The notes under the pieces were generated by a model. The model did no database searches. It was not told the origin of the DNA and worked only from the letters and a program-made list of their open reading frames with translations. From Centroscyllium fabricii (taxonomy: Eukaryota): a stretch of DNA of 64,000 nt. The DNA lies in assembly GCA_051313645.2 (NCBI GenBank), contig JBNRSN020000012.1, positions 167,772,001 to 167,836,000 on the forward strand. The letters run 5' to 3'. How positions within the stretch are numbered: the stretch's first letter is position 1; the number at the start of each line of letters is the position of its first letter. The position numbers and the translations under genes were made by a program. Of this stretch, positions 1 to 64,000 are shown in pieces.

Positions 1-648
1 CTATCCTGTCAGGTGTTGGTGAACTTCTACCGCTGTACCATTGAGAGCATCCTCACCACCTGCATCTCAGTCTGGTACGGCAACTGTACCATCAGCGACC
101 GAAAATCATTGCAGAGGGTGGTGAAAATCGCACAAAGCATCACGAAGACCTCGCTCCCATCCATCACTTCAGTCTATGAGAGGCGGTGCTTACGAAGGGC
201 ACGTAACATCATCAGAGACGCCTCTCATCCCAACCATGGACTGTTTATCGCCCAACGTGGCACTCGCTCTGGGTCACGCTATCGCAGCCTCCCGGGCAGA
301 ACGAACAGGACTATTAACAGCTTCTTCCCCTCAGCTGTCAGACTGTTGACAAAGAACTCCACCCCGTCTCACACTGCCTAGGCCTTGAAGATCATGAGAT
401 GTTATTATGTTCATAACCTGTTTGTACATAAGACCATAGCGAATATAACTTTTATATAGTGTATTTTTAACGGCATTTTAACCAATGGCAGTTACTGTAT
501 ATACTCTTTTACTGTATATTATTATTTGTATATATGCATATAATTACTGTTTGCACTCTGGTTGGACACACCTAATTTCGTTGCATTTTACTTGTACTGT
601 GTAATGACAATAAAGCGAATCCAATCCAATCCAATCCAATCCAATCCA
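1..648 (+). mobile_element. 3' end of a Rex1/Babar-type non-LTR retrotransposon
   Basis: ORF 13..381 (NFYRCTIESILT.CI.VWYG...SFFPSAVRLL) is the typical RT C-terminal region. AATAAA and a (CCAAT)n tail follow at about 619-648. Confidence 0.8.
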
Positions 649-1270
649 AAGGCGACATGAGGAGAAACTTTTTTACACAGCGAGTGGTTAGGATCTGGAA
701 TGCACTGCCTGAGAGGGTGGTGGAGGCAGATTCAATCAGAAGGGAATTAGATAAGTACCTGAAGGAAAAAAATTGCAGGGCTACAGGGAATGGGCGGGTG
801 AATGGCACTAGCTGAAGTGCTCTTGCAGAGAGTCGGCACGGGCTCGAGGAGCCAAATGGCCTCCTGTGCTGTAACCATTCTATGATTCTAATAGGGAAGG
901 TTAAGAGGTGACCTAATTGAGGTTTTCAAAATGATGGGAGGTTTTGACAGTGGATAGAGAATAATTTTTTGCTCTGGTGAGTGGGTCAACAACCTGAGGG
1001 GTGAGATTCTGAATCATTGGTAAAAGATCTCGAGGAGAGACGAGGACATTTTTTTACTGTCTTGTCAGGATCTGGAACGCTGTACCTGAAAAGCTGGTGG
1101 AAGCTGATTCCATAAATAATTTTGAAAGGGTGTTGGAGGGTTTCTTGATGTTGAACTGTCAGGGTTCCGGACAGGGGGTGTGGGACGAAGCACAACTGCT
1201 GTTTCACAGAGCTAGCACAGGCATGACTGGCCAGATAGCCACCTCCTGTGCTGAGAGTTTCTATGATGCT
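649..1270 (+). mobile_element. CR1-type LINE 3' fragments (two adjacent pieces)
   Basis: NFFTQRVVRIWNALPE motif and RLRGDLIEVFK motif, each piece ending in a ttctatgattct-type tail. Confidence 0.75.
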
Positions 1271-1705
1271 CTGCTCCCAAACCATTGATCCCCAGGTTGA
1301 TTGCAAAAATCATAAGCAATTGTAATATGAGGTCACCACGGTTTCAGACACTGCCCTGGCCGAACTCTGCCTCGTCCCGTGTACCGAGTTGGATCTTCTC
1401 CCTCAGGTTTCCTGGCAGCTGGTACAGCTAGCTTGTGCTTTCCTGCTTGGAGAGTGACGGGCTGCTTATCTAAAAGGGCCATGGCCGATGCAGTATCATG
1501 GAGTTCTGTGTCACCAGACCTTTGAAAGGTGCTTTATCCTGAAACCGTTTTAAAATAAATAATCATTTGAAAGCGACCCCAGTTTAATGCGTAGGTGGAC
1601 AGTTGTTACAAAAGAATCAGACACTCGTTTGTCATGCTGGGTGTGTTGTCCATTTCAACTTGTATGAGAAGCCATCTGTGTAATGTGTTCATTTTCCTTT
1701 TTCAG

Positions 1706-1803
1706 ATACTTGTTTGCACTGCAGATTAAGCGGGACCTGGCAGAGAACAAAATAATGTGCAATGCGAACACGTCTGCACTCATCATCTCTCATCTCTTGC
1801 AAT
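1706..1803 (+). CDS. FARP2: FARP2 coding exon (FERM central lobe): YLFALQIKRDLAENKIMCNANTSALIISHLLQ
   Basis: Polypyrimidine tract and TTCAG acceptor, GTGAGT donor. Translation resembles recalled human FARP2 RYLFALQLKRDLLEERLTCADTTAALLTSHLLQ. Confidence 0.9.
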
Positions 1804-2771
1804 GTGAGTGCTGAAGCTAAACAAGACACTGCCACCTAGAGCTCATCAATGCTATGTAAATGCAATCGATGCATAGCTATGCAAGGAAGATGTACTCATG
1901 GCTGATGGCACCAGCACCTTTGGCTTCGATTGAAGTCAGTTAGTATCTAAAGCTCCAAATTGATTGTGGCTGGCAAACCTCTTTAATCCCTTATTCTTAA
2001 AACATCATTTTGTAATGGCACACCACAGCAATCTTGTTGATTACTGGTTGTTTAACAATTAGTGACTGCTTTCAGTAATCACATTTTTTAATGCTATGTT
2101 TGCATCATTAGACAAAGCAAAGGAGAACCATTGAATGTTATTTGTGTAGCTTTGAGATTCTAGGAAAACAAGTTAGAATAGCAGATAATCCTTTTTTTTG
2201 ACAGTAGGGAGGAGGAAAAACCTGGTAGAATGGTGTGTTTGGGCTTTCAAAGGATCAAAAGAGGATAGTTCTGAAGGACACTGATCATAACAGCATCAAA
2301 ATAGAGATATAAGAAAAGTTGTGAAGGAGAGAGTTCGGAGCTAATGGTGGAAGAAATTGTCTATTAGGCAACTAACTTTTTCTTGTACACTGTACAGGAG
2401 CATGAGGGAGGTGCAGGAAGAGTCTCCCCAGATATGGGAAGAGTAGATATTTTGGAAGGATTTGGGCTTTGCAGAGAGTGGAGGTGTTGAGAGGGGGAAG
2501 AAGTGCTTGGCATTGAAGAGCTAGCAGCAAAACTTGCATTTATGCAGCAAGTTTAATATCAAGAAACTTGTCAGGGTACTACTTAGAGGAGCTAAATGAA
2601 GAATGGCAGGTGTATGGGAGGTCACCAAAAGCCTGGTGGAATAGATGAGTTTGGAGAAGATGTTTGGAGGCAGTGGGAGATGAAGCAAAGTGGAGGGTTT
2701 TAGGAAGGGAGTTCCAGAGCATGGGGCTGAGGCAGTTCAAAACTCTGCCACCAATGATGGAGGAGATGGAG

Positions 2772-2921
2772 GAGATGGAGGAGAGTGGGATGTATAAGCG
2801 ACCAGGGGGGAGATGGAGGAGAGTGGGATGTATAAGCGACCAGGGGGGAGATGGAGGAGAGTGGGATGTATAAGCGACCAGGGGGGAGATGGAGGAGAGT
2901 GGGATGTATAAGCGACCAGGG
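2772..2921. repeat. 38-bp minisatellite, about 4 copies, inside an L2 fragment
   Basis: GAGATGGAGGAGAGTGGGATGTATAAGCGACCAGGGGG recurs with period 38 (TGTATAAG at 2791, 2829, 2867, 2905). Confidence 0.9.
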
Positions 2922-3514
2922 TTGAAGGGTTTGCGTTCGGACACAGGTGAACGAGGTCACTTGGAGGTTGGGCCAAAGCCATGGAGGAGTTTGTGGATGA
3001 GGTTGCAGATTTTGAAATTGATGCCTTGGGGAACAGCCAGGATAGGTCGGCAATGATTGAAATGATGGGCAAAAAGCAGTATTTCAAAGACTGCATTAGT
3101 TATGGAGGAAATGTGGAATGCCTTGAGGAGATAATGAGCCTAAGATGAAGTTTTTTAAGATGAGGAAGGGCTAAGGGTAAAACCATTAAAGGCAAGAGGC
3201 AGCAGCTGATTATTAGGCTTAACAACAATAACTTGCATTTGTATAGTGCCTTTAGTGTAGTATAGCATCCCAAGGTGCTTCACAGCAGTGTAATCAGACA
3301 AAAACTGACACCGAACCAAAGGAGGAAATGTTAGGATGGATGAGTAAACATTTGGTCAAAGAGCTAGGTTTTAAGGAGTGTCTTAAAGGAGGAGAGAAAG
3401 GTAAAGAGGGAATTTCAGAGCTTATGGCCTCGGCAGCTGAAGGTATGACCGCCAGTCCTGGGGTGAAGGGAGTGGGGAAGGTTCCAAAAGGCCAGAATTG
3501 GAGCAATGTGGAGT

Positions 3515-3903
3515 TAGAAACATAGAAACATAGAAGATGGAAGCAGGAGTAGGCCATTCGGCCCTTCGAGCCCGCTCCGCCATTCAACGAGATCATGGCT
3601 GATCATCCAAACCCAGCACCCTGTCCCTGCCTTGTCCCCACATCCTTCGATCCCTATCGTACCTGCACCGACACATATCCCACCCTATCCCCGTAACCCC
3701 ACATATTCAATCCCCTAACACTAAGGGTCAATCAACCTAACCCGCACATCTTTGGACTGGGAGGAAACCGGAGTACCCGGAGGAAACCCACGCAGCCACG
3801 GGGAGAATGTGCAAACTCCACACAGTCACCCGAGGCTGGATTTGAACCCGGGTCTCCAGTGCTGTGAGGCAACAGTGCTAACCACTATGCCACCGTGCTG
3901 CCC
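3515..3903 (-). mobile_element. tRNA-derived V-type (HE1-like) SINE
   Basis: Minus strand reads GGCAGCACGGTGGCATAGTGGTTAGCACTG (A box), GGTTCAAATCC (B box), central GGAGTTTGCACATTCTCCCCGTG core and CR1-like tail. Confidence 0.85.
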
Positions 3904-5390
3904 CTTCTTGACGGGTTGCAGGGCTGGAGAAGATTACAAAGAGGGGGGGGGGGGGGGGGGGTGCGGTGGTTAGAGGCCATGGAGGGATTTAAACAAGATA
4001 ATTTTATAATCCGTGTTGGTGGACCGGGAGCCAATGTAGGTCAGTGAGCACAGGGGTGATGGGTGAACAGGACTTGGTACGGGTTAGGATACAAATAGCA
4101 AAGTTTTGGATGAGCTGAGGTTTATGGAGGCTGCAAGGTGGGAGACTGGCCAAGATAGCATTGGTGTAGTCAAGTCTGGAGCTAACAAAAGCATGGATGG
4201 GGGTTTCGGCAGACGATGAGCTGAATCAGGCAGCGATGGGTGATGTTAGAAGGGAAAACTGGGGGTCTTTGTAATGGAGAGGATATGGGGTTGGAAGTTG
4301 AGCTTAATCAAATAGAATGGCGAGGTTTCGAGTCTGGTTCAGCTTGAGACAGTGGCCAGGAAGAGGGATGGAGTCGGTGGTTGGAGAACGGAGTTTGTGG
4401 CGGGGACCGACGGTAATGGATTTGGTCTTCCCACTGTTTAGTTGGAGGAAATTTCTGCTCATCCAGTACTGGATGTCGGACAAGCAGCGTGACAAATCAG
4501 ACATTGGAGGGGTCAAAAGCGGTGGTGGTGAGGTAGAGCTGGGTGTTGTTTGCATACATGTGGAACCTGATGTGTTTTTGTATGAAGTCACCAAGAGGCA
4601 AGAGGCAACATGTAGATGGGAAATAGGAGGGGGATAAGGATGGATCCTTGGGGAACTCCAGACTTAAGTGTGGGTGCAGGAAGAGAAGCCATTGTGGGAA
4701 ATTCTCTCAACACCAGGTTATAGTCCAACAGTTTTATTTTAAATCACAAGCTTTCGGAGCTTCTGCCCCTTCGTCAGGTGAAAGAGAGTCTATAACCTGG
4801 TGTTGTGTGACTTCTTGCAATTGTCCACCCCAGTCCAACACCGGCAACTCCACATCAGGGAAATTCTCTGGCTGTGACTGGATAGGTAAGACTAGAACCA
4901 GGTGAACATAGTCCCACAGAGCTAGACAGCGGAGGAGAGGCTTTGGAGGAGGATTGTGTGGTCAACTGTGTCAAAAGCTGCAAATAGGTTGAGAAGGATG
5001 AAAAGACATAGTGCACTACGGTCACAGTCACTCCGCATGTCATTTGTGATTTGATTAGGGCTGTTCAGTGCTGTGACGGGCATAAACCTGATTAGGGAGG
5101 TTCGAACATGGGGTTGTGGGAAACATAGGCACGAATTTTGGATTTGACAACCCGTTCAAGGACTTTGGAGAGGTTGGAGATGGGGTGGTAGTTTGCAAGG
5201 ACAGAGAATTGAAAGGTGTTTTTTGGGGGCTGGGGGGGGGGGAGGGCGAGAGGGGGTTGGGTGATGGTTGATTTGAAAGCTGGGAACAGTACCCGAGGTG
5301 AGGAGAACTGTTTATATTATCAGCTAGCATGGGGGCCAGGAAGGGAAGTTGCATGGTCAGTAATTCAGTGGGAATAGGGTCAAAAGCTTA
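3904..5390 (-). mobile_element. L2-clade LINE fragment, interrupted by a Penelope remnant
   Basis: Minus-strand peptide CLSDIQYWMSRNFLQLNSGKT and other degenerate L2 RT motifs. Confidence 0.75.
4708..4857. mobile_element. Penelope-like element pseudo-LTR remnant with a minimal hammerhead ribozyme motif
   Basis: Inverted CAACACCAGGTTATAG / CTATAACCTGGTGTTG arms. Minus strand has CTGACGA-stem-GAAAGCTT at 4745-4780. Confidence 0.65.
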
Positions 5391-6059
5391 GGAGTGGCAA
5401 TTGTGTCTTTGAAAGAAATGAGAAATGTCTCATTCATGTGCATGGCAGAGACCAAGATATAGTGGCTGAACCATCAGCGCAAGAGAACTACAGGCTGTGG
5501 GGCACTGAGGCGTACGATCTTGAGGCTAATTAAACAAAAGTGAGCATGGTCAGATGAAGAGTGGGGGAGTGACTGTTCCCATAGTCGCACCCATCATCCC
5601 TGTGCTTGCTGACCTACACTGGCTCCCCGGTCTGGCAACACCTTTTTAATTAAAATTCTCATCCTTGTGTTTAAATCCTTCCACGGCCTCGCCCCCTCCC
5701 TATTTCTGTGAGCTCCTACAAACCTCCCAAGATATCTGCGCTAATCATATTCTGCCCAAGTTCCAGAAGTGCTGCTACTTCTGGATTCTCTGTTAATCAC
5801 TTGTAGTTGGGAGTTGCCCTCAGTGGGGACTTCAACACATTGGATCAAAAACAGTCGTGGTGCCACATTAATTTTGTTACCTTGCTTCCATTTAGGAAAT
5901 TGCACTATATTTGAAATTGCACATTGTTATAACATTCTCCACATATATCCTACTCTCTCAATGTTATCCTTATCCTGCCCTACTTTAGTGTAATGCACAT
6001 GTAAATGATTGAATTTAGTTCAAGCCCCATGTGTAACACACTTTTCCAGGCCCGCAGAT

Positions 6060-6845
6060 TTTTAATTTTTTAATTTATTCATTCCTGGGATGTGGTCATC
6101 GCTGACAAGGCCAGCATTTATTGCCCATCCGTAATTGCCCTTAAGAAGGTGGTGGTGAGCTGCCTTCTTGAACCACGGCAGTCTGTGTCGTGAAGGTACT
6201 CCCACAGTGCTGTTAAGAAGGGAGTTCCAGGATTTTCACCCAGCGACGATGAAGGAATGGCACTACATTTCCAAGTCAGGATGGTGTGTGACTTGGAGGG
6301 GAACTTTGAGTTGGTGGTGTTCCCATGTGCCTGCTGCCTTTGTCCTTCTAGGTGGTAGAGGTTGTGGGTTTGGGAGGTGCTGCCAAAGAAGCCTTGGTGA
6401 GTTGCTGCCGTGCATCTTGTAGATGCTACACATTGCAGCCACGGTACGCCGGTGGTGGAGGGACTGGATGTTTAAGGTGGTGGGGGGGGTGCCAGTCAAG
6501 CAGGCTGTTTTGTCTTGGATGGTGTCGAGCTTCTTGAGTGTTGTTGGAGCTGCACTCATCCAGGCAAGTGGAGAGTATTCCATCACACTCTTGACTTGTG
6601 ATGGTGGAAAGGCTTTGGGGAGACACTTGCCGCAGAATACCCAGCCTCTGACCTGCTCTTGTAGCCACAGTATTTATGTGGCTGGTCCAGTTAAGTTTCT
6701 GGTCAATGGTGACCCCCCCCCCCCCCCCCCAGCATGTTGATGGTGGGGGTTCCGGCGATGGCAGTGCTGTTGATTGTCAAGAGGTGGTGGTTAGACTCCC
6801 TTTTGTTGGAGATATTCATTGCCTGCCACTTGTGTGGCGTGAATG
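6060..6845 (-). mobile_element. 3' fragment of the same LINE family as 10173-13001
   Basis: Shares MEYSPL.WMSAAPTTL and the 3' UTR (GGGATGGGCAATAAATG) with the copy at about 12500-13000. Confidence 0.85.
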
Positions 6846-7042
6846 TTTCTGACCTGATACGTCCTGGAGTTTTTATTCCCACAATTTGGACTGGGCTTGC
6901 CCCATCCCTGGGTTATTGATGGTGATCCCTAATCCCACCACCGTTCTGTGCGAAATCTGAAACGGGCCATTATAGCATGCTTGTCCTTCTGTAATTCTGA
7001 TCAGTTGCATCACAAACACATCCTTCCTCCGTTTCTTTTTAG

Positions 7043-7157
7043 CTGAAATTGGGGATTGCGATGAAGCTCTGGATCTGGAGTACCTTAAGAATAGCACACT
7101 CTTGCCAAACCAGAATACGCTGCAGCAAAAGATTATAGAATTCCATTGGAAAATCAT
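7043..7157 (+). CDS. FARP2: FARP2 coding exon: SEIGDCDEALDLEYLKNSTLLPNQNTLQQKIIEFHWKI
   Basis: TTTTTAG acceptor, GTGAGT donor, phase matches the previous exon. Resembles FARP2 SEIGDYDETLDREHLK...KILEFHQKH. Confidence 0.9.
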
Positions 7158-8439
7158 GTGAGTATTGTTTGTCTGAACCAGCTGCTAGTTCCTGGGATTT
7201 TGCAAACAAAATAAAACCCCAATTGGGCATTTTTTTCTCAATCTAATATCCTTCAGTGTGTCAATTTGTGCAGTATTTTTGTCCCTCTTGCCTCTGCCAA
7301 GGTGAGGAGGATTTTCCTTCAATAATTAGCTGTTGCTTCTTCAGTCATCCTGCCAAGTGTGCGCTACATAGCAATTTGTATATCACAGCATTCTTCTCAA
7401 AATCTTTTGCCTTGGTGCTATGGGCAGGAGCAGTGAACTGTGCACCTTTGGGATAAGGGCCTGGTCATGTTTCTCATGCCGTGAGTTTTGATTTGCATGG
7501 CACTGGAAAGTTGCTGCTTTTCAAAACTGCATGTCTGGTACAGTGCACTGTTCAAGGAGCTGGATGCTTTAGATTGACATAACTAAAGCTTTTAAATGGG
7601 GGCGAAAGTATTGTTAGTTTGTCTGCAGCATTTTTGAACATAAAGAATCAATTTTCTCAGTCACATTGTGATTCATGTTTTTTAGAAAAATAAAATGCTG
7701 GAATTGTATAATGCCTAAAGATCTGATTATAATTTGATGAGGTCAATACAACTGATGTTCCCCTCCTGATATAGATCATCTCTCTTTTCACCACCTGTCT
7801 TCTTTTCTCACGCAGCACTCTGCATCTCTGCAGAAGGCAGTGACTGATGCTGGCATACATTTGTAGTGATACCTGCAGCTTTCCCCCCACCCCCCACTAC
7901 TTCTCTCCTGAAGCTGATGACTGCTGGAGTGTAGATACCTGCAACTCACTGGTGCCTCTGCTGAATGGACTATTTCTCATGCCTGTACTATTTGACCATG
8001 GGGGTGGAGGAATATTGGGAAATGACAAACCAGGCCTGACTCTCCTCGCTTGATGTTTACACATGCACTTTCCAATAAATGTTGCAGGATAGTGATCAGG
8101 AGTGGGGAATCTAGCAGTCGAAGCATCTCCTCAGCTGTCCTGTTTGGGAATGGCTCGTTCGACACTGATCAGGTTTTGGTCCTGGGAACTTAATGTGTTT
8201 ACCTGCCACACCATCCAGGAATCCCATTATTTAGTGACGTGGTGCTTGGGAACATCAGCGTGTTCCACTATGACAGCAATCATGATATTAGAAAGTCAAC
8301 TATATTACTGTGGGAAATTGCTGAGGGAAGCTATGCATCTCTCTACAGAAGAACAGAAAATCATACAAATTAAAACTGTAAAGCTACATTCAAAGTGGAA
8401 CATTTCCCAAGGTACGTTTGACATCATAGCCAGAGCATC

Positions 8440-9120
8440 TCCAGCACTGGGTGCCCTTCCCACCTCTGCACTGTCATTTTGTGAATCCCTCAAATATCTC
8501 TCCTTGGCCCCCTCCTCTTCCTCATCTACATGATTCCCCTGGGTGACAGCATCCACAGACATTGGATCGGCTTCCAGATGTATGCTGGCGACACCCAGCT
8601 CTACCACCTCCACCGCTCTCGACCCCTCCACTCTCTGTTCTCAGACTGCTGTCTGATACCCAGTCTTTGGCCCTCGCCACCAATTCCACCCTCTTCCCCG
8701 GCCACTGTCTCCGGTTGCACCAGACTCTGTGCAATCTTGGGTCCTATTTGACCCTGAGCTAAGCTTCCGACCCCATATCTTCTCAATCACAAAGACCGCC
8801 TACTTCCACCTCTAACATTGCCTGTCTACACCCCAGCTTCAAACCTTCTGCTGAAATCCTCATCTCCAGACTCACTAATCCAATTCTCTCATGGCTGGCC
8901 TCCCATTCTCCACCTATATAAACTTCAGCTCATCTAAAGCTCTGTTGCCAACATGATATCCCACACCAATTCCCACTCATCCATCACCTCTGTCCCCGAT
9001 GACTGTTTTTGGTTCCTGGTCGTCTAGTGCCTCAGCTTTAAAATCCTTATCCTTGTGTTTAAATCCTTTTATGTCCTCACTGTTCCATATCTCTGTAATG
9101 TCCTGCAGCCCTACAATCCC
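8440..9120 (+). mobile_element. L2-clade LINE fragment
   Basis: FQMYAGDTQLY (degenerate YADD) and CNLG motifs; downstream FKILIL.FKS. Confidence 0.7.
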
Positions 9121-9301
9121 TGTTGCAGAAAAGATATTTGAACGAATCATTGCCCTCAATGTACCTTAATAAAAAAGAAAAACATTCTTTGAGGAAGGAA
9201 ATTGATGGGGATGTGCAAATGTTGTTTGCTGAGCTCTGCAGTAGCAGAAGTGCTAGTGCTCAAAGACAGATTTTAATTGTTAACTGTTGTGAATCCTGAT
9301 C

Positions 9302-9454
9302 GTGCTCCTAATTATATGGACTGATCTCTGATGTATGCATGTCTTACAACTTGTGCTCCTAATTATATGGACTGATCTCTGATGTATGCATGTCTTACAA
9401 CTTGTGCTCCTAATTATATGGACTGATCTCTGATGTATGCATGTCTTACAACTT
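9302..9454. repeat. 51-bp tandem repeat, 3 copies
   Basis: GTGCTCCTAATTATATGGACTGATCTCTGATGTATGCATGTCTTACAACTT starts at 9302, 9353 and 9404. Confidence 0.92.
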
Positions 9455-10172
9455 CTGCTGTATAATCCCACCAATTGGATTATCCCGTAGAAACAGGTGG
9501 CTTAAAAGATCCCATTGCACTATTTGTAGTTCTTTTTTATAACCACTGAACCGTTGGGTAATGTGTATCAATAACATTCCACCTATATAGATCCGATATT
9601 TCCTAGTAATCAATTATTCCACAAAAATATTGTAATGTGTAATCCTTCAATGTGGATGCACAGTGTTGCTGGTTCTGGACCTTAATATCTGCAGTCAGGG
9701 AACAAGACAATAAACTGAAGGAAACCAGTTTCCCAACAGGTTTATAGGATGTATAGGGAAAAAAATAGAGCTCTTGGAATAAATTGTCAGCTCCATGCTA
9801 ACCCCTGGGCTGAAATGACAGTTGGAAAGCAAACATTGCTGTCATGGTTTATATTGTGTTCTCTGCTGTCTGGATTACTCCCTATGACTCACTGCCAGGT
9901 ATCTGTTTGTCTGAAAATAAACCACAGACTAAACTTTTAAAAAGCTTAGTCGAGCTTAGAGGTAATTACTCGGATTGGCAAATGGTGGAAAGTGGTGTTC
10001 ACAAGGATCGGTTCTGGTCACTATTTACATAAACAATTTGGAAATTGGACGTACAATTTCACAATTTGCGGATGACACCAAATTGGGGGGGTATAGTTAA
10101 TACAGAGGAGGACTGCGACAAAATACAGGAAGACATTAATAAACTTGCAGAATGGGCGTGTAATTGGCAAAT

Positions 10173-13001
10173 TATGGGAACGGTAGCATAGGGGTTACTC
10201 CTGGGAGTGAGTCATGGGGAGTAATCCAGAGGCCTGGACTAATGATCCAGAGACGTGAGTTCAAATCCCACCACAACTGCTGGGGAATTTAAATTCATTT
10301 AATTAAATAAATCTGGAATAATTACTAGTATCAGTAATGGTGACCATGAAACTATCGGATTGTCATAAAAACGCATCTGATTCACTAATGTCCTTTTAGG
10401 GAAGAAAATCTGCCGTCCTTGCCTGGTCTGGTTTATATGTGATGTCAGACTCTCAGCAATGTGGTTGACTCTTAACTGCTCTCTGAAATGGCCTGGCAAA
10501 CCACTCAGTTGTAACAAACTGCTAGGACAAACAATAATAAGAATTAGGCACCGGCTTTGGACATGGTAACGGTCGACCTGGCAAGGTCCTCTTCACTAAC
10601 ATCTGGGGACTTCTGCCAACATTGGGAGAGATGTCCCACAGATTAGTCAAGTAACAGCCTGACACTCTCAGACTCGCACCTTTCAGCCAATGTCCCAGAC
10701 TCCTCCATCACCATCCCTGGGTATATCCTCTCCCACCGGCAGGACAGACCCACTAGAGGTGGTGGCACAGTGGTATACAGTCGGGTAGGAGTGGTCCTGG
10801 GAGTCAACATTGACTCTGGACCCCATAAGGTCTCAAGACTTCAGGTCAAGCATGGGCAAGGAAACTTTCTGCTGATTACCACCTACTGCCCTCCCTCAGC
10901 TGATTAATCAGTACTCCTCCATGTTGAACACCACTTGGAAGAAGCACTGAGGGTAGCAAAGGCACAGAATGTACTCTGGGTGGGGGACTTCAATGTCAAT
11001 CACAGAGTGGCTTGGTAGCACCACTACTGACCGAGCTGGCCGAGTCCTGAAGGACATAGCTGCCAGTCTGGGCCTGCAACAGGTGGTGAGAGAACCAACA
11101 TGAGGGAAAAACCTACTTGACCTCGTCCTCATTAATCTACCTGTCGTAGATGCGTCTGTCATGACAAATGGGTTAGATTCAGAACAGATCTAGCAGCTCA
11201 AAACTGGGCATCCATGAGGCACTGTGGGCCATCAGCAGCAGCAGAAGAATTGTATTCCACCACAATCTGTAACCTCATGGCCCGGCATATCCCTTACTCT
11301 ACCATTACCACCAAGCCAGGGGACCAACCAGGTTCAATGAGGATTGCCAAGTGGATGATCTGTATCGGCCTCCTCCTGAGGTCCCTACCATCACAGAAGC
11401 CAGTCTTCAGCCAATTTGATTCACTCCACGTGATATCAAGAAATGGCTGAGCGCACTGGATACAGCAAAGGCTGTGGGCCCCGACAACGTCCTGGGTGTA
11501 GTGCTGAAGACTTGTGCTCCAGAACTAGCTGCGCCTCTAGCCAAGGTGCTCCAGTACAGCTACAACACTGGCATCTACCTGACCATGTGGAAAACCGCCC
11601 AGGTATGCCCTGTCCACAAAGTAGGGACAAATTCAATCTGGCCAATTACCACCCCATCAGTCTGCTCACAATCATCAGCAAAGTGATGGAAGGTGTCTTC
11701 GACAGTGCTATCAAGTGGCACTTACTCACCAATAACCTGCTCACCGATGCTCAGTTTGGGTTCCGCCAGGACCACTTGGCTCCAGTCCTCATTACAGCCT
11801 TGGTCCAAACATGGACAAAAGTGCTGAATTTCAGAGGTGAGGTGCGAGCGACTGCCTTTGACATCACGGCAGCATTTGACAGAGTGTGACATCAAGGAGC
11901 CCTAGTAAAATTGACGTCAGTGGGAATCGGGGAAAACTCGCCACTTTCGGGAGTCATACCTACCACAAAGGATGATGGTTGTGGTGGTTGGTGGTCAATC
12001 GTCTCAGACCCAGGACATCGCTGCCGGAGTTCCTCAGGGCAGTGTCCGAGGCACAACCATCTTAGCTGCTTCATCAATGACCTTCCCTCCATCATAAGGT
12101 CAGAAGTGGGGATGTTCACTGATGATTGCACCGTGTTCAGTGCTATTCGCAGCTTCTCAGATAATGGAGTCCATGCCCGCATGCAGCAAGACCTGGATGA
12201 CATTCAAACTTGGGCTGATAAGTGGCAGGTAACATACGTGCCACACAAGTGCCAGGCAATGACTATCTCAAACAAGGGAGAGTCTAACCACCGCCTCTTG
12301 ACATTCAACGGCATTACCATTGCCGAATCCCCCACCATCAACATCCTGGGGGGGGAGTCACCATTGATCAGAAACTTAATTGGACCAGCAACATAAATAC
12401 TGTGGCTACAAGAGCAGATCAGAGGCTGGGTAATGTGCGGCGAGTGTCTCGCCTCCTGACTCCCCAAAGCCTTTCCACCAGCTACAAAGCACAAGTCAGA
12501 AGTGTGATGGAATACTCTCCACTTTCCTGGATGAGTGCAGCTCCAACAACACTCGAATCTCGACACCATCCAGGACAAAGCAGCCCGCTTGATTGGCATC
12601 CCATCCCATCCACCACCTTAAATATTTACGCACTCCACCACCGGTGTACCGTGGCTGCAGTGTGTACCATCTACAAGATGCCCTGCAGCAACTCACCAAA
12701 GCTTCTCCTGCAGCACATCCCAATCCCACGACCTCTTCTACCTAGAGGGACAAGGGCAGCAGGCACATGGGAGCACCATCATCTGCAAATCACACACCAT
12801 CCTGACTTGGAAATATATCACCGTTTCTTCATCGTCGCTGGGTCAAAATCCTGGAACTCCCTCCCTAAAAGCACTTTCACCACACGGACTGGACTGCAGA
12901 ATTTCAAGGCGGCTCACCACCACCGTCTCGAGGGTAATTAGGGATGGGCAATAAATGTTCGTCTTGCCAGCGACACCCACATCCCAGGAACGAATAATAA
13001 A
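10173..13001 (+). mobile_element. Internally deleted APE-type non-LTR retrotransposon (CR1/jockey group) with a tRNA-like 5' head, inserted in an older CR1 fragment
   Basis: Endonuclease motifs (WVGDFNV, LDLVL) and RT motifs (GPDN...LKTCAPELA, NYHPISLL, QFGFR, FDITAAFDRV, FINDLP, FTDDC) are frameshifted. The flanks rejoin as the CR1 peptide WQ-NFNIDKCVVIHFG. Confidence 0.8.
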
Positions 13002-13259
13002 GTGAACTTCAATATAGATAAGTGTGTGGTAATACATTTTGGTAGGAAGATTAAGACCACATACTCCTTAGAAAGTAAGTGTCTAAATGGGCTAGAGGAG
13101 CAGAGTGATTTGGGGTTAGAAGCAAATTTCTAAAAGTAGTGACACAGGTTAAAAGGCCATTTATTAAAAAAAAAAGGCAAACCAAGCATTGGGGTTCATT
13201 TCTAGAGGGATAGATTTGAAAAACTTGTATAGAAGCTTGATTAGACCGCACCTGAAGTA

Positions 13260-13601
13260 CAGGTACACAATCCCTTATCTGCAACTCCAAAAACCAAAGT
13301 TTTTCTTCAATTTATTTAAGAAAAAAATTATTTAAGCTGCAGCAGAAAAAACACGTTCCTACCCCGATCTCGTGCTGTTGATGCCGTGCTGAGGAAAAAA
13401 ACAGCTGGTCTCCCCCTGCAAACGGCCGGTCTCCCCCTGCAAACAGCCGATATGCCGTTCCCCGACCGCTAGCTGGGCCGCAAGCACGGAAATGCGCATG
13501 CGCAAGCAATCTGCGCATACGCACTGGCGCCAACTCTAAAAACCGTATTTATCCGAAACCCGCTCGGTCCCGAGGTTTTCGGATAAAGGGTTGTGTACCT
13601 G
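13260..13601. mobile_element. Tc1/mariner (pogo/Tigger-like) MITE, family A
   Basis: TIRs CAGGTACACAATCCCTTATC / GATAAAGGGTTGTGTACCTG with TA on both sides. It splits a CR1 fragment (HLKY|CEQFWSP). Confidence 0.88.
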
Positions 13602-13937
13602 TACTGTGAGCAGTTTTGGTCTCCATATTATAAAACGGATATCGACACACTGGAGAAGGTGAAAGAAAGATTTACTGGAATGATACCAGAATGGAGAGGT
13701 TATACCCATCAGGAAAGATAGGTAGAGTTTGTAAGGGTTGTTGAACTTCCATCTACCACCCTGTGAAGCCCAGGTGTGTAATGTTTAACAGAAATGGCTC
13801 TGAGGTCTGCATAATTCACATTTACAAGTGGGAACTGTGGAAGTTCACAGAAGACACATGCTGGAAGGCCGATGTACAACTGTAGCAAAATTGCTCTGAG
13901 CTGTATTCTTAGTAACCTTGTTCTGTATGTGTTCCAG

Positions 13938-14085
13938 AGGCCAGACTCCAGCTGAGTCTGATTTCCAGGTACTGGAGATAGCACGGAAGCTCGAGATGTA
14001 TGGAATTCGTTTCCACCCGGCCTCTGACAGGGAAGGGACAAAAATCAATCTGGCTGTTGCCCACATGGGAGTGCTGGTGTTTCAG
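13938..14085 (+). CDS. FARP2: FARP2 coding exon: [49 protein letters not shown]
   Basis: CCAG acceptor, GTAGAT donor. Nearly identical to the recalled FARP2 FERM M/C junction. Confidence 0.95.
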
Positions 14086-14713
14086 GTAGAGATATGAGCT
14101 TTAAATTAACTATAATTGGTTCTCGCAGCTCATACAATGAGACATGCAAGGGTGTGGGCTCAGAGGAAACTGTGCTTATGACAGCTGCTAATTTGCTGTG
14201 AGCAGAAAGTACCAACTGTAAGTCTATTCATAATCCCTTTTTGCGTCCTTGAATCATTTTCTTAGTCACCTTTCATTGGTTTCTCTCATCCTCCCTGTCA
14301 TCTTTCCTGTGACCTTTCTGAACTGTTTTGTCTAATGCTGGCTTGAAGCACTCTTGTACCATGGTTGCATCACTCTAGAAATACCTCCTGCCTTTCAAGA
14401 GTATATGTTTGTTTTGCAATCCTTTGAATAGATTCCTCTGTAGAGATACTAGTTAGCAATTTTTCCCGGTTAATTCTTTTCCCAGTAGGAACAGGGGAGT
14501 CATCCAGAGTGCTGTGAACTGCCTTAAAGAGCAGCATTGGCAGATTATGCTACTGTATTTGCCTGATAATCCGTATGTGCCATTGGAACTGTTTGTGTAA
14601 GTAGTTGTAGTTTAGCGCTTGAGCGCCTGCCTCTGGAAGCTCTACAGTTAAATCCAGTCGCAGGATTATAGATTTAAACTCGTAATATTTTTACTTTTTC
14701 TCTACCCTAACAG

Positions 14714-14809
14714 GGCAATACAAAAATTAACACCTTCAACTGGGCGAAGATCCGGAAACTTAGCTTCAAGAGGAAAAGATTCCTCATCAAGCTCCACCCA
14801 GAAGTCCAT
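14714..14809 (+). CDS. FARP2: FARP2 coding exon (FERM C-lobe): [32 protein letters not shown]
   Basis: CTAACAG acceptor, GTACGG donor, 96 nt, phase 0/0. KLHPEVH is the FARP2-type sequence. Confidence 0.95.
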
Positions 14810-15429
14810 GTACGGTTTGAGGCTTTGGGAAAAGTTCATTGTTTTCTGCTCGCTGTTTTTGTATCTAAGCTTGAAAACTCCTATTAGATCTGTTAAAGCA
14901 TTCAGTAGTGAGAAAGTGGAGGGGCAATTGAGAGAAGTGACTGAAAGCTTAATCAACGAGATGGGCTTTTAAAAAGTTTTGTTTTTGAAGGGGGAGTTTT
15001 GAGAATTTGGCAGAGGTTTCTGCAGGCCTTGAACACAGCGAGCCATCTCGCAGATGTCCGCACCCTGGAATCCGACCAAAACAAGCGCCCGAGGGGAAAT
15101 TAGATAATGGCACTGAATACTGGTTCATTCACACTGTACAGTTCAAAGTCAGATACCTGTCATTGCAATCCTTCATCTTCAGGTTATTACACAAGATTCA
15201 GTATTCAAAATTTCGCAGCACCTTCAAGTGTTTAAATGTAATCCTGCATCCCGGTGCAGACACGATGGGCTGAATGGCAGCCTCCTGTGCTGTAAATTTC
15301 TGTGATCAACTGCCAAAATCCTTTCTCTACAATCCACATTCATTCAGAACATCACAGCCTCTAACTTCCTCTAACCATGTATCCCCTCCTGTTCAGTCTC
15401 TGGCCATTTGTGCATTCTCCCCCCTCGGG

Positions 15430-15855
15430 TGTTAGCCGTGGCAGTGTCTGAGTCAGAAGGTCGTGGGTTTAAGTCCCATTCCAGAGACTTGAGCACAGCA
15501 TCCAGACTGACACTCCAGTGCAGTACTGAGGGAGTGCTGCACTGTCAGCGATGCAATCTTTCGGATGACACATTAAACTGAGGCCCCACCTTCCCTCTTG
15601 GGTGGATGTAAAAGATTCCATGACACTGTTTGAAGAACAACAGGGAAGTTCTCCCCGGTGTCCCGGCCAATGTTTATCCATCAATTAACATCTTAAACAG
15701 TTATCTGATCGTTATCTCATTGCTGTTTGTGGGACCTTGCTGTGTATAACTTAGCTGCAACATTTTCCTACATTACAACAATGACTACACTTCAAAAGTA
15801 CTTAATTGGCTGTAGAGCGCTTTGTGAAGTCCTGAGGTCATGAAAGGCGCTATAT
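15430..15855 (+). mobile_element. Deu-domain type SINE (SacSINE1-like)
   Basis: tRNA-like head (GGGTTTAAGTCCCA), core GACACTCCAGTGCAGTACTGAGGGAGTGCTGCACTGTC and an L2-like tail. Confidence 0.65.
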
Positions 15856-16099
15856 AGAATCACAGAATAGTACAGCACGGAAGGAAGCCACTCTGCCCAT
15901 CGCGTCTGCGCCGGCTCTTTCGAAGAGCAATCCAGTTAGTTCCACTCCCCCTCTCTTTCCACATATCCCCATAATTTTTTCTCCTTTCAGTATCCACCAC
16001 CACTCTATCAGGCAGTGCATTCCAAATCCTAAATGCAAGTTGTTTCTTTCTTATTTATCTAATCATAGCTAGAGCATCTTTGGCATTGGCTTTTCTTCC

Positions 16100-17140
16100 C
16101 GTCCTTGCACCGTTTACTCTCGAGTCCCCTAAGGCTCAACCCTTGGCCCCCCTCTTCCTCATCTACATAACGCCCTTTGGCAACATCCTCCAGAGATGGA
16201 GTCAGTTTTCACATTTATGCAGAAGACATCCAGCTCTATCTCTTCACCAGCTCTCTCGACCCATCACTGCCTTTCTGGTCTTTGATGAGCTGCAATTTCC
16301 TCCAGTTGAACATTTGGCCCCACCTCAAACTCCTTCGCCTCGCCATCAATTCTGTCCACTCCCTGGACACCAGCTCGGGTTGAGCCAGACTGTTTGCAAC
16401 CTTGGTGTCCTATTCTATCCAGAGTTGCGTTTCCGACATTATGTCCTCTCCATCACGGAGACTGTCTACTTACATCTCTAACATCACCTATCTCCATCCA
16501 TGCATCAACTCATCTGCTGCTGAAACCCTCATCCATGCCTTTGTTACCTCCAGACTCGACTATTCCAATGCTCCCCTGGCTGGCCTCTCATCCTATGGCC
16601 TCTCATCCTATGGCCTCTCATCCTATGGCTTCTCATCCTATGGCCTCTCATCCTATGGCCTCTCATCCTATGGCTTCTCATCCGATACCCTCCGTAAACC
16701 TGCTCATCCAAAACTTTGCTCCCTGTATCCTTTCCTGCACCAAGTCTCGTTCACCCCTCACCCCTGTGCTTGCTGGCCTACATTGGTCCCTGGTCCCCTA
16801 ATTCCTTGCATTCAAATTTCTCATCCTTGTATGTAAGTCTCTTCGTTGCCTTGCCCCTCCCTGTTTCTGTAACCTCCACCAGCCCTACAGCCCCCTTTTC
16901 ACTTGAACTCTCCATTCCTCTGATTCGGCTCTTGTGTTTCTTCTCATCCTTTGGCAGCCATGCTTTTAGCATTTCCCCTCTCAACCTCCACTTCACTCTC
17001 CTTTAGGACCCTCCTTAAAACTCACCTCTTCGACCAAGTTTTTGGTCAGCACCCCCTATTATCTCCTCCTTTGACTTGGTGTCCATTTATTCCTGTTGTA
17101 TGCCTTGGGATGTACTTTCTATGTTAAGTTGTAGTTGTTT
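16100..17140 (+). mobile_element. L2-clade LINE 3' fragment with an internal 15-bp expansion
   Basis: SFHIYAEDIQLY and AETLIHAFVTSRLDYSNA motifs. (TGGCCTCTCATCCTA) about 7 times at 16581-16683. Confidence 0.8.
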
Positions 17141-17185
17141 TTGGGAGGCAATTATAATGCCAGTAACACCGTGCTCTGATTGCAG

Positions 17186-17349
17186 AATTCATACCAGGAT
17201 ACCTTGGAGTTTCTGCTAGCTGATCGTGACCTGTGTAAGATCTTCTGGAAGAACTGTGTCGAGTACCACACCTTTTTCAGACTCCTGGACCAACCCAAAC
17301 CAAAGGCCAAGCCAGTTTTATTCAGCAGGGGCTCCTCCTTCAGATACAG
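17186..17349 (+). CDS. FARP2: FARP2 coding exon: [54 protein letters not shown]
   Basis: TGCAG acceptor, GTAGAT donor. YQDTLEFLL and [18 protein letters not shown] match recalled FARP2 better than FARP1 or FRMD7. Confidence 0.95.
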
Positions 17350-18313
17350 GTAGATGTTAACCATGTTTTAACTGTTTAACATTTGTCAATTTAGAGTATT
17401 TCTGTTTGTTAATTGTAGAAATCACTGAGCCTGGTGGGATATAGCTCTACATACGATTTTAAATGAGCAAGTTGTTGACGAGCCCACTAGTGATACATAA
17501 TACATTCCAAGGATTCCTGTTTATCACACCTAAGGCTAATGCATCTTTCTGTCATGCTTATTTTTAAAAAGTATTTTAAAAGCATTGTCACACTGGTGTT
17601 TTATCATAAAAAATGAACATGCAAGAAGTATGCACTGAACGCACACGTCAGTATGAAGCAGGCATAACCAGAGTCTCACGATTATTTATTTTCACCATGG
17701 CTCCCTATTCTATATATACATATATTGTGACTATAAAGTTAGTTTTTCTAGTGGTTTGAATTCTTTATTCATTATATTACAACATAACCACTGTGATCGC
17801 TGCAAATGGAGGAATTGTTTCTGAACATTTTGCATCTCACTTTGTGCATCAATAGGATAGTAATTTTGTTGAATGAGGAGGGCAAAGGGTTAAAAGTTGC
17901 GGTATCTTTTGTCCACTCATTAAAGTGAACAATTAAACAGAGTTGTGCCCACCAATTATTTTGAAGATCAGATTAAAATGTTTACTGAATTGTGGTAAAC
18001 CACTGTTGTTGTTGTTGTTGTTATTCACTGTCGTTCACTCTTGCCTGTTGTATATAACCTGCCTGGACATGCCTCTGCTGATTCCGCCTCTGGCTCCACC
18101 CTCATGCCCTGGTATAAAGGCGACTGCTTTCCAGTCCCCTGGCATTCAGGACTGGTCAACCAGTAGAGGCATGCTCTCGATCTTTAGTAAATAATAGCCT
18201 GTTAGTTACTTGATCTTTAGTAAATAAAACCCTGTTAGTTACTTACTTAACTCCAGTCTTTTGATCGTGATTGATTGCGCATCAATTTTATTTACTAAAA
18301 GTTTTTTGCTGAA

Positions 18314-19300
18314 ATGAATAAAATCCTAAAACCAGAACGCCTAGCGTTAGATCCTCAAGCGGCGGATGCGGCTAGAACGTTCGCGCACTGGCTAAAGTGC
18401 TTCGAGGCATTACTGGATGCCTCCAAAACTACCGTCGCGTCTGAGACAGACAAGCTACTGGTCCTGCAATCCTGGGTGAATCACCAGGTGTACTTCCTCA
18501 TTGAAGAGGCGGCTACTTACAAAGACACCCTGGACCTCCTAAAGGAGCAGTACGCACGCCCGGTTAATGAGGTCTACGCCAGGCACCTCCTACTGTCCCG
18601 CAAACAGCGGCCTGGGGAACCCACGGAAGATTACCTATGGGCGCTGAGGGTACTCTGCCGGGCCTGTAATTGTAAAGCGGTGTCGGCAAAGGTGTACACG
18701 GAGGACCTCATCTGTGACGCCCTCATCGCAGGCATCCGATCAAATTACACCCGGCAGAGACTGCTGGAGCAGGACGACCTCGATTATATAAAAAATAAAA
18801 TAAAAAAAAAGGCCACAGCCCTCGCACTATCGCTGGATGTAATATGGAATCATACTCACCGAACCACGCGGCCGCCTCATGGATGTCGCGGGCGTCAGCA
18901 TTCTGGGACACGGTAGGACTGCTATCCTGCGCCGCCCCCGCCTCATCCCACCAACAGCCCGACTACGGCAGCGATGTCCCGGGGCCAGAAGTGCTACTTC
19001 TGCGGCCAAGCAAAATACCCCAGGCAACCCTGCGCGGCGAAAGACGCTACGTGCTCCAGCTGTAAGAAGAAGCGGCACTACGCTAGTGTCTGCAAGGCAA
19101 AATCGACCTCCCACCCCAGCAGTGCCGCATGTGGACCGATCGAGCCGCCATCTTGGACGGCCGCGTGGGGAACAAGCCGACCACCATCTTGGACGCCCTC
19201 CACCGCGTGCGGATCATGGGCGACGCTATCTTGGACGCCTTCAACCGCGGATGAACCTGCCTCCCCCACCGCCTCACATGATGACTTCAGCGACTCAACG
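18314..19300 (+). pseudogene. Gypsy element 1 gag (frameshifted)
   Basis: KPERLALDP...HWLKCF N-terminus and a zinc knuckle region CYFCG...CAAKDATCSSCKKKRHYASVC. An A-rich expansion near 18785-18810 is associated with the frame break. Confidence 0.85.
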
Positions 19301-22190
19301 CTCCCTGCACTGGCCCCTCGCCCTGGACCAATCCAGGCCTCACCAGCTCGCCAGGTCCATGATGGACATAAAGGTAAACGGCCGCGCCACGAATTGCCTT
19401 TTTGACTTTGGGAGCACGGAAAGTTTTATTCACCCCAACACGGTGTGGCGTTACACTCTCTCGGTTCTGCCAGCGCAGTTCTGCAAGCGTGCCATCGGAT
19501 TTCTTTGGCCTCCAAGTCCCACACAGCGGATGTCGGGGGCTACTGCGTGGTGACCCTGTCGGTGAGGGGCACTGTTTACAAGGATTTTAAACTTCTGGTT
19601 CTGCCCCACCTCTGTGCTGCCGTCCTACTTGGGTTAGACTTTCAGAGCCATCTTAACAGCGTCAAAATGGCGTACGGTGGGCTCCCCCCCCCCCCCCCTT
19701 CATGTCTGCAGCCAGCAGTTTTTAAATCTCCCACCGTGCACCATTTGCAGCCTCTCGACTCTCAGTCACCCCATCTCCACTGTTTGCTAACCTCACCCCA
19801 GACTGCAAGCCCATCGCCACCAAGAGCAGGCGATACAGTGCCGGGGACAGATATTTTATTAAATCCGAGGTGCAATGGCTCCTGAGGGAAAGGGTTATTG
19901 AGGCTAGCACCAGCCCCTGGAGAGCCCAAGTGGTAGTCGTTAAGACCGGCGAGAAACACCGCCTGGTCATAGACTATAGCCAAACCATAAACCGGTATAC
20001 GCAGCTGGATGCATACCCCCTTCCCCGCATATCTGACATGGTCAACCAGATTGCACAGTACCGGGTATTCTCCACTATCGACTTAAAGTCAGCGTATCAC
20101 CAACTCTCTATCGGCCCTGAGGACCGCCAGTACACTGCCTTTGAGGCAAATGGCCGCCTCTACCACTTCCTTAGGGTTCCTTTCGGCGTCACCAACGGGG
20201 TCTCAGTTTTCCAGCGGGTGATGGACTGAATGGTTGACCAGAATCGGCTGCTAGCTACATTCCCGTACTTGGATAACGTTACTATCTGCGGCCATGACCT
20301 GCAGGACCACGACGCCAACCTTAAGAAATTTCTCCGCACAGCCCAACTCCTAAACCTTACTTACAGCAAGGGGAAATGCATGTTCCGCACCACCCGCTTC
20401 GCTATCCTTGGCTGTGTTGTGCAGAACGGGGTCAACGGTCCCGACCCCGACTGCACGCGTCCCCTTCTGGAACTTCCCCTTCCCCACTGCCTCAAGGCCC
20501 TGAAGAGATGCCTGGACTTCATTTTGTATTACGCCCAGTGGGTCCCTAATTATGCAGACAAAGCCCGTCCACTCATCAAGTCCACCTCTTTTCCTCTGGC
20601 GGCAGAGGCCCGTCTAGCCTTCAGCCGCATCAAGGAAGACCTCGCTAAGGCCACAATGCACGCTGTGGACGAATCCACCCCGTTCCAGGTGGAGAGTGAT
20701 GCGAGCGACTTTGCCCTGGCCGCTACCCTTAACCAGGTGGGGAGACCTGTGGCGGCCTTCTCACGAACCCTCCAGGGCCCCGAAATTAGACACTCCTCTG
20801 TCGAAAAGGAGGCCCAGGCCACTGTGGAAGCTGTGCGGCACTGGAGGCATTACCTGGCCGGTAAACGATTCACCCTGCTCACTGACCAGCGTTCAGTTGC
20901 TTTTATGTTTAATAACAAGCAGTGGGGCAAAATCAAAAATGACAAGATATTGAGGTGGAGAATTGAACTTTCCACCTGCAATTATGATATCTTGTACCGG
21001 CCCAGGAAGCTCAATGAGCCCCCAGATGCTCTAGCCCGCGGAACATGTGCCAACGCCCAGGTGAATCGACTGCAGTCCCTCCACAATGACCTCTACCACC
21101 CGGGGATCACCAGGTTCTTCCATTTTGTCAATGCCCGCAACCTGCCTTACTCCATCGAGGAGGACAGGACCATGACCAGGAACTGCCAAGTCTCTGCCGA
21201 GTGCAAACCGCACTTTTATAGGCCAGACAGGATACACCTGATAAAGGCCACCCGTCCTTTTGAGCGCCTGAGTGTCGATTTCAAAGGGCCCCTCCCCTCC
21301 TCTGACCGCAACGTGAACTTCCTCAATATTATTGATGAGTACTCACGTTTCCCTTTTGCCATCCCCTGCCCGGACATGACCTCTGCCACGGTCATCAAGT
21401 GTCTGCACAATCTCTTCGCCCTGTTAGGGTTCCCCAGCTATATCCATAGTGACCGGGGTTCCTTGTTTGAGTGGCGAGCTGCGTCAGTACCTGCTCGCAA
21501 GAGGAGTCTCCGCGAGCAGGACCACCAGCTACAGCCCCCGGGGAACGGACAGGTAGAGAGGGAGAATTCAACAGTCTGGAAGGCCGCCCTGCTAGCCCTG
21601 AAGTCTAGAGGCCTTCCAATTTCTCGCTGGCAGGAAGTCCTCCCTGATGCGCTCCACTCCATCCGATCACTACTCTGTACTGCCACTAATGCTACTCCTC
21701 ACGAAAAAATGTTTGTCTTCCCTCGGAAGTCCACCTCGGGGACCTCGCTGCCATCATGGCTGACTTCCCCAGGGCCCGTCCTACTCCGGAAGCACGTGAG
21801 TAGCCATAAGACGGACCCCCTAGTCGAAAGGGTCCACCTCCTCCACGCCAACCCCCCATACGCCTACGTTGCATACCCTGACGGGCGGGAGGACTCGGTC
21901 TCCATTAGAGAACTCTCACCCTCGGGAGCCCCTGAGACCACTATTCCCCACCACCCATCACCATTGCCCCCCACCGCTACCCACGATGCACCGGTATCGA
22001 GGCATTTTACTCTAGCCCCTGCAGACGGGACCCGTCGCTGAGCACCCACCAACTCGACGCGGATGATGACGACACGCCGGTGCTCCGGACCGCTCTGGAT
22101 TTGCCAATAGAACCTGCACCACAGCCGGAACCACGACGGTCGCAGCGGCAGACCAGACCTCCCGAAAGACTTACTTATACTAAATTTTAA
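19301..22190 (+). pseudogene. Gypsy element 1 pol (protease-RT-RNase H-integrase), disrupted
   Basis: CLFDFGSTESF protease; SPWRAQVVVV, IDLKSAYHQ and YLDN in RT; ESDASD RNase H; SVDFKGP, IDEYSRFP, SDRG and GNGQVER integrase. In-frame TGA at 20227-20229 plus frameshifts. Confidence 0.92.
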
Positions 22191-22519
22191 TTCACTTCAC
22201 CCCGCCGGACTCCTTTTTAAACGAGGGGTGAATGTGGTAAACCACGTTGTTGTTGTTGTTATTCACTGTCGTTCACTCTTGCCTGTTGTATATAACCTGC
22301 CTCGGCATGCCTCTGCTGATTCCGCCTCTGGCTCCACCCTCATGCCCTGGTATAAAGGCGACTGCTTTCCAGTCCCCTGGCATTCAGGTCCGGTCAACCA
22401 GTAGAGGCATGCTCTCGATCTTTAGTAAATAAAAGCCTGTTAGTTACTTACTTAACTCCAGTCTTTTGATAGTGATTGATTGCGCATCATGAATGTTTAC
22501 ATAATTAGATAACTTGGCC

Positions 22520-23540
22520 CGGGACCTCTCTGCGTGGAGTTTGCATGTTCTCCCCGTGTTAGTGTGGGTTTCCTCCGGGTACTCCGGTTTCCTCCCATCG
22601 CCCAAAGACATGCAGGTTAGGTGAATTGGAGATATGCAAAATTGCCCATGACGTTTTAGCCAGCGTATGCAAATTTGCCTAAAACGCTGAACTTTCGACC
22701 TTTTTTTCAGTTTTGGGCGTATAATAGCGTATTCATAACGTATTGGACGTATCGTATTAGTAACGTACACAGAACGTTTCGATAAGTTACAGATAACTTA
22801 TACCAACGAATGCTTAGCGTGTTGTCGGCGTTCACAACTTATGCCCAACGATAGTCTAACGTATGCATAGCGCGCGGCAGCGTATCGCCGACGTTTTAGA
22901 TAAATTTTGATACGTAGGCATACGCTAGCTAAATCGTCAAGGTGTGACCGGGCATGACAGGGGCATAAGTTCTGTGGTCGTCCGGAAGACGTCAAATACG
23001 TCAATATGCGTTGGAGATACGTTACACATAGGTTCAAAGCACGTTACTCATAGGTTAGACATAAGTTCCGGGTACGCTAGACATTATCTCGACGTATTTT
23101 GACGTATGACTAACTTACAAATAACGTGTGTCAACGATCGCCTAACGTGCCTACAACGTATGGCCAGCGTATGCGGAACGTGTGAATCATACGCTAGATA
23201 CGTCGAGATTTTTTGTGCATGCTCAAAAAATCTCGACTTGAAGTACAACGACGTATGCAACGTATGGCCAGCGTATGCCAGCGTGCTCATAACGTATACA
23301 AAACGTACCCATAACGTATCCGACGTAAACCAGCGTTTTAGCCAAATTTGCATACGCTGGCTAAAACGTCAAGGTGTGACAGCCCCTATAGTTCTTCGAG
23401 TTGGTGGTGTCGGAGGCTATGGGGAGAGGGTAGGAGGGGAGTGCTGGGTTTGGATGATCAGCCATGATCTCGTCAAAATGGCGGAGCAGGCTCGAGGGGC
23501 CGAATGGCCTACTCCTCCTATCTTCTGTGTTTCTGTGTAG
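22520..23540 (+). mobile_element. V-type SINE split by a CpG-rich DNA transposon insertion
   Basis: SINE core at about 22520-22647 and SINE tail at about 23390-23540 flank the insert. Confidence 0.7.
22649..23387. mobile_element. CpG-rich non-autonomous DNA transposon with long inverted repeats (PIF/Harbinger-like)
   Basis: 41-bp inverted arms at 22649-22689 and 23331-23371 (one mismatch). The right end reads CAAGGTGTGACAGCCCCT, and a similar terminus occurs internally at about 22935-22952. Confidence 0.65.
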
Positions 23541-23789
23541 ACCATCCCTGGACTGTGCAGCCTCCTTGTTAAACAATTGAGTTCATTATAAGTAAGTCAA
23601 CCTGAACTGTACCAGTGCCAACTCATTCAGATTACTTTTCAACCAATATAATGCCAATGGGCAAACGAATGAACTAAAGGTCAAAACTGAATTCATTACT
23701 TATGTATGCTAACAGTTGCCTGTTTAATGTCTTTCCTTAGAACCGTATCTGCCTACAATTAATGTAACCTGCCTGTAACTAATAAAGTA

Positions 23790-24313
23790 CAGGTTGAGGT
23801 TCATTAATCCGGCACGGGCGGGACCAGGCCCATACCGGACAAGTGAAAATCGCGAACGATTGAAGTTTCGGCGAGCGCATGTGCAGACCATTCAAAATGG
23901 CTGCCGCGAAAAGCTGCGGGGAGACCTGGCTCGGAGAGGCTCGCAGTGGCCAGGCTCGGGGAAGCTCGCAGCGGCCAGGCTCGGAGAGGCTTGCAGCAGC
24001 CAGGCTCAGGGAGGCTCGCAGCGGCCAGGCTCGGAGAAGCTTGCAGCGGCCAGGCTCGGAGAGGCTTGCAGCAGCCAGGCTCGGGGAGGCTCGCAGCGGC
24101 CAGGTTCGGGGAGGCTCGCAGCGGCCAGGATCGGCTCGGCCATTGTGAATGATCTGCGCATGCGCTCGCCGTTCGGCGGCGCATGTGCAGATCATTCGCC
24201 GAAGCATCGATCGCGGTGGCCATTTTGCGCATGCGCAGGGCAGTCAGGGAAATTATTGCCGGACGTTAGAAGTTGCCGGTTTTTCGGGTGCCGGATTAGC
24301 GAATTTCAACCTG
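23790..24313. mobile_element. Tigger-like MITE, family B, with an internal 25-bp minisatellite
   Basis: TIRs CAGGTTGAGGTTCATTAATCCGGCAC / GTGCCGGATTAGCGAATTTCAACCTG with TA flanks. GGCTCGG(A/G)GAGGCT(C/T)GCAGCGGCCA 8 times at 23928-24127. Confidence 0.85.
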
Positions 24314-25775
24314 TATCAAGTTCATTGAACAGGGGAGGGAGGGAGGGAGGGAGAACAGTGGTTGGTGCAGTGGGTTACACACTGTCCTCTTGCTTCAGGT
24401 ACCTGGGTTTAAATCCCAGGCTAATGGCTGGGTGTAAAGCTATAAAACTTGAATTGAATAAATTAATTTGGCCAGCCTCGAATCAGTTCCCAGTTGGTAT
24501 CTGCCCTACAGAACATAAGTAGCACTCAATTGGCGATTTCCTTTCGAAAGGCTACAGAAAGGAGTTAGACAGGTTTTGCTATACTTAACCTGGGAGTGTG
24601 TCATCCTGAAACAGTGTTACCAAATCACATCAGCAAAAACAACTTTTAAAATTAAATTTATTGGTTAATCGTTTGTATTTAATACACATTTCAAATCTTC
24701 CATTAATTAGAGCATGAAAATTACTATTCGTGCAAGACTGCAAAAATACTGTTTCTTAGAACAAGGTGTGGGAGGGGGGCAAGCGCACATGACGTGAATC
24801 TCCGAAGGCGGGGGGCTCAGCAAAAGACGTTTGGGGAAACTCTGCTGTAGAAAACTAAAGGAAGCTGAAAAGTGGTACTGTTGAGCTGGGGGAATGGGCT
24901 AAAAAAGTGGCAGATGGAGTTCAGTGTAGATAAGTGTGAAGTGATGCCATTTAGTTTAAAACAAAAAGCCACAATTATATTCTGAATGGAAGTAGGCTGG
25001 GTGCTGTGGAGGAGCAGAGGGATAGAGGGATTTGGGGGGCAGGTTCACAGGACATTAAAGGCAGCGCCTCTGGTTGGTAAGGCGGTTAAAAAAGCTAATG
25101 GAATTCCATGTTTTATCACTAGGTATAGAATATAAAAACCAAAAGTTAATGAAACCTTAGATTACAAGATGATGTGGAAGTCATATAATCCTATAGCACA
25201 GAAGGAGGCCATTTGGCCAATCATGCCTGTGCCAGCTCTTATAAAGAGCTGTCCAATTAGTCACATCCCCTGCTCTTCCCCACAGTAAATTTTTCCTTTT
25301 TACGTATAAATCCACTTCCCTTCTGAAAGTTACTAATGAATCTGCTGCCACTACACTTTCATTCACTGCAGCCTAGATTATCATAACTTGCTGCATAAAA
25401 GCATTTTCCTCTTCCCTCCTCACTTTTATGCCAACTATCTTAAATCTGTCTCTTCTGGTTACTGACCCTATGAAAACCGTTTCTCCTTGTCTACTCTTAT
25501 CAAAAACTCTCAATTTTGACCATCTCTATTAAATAATCTTTAAGTGTTCAAAAAGGATGGGATAGGGTAGATCGAAGCAGACTGTTTTTCTAGTTGTTGG
25601 AGATCTGAAATGAGGGACGTTAAACATGGGATTTGGAACAGAGAGAAGGATAAACCTCTTCCCACTGAGTTGTGAAGCTGTGGAATTCACTTCCAGGGTT
25701 AATGGTTGAGGTAGAAACTGTGTCAACATTCAGGATTAGATTGGATAGGTGGACGAAGGAAAAGAGGATGAAAGA

Positions 25776-26164
25776 GGTTAGCACTGTTGCCTCACAGCTC
25801 TGGAGACCCGGGTTCAAATCCAGCCTCAGGTACTATCTGTGTGGAGTTTGCACATTCTCCCCGTGTCTGCGTGGGTTTCCTCCGGGTGCTCCGGTTTCCT
25901 CCCACAGTCCAAAGATGTGCGGGTTAGGTTGATTGGCCATGATAAATTGACCCTTAGTGTTAGGGGGATTGAATATGTGGGGTTACGGGGATAGGGTGGG
26001 ATATGTGTCGGTGCAGGCTCAATAGGGATCGAGAGATATGGGGAGAGGACAGGGGCGGGGTGCTGGGTTTGGATGATCAGCCATGATCTCATTGAATGGC
26101 GGAGCAGGCTCGAAGGGCTGAATGGCCTACTCCTGCTCCTATCTTCTGTTTCTGTGTTTCTATG
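25776..26164 (+). mobile_element. V-type SINE, 5'-clipped
   Basis: Nearly identical to the copies at 3515, 51255 and 62817. Confidence 0.85.
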
Positions 26165-26648
26165 AAAGGATATGGGAGCAAGGTGGCTAAATGTAATTAG
26201 AACTGTTTGCTCGCATGGAAGGTAAATGCTGACAGGCTGATTGGCATGTTTCCATGTTGTATTTCTATTACTGTAATAATCATTGCCATTACCGACCACA
26301 AATATTGATCCCATTGAAGCACTAAAAGAGAGCAAAACAGTGAATATTGCTATGTCTAAACATGAGAAAGGAGTTTCACAAGAATTTTTATAGCTTTCTT
26401 AATGCACAGATAATATTTTGTGTGAAAATGGGCATTGCTGGACTTGGACTCTCGTATGTTTTCAGCAGCACAGCTGAGATCAGGTGTTTGTCACACGTGA
26501 TCCTACACAGTCACACCCTGGCCATTCATGGCAAAGTGCTTTAGACCACCTGTGTGCTGAGCTATGTAGCATGTTGAAGCTGAATTCTAATGGTGAAATG
26601 AGTGGTATTGAAAGTGTAGTGGTTAATCTCCTGCATTTTCCTCCACAG

Positions 26649-26717
26649 TGGGAGGACGCAGAAGCAGCTCGTTGACTACATGCGAGAGAGTGTGGTTAAG
26701 ACTACTCCTTATCAGAG
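26649..26717 (+). CDS. FARP2: FARP2 coding exon (FERM-adjacent domain): SGRTQKQLVDYMRESVVKTTPYQR
   Basis: CCACAG acceptor, GTATTT donor, SGRTQKQLVDY motif, phase consistent. Confidence 0.93.
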
Positions 26718-28929
26718 GTATTTTGTGTTTATATTTGAATTGCTTGTATGTCTCCCTTTTGGTTTCCAAGATCATGTTTCTGTTAAAGCAGAGTATAGAT
26801 ATATATCAAAATTTATTTAATGTTTTATAAGAGTATAGTTAATAATTTTTCTATACAGTTGTACAGTATTTAGATCAATACATACTAGGGTTTGATATTA
26901 GAATAGAACCTTCTCCACATCATACAACGGAACTCTCCCAATTCTGACCTGCAAAAAAACTAGTGCCCCTCCTGACATCACCCTCTCACCTCATTACCTC
27001 TAAGCCAGTAATGTATGTGTTGTCGTTGGGGTATTTTATGTTTTCAATCTGTTTGTCCATAAATATTCCCTCAGTGACCTAATGCTTCACTGGGCCTTCC
27101 ATATTTAAAAACATGGGACATTCTATTGCCTGCTGTGTCTGGCTCTTTCCACCAACACTTAACTGATGCCTCATTAACTTATTTGAAGTTAATGTTGACT
27201 GGGTCAAACTTTTTCATAGATACATAGAAATGTACAGGATCAGAATAGGTCATTGCAATCCATCATGCCAGTCATGAAAGCATTCACCACTCAATCTTCT
27301 GTCATCAAATATCTCCCAACTCCCTTTGTCTATCTTCACTGCCTCACTAGACAGTTCATTCCACGCATTCACCACCACCTTTGTGAAATCATTAAATCTA
27401 AGCTGCCTATTCACCTTTCCTTCAACTTGAGTTTATGCTTCCTGTGCAATGTGATGCTTTGTGAACCACAAGAATTCAATTTGTCTAACCAACAGGATCT
27501 TGCATACTTCAATAACACCTCTTCTCCTCAATGTAAACACTTTCCATGTCATTCACTACTTCTCATGGTTCAGGTGCCTATCACATTTACTGACTTAGTG
27601 TCCCTTTACTGTAGTCGCTCCAAAGCCAAGATATCCCTACTGTTGTATACATTACATTAGGTAGGGTGAGCTCTGTAATGCTGTGCACAAATTGACATTT
27701 CCTGGAATGTATGCTTTATTCCTCTGACTATATGCTAGAAGATCTTTGCTTCCTTTTACTTTTGTTGTGCATTGTTCTCGTGTCCATAATGTGCTGCCTG
27801 GCGTGGAGACAAAGTATGCCGGGTTCTTTGCTTCAGAGCGCAAAGTGTATCTCCAGCTAGCATCTCAATCCCACAATGCCTTTTCTCTTTCAACATTAAA
27901 ACTATAAAACCTTTGACGCGATCAAATCTATATTGTGTTTACTTGTTCTAGAAAAACATTGAGTTCCTCATTAGCTGCTGCTGTTTGCTTGGGTTGCAAC
28001 ACATTTCCTCTAGGTAACCAAACATTCTGTTTGCTTGACAGATGGTCCAGTAACTTACTAAAATCTGGGCAAGTGAATTAGCAAAACACTCAACATGCAT
28101 ACAGTTCTTCCTGCCTATGCCAGCTCAAAACCTGGCCATCCATGTTGCTGATAAACGTTGAGCTTGTTGCTTTTAGGATTAGCTGCAATCAACCCTGAAA
28201 GGCCATAGGGCTGTAGAAAAAGCTTTATTATGGTAGCTGAGAGTCTCTGATTGCAGTCCAAGCCTTTCCTACTTGCATTTCTTGACCATGCTGATTCCAT
28301 GCAAGGCATTAGCAGTGCAGGGTAGGTGTTTATTTGTTTGTTTTCGAGATGTGAGTGACCCTGGCAAGGCCACATTTATTGTCCATCCCTAGTTGCCTTG
28401 AGAAGGTGTTTGGCCTTCTAGTTGAACTGCTGCAGTCCTTGTGATATTGTTCCTATGATGGTATTCGATGGGGAATTCCAGGATATTGAACAAGTGGTGA
28501 TACATTCGGTACGGAGGGTAGGAAAGGAAACCTTTTCAATAATTAAACCAGCAAGGCATCAATTTGCTATTTTTATATAGAAGAATAAAATTGACATTTT
28601 TGCATTTTGTGACGGGTGCTGTACAATATTCCAGTATGTGCAGGTTAAAAATCTTGGGGCTCTGGAATGTGAGAGATTTGACAAAGTTACGCCTCCCTAG
28701 CTGCTGCCTGAGTCTGGATCTCTGAGGTGGGAGCAAATAGTGTGTTTCCCATGTCAGTATGAGGCAGCCCAGTCTCACATGCTCGCTCTTTCTCTAATGC
28801 ACTGTGCAGCAGTATTTTCAAAACCACATTTTTGGAAACTCTGATCGCCTGTCTATGTAGAATTCAGTTTCTCAGCGTGGCATGACACAGAAAGGCACTG
28901 GTTACAATAGATTGTAAGAAATTCCTTTT

Positions 28930-30830
28930 AAATAGGGACATAGGACATAGGAACAGGAGTAGGCCTTTTAGCCCCTCAAGCCTGATCATGGCTGATCTTT
29001 GACCTAACTCAATATACCCTCCTTTGCCCCATGTCCTTTAATACTGTTGGTTAACAAAAATCCACCAATCTCATGTAAAATTAACAACTGATCTAGCATC
29101 AACTGCAGTTTGCAGAAGAGAGTTCCAAACTTCTACCATCCTTTGTGTGTAAAAGTGTTTCCTAACTTCATTCCTGAAAGGCCTGGCTCTAGTTTTTAGG
29201 CTGTTTCCCAGTCTGAGTGTCCCCAACCAGTGGAAATAGTTTCTTTCTACCCTATCAGTTCCCCTTAATATCTTGAACACTTCGATCAGATCACCCCTTA
29301 ACCGTCTAAATTCCAGGGAATACAACCCTAATGTGTGTAATCTCTCCTCGTAATTTAACCCTTGGACTTCAGGTATCATTCTGGTAAACCTACACTGCAC
29401 TCTCTCCAAGTCCATTATATCCTTCCTGAGGTGTGGTGCCCAGAACTGCTCCCAGTGCTCCGGGTGTGGTCTAACCAGGGCTTTGTACAGTTGCAGCATA
29501 ACTTCGACCCCCTTGTATTCTAGTCCTTTAGAGATAAAGACCAGCATCCCATTAGCTTTTTTGATTATTTTCTGTACCTGTCCATGCCATTTTAATCTAT
29601 GTACATGGACCCTTAAGTCTGTTTGGACCTCCACTGTTTCTAGCTTTTCACCATTTAGAAATTACTCTGATCTATCCTTTTTAGGTCCTTGCACTTACCT
29701 TGATTAAAATCCATTTGCTGCAGTTTTGCCTATTCACTTATCAATATTTCTGTAATTTTATGCTTCCACCTACACTGCTTACAATGCCGCCTATCTTTGT
29801 GCCATTGGCAAACTTGGATATGTGGCTTTCTATTCCATCATCTAAGTCGTTAATAAATATTGTGAATAGTTGAGGCTCCAAAGATCCTTGTAGGACACCA
29901 CGAGTCACATCCTGCCAATTTGAGTATCTGCCCATTATCCCTACTTTCTGTCTCCTGCCAGTCAGCCAATCTTCTGACCAGGTCAATAATTTGCCATCAA
30001 GTCCATGAGCTTCAACTCGAGTTAACAGTCTCTTATGAGGGACTTTATCAAATGCCTTCTGGAAGTCCATATAAATATCATCCATAGACATTCCCCCGTC
30101 CACTACTTTAGTCACCTTTCAAAAAATTCAGTCAAGTTTGTCAGGCATGATCTTTACAAATCCATGCTAGCTCTCTGATCAACTGAGAATTTTCAAGGTA
30201 TTAAGTCACTCTATCCTTAATTATAGATTCTAGTAATTGCCCGACAACAGACTAACTGGTCTATAATTCCCTGGTTTCCCTCTCTCACCTTTCTTAAATA
30301 GTGGAGTGACGTGCAATTTTCCAATCTAAAGGAAAGGTTCCTGACTCGAGAAAACTTTGGAAGATTATAGTTGGGGCATCTGCAGTGTTTTCACCCACTT
30401 CCTTTTAAAACCCTGGGATGGAAACCATCTGGTCCCGGGGGTTTGTCACTCTTTAGTGCCATTATGTTCTTTATTACTGTTATTTTGCTTGCGTTCATTT
30501 TGTTGAGTCCCCGTCACTGATTCAATATTAGTTTCCTTGGGATGTCTGGCATGCTATCCGCTTCCTCTGCTGTAAATACTGATGCAAATTAGTTATTTAA
30601 CATGGCCACCATTTCCTTATTTTCATTTACAATCACATTTATCAGTTTTTAAGGGGCCCACGTTGCTCCTGACCACCCTCTTTTTTTCCCTAATATAATT
30701 GTAAAAAAAAAATGTTTTTTGATATCACAAGTTTCTTTTCATATTCCCTTTTTGTAGCTCTTACTATCTGTTTTCTCACCTTTTGTTCTTTGTATCTCTC
30801 CCAGTCGCCAGAATCTGTCATATGCCAAGT
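28930..30830 (-). mobile_element. CR1 LINE ORF2 fragment
   Basis: ORFs 29741..30115 (YMDFQKAFDKVPH, FINDLD) and 29071..29634 (LYKALVRPH, RRLRGDLIEVFK), with the 3' tail near 28935. Confidence 0.92.
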
Positions 30831-31307
30831 GGGGGCATTTAAACATAAAAAAATCTTTTCACAGCTAGCAGGACTGGTACTTGGGTGAGCGGTAGTGTAG
30901 TGCTTGTTTGTGTTAATTTGTTCCTGTTTGCAGTAGAGCAAGGGGAGTCAGCAAGAGAGCGTAATATATTTGGGGGTTTACCCCTTACTATAACGGAGCT
31001 GCATGTCACCAGTGGAATACTTGTTGAAAGTGTTTTTTAGCTGCTTTGCACATCAGGCATTTTAAAAGATCAATAGCTACTGCAGTGCTGTACTAAACCC
31101 ACGGTAGAATCATGTCACTGTTTGGAGTCTTCATCTTTGACTTCCAATCTCACATATCAAGGATTGAAGTTCTGCTAATTTCTTTTTTACTTTATGATTT
31201 ACAGCCTCCTTTTATGTATATTAGCAAGCTTCACAAAATGTGTAACTTGGTCTGTTTTCTTTAAATCTATTCTGCTTCTTGCTTTTGCTCTAATGCTCAC
31301 ATAGATC

Positions 31308-31446
31308 TGATGTGGAGGTGCTGGTGTTGGACTGGGGTGGACAAATGTACGAAGTCACAACACCAGGTTATAGTCCAACAGTTTTATTTGAAATTGTGAT
31401 TTCAAATACAACTGTTGGACTATAACCTGGTGTTGTGTGACTTCTC
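31308..31446. mobile_element. Penelope-like pseudo-LTR remnant forming a long hairpin
   Basis: Same sequence family as 4708-4857. Inverted arms span 31351-31444. Confidence 0.65.
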
Positions 31447-32836
31447 ACAAATGTTTGAGACGGTTTAACTTCCTTTGTTTAACAAATCCTGCATTCTGAT
31501 TGGTCTGGTGTAGTTGAGTATGTTTCCAACTTTAAGAAAGATTGCCTTGTAAATGAATGATATGATGCTTCACCTAATATGAGCTTGGACAATGGGTTAA
31601 TAACCCCTCCCCCATGAGACCAATGCCATCACCCACGAGAGATGCGTCAGCTCTTCTGAGCCAGATGCCAGTTATTCTCCCTGCCTTTTGCCCTCTCCAG
31701 CCCAAAGGTAATTGCTGCCATCATCTATAATCGTGGGTATTGCTGCAGGTTTCCCTGCAATCATCTGCAAGATGGCTGTCACCCTAATGCAATCGAGCTG
31801 TCGCCCTCCTGCATTTGCTGCTTTCAACTTCAATTAACCATAACTTGGATGATGAAATATTCCAGACAGGATTGCTACCAATATTGACTACTGTCTTACG
31901 ACTATAAGCCTTGAATTTTTCTCACATTGCGAGCTGACACGGTGGAGATTTGTATTCTGTGATCCAGATAGATTTGACTTTTGCTTTATCTTTTGGGTTT
32001 TGTTCTAATTTCCAGACACTGCTTTATTTGTCACCCGCAGTGGTAGCCAGTAGCAGAGTCCTCCTGTCTCCCTCCCTTTTGTATCATTTGAAGGCTAGAG
32101 CTTGGAATTGGCTCTTTATAAATAGAACATGTCGACTGAGAAGCTCTCTGTGCACCATCTGCAGCACTATGCAGCACCGCCATTGATGCAAATAAGTGAC
32201 CATTAACCCAAGATTTGTAGGTGATGTGAGCATGTGTCGGGTGCAGGGGTCATTCCTTTCCCTGAGTTGATGTCTGCCCTGCAGTCATACTCATGGTGTT
32301 TATGCATGCAAGTAACTTCTAATCCACTAAGTAAACTTGAAGCACTCTCTGCAATGTGATAGTTAGAGATAATGTCATTTTAGAAATATCATTCTTGTAT
32401 GTTGAGCCCAGAGCTGGGGCTTGAAGCAGATTGGAAAAAGTCGGTTGGCCTCTGGTAGCAGATTAAACATTAAAATTAGTTAAAACTGTATACGTTATCT
32501 TAAACAGAAACCTCGTGATTTGGCTGTGACCATGTCTTGGGCTTCAGGTAGCCATTTAGAAACAAGCTCTTGACTTTTATTTGTCTCAGTTTAACGCCTC
32601 GGTCCATAGTTACAACCTTTAACGTACAATATTGGATGCAAGTGAGTGTGAACGCAGTGATTTCTTTTCTGCTTTGTGTTTGTGCTGCAGTATGTCTGTC
32701 TCCCTTGCCTGCGCTTTCTCCTTGCATCGCACGGTTGCCTTTCGCACTCTATTTGAGTGTGTTTGTTGAAAGACTCGAGTTGTCTGGTGCAGGGTTTCCC
32801 TCCTCACGTCCTTACTGAATACTCTCTGTTCTTCAG

Positions 32837-32894
32837 GCGGCACAGCAGAGCACGAGTCTCAGCTCGGACTTTGAGCGCAGACGTGCCAAAACAG
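32837..32894 (+). CDS. FARP2: FARP2 coding exon: RHSRARVSARTLSADVPKQ
   Basis: TTCAG acceptor, GTTAGT donor. Resembles FARP2 RRHSKTHTSVRALTADLPKQ. Confidence 0.88.
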
Positions 32895-33659
32895 GTTAGT
32901 CCTGCGGCACTTTAACCTTGGGATTTGTGTGTATCAGTGTTTCGAAAATGGAGTACTTGCCAAATCTGATGTACCTGATAACCTGGATTGTTCCATTTAC
33001 CCCATCCACCCTTCTCATGGAGCTTACCACTCGGATGGTAGGCACTATTGGCAGTAGACTCGTACATAATTGCTGTCTGTGCTGTTCTGTATCAGCAAGG
33101 CAAGTGAATGTCCTAAATGATAAACTGTACCTGATAATCTCCTCCCTGCAGCCTCCCCTTTCCCAGTAATATAATGTGTCCCTTCCATGTGGCATTCCAT
33201 CAGGCTTCCTGGCTTGAATACTGGCAGGATTCGTACAGTTGAGGCTGTGGGGGGTTCAGTGGAAGTCAATCCTGGGATTGAACCCTCTGACCTGCCAGTT
33301 TGGGAGTTGCATTATATTTGGATAAAGCAATGGTAACCTTTGTTTCAATACATCAGTAGCAATAATATTCTGCTCGTCCATTACTTGGCTGTGGATGTCA
33401 TTAGGTTTTCATTAAATTCATAAAATTTCCCCATGCAATTTATTATGACTAGGTAATATATGAGTTGCCTGATTGGGCTGGTTTGCATAGTAATCAAAGT
33501 GCTGAAATGAGAAGCAGAAAGTGGTTTCTAATGTAAGTGGATGGATTTGTTAATTTAAGACCTGTTTAAAAGTGGAGAAATGTTAATGTACTGTCCATAA
33601 TCTGATTGCAGTATACAAATGTGGCTGTTGTTTCCATTTTGTTTTCTTCTCCCCACTAG

Positions 33660-33903
33660 AGTTTATCATTCACTGAAGGTGTAGAGGTCCCGGGCTCTCC
33701 TCCTCCAGCAGCTGTGTCCTTTCAGTCCATCCAGTCTGCATATAGGACTGTTGCTGACAGTCGACCCATCCACCCCGATAACAGCAGCGTACTCCTCGTC
33801 AGCAAGCACTCTGCCCAGAGACCCCCATCAGAAGCGAAGAAGAGTCCAGCGTTGGAAGAGGCGTGGAAGACTTCTGATCAGCCCTCTCCGATCTCCTTGC
33901 AAG
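33660..33903 (+). CDS. FARP2: FARP2 linker exon, spliced form: SLSFTEGVEVPGSPPPAAVSFQ...PSPISLQ(G)
   Basis: Strong acceptor (ttttcttctccccactag). The start resembles FARP2 SISFPEGLRTPASPSS. The proposed donor AAG|GTTCTG is phase 1, matching the next exon at 61694, but its exact position is inferred. Confidence 0.75.
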
Positions 33904-34883
33904 GTTCTGTTGCTGAAGCTGCAGGGAGCTGCAGTCACTCCTCCTCGGGTTGTGATGAGCGTAGTGGTTTGACTAGAGAAGACAGTGTTAGTGACGGGCG
34001 GCTCACTCAGAGAAATGACAATGATGAGGATGACTATACCACAGGTATATTTATTACTGAGAACGAGTACAATGTTAGCCAGTTTCAGGGAAGGGCAATG
34101 CCAATTTTCACATTGACAAACGCTCAGTTGCAGCTCACAGAAGAGTTCATTGACGACGACCCTGCTGAGATTTCCTTTTTTGCTGGTGGGTCGGAGGCAT
34201 TTTCACCATGTTACCATGGGCTAGGGAATGGTACAAAGGGCTCTACTATTTATAGTCAACCAGAGAGTTCACCAGTAATAAACTCCAGCTTGGGGAAACG
34301 CAGCCCAAGTAAATATGTCAATGATAATATGGAGCTGGGTTCAGAGGATGACCTTGAATTTGAGGGTGGGAGTGATCTCAATGGCAATGGCCAACCAATC
34401 AACACAACTGATCTCTTTGAGGTGAAGGCACAAGCCAATCGGCTGCACGGGCGCTATAGCAAATCAGAGACAAGTTCGCTACTGAACAACCAGTCAGAAA
34501 GCAGCTCACTGACAAACCTCGGGTTAAACGGCCTATCTGAAACGGCGTTGTTCAGGGCTGCCAACTCGGGCAGTCAATCTGAAGCCAGTTCCATGGTGAA
34601 TTTTCCCACGTATTCCGTGCGCTCCGAGTCCAGCTCTGCATTTCAGTTCGGTGACATGATTGATCAGCTCGAGCAGCTGAGTTACCCCCCTACCACCACA
34701 GAAGATTCAACCAGTAGTGGGTCTGGGTCTTGGGATTCAGACAGTGGGGTCCCCCTCGATGGCAATTTCTTTTACAGTAACCCATTTGCACAAGTCACAG
34801 CCAATAATTTCACATTCAGTTTCAAGAGTGAGGTTAATGGCTGTGTACACGGAGAGCGGGAGGAAAGGAGCAGTCTGAATTAA
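33660..34883 (+). CDS. FARP2: Extended (read-through) alternative terminal exon of FARP2, 407 codons, acidic and Ser-rich
   Basis: The frame from the 33660 acceptor is continuous with ORF 33714..34883 up to TAA. The sequence is non-repetitive and protein-like, with no TE motifs. Confidence 0.7.
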   Translation, partial: SLSFTEGVEVPGSPPPAAVSFQSIQSAYRTVADSRPIHPDNSSVLLVSKHSAQRPPSEAKKSPALEEAWKTSDQPSPISLQGSVAEAAGSCSHSSSGCDERSGLTREDSVSDGRLTQRNDNDEDDYTTGIFITENEYNVSQFQGRAMPIFTLTNAQLQLTEEFIDDDPAEISFFAGGSEAFSPCYHGLGNGTKGSTIYSQPESSPVINSSLGKRSPSKYVNDNMELGSEDDLEFEGGSDLNGNGQPINTTDLFEVKAQANRLHGRYSKSETSSLLNNQSESSSLTNLGLNGLSETALFRAANSGSQSEASSMVNFPTYSVRSESSSAFQFGDMIDQLEQLSYPPTTTEDSTSSGSGSWDSDSGVPLDGNFFYSNPFAQVTANNFTFSFKSEVNGCVHGEREERSSLN

Positions 34884-35789
34884 ACCGTGCCTTTTCACTG
34901 GTGCACGTTGGTGCATTGTAGGCCTGGAAATTATTTTTGTACATTAGTGATTCAGAACCAGACACTAATTTCACTTTCGTGACCTCTTTACTGTTGCTTT
35001 GATTCCTTGGTTTGATGACCATGTGAAGTAAAGAAAATATCATGCATTACATATACTGACAATAGAAATGCTCCATCAAAAAGTGGGTATTTAAATATAA
35101 GCATTCCCAGAGTACTTTACCTTCTCACCTTGTTTGATTGTGGTGAGTTTTGGGCTGTTGGCCTTTGACCAAAACCTATCTCTAAGTATTCTGTTAATGT
35201 AAGGTTTTGGCAACCAGCCCAGTGGTTTGTCCAATGTTGTAGTAAAGTTGGGGCCTGTCACTATGGACTGATTCATAATCAATCTAGTCCTGTGTATATA
35301 TAAATATATTTTTTTACAGTTGCCAACCAACATTGGTACTACTTGCACAGCTTTCTTCATTAAAGCACAAGACACTTGCAGCCACAAAAGTGTTGTACAG
35401 TTAAATAGTCTCTGTCTGGAGGTGCTGTGATGGTGGAGCTTATGGGGCACAAAGAACTTTACAGACAGCATTGATGGATTGTTGGATAGAATTCTGTGGA
35501 ATCAAAGTACAAAGCTAAAATTATAATCTAAAAAACACTTTGAAGAATATTACCTTTTCTCTGTCTTCATTGTGTAATAGCGCAACTGACGGGGTCTTAT
35601 GGTCATGGTGATTAGCTGGTCCAATCTATGTCACTTTTGTGGGGCATTCATACAAGTCTAATGTCACTCATGGGTTGTCTTCATTATCAGAAACACTAAA
35701 TTTAGAAAACCTCCTTTAATGGGAATTTGAAGCAGCTCAAAGTAAATTTAAACATTTTACAATATGTGGAGGTGTTGGCTCTTTCCCGT

Positions 35790-36650
35790 GACCATCTCGG
35801 CTGTCAAAACTGCCTGTCTAACATCAGGTCTTGGGTAAGGCAAAACTTCCTTCAACTGACCACTGGGAAGAGGGAAGCGATCGTTTTTGCCCCCTACCCA
35901 TCTAACCCAAAACAAGCTCTGCTCTTACTACTAGCTTAGTTTCCCTTCGTGACCAGGTGAAACCTTGGCGTCCTATTCAACACCGAGCTGAGCTGGAAAC
36001 CCCACATTCTATCCATCACAAAGACCGTTTACTTCCACCTCCACAATGTGGCACATCTCCACCTCACCGCTGCTGCCAGAAGCCTTATTCATGGTTTTTT
36101 TCACCTCTAGACTCTTATTTTTCCAATGTCCTTTCTGCCTGCATGCCATCACCTACCCTCCATAAACTCCAACTTGTTCAAAATTAATCTACCCATATCA
36201 CGTGCTGCAGTGTTGACCCTGCCAGCCATTCACCCCTGCTCCCCAACAAATTTAATTTAAAATACTCTTCCACAGCCTCTCCCCACCCGAGCTCTGAACT
36301 CCATCCAACTTAATGTCCCTTCCTAAGTTCTCTGGTCCTCTGACTCTGGTCTTTTATGCATCCATTCTCCTCCCTTCATCCCACCATTGGTGGCGGATCT
36401 TTCAGCTACCTCTTCTCTGCTCTCTACAATTCTGTCCCTAAGTCCCTCTGCCTCTACTTCCCTCCACATTTAAAAACCTTCTCAAAACTTATCTTTTTGA
36501 TTTAAGCCTTCGGTCACCTCCTTAAGTCTCCCATCAAGGTGCAGTGTGCATTCCTTTCTCCCTTTAATCTATATTTTCCCCATCTCCTGTGAAGCTCTTC
36601 AGGATATTTTCTACATTAAAGGTACTTGTATAAATACAAGTTCTTGTTTC
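35790..36650 (+). mobile_element. Old L2-clade LINE 3' fragment
   Basis: CLSNIRSWVRQNFLQL and LHKLQLVQN motifs, L2-type tail ending ataaatacaagtt. Confidence 0.7.
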
Positions 36651-37499
36651 TTCTACTGTTGTCATAATTGATAACCAAAAATAATATTCCTAAGAAGGGT
36701 GATGCCCTGCCAAAAACTGCTGTACTAGACTCTGCAATGGGGCATTGAAGCTAGAGATGCACCACATTTGTGGGCAGCTCCATCAATAATTCTAACCTGG
36801 TTGTAAACACAACTATTTTGATGAAAATTGAAATTTTTCAGGAGGCAATGGTGATAAAAGATTAGAAATTACTTGGATTGTTTACAGTGATGGCAGCTCA
36901 GCTCAGCTCTTCAGCATCACCTGCTCCATAAGTGCCAGGAGCTAAAGGTGAAGAGTTGGCGATTTGCACCATGACTTAAACCTTTTTCTCAATTTTTGTT
37001 CCGGGTTACAATCCCAACCAATGAATTTCTTGAGGGCCACTCTGAAATACTGCAATGTGAAGTGATAGAACTCTAGAAGCCTGCAGCATCGAAGGAAGCC
37101 ATTCAGCCCATTGTGGTTCTGTGCCTACGATTCCTCCACACAATGGGCTCCTGATTTCAATCATGGCACTTCTGGTAGTTGCCAAGTGGAGGGTAGACAA
37201 AGCGGGACATGGAAAGCTGTAAAGACAATAGGTTTTTAAGAAGGAAGTTCCATTTGATCTGCGAAACCTACCACTACCCTGCCACCTTTTTCTGGGGAGC
37301 AAGGTAAAGAGAGGGAACAATATTGAAATCCAGCTCTATTTCCATCCTATAGCTATGCAAGCCCCGAGGCACATGGAGCAGGTGTAGGGAAGATGGGCTG
37401 CAAACGATCCCTGGCCCATATGAATTCCACTGACTTAAGCCACATGTTTCCTGATCAGAATTCTTCTTGTACCATAAGAACAGTCAAAGATGCGAAAGG

Positions 37500-37890
37500 C
37501 TGTTTAACCCATTGGACTCTCTCTCCGGTGCTCTAACATCCAATGGTATTGAATGGTCAGAATGTCTTTAGTCTCTGCTACCTTACCTGTTGGATTATTC
37601 CAAACAGTTGGCATTCTTTGGGTAAAGTAGTTCTCTCCAATATCTTTAAAATTTCCCTTTCCCTCATTTAAATTGGCATTCCTGATTTTCTTTGAAATTG
37701 TTTTGAGATTACCATTTAATATTGCACACACTTCCATGAGGTCTGTTGTCAGCCACCTCTCTAAACTGTAACGTTTAGGCTTCTGTAATCTATTTACTTG
37801 GCTCATTCCCTCTACATTTGGGATTAATCCTGTTGCTTTTCTCTGCGCCCTCTTCACTGTTTGCGTGTACTTTTAATAGCTTGGTGACTA
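37500..37890 (-). mobile_element. Highly decayed CR1 3' fragment
   Basis: QRKATGLIP, YSLERW and YFTQRMPTVWN motifs. Confidence 0.65.
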
Positions 37891-40800
37891 AAACAGTACT
37901 GCAGACGTTGCCTTGTTAGGTTTTATTTTGGAAAATTCCTTGGGAGGCACTTTAACCTTAAATTTACAAGAAACCGGTGATTCCGCAGTATTATGCAACT
38001 TTAAAGAATATATTGATTGCCTTTATATGGTAGTCAACCATTTTTCAATGACCAAAGCCAGAAAGCAAATAACACTAAACCTGGGCAAAGTACTTGTGTT
38101 AGGTTATCTCCTGACTAATGATCACTACCAGTACCAGTGAAACACCAACTAGTAACCTTAACTGGGAGCCCATGCCAGTGCTCCGAATGCTAATGGGCAG
38201 GAGGAGACCAACCACTGGTGGTTTGCTCAGCAGCTAGTACCAAAATCCAGCTCTGGCATGGACTTTGAGTTGATGTGTGGAATGCTGGTTTTAGTGATTG
38301 GATGTGATTTGTTGGTTTGGTCTGTTGATATTTATGTGGAGGGCAGGGGTTAAGCATTTTGATAGAACAGTGAAGGCTGATGCTTGTGCAGTAATACATC
38401 GGTTAGAGCGAAGGACCAGTGGTGAACTTTGGAATTGGTGCCTATCCGAACAATTCAGTTGATTCAAAAATATATCTACCGGCTCAAAACATCCCTACTA
38501 AGATATATCCTAGAAGTGTGCCATAAACTAATATCTAGTCAAGAAATGGACCATAAGGGAGAGAGTTTCTCATTTATGGAGTTGAGGTATGGATCAGCCA
38601 CGATCTAACTGGCCGAACAGGCTTGAGGGGCTGAGTGGCATGCTGCTATTCCTATGTTTTCTATTTGTTTTCCATTTGTTATCTTTTTTTAATCTTGCAG
38701 CTAAATGTGTTAATTTTAATTGTATCTGGGTGTAAGAAATTCCACTGAATTCATTCCAGATCAAGCAAGTTGCTGGATAATGGTGATATAAGCTGGAGTA
38801 AATTGGAAGAGTGCTGAAAATTAATACCCACATGTCCAACCTTTTTGCACTGCTGTGCAACTGTCATGCTTGTATCCTAGGACTTTTTTAATGGGTGAAT
38901 CTTCTATAAAGGAGGTTAATGAGTATTGTGATTGCAGTGGGTATTGACTGGAATGCTGCCTGGTGATGGGCAGTGAGTGATTGCAGCACTACCCCCTTTT
39001 CCCCTTCTCTCCTGCTCCTCATCTCTGAACAAGTCCCTCCCTTCCCAAAGTGCCAAATCCTGTGCCTTCACTTTGCTCAAATTCAGAACTCTGAAAGCTC
39101 CTCAAGAGCGTGCTTTATTGGCTGCGGTTTGCAATGTAGCTGTGTTGATTTTTTAAATCGAGGAACACGCACAGCAGGGGGGCGTGTTGGTTCAAAGTGC
39201 CTTGTACCTAGATAGTTGGTAGGACCTGTACAGTGTATGTGCAGGGTGTGATGGTGAGTTGTGTAATAAATGCTCCTTATTTGTTGTCTGTATTTGTGAT
39301 TTTAACTAAATTTCTATATGCAAATGCTAATCCAAGGCCCTAAATGCCAAATACTAATTGGGCATATTGAAATAATGTATGTAATGGTTTCATTTTTTTT
39401 TTTTTTTTAAAGTGCCCTAAATTTAGATGGTATCTCATTCTCATTATTGTCATTGGGGCGGGTAAAGGAGAAGGTAATTCTATTATTGATCTTGTTTTTA
39501 TCTTATTGCTTTAATTATGACTAATATTTGATGCAGGGCTTGAATGCAACTTTACTCCCCTACCTTACAGGTGTCAGTACTTTGCTAGTACCTGTCATTC
39601 ACCAGCTTGAATTCTAGTGACTTTGGATATCATTCCATTGACTAAAACAGACAAAAGTCTTAAGTGAAAGATATAGATTGTAAGGAGCTTTGGGAATAGG
39701 TATTACAGTATCTGAAGATCACTGTACAGAAATGATGGCTGAGTGTCAGTATCCAGCGTGGGGTTCAGGAGGCTGAATTTGTAATGGTGACTGGCAGAAC
39801 GGAAAGCTCCTTGTGCTCAGCTGGTGGTGTAATGTTAAATTCAAGCCCTGTGTTCAACAGCTGTCCATGTTCACTCCACACTTGGCGTTTGATCTGTATA
39901 AAAACCACTGGCTGATGAAGTTATTGTATGAACTGTTGCTAATCGGGAGCCATGGGCTTGGAGGTACTAAGTGAGTCCGATCTTAAATAAAAAAAGTTTT
40001 TTTTTACTGACATTTGCTTTTTTAATTAAAAAACATCCTGTTCATTTTAATTTGTACAATTTCAAGTTCGTCATAACTGAAAGTGTGTGGAAGTTCTGTA
40101 CAGTGGAGAGAGAGCAGGATAGCTGATAGTGCCTTGCCGGTGGGGGGGGAGGGTAGATCAGGGAGAATGGGGCTAACTCACTGCCTCGTGCAAGGACAAG
40201 GATCACTCCATACTTGTCTGGAGGGAGGGAGAAATCAAAGAGAGGGAAGATTATGGAACAGCAGGAACGGCTCCATGCACTGCCCGAGGGAGGAAGGACG
40301 AGGAATGGTGGGGTTGACTCCATGGCTGTTTTGGAAAAGGAAGGTGGTGATAACCTGCACAATTATTGGTCTCCTGCAATATTCCCTGTTTAATAATGGA
40401 CACAAGGGCCCTTGACCCAGGCAGCAGAGGATTTAACCCCATGGGCACATGAATGGAAACCCTTGTTACAGTGTGATCTTTTTGTCAATGTGGTCACCCA
40501 GCATCTAGCTATGGAGTCGTTATCAGAGTATTGCTCTGTGTGTTCCACGCCATCACTGGTATTGGCCAAGGGGCTCATGTTGTCACTGGTATTTTAGTTG
40601 GTACTATTTTTTGGGACCTGGTATTTGAGGCAATGTGACAGGGACCTTTGGCAAATGACCAAATGCTTTCAGTCTAGAAGCTGATCTAGGCAAGTGCCGT
40701 TAAGCATAAGTGCAAGAGTATTTGGAGCTGAGGAGAGCAGATGAAGATGTAGAACGATGTGGTCAGTAATGGTAACTCTAGGTAACCGATTGATACCATC

Positions 40801-43484
40801 ATTAATAGAAGGCGGAGCACCTTCTTCATCTGAGAAAAATGGCTGCCAGCTGCCAATGGCATTTCTTGTTTTGTGCCAAAACATGGCGCCATTGGCCATG
40901 AAGAACAAAGCTACAGGGTGATTCAGACCTGCTTTTGTGCTGCTGTGAATCCGACACCTAGTACTCCTAATTTACAGTTTTCTTGCATTATCGGTGAGAA
41001 TATTGGTCACCGGTATAAAAAGAATTGCAGCAGGTTTGCAAAACAATGCTTGAAAGGGTTCAGAATCTCTTGAACAATAACTGGTTATGTGAGCGCATCT
41101 CAGATTGATGCAATGAGGGCTGTTGGTAATTTGTGTAATTTTATATAAAAGAACAATAAACGAGACATAAATAACAGTTTGCTGCTTTACTGATTTTTTT
41201 TTTGTGTGTAATCTTCTACTTTGCCATTTGTGTTTTTCCTTTCTGAGCTCAGGTTTGTACCCTTTGTTCCTACTGAATTTTGATAGGAATGATAGCAAAT
41301 AAATGAGAGGATGATGCAAAGAAGATAAGTACCATAATCAACAACAGGGAATTTTTTAAAAGTTTGTGTAGGGATGTTGCAATTTCCCATGTATCTGTCA
41401 TTGCAGCAAGATGATAAATGTTCTAAGTATTCAACAGCCTATGAGTTACATCAGTGGGTTACAAGCAACATAGTTTAAGCAACCATTATTTCCTAGGTGC
41501 ACATTGCATTTATGCCAGAATTTTTTGTGTGCACCTGAACTAGCATTTTCAGAAGGTCCCAGGCCACTCGTTTTGGAGCAGCTTTCAGTGGCTCCCTGAA
41601 ACCAGGGTCCTGGTATGTAATATGGTTCCACCAGTACAGATATTGAACCTGATTCCCTTGTCTCTTGCATTCATCTCGGCTGCGGAGTCTATAATAGGGT
41701 TACATTTCTCCGTGTTCTTGTACAGCGGTTACTATTTTTTTAATGTTTAAAGTGATTGGTATGAATGAATTGGATGTTAGTGCAAATAACCTGTAATCCT
41801 GTGCCAAGCTTCACCTGGTATTGAGGTAGGGGATACTCATTAAATGCAGCTTAGAAGTAATTATTCTGTTCTCTGTTTGCATTCCAGTTTGAAGTGTTTA
41901 GCAGCAAACCAGTCTTACTGAGTGAGAACAGTGGTATTTTAGGATTGAACAATAGCACACATCCAAGCTTGTAATAACTAATAGTCTCAGTCGTGCTTGC
42001 AAGTTTGACTACTTGAGTTGTGTGTCATTATTTTCTAGCTAGATGACTTTGCCCGTGAGCCGCTCTTTGCTTTTGTTTTAAAGCTATATGCGTGGATGAA
42101 AACTAAATAACAGCCTGGATATAACATGCTGGAAAACTCCAGAGGGCGGCTGCCTTGTTGGAGGTGATGCCCTTCCGATGACTTGTTAAGCAAGACCCTG
42201 TCTGCCTCTTACAGTGATTCAGGTGGAAATTAAGGATCGCATGGCACCATTTGAAGAAGGGAGTTCCTCTAGCTCACTAGCCAACATTCCTCCCTCAACC
42301 AACACCACCAAAAACAGATTAACTGGTCATTCATCTTTGTGCTGTTTGTGGGATCTTGCTGTATGTAAAATGACTGCCATGTTTGCCTGTGTAACAGCCA
42401 CTGCACTTCAGAATAGCACATTGAGCATGAAGCATTTTGAGATGCTTGTGGTGCATAAAAGGCAACATATAAGTGCAAGTCTTTCTGCAATATTGTATAA
42501 TAGGAATTGAGCAGAATCAGTGTGATTCATAATGGACAGTACTTAGAACTGTAAATAATAGTCACCTGATCTAGTATCTCCAAATAGTCTAAAGCAATTG
42601 GAGATATGAACGAATGAATTTCTTCCTATCTTGCACTTCCAAGCAGGTTGTTGAAAGGGAAGCATAACACACATTCCAATCTTGGTGACTCTTTCAAACC
42701 TGTTTCAGATGCCTTCAGTGTGACTTTAGTGGCCGTTTTTATTGCAGACTTTGTGGAATTTTCACTGACATCATTGAGGAGGCTGGTAATATTTCGGAAT
42801 TATTTTGGTGTAAAAAGGATGATTTCTATTATTCCCACCTCTGATTTTGTTGTAACGTGTAGGTATGTAATTGGTGGTCAGCGAGTTTCTTGGTAAGTAT
42901 GTATGGTAATAACTGGCTGTACAGGAACATTGGAGCTTTCCACCCCAAAGTAGGAGTGGGCTGGGGTGGCGAGAGCAAGGTAGTCATTGAATTCTTTGGC
43001 TGGGGAGAGTACTATGCATAATTACCAAGTTTTCTGCAAGTCTGCTGCAAAGATTGTGCTGCAAGAATATTTATGCCTCTTTATACGTACTTCTCAATAT
43101 TACATGTGCCTTGAGCAGTCAGTGCACCTGTGCACCGGGGGATTGGTTAGCAGGTTAATCTTTGTACAGGAGCTTGTGTTGTCCCATCATCCTTTGGCCC
43201 TTCCACTCTTAACGATAGCTGTTGTTCAGTATCTTCAGTCTCAGCATTGTGTTTAGCTGTTCATGTCATAACCTTTTTGGCTGCAGGTTTGAGTTCCAGG
43301 GTTTCTTATCACTGCGATCTGCAGACACCTGGATGAAGGTGCTAACTTAAGCTTAGGATAAAGTAGATTTGGCATCATGACTGCGTGGTGAGGGAATGCT
43401 TATTCATCTGTAGAAGTTATATACACACACATTTGTCACCCAGCTGATGTTCCCGATGTCAAAAGATCTCGGAGGCATAAAGTA

Positions 43485-43836
43485 CAGGTACACAACCCCT
43501 TATCCGCAACTCCAAAAACCAAAAAGCTCCAAAAACCAAAATCCCAAGTTATGCCAAAATAATCATTTTTTTCTTAAATAAATTGAAGGAAGTGACCAGC
43601 TGCAGCAGAAAAAAATGTTTTTACCTTCATGCCATGCTGTTGATGCCGTGCTGAGTAAATAAACGGCCGATATGCCGTTCCAGTATATGCCGTTCCCCGA
43701 CTGCGAACTGGGCCGCAAACACGGCAATGCGCATGTGATCTGCGCATGCGCACTGGGCAAACTCTAAAAACTGAAAAATCCCAAAAACCGAGACCCGCCC
43801 GGTCCCGAGGCTTTCGGATAAAGGGTTGTGTACCTG
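43485..43836. mobile_element. Tigger-like MITE, family A (second copy)
   Basis: TIRs CAGGTACACAACCCCTTATCCG / CGGATAAAGGGTTGTGTACCTG with TA flanks. Internally homologous to 13260-13601. Confidence 0.88.
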
Positions 43837-46800
43837 TACCTGTTTTTTTTCTCTTCGTATGTGTGGAGGATGCTAAGTGGAAAAACATTTTGTGACAGCA
43901 TTTCAGTTTTTCTTCCTCCGTAACAATCTCCTGTTTATCCTTATTTGGCAGCCAGTGTTAAACTGCCGAGTTTTAAAGTTTTTGTTCGGAAAAATGTCAT
44001 AAACGTAAGGATTCTGCACGAGCAAGGCAGGGAACAACTTCAATGTTTGTTTAAAATTCACAACTTTTTCCAGTAACCTGTCACATTTCCCTACAACACA
44101 AGAGACTGCACTTCAAAGGTACTTCATTGGCTGTGATGCGCTTTGGGATGTGAAAGGTGCTGTATAAATGCAAGTTATTTCTTTCACAAAGATCTGCTCC
44201 TGTTCAAATAGGTGCTATGGCACTATTTGAAGAAGGAGCAAGGGAATTTTCCTGGTGTCCTAGCCAACGTTTGTCCCTCAATCAAAAACAAAAGCAGCAG
44301 ATCTTGTCATTTATTTCATTGCTGTGTGTGGGAGCTTGCTGTACGTAAATGATCTGCCGCATTTCCCTACATTACAACAGAGACTACACTTCAAAAGTAA
44401 TTCATTGTCTGTGAAACACTGGTAGGTGAAAGGCCCTATATAAAAATATTCACCTGTTCAAAACAAATTGACAGCTGTTAGATGCTTTCATTGCACTGGG
44501 CAATATTCAGCTTGGCAAATTTATCTAAAGCAAAGAGCAGAGATTTTGAACCTGTGCAGTAACCTTTAATTTCCTTTTGCTGTCAAGCCCTGGGGAATGG
44601 CAGAAGTTCCTGGGTGTTGGTCTATTATTAGCGGTTAGACACCAGCTCCAACAGTAGTATATCAGTACAGCTTGGGGCTGAGGGCGTAACTGTTTTTGGG
44701 GTATCTTTTCAATGAAGGATATTTTTTGAATGGTTTTTATGTGGGCTTGTTCTTTGTCTTTACAAAAGATTCCACCGGGGCAAGAGTCAAATATACATTA
44801 CAGCAAAACTAATGAAGTAGTTCTGCCCATTGCTGTGTATTTTTGCTTTCATCTTTGTCAATGTGAAAATGGCAATATCTTGAGGGAGAAGGGAGCAAAT
44901 GTGCAAAAGTTTAAAAGTTGCTTATTAGCAGGGCTTTTGTTTCTCTGTGGGCTGGGAGGGGGGAATACTATAAAGTTTAAAATTTTGTGGCCCCTTGTTT
45001 TGTGTTTGTGGAAGTGTTCGAGGAGGCGAGGTGCAGTGGAGTGAAATGTTTTTAAATGCCCAAAGCACTTGTTTAGATGTTTAGTCCACGTCACGTGGCT
45101 CATGCCCTTTCCCCAGAGTGCAAGCCCCCCTCCCCCTGCTCTATAGAATCTAATACTAATTTGGCTTTTCATTGCGATACAAGCTTGGATTTTCAGTTAT
45201 GAACCTATGATAAATTTGTGCACAGTAGTTTCACAATGAATCGGCCCCAATGATGGGTTTTAAACATAGTTCTAGATGTTTATCTGAATATAATTGAATT
45301 CTAAATAATAGTGCTCAATTAAAGGATCAGAAAGTACTGTTTAAAGAGCATTTCTTTAATCTGGTGTATATGCCCCATCCTTTATTTAAATTGATCTGTT
45401 TATAGCCTATTCTGGAGTTCCCACACAGGTACTTCCCGAAATCGGCTCTTACCTTTATTCCCTTTCCAATTTTCTTCCTCTCGTAAGCACTTACTCCGTG
45501 GTTCCATAAGAGTGAACAGCTCTCTGGGATCTCACTCAAGTGATCATTCTTCCTGTGTGAACTTAGACAGCGAGTGTCTACAGGCTACTTGACTGTGGAG
45601 GCATCTAGCTGAGGTTGATCCTCCAATGTAGTTTTCCAACCAGGAACCCCAACTTTTCCACCGACCTTGCGTGTGGGCATATGCCACTGATGTGCCCAGA
45701 ACCTCAATTAACTTTAACTTAACACAGACCAGAGAGCCCAGAACGGCACTGCACGTTGTTTACCAAAAGCCATCGGGGAACAAAAATAATGAATTGCCTC
45801 CTGTACTATCGACAAATATTGTCCTTAGTGGTGTGTTTTGTCTTGAATGGGAATGCTTGTTTGGAAATGTGTTACATTAACTTTACAGAAGATGCACAGT
45901 GAACGACAAATAGCAACAGAAACATGGTTCAATCAACTTTTTAGGGTACATTTACACTGTTGGTTTAGTGTTCCTGTTAAGCACCAATGGTAAATTTATC
46001 TTCAGTAAATCTGGAGTTAAGCAGAGTTAAAACACTCCTAGTGTTGGCTCTAGCTTTGCTCTACTGTCAGGTTAGACTGTGGTTCCAGATTTAGGCTACA
46101 TTTACACTGTAACCAGCATTGGTGTGACATGAAATCATTGGCACTTGTGGCTTTTGAGACAATCTTTACAGTACAGGTGGCTTGGAATTTTAAGAATGGA
46201 AGCAGAACTGAGAGTTTGAGACAACTATAAATGGACCCTGCAGAGTTTCAAAACTCACATCTAATGAAACTTTGTCAAAAGGACACTTTTCTGAACCTTG
46301 AACCAAAACTGAATCAAAACAACAGGTGCTCTTCCTTTACCTTTTTTAGAGTGTGGTTGAGGTTGTTGCTGCAGTACCTTGGGTGATTCAAGGTAGCAGG
46401 CGATTAATGTACACATATCTCTCATTTGGCTGTTAGCTGACTACATGTAACTGAAGCTGATGACACCGACTGGGAGAATTCACCAATTCATTAAAAACAT
46501 GAATAATTGCAAACCTTTTGTGCGTGATGGATAATAGATTTGGATTGGGAATTGTGCAGTAACTGCTGGGAAGGAGTGGGAGTTGCACTACTGGAGGTGT
46601 AGAGAGTGGAATTGAAATGATTGCCTGTCAGATGTGAGGTGACCTGATGTTGACTGTGCTAGATTTTCTCTGATAGAAAATTGCACAACAAATTGGAAGA
46701 AAGTGGTTGTTTTGAAATTAAAAACAAACACTGGGGAGAAAGGGGACCAGGATGAGCAAAATGTACCTTGACCAGTCTTTCCCATAAGTAAACTGTCAAA

Positions 46801-47574
46801 TCCTCAGATTTAAAAAAAGGAATGCGCCCTGAGATATTTGTGTAAAACCAATACACCCATTGGCAGGCATAGCAAAATACTACAGCTGCTAGAAATCAAA
46901 CAAAAAACAGAAAATGTTGGAAGAAGGTGGCAGGCTAGTCAGTACCTGCGGTGAACACAAGTTTCTGATTTAGTTGCGCTCTCTCCAGGACACCCGTTAC
47001 CAAGATTTACTGTAGCTGCCTTTGTTTATCACACTCCTCCAATGACATTGGCCCACCTCCTGCAGAGGCACGACATGCACTTTGCGCTTCTTCCTGACTC
47101 AGCCTGTTGTGTGCAGGGTTGATGCACTCTCCCACATTAAGACTGCCAGTGCTGTACCTTTTTTTTGTCACCAGTCAGTTGCGACAGGGAGCTCTGTTGA
47201 ATGACTATAGGCAACAACCTGACCTCATTCAGTACAGTGGAACTGGAGATCCTTCAGCCAATATCTTAGTGCGATCCTCCTCTGGGGGAACAGTTTTTAT
47301 TCACTCCATAGCACCGAGGCCACAGTGTGGATGATGAAAGTGGACGTCGACATTTAATGTTGCTTTTCAAGCTGCCATACAAAAGATAGCGTGAGCAATT
47401 ACTTGTTAACCTACACTGTTACCAAACATGCACAAGCTAGCTATAATGTGTTCTCTTGGCCTCCCTCCAAATAGTGGAACATTTCCGATTGAGCACTGGG
47501 TTTCACTGCCCATTTGCTTACCTTTCACAAAAACTTGGATGCGAGTATCATGTCAAACTTCCTGGGTCAGGTAT

Positions 47575-47705
47575 TCCAGTCTCGATAAAGGGTCCCGACC
47601 CGAAACGTTGACTCTTGTTCCTCTCTTCACGGATGTTGCCTGAGCTGCTGAGTTTTTCCAGCATTTTCTGTTATTTTGGATTTCCAGCATCTGCAGTATT
47701 TTATC
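47575..47705 (+). mobile_element. Penelope-like terminal repeat remnant
   Basis: AAGGGTC..GACCCGAAACGTTGAC...CTGCTGAGTTTTTCCAGCATTTTCTG...TTCCAGCATCTGCAGT. A diverged inverted counterpart lies near 46870-46950. Confidence 0.6.
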
Positions 47706-48375
47706 ATTCCTGTGTCAGTTTAGTGTCACACTTGGCATTAATTATAAGAACACTTCTTGCAGCTGATTGGCAAATATGAAAGTTGACCAATCAGACAAAT
47801 TAAAGCTCCGTAATGGATAGGAGTCTCAAACAGTTTGTCCTGCTGCTAACCTTGAACTTTGCCACCACCTGGACTGGTCTTCGACATCCCTGCTATCTTC
47901 ATACAACCCTGGCCACTTTTCCCACCCTACAACCTTCGTATTGGCAGGCCCATGCATGGCACGCAAACCGTACACCCTCACAGCTGTGAGGACTTCATAC
48001 CTGGCCACTACAACAGACAATTCTTGTCAACCTATGTACTTGCTACCAACCCAAGTGCTTCCAGGCCCAGCTGCTTACTCATCCCAGGTACATATCAGCC
48101 TGCATGCTTTCCACCTAACTGCCATAAGCTGCAATCGTACTGTGATCCCAGATCCTAGATTCCCACACACTATTCCCCATGATTGCTCCCAGGTCTAGCC
48201 ATTTCCCACTGCTGCCTCTACATTCCCTCTTGGCCTTGCACTCAGCCCCATTTTCTCACAGCTGCTGTTTTGCAGCACATGTCTCAACAAATTCTTCCCC
48301 CACCACACCTCCAACCTATTGCACACGGCCTTCCTTCATACTCAACATCAGTTCCAGTACATTGGGAAAGGAATA

Positions 48376-48719
48376 TAGGTTGAGCACCGGTAATCCGGCA
48401 CCTGATAGTCCGGCAGCTTCAGTGGTTCGGCACGATTGGAAACCGGTGCTCTTAATTTTGTGGAGCAGCCGCTCGGTGGCACCACTGTTTCCCGCGAAGG
48501 GTGAGCAAGCGGCAACGGCGTTGGGCGTTTGGGTTTCTGTTTTTTTACGTCTTATAAGTGTTCTATCCACGGGCTCCCTCCCGGGGAGTGTTCTTCCGCG
48601 CGCTCCGGGCCCCGGGCCCCGGGGTGTGTTCTACCGCGCGCGCTCCTCCCGAACCTTCAGTGGTTCGTAATTTTCAGTGGCCTGGTCCCGAGGGTGCCGG
48701 ATTAACGGTGCTCAACCTG
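48376..48719. mobile_element. Tigger-like MITE with TIRs related to family B
   Basis: (T)AGGTTGAGCACCGGTAATCCGGCACC / GGTGCCGGATTAACGGTGCTCAACCTG with TA flanks and a CpG-rich interior. Confidence 0.85.
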
Positions 48720-49646
48720 TACATGTGTGAGCCACACACACACACACAACATAAAAGAGAGAGTACACCGGAAGAGACTGTTGCAGAAGGTATGAGAGAG
48801 TAAAAACCAGAAGTATCACAATCATAGAGAGAGAAAGATGGAAGACAAAGAAAAATGATAACTATTGAGTACAAGAGAGAGCTAGTTGTCTTTGTCCATG
48901 CATATTGCCACAGGAGATCAACCATCGTGCATTATATGGTACAGGTACAACCATCCTGTCATACCAAAGGCGTATTTTCTCGCTCACTGAGCAATGCCAG
49001 CTGAGATCTGCTAGTAATATAAAAATAAGTCCATCAGCCTGGGGTTGTGCATGTGTAAAAAAAAGTTGTTGTTACTTTGCACCAGGAATGACTCCAATTT
49101 CAGTCATAAAGCAGCAACGAATTACTATGTGCCAATGAATCACCAAGTGTCAGAGAAATTAAGCCACTATTCATGAAGTTCAAAAACAAAGATCAAAAAT
49201 AGAGAGTCAACACCACTTGCCAATTAAAGAAAGGAGAAGCTGAAGCAATCAAATCACACAAAAATGCTGAAAGTTTACAGATAAAAGTAAAGTTTGTAAC
49301 ATCAAAACTCAAAAATGACCCACTTCTGCCAAAAAAGTTAGTAACTGATCGGACTGCCTGTAAGTTTTGGAGAGGCCTGCTCCTTTATAGTGAGGCTGAG
49401 GCTCAATTTAGAGTGCTTGGCTGGAGCTTGAATGATTTGGTTGGGCTTTGCTGACTCTTTTCACTCAATGCCATGGCACCTCGCCTCGTTTTGGTTCTGA
49501 ATGTAGTTAAGAATCCTTTCTTTGAGTCAAGTGAGCATTCACAAAGCATGCCAGCATTTGCTGTTTATAAACCGTGCCCCCTTGCAGACCAGTATGCAGA
49601 AGCCTGCGAGGTAACCGAGTTAATTAAAAACTGCTTAAAGCCAGGG

Positions 49647-51372
49647 GGGGGGGGGGTGGAACGAAATGGAGAACTCTTTCAAACAACTGACACAGGCATG
49701 ATGGGGCCGAATGGCCTCCTTCCGTGCTGTATGATTGACACTTGCTCCCCAAACCCATAACCATACAGCCACTGATCCAGTTGAGGAGATGCATCGGCTG
49801 ATGGGGAGGATTTGAGAACACTACGGTCAGTGTGGGGCCACCTGCTCCTACCTGCCCTGAATGCTCGATAGTCTGACTACTTGCCCATCCAGCTCAAGTG
49901 CTTTCAGGCTCACTCCTTTCTCCTAAATGCATTCCAGGTCACCCCACTGACTGCTGGGCCTCCACGAGTGGTTGGTGGGTCACATGTTTCCTCACCCAGC
50001 TCAAGTATTCCAGCAACCAGTTGCTTTTGTGTTTCCACCTTTAACATTGTTAAATGCCCCAAGGTGCTTCAGAGATGAAGAGAAACAATGGATGCTGGGC
50101 CTGAGAAGGGGAGGGGTTTAGGGAAGTCATTCTGGAGGATGGGGGCCTGGCAGATGATGGCATAGCCACCAATGTTGGGGAGATGGATGTGCAGGGTGCA
50201 CACGGGCTGGAGTCTGAGGAATGGAGAGTTTGGTAGGTGCTGGAGAAGGTTACGGAGATGGGGAGGGGCTAGGCCATGGATGAGAATTTTAAATTTGAGG
50301 CGATGGGGGATCACGAGCCAATGTAATCCAATGAGGACAGGCATGATTGATGAGCAAGACTTGGTGAGGTGAAGTGAAGTTTGCAGAGTGGATACGGTGG
50401 CATAGTGGTTAGCACTGTTGCCTTACAGCACTGGAGACCCCGGTTCAAATCCAGCCTCGGGTACTATCTGTATGGAGTTTGCACATTCTCCCCGTGTCTG
50501 CGTGGGTTTGGGGGGGGGGTGGAACGAAATGGAGAACTCTTTCAAACAACTGACACAGGCATGATGGGGCCGAATGGCCTCCTTCCGTGCTGTATGATTG
50601 ACACTTGCTCCCCAAACCCATAACCATACAGCCACTGATCCAGTTGAGGAGATGCATCGGCTGATGGGGAGGATTTGAGAACACTACGGTCAGTGTGGGG
50701 CCACCTGCTCCTACCTGCCCTGAATGCTCGATAGTCTGACTACTTGCCCATCCAGCTCAAGTGCTTTCAGGCTCACTCCTTTCTCCTAAATGCATTCCAG
50801 GTCACCCCACTGACTGCTGGGCCTCCACGAGTGGTTGGTGGGTCACATGTTTCCTCACCCAGCTCAAGTATTCCAGCAACCAGTTGCTTTTGTGTTTCCA
50901 CCTTTAACATTGTTAAATGCCCCAAGGTGCTTCAGAGATGAAGAGAAACAATGGATGCTGGGCCTGAGAAGGGGAGGGGTTTAGGGAAGTAATTCTAGAG
51001 GATGGGGGCCTGGCAGATGATGGCATAGCCACCAAAGTTGGGGAGATGGATGTGCAGGGTGCACACGGGCTGGAGTCTGAGGAATGGAGAGTTTGGTAGG
51101 TGCTGGAGAAGGTTACGGAGATGGGGAGGGGCTAGGCCATGGATGAGAATTTTAAATTTGAGGCGATGGGGGATCACGAGCCAATGTAATCCAATGAGGA
51201 CAGGCATGATTGATGAGCAAGACTTGGTGAGGTGAAGTGAAGTTTGCAGAGTGGATACGGTGGCATAGTGGTTAGCACTGTTGCCTTACAGCACTGGAGA
51301 CCCCGGTTCAAATCCAGCCTCGGGTACTATCTGTATGGAGTTTGCACATTCTCCCCGTGTCTGCGTGGGTTT
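49647..51372. repeat. 863-bp direct tandem duplication (49647-50509 and 50510-51372)
   Basis: Identical ORF translations offset by 863 nt (49624/50487 region; 49881 vs 50744). Only a few substitutions and indels. Confidence 0.93.
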
Positions 51373-51642
51373 CCTCCGGGTGCGTCGGTTTCCTCCCACA
51401 GTCCAAAGATGTGCGGGTTAGGTTGATTGGCCAGGATAAATTGACCTGTAGTGTTGGGGGGATTAAATATGTGGGGTTACAGGGAAAGCGTGGGATGTGT
51501 GTCGGTGCAGGCTCGATAGGGATATGGGGAGAGGGCAGGGGTGGGGTGCTGGGTTTGGATGATCAGCCATGATCTTATTGAATGGCGGAGCAGGCTCGAA
51601 GGGCCGAATGGCCTACTCCTGCTCCAATCTTCTATGTTTCTA
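51255..51642 (+). mobile_element. V-type SINE inserted in an L2 fragment
   Basis: A box, B box, core and tail as in the other copies. Confidence 0.85.
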
Positions 51643-54600
51643 TAACGGGAAGCAGGCCAAGAGAGCATTGGAATAGGCTAATCTGGAGGGTGTGGATGAG
51701 TTTTTCAGCAACAGATGGGTTGATGTGGGTGATGTAATGGAGGTGGAAGAAGACAGTCTTTGTGATGGAAAATATATGGGGTTGAATAGGACGACGAGGT
51801 TGTAAACAGACTCGACCAGCATAAGTCCAATGGCCAAGAAGCAGGGATGGAGTTTGGGGTGGGGTTGAAGATGATGGCTTTGATCTTTGCACTGTTTAGC
51901 AGGAGCATATTACACCTCATCCAAGATTGATGTCGGACAAGCAGTCTTGACAGTGGAGAGGTAACTGAGGCGGTGGAGCAGTATAGCTGGGTATCAGTAT
52001 ACATGTGGAAACTGAACCCATGGCTGGGGATGATGACATTGAGAGGCAGCTAAGGATAGATCCTGTGGGAATTCTGGAGGTGATGGTGTGGGAATGGGAA
52101 GAGAAAACATTGCTAGCGATGTTCCAGACTGTAAGCCCCCATAATTAATCCCAAGTCCAGCCCTTCGTCCATGCTCTCTCTACCTGCTTACTTCCACACT
52201 CCAGCTCCAATCTCTTGCTTCTTTAATCCCTCTTTGTCTGAAATGGGGATTAGGCCATTTCTCTAAGGTTTCCACTGAAGTTACGCTGGGAGTTTGGGAA
52301 AAGCCCCTATATGTGTACATTTCTCAGCATGGTTTGGCAATTGTTAAACATGTGTGTTTCAGCACCTGACAATGATTGTATATTTAAACTGCCTGAATTC
52401 AGCACACAACCAAAGCTGCCTCTGCAAGTGTGCTTACTCATGGACATGTGGCCAGAGTTTTGTGAAGACAAGTGCACTTTGTTTTCCTTTGTTTTCCAGG
52501 AGTGAGAACTGCTTGAGAGTTTCCAGACACTATTGAGATAAAAGGGGTTGTAACACAACTTGAAAGCGTGGAGAAGGAGGCTATCACTGCAGATAATAAG
52601 CTGCAGAGCCTATACAAGGATCTTGTTCTCAAGGCCTCACAAAACATTTCTGCGAACCTGCAAGTTTAGCCGTGGACATTTGTTTTTAGATTGTTATGTT
52701 AGCTGTGAAGGTGACTCATGCAAACTCTTGCAGAGCAGTTCTTGGCATTTGGGAGCCAATTGGTTGTCAAGTGCTGAGTTGATCCAATCTGTGCCTTCCT
52801 GTATTCCTCTAACGGGAAGATTCTGTCCCATGAACCAAAATTGGTCATCACTGTGGACTACTGCTGATGGCCTTGGCCTTTTTGCTTTTATCTGTTTCTT
52901 CCAAGGACATTCATCCTCATTAGATACATAACTTAACTTGGACAACATGTTTTCCCACCAGTGGACAGTATTTTGTGACTCCTGATCTCTCTCCCCTTGG
53001 TACTCTCGCTCTCCTTCGGGAGGGCTACACCTTGCTGATTGACGGAGGGTTGTCTCCAAAAAGAACTGGCTCGGATCCATTTTGCTGGTAATTAGAGCTG
53101 GTCCATTAGCTCTCCCTTGGGGATAGTTACCTTTTGTCCGAAGCCATAATCTAGGTTTTCCTTTCCTCTTTGGTTCTTCCGCCTTCCTTCAAAAGTTAGA
53201 TCCTCCAGGGTGATCCTAAGATCTGTTTTCCCACTTGCCTTGTTCATCCAAACTCCCAGAATTGACTTTCATGGGAGCTAGAAGATGGGGCTGGATGGTG
53301 GATTTTTTTCTCTCGGTTCATCACATGAACATGTGCAAACACACGCATATGCACACGCAGATGCTTGTAATTGACATTGGTGTTGTACACCTAATTCAAG
53401 GGATGTCACTTTATGATTGTGGAAGAAAAAAATATCCTATGAAATTCTTTCTGGGCACCTGGTATAAATTGAGGCTGGATTACTAATAACCTGGGGATTC
53501 TGAAGTGAAAGCTTCTCTGACCACCTGTGGATAGTTGTCTTTCAGAATCTTCCAGAGTCTATGTTCTGTACATTTGAGTCTAACTCGGAGATTAGCAAGG
53601 CAAGAGGGGCTTGCAAAAAGCCACTAAGGGATTCAGGTGATGTCCTGTAGCTCCAATGGTTTCTGAATGTTCTAGTCAGAAATATATCTACTGTGGTCAG
53701 AGAGAACAATATATCTATATATGGCTCCCTGTAACTGTCTTTCTATTTTTGCACTCTAAATCTTTTTGATGTTGCACTCTGGCTTTATCTTCCGTCCTTT
53801 TTCTCACACGCTTTCTCTGTAACCTCCTCCAGCCCTACAACCTGCCAAGATTTCTGCGCTCCTCCAATTCTGGTCTCTTGTGTATCCCCGATTTCCATTA
53901 CCATTGGTGGCCGTGCCTTCAACCGCCTGGGCTCTAAGCTCTGGAATTCCCTCTCTGAACCTCTCCACCTCTCTCCCTTAAAACCTACCACTTTGACCAA
54001 GCTTTTGGTCACCTGTCCTAATATCTCCTTATGTGGCTCGGTGTCAAAATGTGTTTAATAATCGCTCCTGTGAAGCACCTTGGGACATTTTACTCCATTA
54101 AAGGCACTATAAATAGAAGTTGTTTTATGACGCTAAAAGCTTTTTTTCATTTTTGTCAGTATGGTTCTCCGTGTCCTTCTCATTGCTCTTCTCTCAATCA
54201 TTGAGAGTTTCTCCTGTCCTCTGTCTCCTTCTGTATGTTTCCAATGCCTCTTTGTGGCTTTTGCACAAGTCCCTTAACTGATGTACTTATTTCTTACCAT
54301 AAGGCCTGGATTACACTGGAAGATTGGAGTGTGTACTGAGGTGGGGGTGGGAGAGACGGTATAAGCCAGAATATGGGGAGAGCTGTGCCTAGGAGGAAGC
54401 AAGGTTGGAGCGTTCGGGTGGGGGGTGCGTAAGTCTGGGCCTGGGTACATTGGGTCATTATATTCTGGGAGGATTTTGGGGGTGGTTGGGTATTGGAAGC
54501 TCATTGTGAGGGGTGGTGGTGACCTGGGCATGGAAGTACTTGTGTGATGGGGTTTGAGGGCCTGTGAATGCTGTGGTGAAGGTAGCAGGCACCTCGGAGT

Positions 54601-55073
54601 ACTCGCAGGGAGGGAGTCTCGGAGTGTTCAGTGGCGTGGTTGGTGATTAAGGAATCAGGAAGTTTGGAATTTGGGTGATCTGATGGGGTCCTAGGTCCGT
54701 GGAAGGGTTGGGGATGCTGGGGAGTTATGAGCACAGTAGAGGGCAGTTGGCTGCAGGGTGGAACCAGTGTGGGGGTGGTTGAAACATGCAGGTGTAGGGG
54801 CTGGGAGCACTGAAGGGAAGGGGCAAGCTGAAGCACAAAGGGGACAGGTGGACACTGGAGACGACAAGGCAGGAGATGCAGGTTGGAAAATGCCAGTGTG
54901 TGCAGCATGAAACAGTCCAGGATGCAGTCCTGGTTTGTGAGCACAGGCTTGAGAGTGGCCAGACCTGACCTGGAAGACAATGGAAGTACTGTTCCGGAGG
55001 GTGGTAGAGTTGTAGATGGTGGCAAGAAACCTGAGCGTTGAGCAGCGGGCATGAGGCACTGCAGAGAAGGCAC

Positions 55074-58000
55074 TAGCAGAGCCACTAGGGGGAGACATCC
55101 CTATCTCCCCAAAGAATCAGAATCCACATTCTGGAGTTGGTCCCGCCCCTGTTGTCCCATTGGTCGGTTGGAGCAACAGTTTTGGTCCCGCGGGCTGTCC
55201 ATCAAAAGCCCCATCATGCCTTGCGTTTTCACGCCTTTTGCAGTTAGTTGTTTTCTGGATCGAACTCAATAACGACCTGTTTACGTTTGCTCTGCATTCC
55301 TCGACGTTTATATCGAATTCGACGAGTAGGCAACTGCCGTTCCCTACAATTGGTGACCCCTAATGTCAGCCCCAGAAGGTGCTGACCTGAACGTGAGCCC
55401 CGAGGTCGGGCACTGCGAACGGCCGTCGACGATCAGCCTTCCCCCCCCCCCCTCCCCACCCCTTTTGGGACAACCAGGCAGCCGCTTGGCTTTTGCAGAC
55501 AGAGGCCCAGTTCCAGCTCAAGCGCCTCGATAGCAGTGAGGACCGATACCTCCTCATCGTTTCAGCTCTGCCAAGCCGACATCGTGGATCTGCTGCGGGA
55601 CCCGCCTCTCACTGACAGGTACGCTGCCGTTAAGAGCCGACTGCTCCAGGCTCACGACTTACATGAAGACGTCAGAGCCCGGCAACTCCTCGATCTTTCG
55701 GAGTTAGGCGACTCCACGCCTACGCGCCTGATGAATCGCATGCTCGCCCTTCTCGGGGACCACCAAGACTGTCCTTTGTTTCGGGTGCTATTTATCAGTC
55801 TGCTCCCACAACCTGTACAATCGGCTTGAACGAACGTTAGAGGTGGGACCTACACCGAACTGGCCACCGCCGCGGACCGCGTTTGCCTGTGCGCATCCAC
55901 TAATTGTGCATCCACGAGGCTCGTAGCCCCTACGCCGCGGGTTATGCCTCCACCTCAGCACGGACTCTGCTATTACCATGCACGCTCCGGCCCACAGGCT
56001 CATCACTGCCGACCACCTAGTTCATTCAACGACAAAGAGGTTACGCCCAAACCTCACGTTTCGACCCCGCACCGCCGCCAGGGCCCAGCCGCAGCAAACG
56101 CCATTGGCACAGCAGCAAAGCTGCTGTATGTGATGGACTCGCTGTCCGGACGGAAGTTCCTCTGTGACACCGGGGCTCAATGCAGCATTTTGCCAGCTAC
56201 GCAGCTCGATCGACAAGCAGGCCGCAGTGAATGGCGCAGCCATAGCCACGTTCGGGAAACGGCGGGCAGAGATTCGCGTGATTGGCCAGTGGTTCACCTG
56301 GGATTTCGTTACAGCCAACGTGGAACATCCATTGCTAGGCGTGGATTTCCTATGTGCCCATGGTCTGCTCGTGGACGTCCAGGGCAGACGCGTCCACTTT
56401 TACCTCCCTGCCCTGCCAGTGGAGCAACAGCCACCCCCTTGTGGGCTCCTGCTTGCCGCCTCTTCGCGACAAATACGCGCGCCTACTGGCCGAGTTCCCG
56501 TCCATTACACAGCCGACCTTTTCCGAGGTGGCGGCCAAACACGGCGTCCGACATCATATCGCCACGACTGGCCCACCAGTCTTCGCTCGTGCCAGGCATC
56601 TCGACCCCACGGAGATGGCGGTCGCAAAGCAGGAATTTTCAAACATGGAAAAGTTGGGGATCATTCGCCCCTCGATCAGCCCGTGGTCATCCCCGCTCCA
56701 CATCGTTCCCAAGCCCGGTGGCGGCTGGCGACCGTGCGGCGACTACAAGCGCCTTAATGACGCCACCACGCCGGACAGATATCCAGTGCCACACATTCTC
56801 AAAAGTCGACCTCATCCGAGGATACCACCAGGTCCTGGTCCACCCGGACGACGTCCAAAAGACGGCAGTGATTACACCGTTCGTACTTTTCAAATTCCTA
56901 CGTATGCCCTTCGGCTTTAAGAATGCGCACAGGTTTTCCAACGGTTGATGGACTCTGTCCTTCGGGACTTGGACTTTTTATTTGTATATCTCGATGACAT
57001 ATTGGTAGCGAGTGCGGATGAATCTCAACATGTTGTGCATTTGCGTTCCCTTTTTCAGAGATTGGCCCATCATGGCCTAATTGTAAACCCGGTTAAATGT
57101 CAATTCGGCCTTGCTTCATGCTATTCCCTTACCCTCTAAGGTTAAAGCGGTCACTGATTTTCCACAGCCTCGCTAAGTGGGCCCTAGCTGAAGCCACCCT
57201 TTTGACCCACCGTATACCGGGCGCCCCACTGTCGCTCACGACGGACGCCTCGGATCATGCCATTGGCACCATTCAGCAACAATGGGTTGATGGCGCCTGG
57301 CAGCCCCTCGCATTTTTTAGCCGCCAGCTACGGTATAGTGAGCTCTCGTATAGCACGTTCGACCGGGAACTGCTAGCTCTTTCTCTTGCGGTGCGGCACT
57401 TTCGGTTTCTCTTGGAGGGCCGTCCGTTCACTGCTTACGCGGACCATAAGCCCCTCATTTTCGCCTTGTCCAAGGCCACTGAGCCCTGGTCAGGTCGCCA
57501 ACAGCGCCACCAGAATTTCATTTCTGAATTTACCACAGACATTCGTCACGTGTCCGGTAAGGACAATGTCGTTGCCGACTGCCTCTCCCGTCCTTCCATC
57601 ATCGCAGTCCACGTTGGTGTTGATTATGCAGAGATGGCGCGTGCCCAGCAGGCGGACGCCGAGCTGCAGGCTTTTCGTTCTGCCTCCACCAGACTGATCC
57701 TAGCGGATGTTCACTTTCAAGCAGCCGGCACGTCCCTCTTGTGTGACGTTTCCGTGCCTAACCCTAGGCCCTTAGTGCCACCTCCTGGCGCAAGTACGTC
57801 TTTGGTTTGGTCCATGGGCTCACCCACCCGAGCACGCGAGCTTCTCAGAAGCTCATGCCCGCCAAATTTGTCTGGCCAGGCCTACATAAAGATGTGCAGA
57901 ACTGGACGAACATCTGCCAGGACTGCCAACACGCTAAGGTCCATCTGCACACTAAGCACTAAGGCGCCCCTGCAGAATTTTCTGGTGCCCGAACGACGGT

Positions 58001-59329
58001 TCGATCATGTTCACGTTGACTTGGTTGGACCCCTGCCCCCATCACAGGGTTTCACTCATCTCCTTACCATCGTGGACCGCACTACCCGGTGGCCGGAGGT
58101 GGTACCCCTTACTTTCACCACTTCGGCTGATGTGGCGCGCGCCTTCATTTTTCATGGGTGGCCCGATTTGGGGTTCCGTCGGACACGACCTCTGACGGGC
58201 CCACGGTTTACCTCCCAGCTGTGGAGCGCAGTCGCCACTGGCCTGGGGACGCAGCTGCACCGCACGACTGCTTATCATCCGCAAGCAAACGGTATTTGCG
58301 AGCGGTTCCACCGCGCCCTCAAGGCCTCACTTCGTGCCAGCCTGGTCAACTCCAACTGGCTGGACAGGCTCACTTGGGTCCTGCTGGGGTTGCGCTCCGC
58401 CCCCAAAGATGACCTCGGCATGTCTTCCGCCGAGCTCATGTTTAGGCAACCCTTGCGCATTCCAGGAGAGTTCCTCCCCTCTGTTACCGAGAGTTGGTCA
58501 GCCGGCGAGCAGCTCGCTCGGCACAACGATGCGGCACATCGTTTCCTGCCTGTGCCCACCTCTCGGCACGGGGCCCGCTCGTCCCACGTGCCCACCGAGC
58601 TCCGCCGGGGCAATTTGTCTTTGTCCGTCATGACACCCACAGAGCCCCTTTACAGGCGCCTTATACAGGCCCTTTCAGGGTGCTAGAGGCTGGTGACAAG
58701 TCTTTTCTCCTCGCGGTCGGGGGCCGACAGGATCGCGTTTCCATTGACCAGCTCAAGCCGGCCCATTTGGACCCTGTTCCGCCTGAACAGGGTCCCAGGG
58801 TCATATGTCAGGAGCGTTTCTCTGTTCCAATCGTGCCCCCAGCGGGTCCCGCGTTAAGTAGACCCTCGTGTCCTGCTCTGCCTCTGGATTGCTCTCCGGT
58901 CTCGCCCACTACTCCTGCGGAACAGCCGCCCTCCACTCCTGTTCACGGCTCGCCGCTAGCGCCCCCTGCACCGGCGGGTTATCGCACTTGTAGCGGCCGC
59001 CTCGTCAAGCCTCCTCAGAGATTGACTTATCATGTCCATGCGGATTCTGGGCGGGCGTATGTAGCAGAGCCACTAGGGGGAGACATCCCTATCTCCCCAA
59101 AGAATCAGAATCCACATTCTGGAGTTGGTCCCACCCCTGTTGTCCCATTGGTTGGTTGGATCAACAGTTCTGGTCCCTGATTGGTCCCGCGGGCTGTCCA
59201 TCAAAAGCCCCATCATGCCTTGCTTTTTCGCGCCTTTTGCAGTTAGTTGTTTTCTGGATCGAACTCAATAAAGACCTGTTTACGTTTGCTCTGCATTCCT
59301 CGACGTTTATATCAAATTCGACGTGTACA
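55074..59329 (+). mobile_element. Gypsy LTR retrotransposon, CsRn1/Kabuki-like clade (element 2), 4-bp TSD GCAC
   Basis: LTRs 55074-55348 and 59060-59329. GCAC at 55070-55073 and 59330-59333. PBS TGGTGACCCC (tRNA-Trp type) at 55351-55360. Gag CYYH..GP.AHHC.PP knuckle, FLCDTGA protease, WRPCGDY/YLDD RT, TDASD RNase H and HVDLVGP...YHPQANG integrase, with frameshifts and deletions. Confidence 0.92.
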
Positions 59330-61693
59330 GCACGACTGGATTAGCCACAAGATGTTTGAGATGTGGGGAAGTCTGACCGCCACATCTTTTGGGAGTGGCG
59401 GGGTGACGGCACCTAATTGTGTGGGAGCAAAATTTTACATTAAAATTCTTACATAGTTCATGCGACTCATTGAAAATTGTTCTGTAAACGTTTCCCATCA
59501 AAGATTCCCATGTCGAAATGTTCACGTTTGCCTTTTACATTTCCTTGTTACACCAGTAGGTGGCACTGTAATAGGAGTTTTAATGTTATGCCATGACTTG
59601 CCTGTCATGCTCCTTGTCGCATTACCTCATGATGCTATATCATCTTTTCCTGACAAATCACTCAAAATGCATTCTTGAAAATATTTTGTCTGCTTTTCTT
59701 TTGCTAACTGAATCACCTAATGTTCGAACTAATGTTTTAAACAAAGTCAAAAAATTATATTCACATTAACAGGATTAAATTTAGCAATTCCATGTATTTT
59801 GTGTGTTTTAGTACCTTTATTTTAGTTTTTATTTGAAAGCCTCAGCATCTCCCAAAAACCTGGCCTTGGACTTAATTCTCTTGTCCAGAGTGGTATTACT
59901 TTTAGCTGAAGGCCGCCTTTTAGTCAGAGCATATGCAATCTGCACAATGTCCCAGGATGTATCAGTAGCAAAGTGAGAAATTGCTTCTCTCTGTCTCTAT
60001 TTGCCGGTTTTTAAAAATTCTTTTAAAAAAAGTTAGAGGACAAATTTCAAAAGCTTTATTCAGGTGAAGTTTATATTGAGCTTTTTTAAATAGAGAGGCT
60101 GTCTGTGTATGTGAGAAAATGAATATACGGAATAGGCATTTGTTGCAGCTGTTATTTTGTGTTCTTTAAACTTAAGAAAGCATATTAAACTGAGAGATTG
60201 TGCATCTGTCATCCTCATTTGTCAATTTTCCAAATGAAAGTTACAGTTTGAAGCAAACAAAAAGCCTCTAATTATCTGCCCTATGCTTTGGTGACTGAGA
60301 CGAAACAGTCTAATAATTGACACCATTGAGAGAGAGACAGACAAAGACAGATGCACACAACATGAAGGCAGCAGAGACTGGTAAGATAGAGACCTATCTG
60401 TAGCATTGTGAGACTGCATGCTCGGCATGTAGATTCTCTGGGACCTAATGAGTTCAGAAGTGTGTGGGCATCATTCAAATAATGGAGACTGTTGGATAGG
60501 TAAGGTATATTTCTCCCTGTCTGGAACCGTCACAGGAGAAACAGGATGACAAATATCCATGCACAGGAGAGGGCACAGAAACAGCAACCCGAAGTGTCCA
60601 GGGAAGGAGCTGTGACCTCAGCATTTCAGCCCCGAAAGGAGGCGGTTACAGCAGTTATGGTTAGTTGGGGCTATCCCAGATTATCACTTCAGGATACATC
60701 AGTCAAGTAGGAGCAGGGGACATCAATGGGAATTAGTGACAGATGAATTTAAACCAGATCAAATGTTTGTAACAATCTGCCGGGCAGGGTCCGAGAGACA
60801 AAACATTGGAACTGTTCAGAAACAGTTGGATCTGGATGGAAGTGATACTAGAACGAGGTGATCTTCAATGGGGCGAACAGTCTTTTTAAAGCAATTACTT
60901 GATGTCCCTAGAAATGCCAACCGTGAGTTTTCCTAAACTCCTAAAGAGAGATGGCTGCTGCAGATTCCTTCGTCATCCCCTATGTGATCCTGAAATTAAA
61001 ACTTAATATAAACGGTACATTAACGCCACGAGAAAAATTCTCATTCTCTAAAGTTTGACCATAAATCCTCATTTTGCAAACTGATTCAACAGCAATGACT
61101 TGCATTTAAATAGCGCCTTTAATATAGTAAAATGTCCCAAAGCGCTTCACAGCAGCATTATCAAACAAAATTTGACATCGAGCCACATAAGGAGATATTA
61201 GGGCAGGTGACCAAAAGAGGTAGGTTTTAAGGAGCGTCTTAAAGGAGAAAGAGAGCTAAAAAGGCCGAAAGACTTGGGGAGAGAATTAAAGTGCTTCGGG
61301 CCTTGGCAGCTGAAGGCACAACTGCAATGGTTGAGCGATGGAAATCAGGGAGTTTGAGAGGCCAGAATTAGAGGAGCGCAGAGATTGTGGAGGGTTATAG
61401 AGCTGGTGGAGGGAGGGACGAGGCCGTGAAGGGATTGACACTGGTGAACTGGGAGCCAATATAGGTCAACGAGCACAGGGGTGATGGGTGAATGGGACTT
61501 GGTGCGAGTTAGGACACAGGCAACAGTTTTGGATGAGCTCAAGTTTACGGAGTGTAGAAGATGGGGGGCTGGCCAAGATTCTTTCCACCAACCCCGACCA
61601 CCTGCAGGCCATCCTCCCCATTCAGATTTATTTGTGTTACTGAGATGTCTCTTGGATTTTATTTTTTGTATTTGTGTTTTTGATCTGTTTCAG

Positions 61694-61872
61694 GTCATTT
61701 AGTCGACAGTTTGCAACTGTCTCCTCTTGCCACGAGGAATCCTTTCAATGTGTTGTTTCCTGGATCCCAGATGACTAATCTGAATTTGCCCTCTCAGTCA
61801 CCACTGCAGAGCCCGATTCTCAGCGATGTAGGGAGCACGAGGGTGGACGATGAGGAAGAAGACCGACGAAAG
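61694..61872 (+). CDS. FARP2: FARP2 coding exon just upstream of the DH domain: HLVDSLQLSPLATRNPF...QSPLQSPILSDVGSTRVDDEEEDRRK
   Basis: TTTCAG acceptor, AAG|GTGTGG donor. SPLQSPILSD...EEDRRK resembles FARP2 SPLLSPVLSDAGG...EEPRHK. Confidence 0.85.
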
Positions 61873-62184
61873 GTGTGGAGTGGGAATGCTTTGTGGGCTT
61901 ATTGTTTGGAGGATGTTTATCCAATAGTTACTCTGCTTCAGGCAAAATTCCAAACTGTTTAAGCAAAGACTTCAAATAAGAGCCAGGTGTCCCAACATGA
62001 AGTTTTGAAAATAACTTGTGTAAAGTATAATACGGCATTCATAGAAACTTACAGCACAGAAGGAGGCCATTTGGCCCATTGTGCCGGTGCTGGCTCTTTG
62101 AAAGATCTGTCGTGTTCAGTCCCACATCCCCGCTTTTTGTCCCTAACTCTAAGTTCCTCACCCTCCAGAACCCGTCCAACTCCC

Positions 62185-62447
62185 TGATGTAATAAAGACT
62201 TACCAAGCTTTTAGTGAACATAAAGCAAGGCTTTATTCAACTTATAACATAACATAAAGACAGTAAGCTAGTTCAGTCACTAGCCTCCAACTTCCAGAGT
62301 GTCTCTGTTCAACTGGTGCTTATGTCCCAGTATTTATACTTCCTGGTCAGGTGCCCTCAGCTGGCCGACCAGTAACTGTTCCTGGGTTGGTTGGAAATCC
62401 AACCAATAACTCTTCCTAGATTATTTAGGAAGTCGTATTTTCCGACA
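62185..62447 (-). mobile_element. Solo LTR (263 bp), 5-bp TSD CTCCC
   Basis: TG...CA ends. CTCCC at 62180-62184 and 62448-62452. TATAAATA followed by AATAAA on the minus strand. Confidence 0.75.
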
Positions 62448-62452
62448 CTCCC

Positions 62453-63700
62453 TTTTAAAATTATTAATGGAATCAGCTTCCACCACCTTCTCAGGTGGAG
62501 CGTTCCAGATCCCAACAACTCTGAGTGAGAATAATTCTCCTCCTCTCCCCTCTGGATCTTTTTCCAATGATTTTGAATCTATGACCTCTGGTTATTGTCC
62601 CACTCGCCAGAGGGAATAGTTTTCCTCTCTCTACTCTATCAAACCTCTCATCATCATTTTGAAAACCTCGATTAGATCACCTCTTAACCTTCTCTGTTCC
62701 AGGGAAAACAGTCCTAACTCTTCCAACCTCTCCTCATAACTGAAGTCCCTCATCCCTGGTAACATCCTGGTAAACCTCCTCTGTACCCTTTCTAAGGCCT
62801 TTACATCTTTCCTGAAGGGCGGCACAGTGGTTAGCACTGTTGCCTCACAGCACTGGAGACCCGGGTTCAAATCCAGCCTCGGGTACTATCTGTGTGGAAT
62901 TTGCACATTCTCCCCGTGTCTGCGTGGGTTTCCTCCGGGTGCTCCGGTTTCCTCCCACAGTCCAAAAATGTGCGGGTTAGGTTGATTGGCCATGATAAAT
63001 TGACCCTTAGTGTTAGGGGGATTGAATATGTGGGGTTGCGGGGATAGAGTGGGATGTGTGTCGGTGCAGGCTCGATAGGGATCGAAGGATATGGGGGCAA
63101 GGACAGGGTACTGGGTTTGGATGATCAGCCATGATCTCATTGAATGGCGGAGCAGGCTTGAAGGGCCGAATGGCCTACTCCTGCTCCTATCTTCTATGTT
63201 TTCTAAGTGTGGTGCCCAGAATTGTCCACAATACTCCAGCTGAGGCCTAACCAGTGATTTATAAAGTTCTCGCATGAACTCTTAGCTTTATAAATAGAGG
63301 AATAGAATATAAAAGCAAAGTAACCCATATGCATTTTAACCACATTATCAACTTGCCCTGTCACCTTTAAGGATTTGTGTAAATGGACACCAAGGTCTCT
63401 GCTCTTCTACACTTTTCAAAATTGTGCCATTTATTATATACTGTCTTTCCGTATTAGTCTTCCCAAAGTGAAACATTTCATACTTCTCTGCATTGAACTC
63501 CATCTGCCGTGCTGTGCCCATCTCATCAACCCGTCTATGTCATCCTGACGTCTTTAACTATCCTCATCACTATTTTCTACGTTGGAAAGTTTTGCATCAA
63601 CTGCAAACTTTATAATTCTGCTCCCTACACCCGAGTCTAGGTCGTTTATAAAAATTGCAGAGTAATGGACCCAAAACTGACCCTTGGGGAAACACCACTG
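62453..63700 (-). mobile_element. CR1 LINE fragment interrupted by a V-type SINE
   Basis: LYKSLVRPQLEYCGQFWAPH and LERVQRRFTRM...RRLRGDLIEVFK lie on either side of the SINE. Confidence 0.85.
62817..63204 (+). mobile_element. Full-length V-type SINE
   Basis: GGGCGGCACAGTGGTTAGCACTG head, GGTTCAAATCC B box, core, and a ttctatgttttct tail. Confidence 0.87.
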
Positions 63701-63809
63701 CATTGTATGGGAATGAAAAATAAAAACCTGCAGCCATGTAACCTGTGCGATTGGTCCAGTGACATTACAGTCGCTGTTTCTCCCACTGATACTGCAACTT
63801 TATACCAGG

Positions 63810-64000
63810 TGTTAGCTGTGGCTCAATTGGTAACGCTCTTTCCTTTGAGTCTGAAGGTTGTTGGTTCAAGCCCCACTGTAGGAATTGAGCACAAAATCTA
63901 GGCTGACACTCCAGTGCACCTTTCATTGAGATGTTAAACTGAGACCCCTCTCAGGTGGACATAAAAGATCCCATGGCACTATTTTGAAGAGCTGGAGAGT
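63810..64000 (+). mobile_element. Deu-type SINE 5' part (runs off the window)
   Basis: TGGCTCAATTGG A box, GGTTCAAGCCCC B box and GCTGACACTCCAGTGCA core, as at 15430. Confidence 0.6.

Follow-up and report, generated by a model that had tools for sequence, protein, structure and literature searches.

Self-priming, in which a retrotransposon starts reverse transcription from its own RNA, has been shown for Tf1 of fission yeast, and the available parts of the literature describe a Tf1/sushi group that includes Tf1, Tf2, Tj1, and Tosmo (PMC4600332, PMC7175516, bioRxiv 10.1101/2022.12.06.519325). In Tf1, the first 11 bases are cut off by RNase H and become the primer (PMC7175516), and a three-duplex "pretzel" is described, in which two further stems are formed by PBS-adjacent sequence (bioRxiv 10.1101/2022.12.06.519325). 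Self-priming was also predicted for Tcn1 chromoviruses and for the TAR elements of plant Ty1/copia (Houba, Osr-1) (PMC6317226). Within Ty3/Gypsy, the literature consulted ties self-priming to one chromoviral group. It is undescribed for Cigr-1 or other non-chromoviral animal Gypsy elements in the accessible text of PMC6317226, PMC4600332, PMC7175516, PMC5443660, PMC2864245, PMC3601003, PMC5006619, PMC5341516, PMC5445492, PMC6934838, PMC5371799, PMC6238403, PMC8220671, PMC2148107, and bioRxiv 10.1101/2022.12.06.519325. Among the titles returned by a literature search, with subscription journals, Repbase, and GyDB outside its coverage, none concerned self-priming by animal Gypsy elements of a non-chromoviral clade. 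The Cigr-1 clade, whose founder is Cigr-1 of Ciona intestinalis and which also includes elements of molluscs, is listed under Mag in the supplement of PMC6238403, and the accessible part of that paper mentions neither a PBS nor self-priming.

The locus considered here lies in a 64,000-nt stretch of Centroscyllium fabricii DNA, which as a whole is called the window and on whose forward strand the parts of the element given below are read. It holds a full-length but decayed Ty3/Gypsy element of ~4.5 kb, and the observation discussed sits at its 5' end. The direct repeat of 17991-18284 with 22233-22489 defines a 5' LTR of 294 nt, beginning with TG and ending with CA, and a 3' LTR of 257 nt; TSDs (TGAAT) are seen in the sequence on the left (17986-17990) and on the right (22490-22494), and a polypurine tract precedes the 3' LTR (22219-22232). 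The gag gene (18314-19426), with the N-terminus MNKILKPERL and a decayed double zinc knuckle, is interrupted by stops and frameshifts. The broken pol (19359-21978) encodes protease, RT, RNase H, and integrase in that order, with the RT motif YLDN at 20266-20277; its lesions are frameshifts in the protease region and in the late integrase and a stop at 20227-20229. Pfam domains were found in the Gypsy order (PR-RT-RH-IN), which together with the TG...CA LTRs, the TSD, and the polypurine tract identifies a Ty3/Gypsy LTR retrotransposon, and the best relative with a solved structure is Ty3 Gag-Pol. No further copy of the element is present within the 64-kb window. Six substitutions and a 4-nt indel separate the two LTRs, and their alignment reveals in addition a tandem duplication of 33 nt, which was missed in the earlier note on this DNA and is present in the 5' LTR only (18179-18244, units 18179-18211 and 18212-18244).

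The 5' LTR ends in ...GCATCA (18284) and is followed by a one-base spacer, A (18285), and by TTTTATTTACTAAA (18286-18299), which occupies the PBS position. This sequence is the exact 14-nt reverse complement of an LTR segment at 18216-18229, the predicted self-primer arm, and of 22421-22434, the arm being identical in both LTRs. The earlier note had reported that no TGG-starting PBS follows the LTR and that the PBS position is instead complementary to an LTR segment lying downstream of a TATA box (18113-18118) and containing AATAAA; all of this was borne out, with no TGG in 18285-18313 and with AATAAA at 18223-18228. The duplication covers the arm and the poly(A) signal, and one unit keeps the perfect arm and the other keeps the GCC that follows it. 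Thus, a second arm copy with a 13/14 match is found in the first unit (18183-18196). The predicted cut, directly 3' of 18229, is followed by CCC in the 5' LTR and by GCC after the arm copy in the 3' LTR.

In 5000 dinucleotide shuffles of the LTR, the complement to the first 20 post-LTR bases did not exceed 11 nt (0/5000 reached at least 12). A complement of at least 14 nt within the preceding 257 nt occurs at 44 of 63,680 window positions, grouped at four places including this one. The predicted minimum-energy fold contains the arm-PBS helix, whose predicted probability at 37 C is 0.81-0.94 over twelve choices of start and end; three starts from 18085 onward give 0.90-0.94, and transcripts beginning with the LTR give 0.81-0.91. 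The global fold of the leader has a modest z-score of -1.67; what is unusual is the position and the exactness of the complement. No Rfam match was found at E 10 in 17900-18400, and no tRNA gene was found in the window. Several other features of these LTRs can be recorded here. Predicted folding of the entire 3' LTR is better than that of shuffled sequence (z -3.5). Three perfect RRRCWWGYYY decamers, which we take to be p53-type half-sites, lie in the LTRs (18065-18074, 18167-18176, and 22405-22414), out of 10 in the whole window, and they belong to a 16-17-nt inverted repeat spanning the TATA box.

The gag family of the element comprises 1410 clusters at 50% identity. An alignment of 96 gag members gave no stretch conserved enough for scanning, and a 19-member alignment was used instead. 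The gag motif scan yielded 82 loci in public contigs, consisting of the best 80 of 111 confirmed metagenome loci and two genome-collection loci; three scans of viral_contigs gave no relative. Two of the loci (L081 and L082) belong to this animal clade but come from contigs classed as metagenome-assembled genomes of bacteria, likely host DNA in the bins. The gag start was placed in 72 of the 82 loci, the other 10 being dropped because the gag N-terminus was not located, and these 72 loci form 22 families at 80% DNA identity. A fixed test was applied, in which any CA up to 70 nt from the gag start was taken as a possible LTR end, the PBS was set one base on, and the longest exact complement was sought in the preceding 150 nt.

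An exact complement of 12-18 nt, in the register of CA, one base, and PBS, was found in at least one copy of 18 of the 22 families, which share descent and many of whose loci come from a few assemblies. Another family, represented by L058, has the complement with one mismatch. By the same test, at least 12 nt was reached at 3 of 4783 arbitrary positions. At the level of single loci, an exact complement of at least 11 nt is present in only 39 of 72, and many of the others show single uncompensated changes or rearrangements. The complement is absent by the fixed test in three families (L020, L025, and L068); the L020 contig begins at the likely arm and has CA-AT-TGG 51 nt upstream of gag. CA followed after zero to three bases by TGG occurs somewhere within 70 nt upstream of gag in 9 of 73 loci, L020 among them. 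In several loci whose contigs contain both LTRs, the LTR ends could be fixed independently by the direct repeat, which stops at the CA defined by the test or a few bases from it; 5-bp TSDs are present in all seven loci checked.

The comparison of helices was made on 20 families, namely the window and 19 others with one copy each, L020, L025, and L068 being left out. None of these 20, the window included, has TGG in the first six bases past the LTR end, and the spacer is A in all of them. The first 12 PBS bases pair with their own LTR at 12 of 12 positions in 19 of 20 families; against the LTR of another family, 12/12 is reached in 4 of 380 comparisons (two family pairs with identical 12-mers), with a mean of 8.4. 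There are 18 distinct 12-mers among the 20 families, whose gag identity ranges from 26 to 82% (median 49%). Of the first 12 helix positions, ten vary among two to four Watson-Crick pair types, with all four seen at positions 5, 7, 8, and 10. In total, 239 of 240 cells are paired, where 10,000 column shuffles gave 157 on average and never more than 178, although the shuffle ignores relatedness and the figure is biased upward since the representatives and the PBS starts were chosen after the repeats had been seen. The earlier note had named covariation between the PBS position and the LTR segment as the way to check its claim; such covariation was found in 18 of the 22 families, and in the comparison of helices the pairing of a PBS is specific to the LTR of its own family. 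The complementarity is real, far beyond chance, and clade-wide.

The geometry of the helix is also constrained. Pairing is 12/12 at offset 1 in 19 of 20 families and at offset 0 in none, and the spacer A never pairs with the base 3' of the arm (20/20). The three bases after the arm are GCC or ACC in 17 of 20 families, the distance from arm to PBS is 24-72 nt, and the helix ends 0-33 nt upstream of the gag start. A hairpin joining the RCC after the arm to a GG plus a pairing base further along the LTR (RCC/GGY) is possible in 16 of 20 families, against an expectation of 5.4 and a maximum of 13 in 200,000 simulations. In the computed folds, the stem of this hairpin is stacked against the primer helix, and the predicted cut falls where the two meet. 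The hairpin is absent from the window copy. PBS-adjacent duplexes of the Tf1 type are not above shuffles in the 20 families (stems of 4.1 vs 4.4 and of 5.9 vs 5.5). Since the two flanking duplexes of Tf1 are not found, the cut would need some other recognition.

The arm most often ends in a poly(A) hexamer, which is AATAAA in 8 of 20 families and ATTAAA in another 8; it ends exactly at the arm end in 15 families and one base earlier in the window. Four of the 20 families keep the full helix with no hexamer in the arm, two of them by a compensated change of A-T to G-C inside the terminal AAA. The L001 sequence, whose arm lacks the hexamer, has ATTAAA 3' of the arm, in the loop of the RCC/GGY hairpin (L001:935-950). 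The earlier note had supposed that the pairing would hide the poly(A) signal of the 5' LTR only. In 16 of 20 families such a role is plausible; it cannot, however, be the general reason for pairing because the four others pair without the hexamer. In most families the helix would also hide the poly(A) signal, in the 5' LTR only, likely as a second use and not the primary one.

The nearest named pol proteins are those of a catshark and rays, with 73-78% identity for the four best. The named pol relatives come from sharks, rays, a coral, nematodes, flatworms, crustaceans, and insects, though scoring of the fold-back covered only the window and the metagenome and genome-collection contigs. The earlier note saw no chromodomain in the integrase. 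In agreement with this, none was hit at E 0.1 in the window, and none appears among the precomputed Pfam domains for the best 120 pol relatives, some of them partial, or in 32 rescanned pols. In the accessible part of the published alignments, the RT shares WRAQV, IDYSQT, DAYPLP, and GVTNGV with Cigr1, and its RNase H and integrase motifs also match this element, the set for the three domains adding TDQRSV, GKIKN, and DFKGP (PMC8220671). RT identity with Cigr1 in that material is about 75 of 138 positions (~54%) by hand count. On the same alignment page, as far as it is available, WRAQV, IDYSQT, and GVTNGV are not in TF1, and the motifs diagnostic of Cigr-1 are missing from Tor, Cer, CsRN1, Kabuki, Boudicca, Osvaldo, Woot, Ulysses, Circe, and Gmr1 (PMC8220671). 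Mag proper, suggested by the double zinc knuckle, was dropped for Cigr-1 after this comparison of published motifs. An RT tree of 36 rows, with no reference elements and one very long outgroup, shows for the window only a grouping with shark and ray proteins. The RT motifs match the non-chromoviral Cigr-1 clade, a placement that is suggested by motif evidence and to which this tree does not contribute. A distant reverse-transcriptase fragment with 21% identity to this clade is also present in the window (56576-57115).

The catalytic motif of the RT deserves separate mention. YxDN occurs in 63 of 120 pol relatives, with 27 having YxDD, 27 lacking the anchor, and 3 unparsed, and YxDN and YxDD are interspersed in the RT tree. 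Young elements with near-identical LTRs exist (L001, L004, and L015; 99-100% LTR identity in the L004 and L015 families), and YxDN is found in these as well. According to the available parts of the two reports, the matching substitution abolishes transposition of Ty1 (PMC2148107) and of Ty3 (PMC5371799).

Compared with the Tf1/sushi group, the locus is alike in having no tRNA site and in having a PBS directly past the 5' LTR that is complementary to its own LTR. It differs in that the window element and its relatives have no chromodomain and in that its RT lacks the Tf1 motifs and shares those of Cigr-1. The helix is 12-18 bp here and 11 in Tf1, the "pretzel" duplexes are not found but an RCC/GGY hairpin can form after the arm in most families, and the arm usually ends in a poly(A) hexamer. 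Cigr-1 itself has the same RT, RNase H, and integrase motifs and differs in having YLDD, at least in the available alignment, where the window has YLDN. With TAR and Tcn1, the locus has in common that self-priming is predicted from PBS-LTR complementarity, and TAR is likewise a proposal outside chromoviruses; however, those elements belong to another superfamily or clade, in plants, and are known from prediction only. On comparative evidence the element is predicted to work like Tf1, yet it is not a Tf1/sushi member.

The reading that we favor, and consider probable, is Tf1-like self-priming with the element's own RNA, cut at AAA|GCC. It assumes that the 5' leader of the genomic RNA folds back and that the arm pairs with the PBS. 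Cleavage at AAA|GCC, where the arm ends on its 3' side, would then follow, with the element's RNase H as the likely enzyme on the Tf1 model. From the primer end so freed, synthesis would run over the spacer base, through U5, and along the short remainder up to the cut, after which the new DNA would jump to the 3' copy of the repeat. The RCC/GGY hairpin that most families can form, stacked on the primer helix, would mark the cut and stand in for the pair of flanking duplexes in Tf1. With the hexamer contained in the arm, as in most families, polyadenylation would take place just past the cut and the stretch available for strand transfer would be very short. Of the fold-back variant proposed in the earlier note, self-priming in a non-chromoviral lineage is well supported by the comparison, but an internal primer is not supported so far. 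Placing the primer tens of nt inside the transcript depends on a single TATA box, the putative TATAAA at 18113-18118, whose position is not conserved among relatives. It lies 103 nt from the arm in the 5' LTR and 70 nt in the unduplicated 3' LTR, where it would place the cap ~40 nt upstream of the arm. Among relatives, none of 19 families has TATAWA 41-64 nt upstream of the arm end and one has it 9-32 nt upstream, and the search for a conserved TATA or initiator upstream of the arm gave nothing usable. A bolder form of self-priming was also considered, in which the clade has a mode of its own. The primer would be a poly(A) signal cut at the helix-hairpin junction (AAA|GCC), taken from an internal position or from the 3' repeat copy after end-to-end closure of the RNA, and not from the capped first bases, with an RT whose third catalytic Asp is changed to Asn in many families; we regard this combination as doubtful.

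If the cap is at or after GCC, AATAAA|GCC becomes the U3|R border and the arm is present only near the 3' end of the RNA. Priming would then come from this 3' copy: the RNA would close end to end, or two RNAs would pair, and a 3' region that had been cut or trimmed would serve as primer at the PBS. Some retroviruses have a layout of this kind, in which a poly(A) signal immediately precedes the cap site and R is very short. The identity of the arm in both LTRs is consistent with this arrangement, as are the hexamer that ends at the arm end in most families (one base earlier in the window) with RCC next, and the lack of a conserved TATA fixing a start upstream of the arm. However, a TATA at a distance fitting a cap at GCC was found in a single family of 19, the window TATA box lies ~80 nt upstream of GCC, and cutting the 3' copy would remove the strand-transfer acceptor, so that a second RNA would be needed. 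No such mechanism is described in the accessible parts of the cited literature, and we consider it unlikely. Somewhat less likely again is that the helix is a regulatory hairpin, which masks the poly(A) signal in the 5' LTR or controls use of the gag start codon, with priming by a tRNA fragment or at another site. AATAAA or ATTAAA at the arm end in 16 of 20 families and the closeness of the helix to the gag start (0-33 nt) would suit such a role. The retention of the helix in the four families without the hexamer, two of them through a compensated change, does not, and neither does the fixed register to the LTR end, which is expected if the primer end defines the LTR end. Priming by a host tRNA is hard to square with 18 different 12-mers that each track their own LTR, and this family-specific covariation argues against half-tRNA or tRNA-fragment priming as well; for another primer site there is no room between LTR and gag where gag starts 0-3 nt past the helix. 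That the complementarity is chance or a copy-specific accident, arising from A+T-rich sequence or a local inversion, could be thought of given that the 14-mer is 86% A+T and that the duplication in the 5' LTR covers the arm. It is refuted by the shuffles, by the control positions, and by the presence of the complement in 18 of 22 families with different letters, and we give it practically no weight.

Other observations concern sequencing data and the neighborhood of the element. In contigs of related runs (X1, X2, X4, X5, X6, X9, and X10), the LTR end and PBS (18270-18300) are covered much more deeply than gag, and the same PBS is followed by several different gag starts. The primer site may be common to many families or to short non-autonomous derivatives. 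No variant is listed in either arm for these contigs, a weak observation to which no weight is given, since the tables likewise lack the G that the 3' LTR predicts for 18230. Beginning ~35 nt past the element, there are two copies (85%) of a short repeat (22526-22629 and 25833-25936) that resembles a fish SINE core. Tandem arrays with 15-nt and 25-nt units are found at 16581-16686 and 23875-24174, respectively. The second array is flanked by inverted repeats (23788-23815/24288-24315 and 23869-23901/24139-24171) and resembles a small foldback element.

Taken together, the comparison suggests that this lineage likely starts reverse transcription from a piece of its own RNA and not from a tRNA. 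The proposal is one of likely self-priming in the Cigr-1 clade, with a predicted junction structure of its own and a poly(A) signal built into the putative primer. The same signature runs through a large non-chromoviral animal clade, which points to a separate origin of tRNA-free priming with an RNA architecture unlike that of Tf1. An exact cut site is predicted, and the existence of young families with near-identical LTRs makes the mechanism directly testable. The finding also accounts for the failure of tRNA-based annotation to identify a PBS here, and elements that prime themselves would escape silencing by tRNA fragments at the PBS.

Follow-up and report, generated by a model that had tools for sequence, protein, structure and literature searches.

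FARP2 locus and layout of the composite exon

The window (i.e., the whole analyzed stretch of 64,000 nucleotides from Centroscyllium fabricii, contig JBNRSN020000012.1, positions 167,772,001 to 167,836,000 of the forward strand) lies in the gene for FARP2, the closest named proteins in a homologue search being those of cartilaginous fish. The encoded FERM-FA part is most FARP2-like and, as in FARP2 orthologues, exons for the DH, PH and PH domains follow downstream, all of them on the same contig beyond the window's downstream end. Upstream of position 33660, seven FERM/FA exons were located in the window by tblastn of the protein of a close relative (P0001). The first exons of the gene lie upstream of the window, and the length of the short form discussed below (~800 aa) is taken from relatives. 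The following features were assigned (X1, X2 and X6 denote RNA runs of related species):

1698..1803, + strand, FARP2 FERM (F2) coding exon (tblastn of P0001, donor read; start approximate)
7045..7157, + strand, FERM coding exon (tblastn, donor read; start approximate)
13938..14085, + strand, FERM coding exon (tblastn and splice sites)
14714..14809, + strand, FERM (F3) coding exon (tblastn and splice sites)
17186..17349, + strand, exon with the end of FERM F3 and the start of FA (tblastn)
26649..26717, + strand, FA exon (tblastn)
32837..32894, + strand, small post-FA exon, spliced to 33660 (tblastn; loose ends of X2 and X6 contigs at 33658)
33660..33903, + strand, composite exon, part shared by both isoforms, 81 1/3 codons (ORF, RNA contigs, splice sites)
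33901..33909, + strand, weak internal 5' splice site AAG/GTTCTG in phase 1, the switch point (X1/X2 junction; unitig end at 33905)
33904..34883, + strand, read-through tail, 326 codons to TAA (ORF, homologues, RNA contigs)
34128..34202, + strand, conserved block A (LQLTEEFIDDDPAEISFFAGGSEAF), where the alignment with FARP1 is best (EEFIDDDP in 71 of 75 tails; hhalign)
34335..34376, + strand, acidic stretch predicted in the FERM F3 peptide groove, a lead only (complex model; pattern in 29 of 75 tails)
34413..34511, + strand, conserved block B with SE[ATS]SS repeats (tail alignment, column conservation)
34578..34787, + strand, conserved block C, SEASS..VNFP..QLEQLSYPP..SWDSD..FFYSNPF (conservation 0.83-0.87 over most of the block)
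34884..37500, + strand, short-form 3' UTR, at least to 37500 (X1, X2 and X6 contigs reach 37500)
39265..39270, + strand, candidate AATAAA with GU/U-rich sequence behind it (sequence only; other candidates at 39986 and 41155)
61694..61872, + strand, next canonical long-form exon, splicing to the DH start (tblastn; X1/X2 junction)

The composite exon is entered at the acceptor TAG/AGT (33660) and left, in the long form, at the donor AAG/GTTCTG (33903/33904) towards the acceptor CAG/GTC at 61694. The intron in between spans 27,790 nt and is in phase 1 on both sides, in agreement with the fit across 27.8 kb claimed in an earlier note that had been made from the sequence alone. The weakness of the donor, also claimed there, is borne out by the nine-position donor consensus (5 of 9 positions matched vs 6-8 for six other donors scored). 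If the donor is ignored, frame 1 from 33660 stays open for 407 codons up to the TAA at 34881-34883, the last 326 of which form the tail and include the peptides quoted in the note. With stops as frequent as in this intron, 326 open codons in a row from a given start have a probability of ~3e-7; the note's argument from improbability thus stands, except for its description of the DNA as AT-rich, since the GC content of the tail is 48 %. Five phase-1 GT sites within the tail score 6-7 of 9, with no contig break at any of them.

Two LTR-retrotransposon-like elements with gag/RT/integrase-like ORFs in pieces reside in FARP2 introns (18299-22041 and 55386-59180), and LINE-like fragments are numerous in the window. 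About 73.6 kb past the window's end (137591-137653 counted from window base 1), a second short match to the PH-linker exon (QRPNAITHVCWYRNQSLSLAD) is found between canonical FARP2 exons, possibly representing a duplicated, mutually exclusive exon.

Expression and conservation of the read-through tail

The RNA evidence consists of contigs of related species from four runs (X1, X2, X6 and X11) of four studies, presumed by guess to be RNA; such contigs carry no information on 3' ends, strand or level, and their depths were not used for ranking the isoforms. Cover is zero at 33200-33631 and begins at the 33660 acceptor, the loose ends of the X2 and X6 contigs at 33658 corresponding to the upstream exon 32837..32894. 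The tail is covered past its stop codon in all four runs, with the flanking introns devoid of cover, and a single X6 contig of 4,737 nt leads from the upstream exons through the tail into the UTR (to 37111), demonstrating the presence of read-through RNA that extends beyond the donor and is spliced upstream in a related species. The X1 and X2 unitigs stop at 33905 and restart at 33876, the pattern expected of a branch at which both continuations start with GT. In these two of the four runs, the junction from 33903 to 61694 was found (26 loose bases corresponding to window positions 33876-33901), i.e., the internal 5' splice site is used in one of the RNA forms of these related species. As to the far exon, the X6 contig begins at 61692 and X11 covers part of the exon only. 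The checks proposed in the earlier note, coverage across 33904-34883 and junction reads, thus both turned out in favour of its choice between splicing and read-through, as far as contigs of related species are concerned.

The ATTAAA at 35359-35364, nominated in the same note as poly(A) signal, is crossed by three of the four runs (X1, X2 and X6), the contigs of which continue to 37500; the 3' end is therefore located further downstream, and this hexamer was rejected as the main 3' end. A 3' end near 38650, suggested by the extents of the X1 and X2 contigs, was likewise set aside on account of a repeat-like stretch at this place (a 14-mer is shared with only 2 other places). Over 2.6 kb, the 3' UTR (34884-37500) of related species shows a similarity of at least 85 %. 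Contigs coding for the short form cluster near 5.0 kb in primates and near 4.9 kb in bovids, hinting at a defined 3' end. Relative to this genome, X1, X2 and X6 have a 6-nt in-frame insertion at 61797 in the exon 61694-61872.

Homologues of the tail range from chimaera to mouse (142 at E<=1e-3); among the matches listed, identities amount to 78 % for chimaera, 58 % for coelacanth, ~53 % for birds, 50 % for mouse and ~40 % for teleosts. The DH domain is absent from 77 of the best 120 of these 142 homologues, the other 43 of 120 combining tail and DH. In a 52-row alignment, mean column conservation falls from 0.79 in FERM-FA to 0.43 in the exon part common to both isoforms and rises again to 0.57 in the tail, blocks of which reach about 0.8-0.87, on a par with the FERM domain. 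In the contig rows shown, frame-breaking indels occur in 34884..37500 and none in the tail ORF. Fourteen of the 19 tail substitutions listed, a partial list holding only the best-supported part of the contig differences, are synonymous, while 23 % of the sites are (p=3e-6, crude omega 0.10). Judged from these sequence comparisons, the tail is under purifying selection, as the earlier note would have it. Thus, the locus harbours an ORF that is conserved across jawed vertebrates, and both RNA forms are present in related species.

The tail is acidic (net -30), contains 17 % Ser and is predicted to be disordered, with a pLDDT <50 almost throughout (AlphaFold2, close relative P0001). Pfam provided no match in the FARP2 or FARP1 tail and one sub-threshold DUF in FRMD7, the PDB 0 matches for the FARP2 tail; matches in the ESM Atlas, all below 0.9, were disregarded. 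Motifs which we take to resemble FFAT, NPF/EH-binding and cadherin/APC-like Ser repeats are discernible, NPF being present in 48 of 75 tails.

When FERM-FA and the tail were modelled as a complex, the score was 0.62 vs 0.22 for the best control, which is above the mark applied. Among microbial pairs, 51 of 78 solved ones attain this mark vs 2 of 108 mismatched ones; among eukaryotic pairs, the figures are 39 of 65 vs 2 of 126. Agreement between the model runs amounts to 23 % of contacts or more, at a partner pLDDT of 31-32, and P0001 residues 617-630 are placed in the strand/helix groove of F3. Of the 75 tails, 29 display the pattern of this strand (those of sharks, coelacanth, reptiles, birds and rodents), and it is absent from frogs and teleosts; the single-chain model (AlphaFold2, P0001) leaves the tail unplaced. 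Solved structures exist for 4.1/ERM FERM relatives as well as for FERM-peptide complexes; the complex model may recall the latter, and the benchmark of the tool is without disordered partners. Folding of the acidic tail strand back into the F3 groove, by which partner binding would be gated, is therefore regarded as a weak lead from modelling.

The earlier note had regarded the isoform as hidden. However, the short form of FARP2 is on record for mouse (D3Z4C0, 795 aa, on 81 contigs) and macaque (XP_073866883, isoform X7, 796 aa, FERM-FA plus tail), and partial entries of 482 aa exist for human (KAI2527866, with the whole tail) and orangutan. In addition, the tail stop forms the C-terminal end of many Logan proteins, the lengths of which are 769-803 aa. 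It is not described in the FARP2 titles and abstracts searched, subscription journals being mostly outside this search. Li 2021 (PMC8248162) does not mention Farp2 in its text or in 12 of its 19 supplements. Short FARP2 thus is a real, conserved and database-annotated isoform of a known kind. New within the searches made are the common ancestry of the three tails treated below and the likely status of FRMD7 as a fixed read-through form.

Homologous tails of FARP1 and FRMD7

The equivalent exon of FARP1 (L042:6629-7933, G000:C1) is entered in phase 0 and contains a 434-codon ORF with a weak phase-1 donor (5 of 9) at L042:6899/6900; the next canonical exon follows ~85 kb on. For the FARP1 tail, 105 homologues were obtained, human included. 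A genome search with part of the FARP2 tail retrieved only itself, a blank that means little because the FARP1 tail is homologous and was missed nevertheless. Genome searches with PF08736 and PF20929 located neither the FARP paralogues nor kinases.

The third locus represents FRMD7 (46 of 47 matches FRMD7-type) and is separate from that of FARP2. Here (L053), the FA exon is followed by a small exon and this in turn, in phase 0, by a long last exon, i.e., FERM-FA combined with one long domain-less last exon at an equivalent intron position, and no GEF/PH match was found in the 160 kb behind it. The last exon (L053:2246-3229, G000:C1488) and the FARP1 tail have SSGTESSDSDSE...FG...R..FS..SLQ in common, as well as PYI.D/S upstream. 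The end of block C of the FARP2 tail aligns with the SSGTESSDSDSE motif of FARP1/FRMD7.

Tail profiles were built from DH-less tails past a coverage cut (75 FARP2, 67 FARP1 and 47 FRMD7 rows). The FARP1 profile detects the FRMD7 exon with 48.3 bits and the FARP2 tail with 47.6 bits. Of 1,000 shuffles per test, 989 and 998, respectively, obtained a score, and none came up to these values (maxima 16.3 and 8.0). With the FARP2 profile, 32.9 bits were obtained for FARP1 and -0.4 bits for FRMD7, and there was no direct match between FARP2 and FRMD7 tails at >=15 bits in either direction (0 of 47 and 0 of 75). Likewise, hhalign yielded 98.4 % for FARP1-FRMD7 (250 columns), 95.9 % for FARP1-FARP2 (60 columns, mainly one 60-column block) and 0.1 % for FARP2-FRMD7. 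With cartilaginous-fish rows taken out of the profile, scores above the 99th percentile of the local shuffles are still obtained for 47 of 47 FRMD7 and 68 of 75 FARP2 tails. FARP1 possesses the same donor together with a tail homologous to that of FARP2, and the last exon of FRMD7 is homologous to the FARP1 tail. By profile comparison, the link between FARP2 tail and FRMD7 is real but transitive, since the FARP1 profile finds both, whereas the FARP2 tail misses FRMD7. The evolutionary connection with FRMD7 put forward in the earlier note holds in this indirect form, but not as a direct one.

In the FERM tree (28 selected rows, unrooted, no outgroup), the three groups are fully supported; close relatives of the present sequence fall with FARP2 at 100/100, and its FERM-FA does not group with FRMD7. 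Three near-identical kinase exons, presumably of the STK24/25/26 type, were located, one 36 kb behind FRMD7, one ~330 kb from the FERM exon of FARP1 and one on the contig of FARP2. Those at the FARP1 and FRMD7 loci are situated downstream on the opposite strand; the STK25-type exon on the FARP2 side (G000:C224:162088258-162088416, +) is located 5.7 Mb upstream on the same strand, a placement likely due to local rearrangement. This synteny is in keeping with a whole segment having been duplicated.

Among 1.84 billion representatives, 67 were matched by a mixed tail profile of 11 rows, 8 of them already-known proteins; each of the 59 new ones is assignable to FARP1, FARP2 or FRMD7, and their best matches are from jawed vertebrates. 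No tail from invertebrates or jawless fish was recognised among the 67, and disordered tails diverge fast. Since the donor recurs in FARP1 along with a homologous tail, the profile of which finds FRMD7 as well as FARP2, the switch likely predates the three paralogues, FRMD7 having been fixed in the read-through mode. In this scenario, the switch would be older than the FARP1/FARP2/FRMD7 split and the GEF exons would have been lost later in FRMD7.

Proposed function of the short form and comparison with known systems

The composite exon probably directs the formation of two proteins, splicing yielding full FARP2 and read-through yielding FERM-FA plus tail, a product of ~800 aa likely to serve as GEF-less membrane scaffold. 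A weak donor in front of a very long intron would allow some transcripts to be cleaved within the intron, rendering the exon terminal. Use of the donor would lead 27.8 kb onward to FERM-FA-DH-PH-PH FARP2, and skipping it would leave a transcript coding for FERM-FA and the 326-residue tail. The short protein may then reach the same membrane partners through FERM-FA, with the conserved Ser/acidic blocks of the tail acting as putative phosphorylation-dependent docking motifs.

A positive scaffold is favoured over pure competition on account of the FERM-FA partners, receptor clustering in the worm, and the CASK and neurite data for FRMD7. The FERM-FA of FARP2 is bound by aPKC (PMC6503954). CASK is a binding partner of FRMD7, the tail of which promotes neurite growth when isolated; the authors suggest that the FERM domain keeps this tail inactive (PMC3633374). 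Worm FRM-3A, and also FERM-FA alone, rescue GABA-A receptor clustering (PMC7260190); the FRM-3 isoforms are not distinguished in the available part of PMC9632837. Binding of CASK/LIN-2 and clustering of receptors are known for the worm protein and FRMD7 only; by analogy, they might apply to short FARP2 as well. A FARP2 cDNA that presumably encodes the full-length form restores the dendrite response of the Farp2 knockout and also repairs its junction defect (PMC6503954; bioRxiv 2020.01.15.908434), and the short form therefore seems unneeded for these two functions.

It is unlikely that the short form acts mainly as a dominant-negative which fills FERM-FA sites (plexin, aPKC) and lowers Rac/Cdc42 signalling, the tail being of minor importance. 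The whole aPKC-binding FERM-FA is indeed kept (PMC6503954) and N-terminal fragments of FRMD7 behave in this manner (PMC3633374). However, a simple stop would do for this purpose, yet blocks of the tail are as conserved as FERM, and worm FRM-3A works positively (PMC7260190). Retention of the tail as insert of a tail-plus-GEF isoform of ~1,350 aa, formed via a distal donor and with the stop form as by-product, appears quite improbable: the 43 of the best 120 FARP2 matches with both tail and DH, about ten bird and turtle models joining after FFSNPFAQAT (e.g., P0012, P0013, P0015, P0022 and P0049) and mouse Farp1 NP_001412704 (1,278 aa, part of the tail plus GEF) would agree with it, but this genome has no GT at the join (~window 34795), the X1, X2 and X6 contigs span tail and stop unbroken, the many Logan proteins terminate at the tail stop, and in FRMD7 the tail is terminal. 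The bird and turtle models, in which a near-complete tail is joined to the GEF half, suggest a third isoform of ~1,350 aa.

That the read-through RNA merely represents unspliced precursor or noise with an untranslated ORF is hardly credible, given the lack of cover in neighbouring introns, a frame kept from chimaera to human with an excess of synonymous change, and the translation of the homologous Farp1 tail (PMC8248162, available part). A weak donor and a long intron would admittedly favour lingering precursor, and no FARP2 tail peptides were found in the literature searched.

Beyond the favoured reading of a switch between GEF and scaffold, a bolder reading, somewhat less likely than not, is that the FARP family inherited this switch from its ancestor, possibly even from that of worms and vertebrates, and that FRMD7 is a duplicate locked in the read-through mode by loss of the GEF exons. 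FARP1 and FARP2 might accordingly make overlooked FRMD7-type scaffolds, the tails of which gate FERM and which could stand in for FRMD7 beyond the circuit for eye movement; 5' Farp2 knockouts, read as loss of the GEF, would have removed them as well.

In the FARP2 literature read, FARP2 is handled as a single GEF, and the present data add a second product, which lacks the GEF part and is conserved throughout the jawed vertebrates. Knockouts at the 5' end (e.g., promoter to exon 2 in the available part of bioRxiv 2020.01.15.908434) and FERM-directed reagents would affect two proteins. Homology of the FARP2 tail, the FARP1 tail and the FRMD7 last exon contradicts the statement in the accessible part of PMC3163398 that the FRMD7 C-terminus has no homologue. 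The conserved motifs represent mutation targets in the nystagmus gene FRMD7, the tail function of which is called unknown in PMC3633374 (part available) and in exon 12 of which patients carry truncations (PMC7958879, part available). Furthermore, a testable case is provided of a splice isoform becoming a separate gene after duplication.

Composite terminal exons based on intronic polyadenylation are known, e.g., from secreted vs membrane IgM. As there, a 5' splice site would compete at the FARP2 locus with read-through and intronic 3'-end formation; unlike the IgM type, read-through adds 326 conserved residues in FARP2, and the poly(A) sites are candidates only. Orthologous FERM-FA plus tail is represented by D3Z4C0 (mouse tail 50 % identical), XP_073866883 and KAI2527866, which are database entries only. 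In the paralogue, the same architecture is displayed by the 800-aa "intron-retained" mouse Farp1 (PMC8248162) and by human A0A1B0GV68. For the former, Li 2021 reported nine tail peptides from 132 brain samples, falling within the tail aligned here; the available part treats this form as intron retention in one gene, with FARP2 and FRMD7 unmentioned in the main text. FRMD7 resembles short FARP2 in FERM-FA, small exon and long last exon, the latter homologous to the FARP1 tail, but differs in being a separate gene without GEF exons found in 160 kb and with a tail lacking a direct match. The same layout as here was described for frm-3a/frm-3b of C. elegans (Zhou et al. 2020, PMC7260190, available part), a likeness resting on layout rather than tail sequence; the parallel may be convergent, and one origin with the worm arrangement is plausible.
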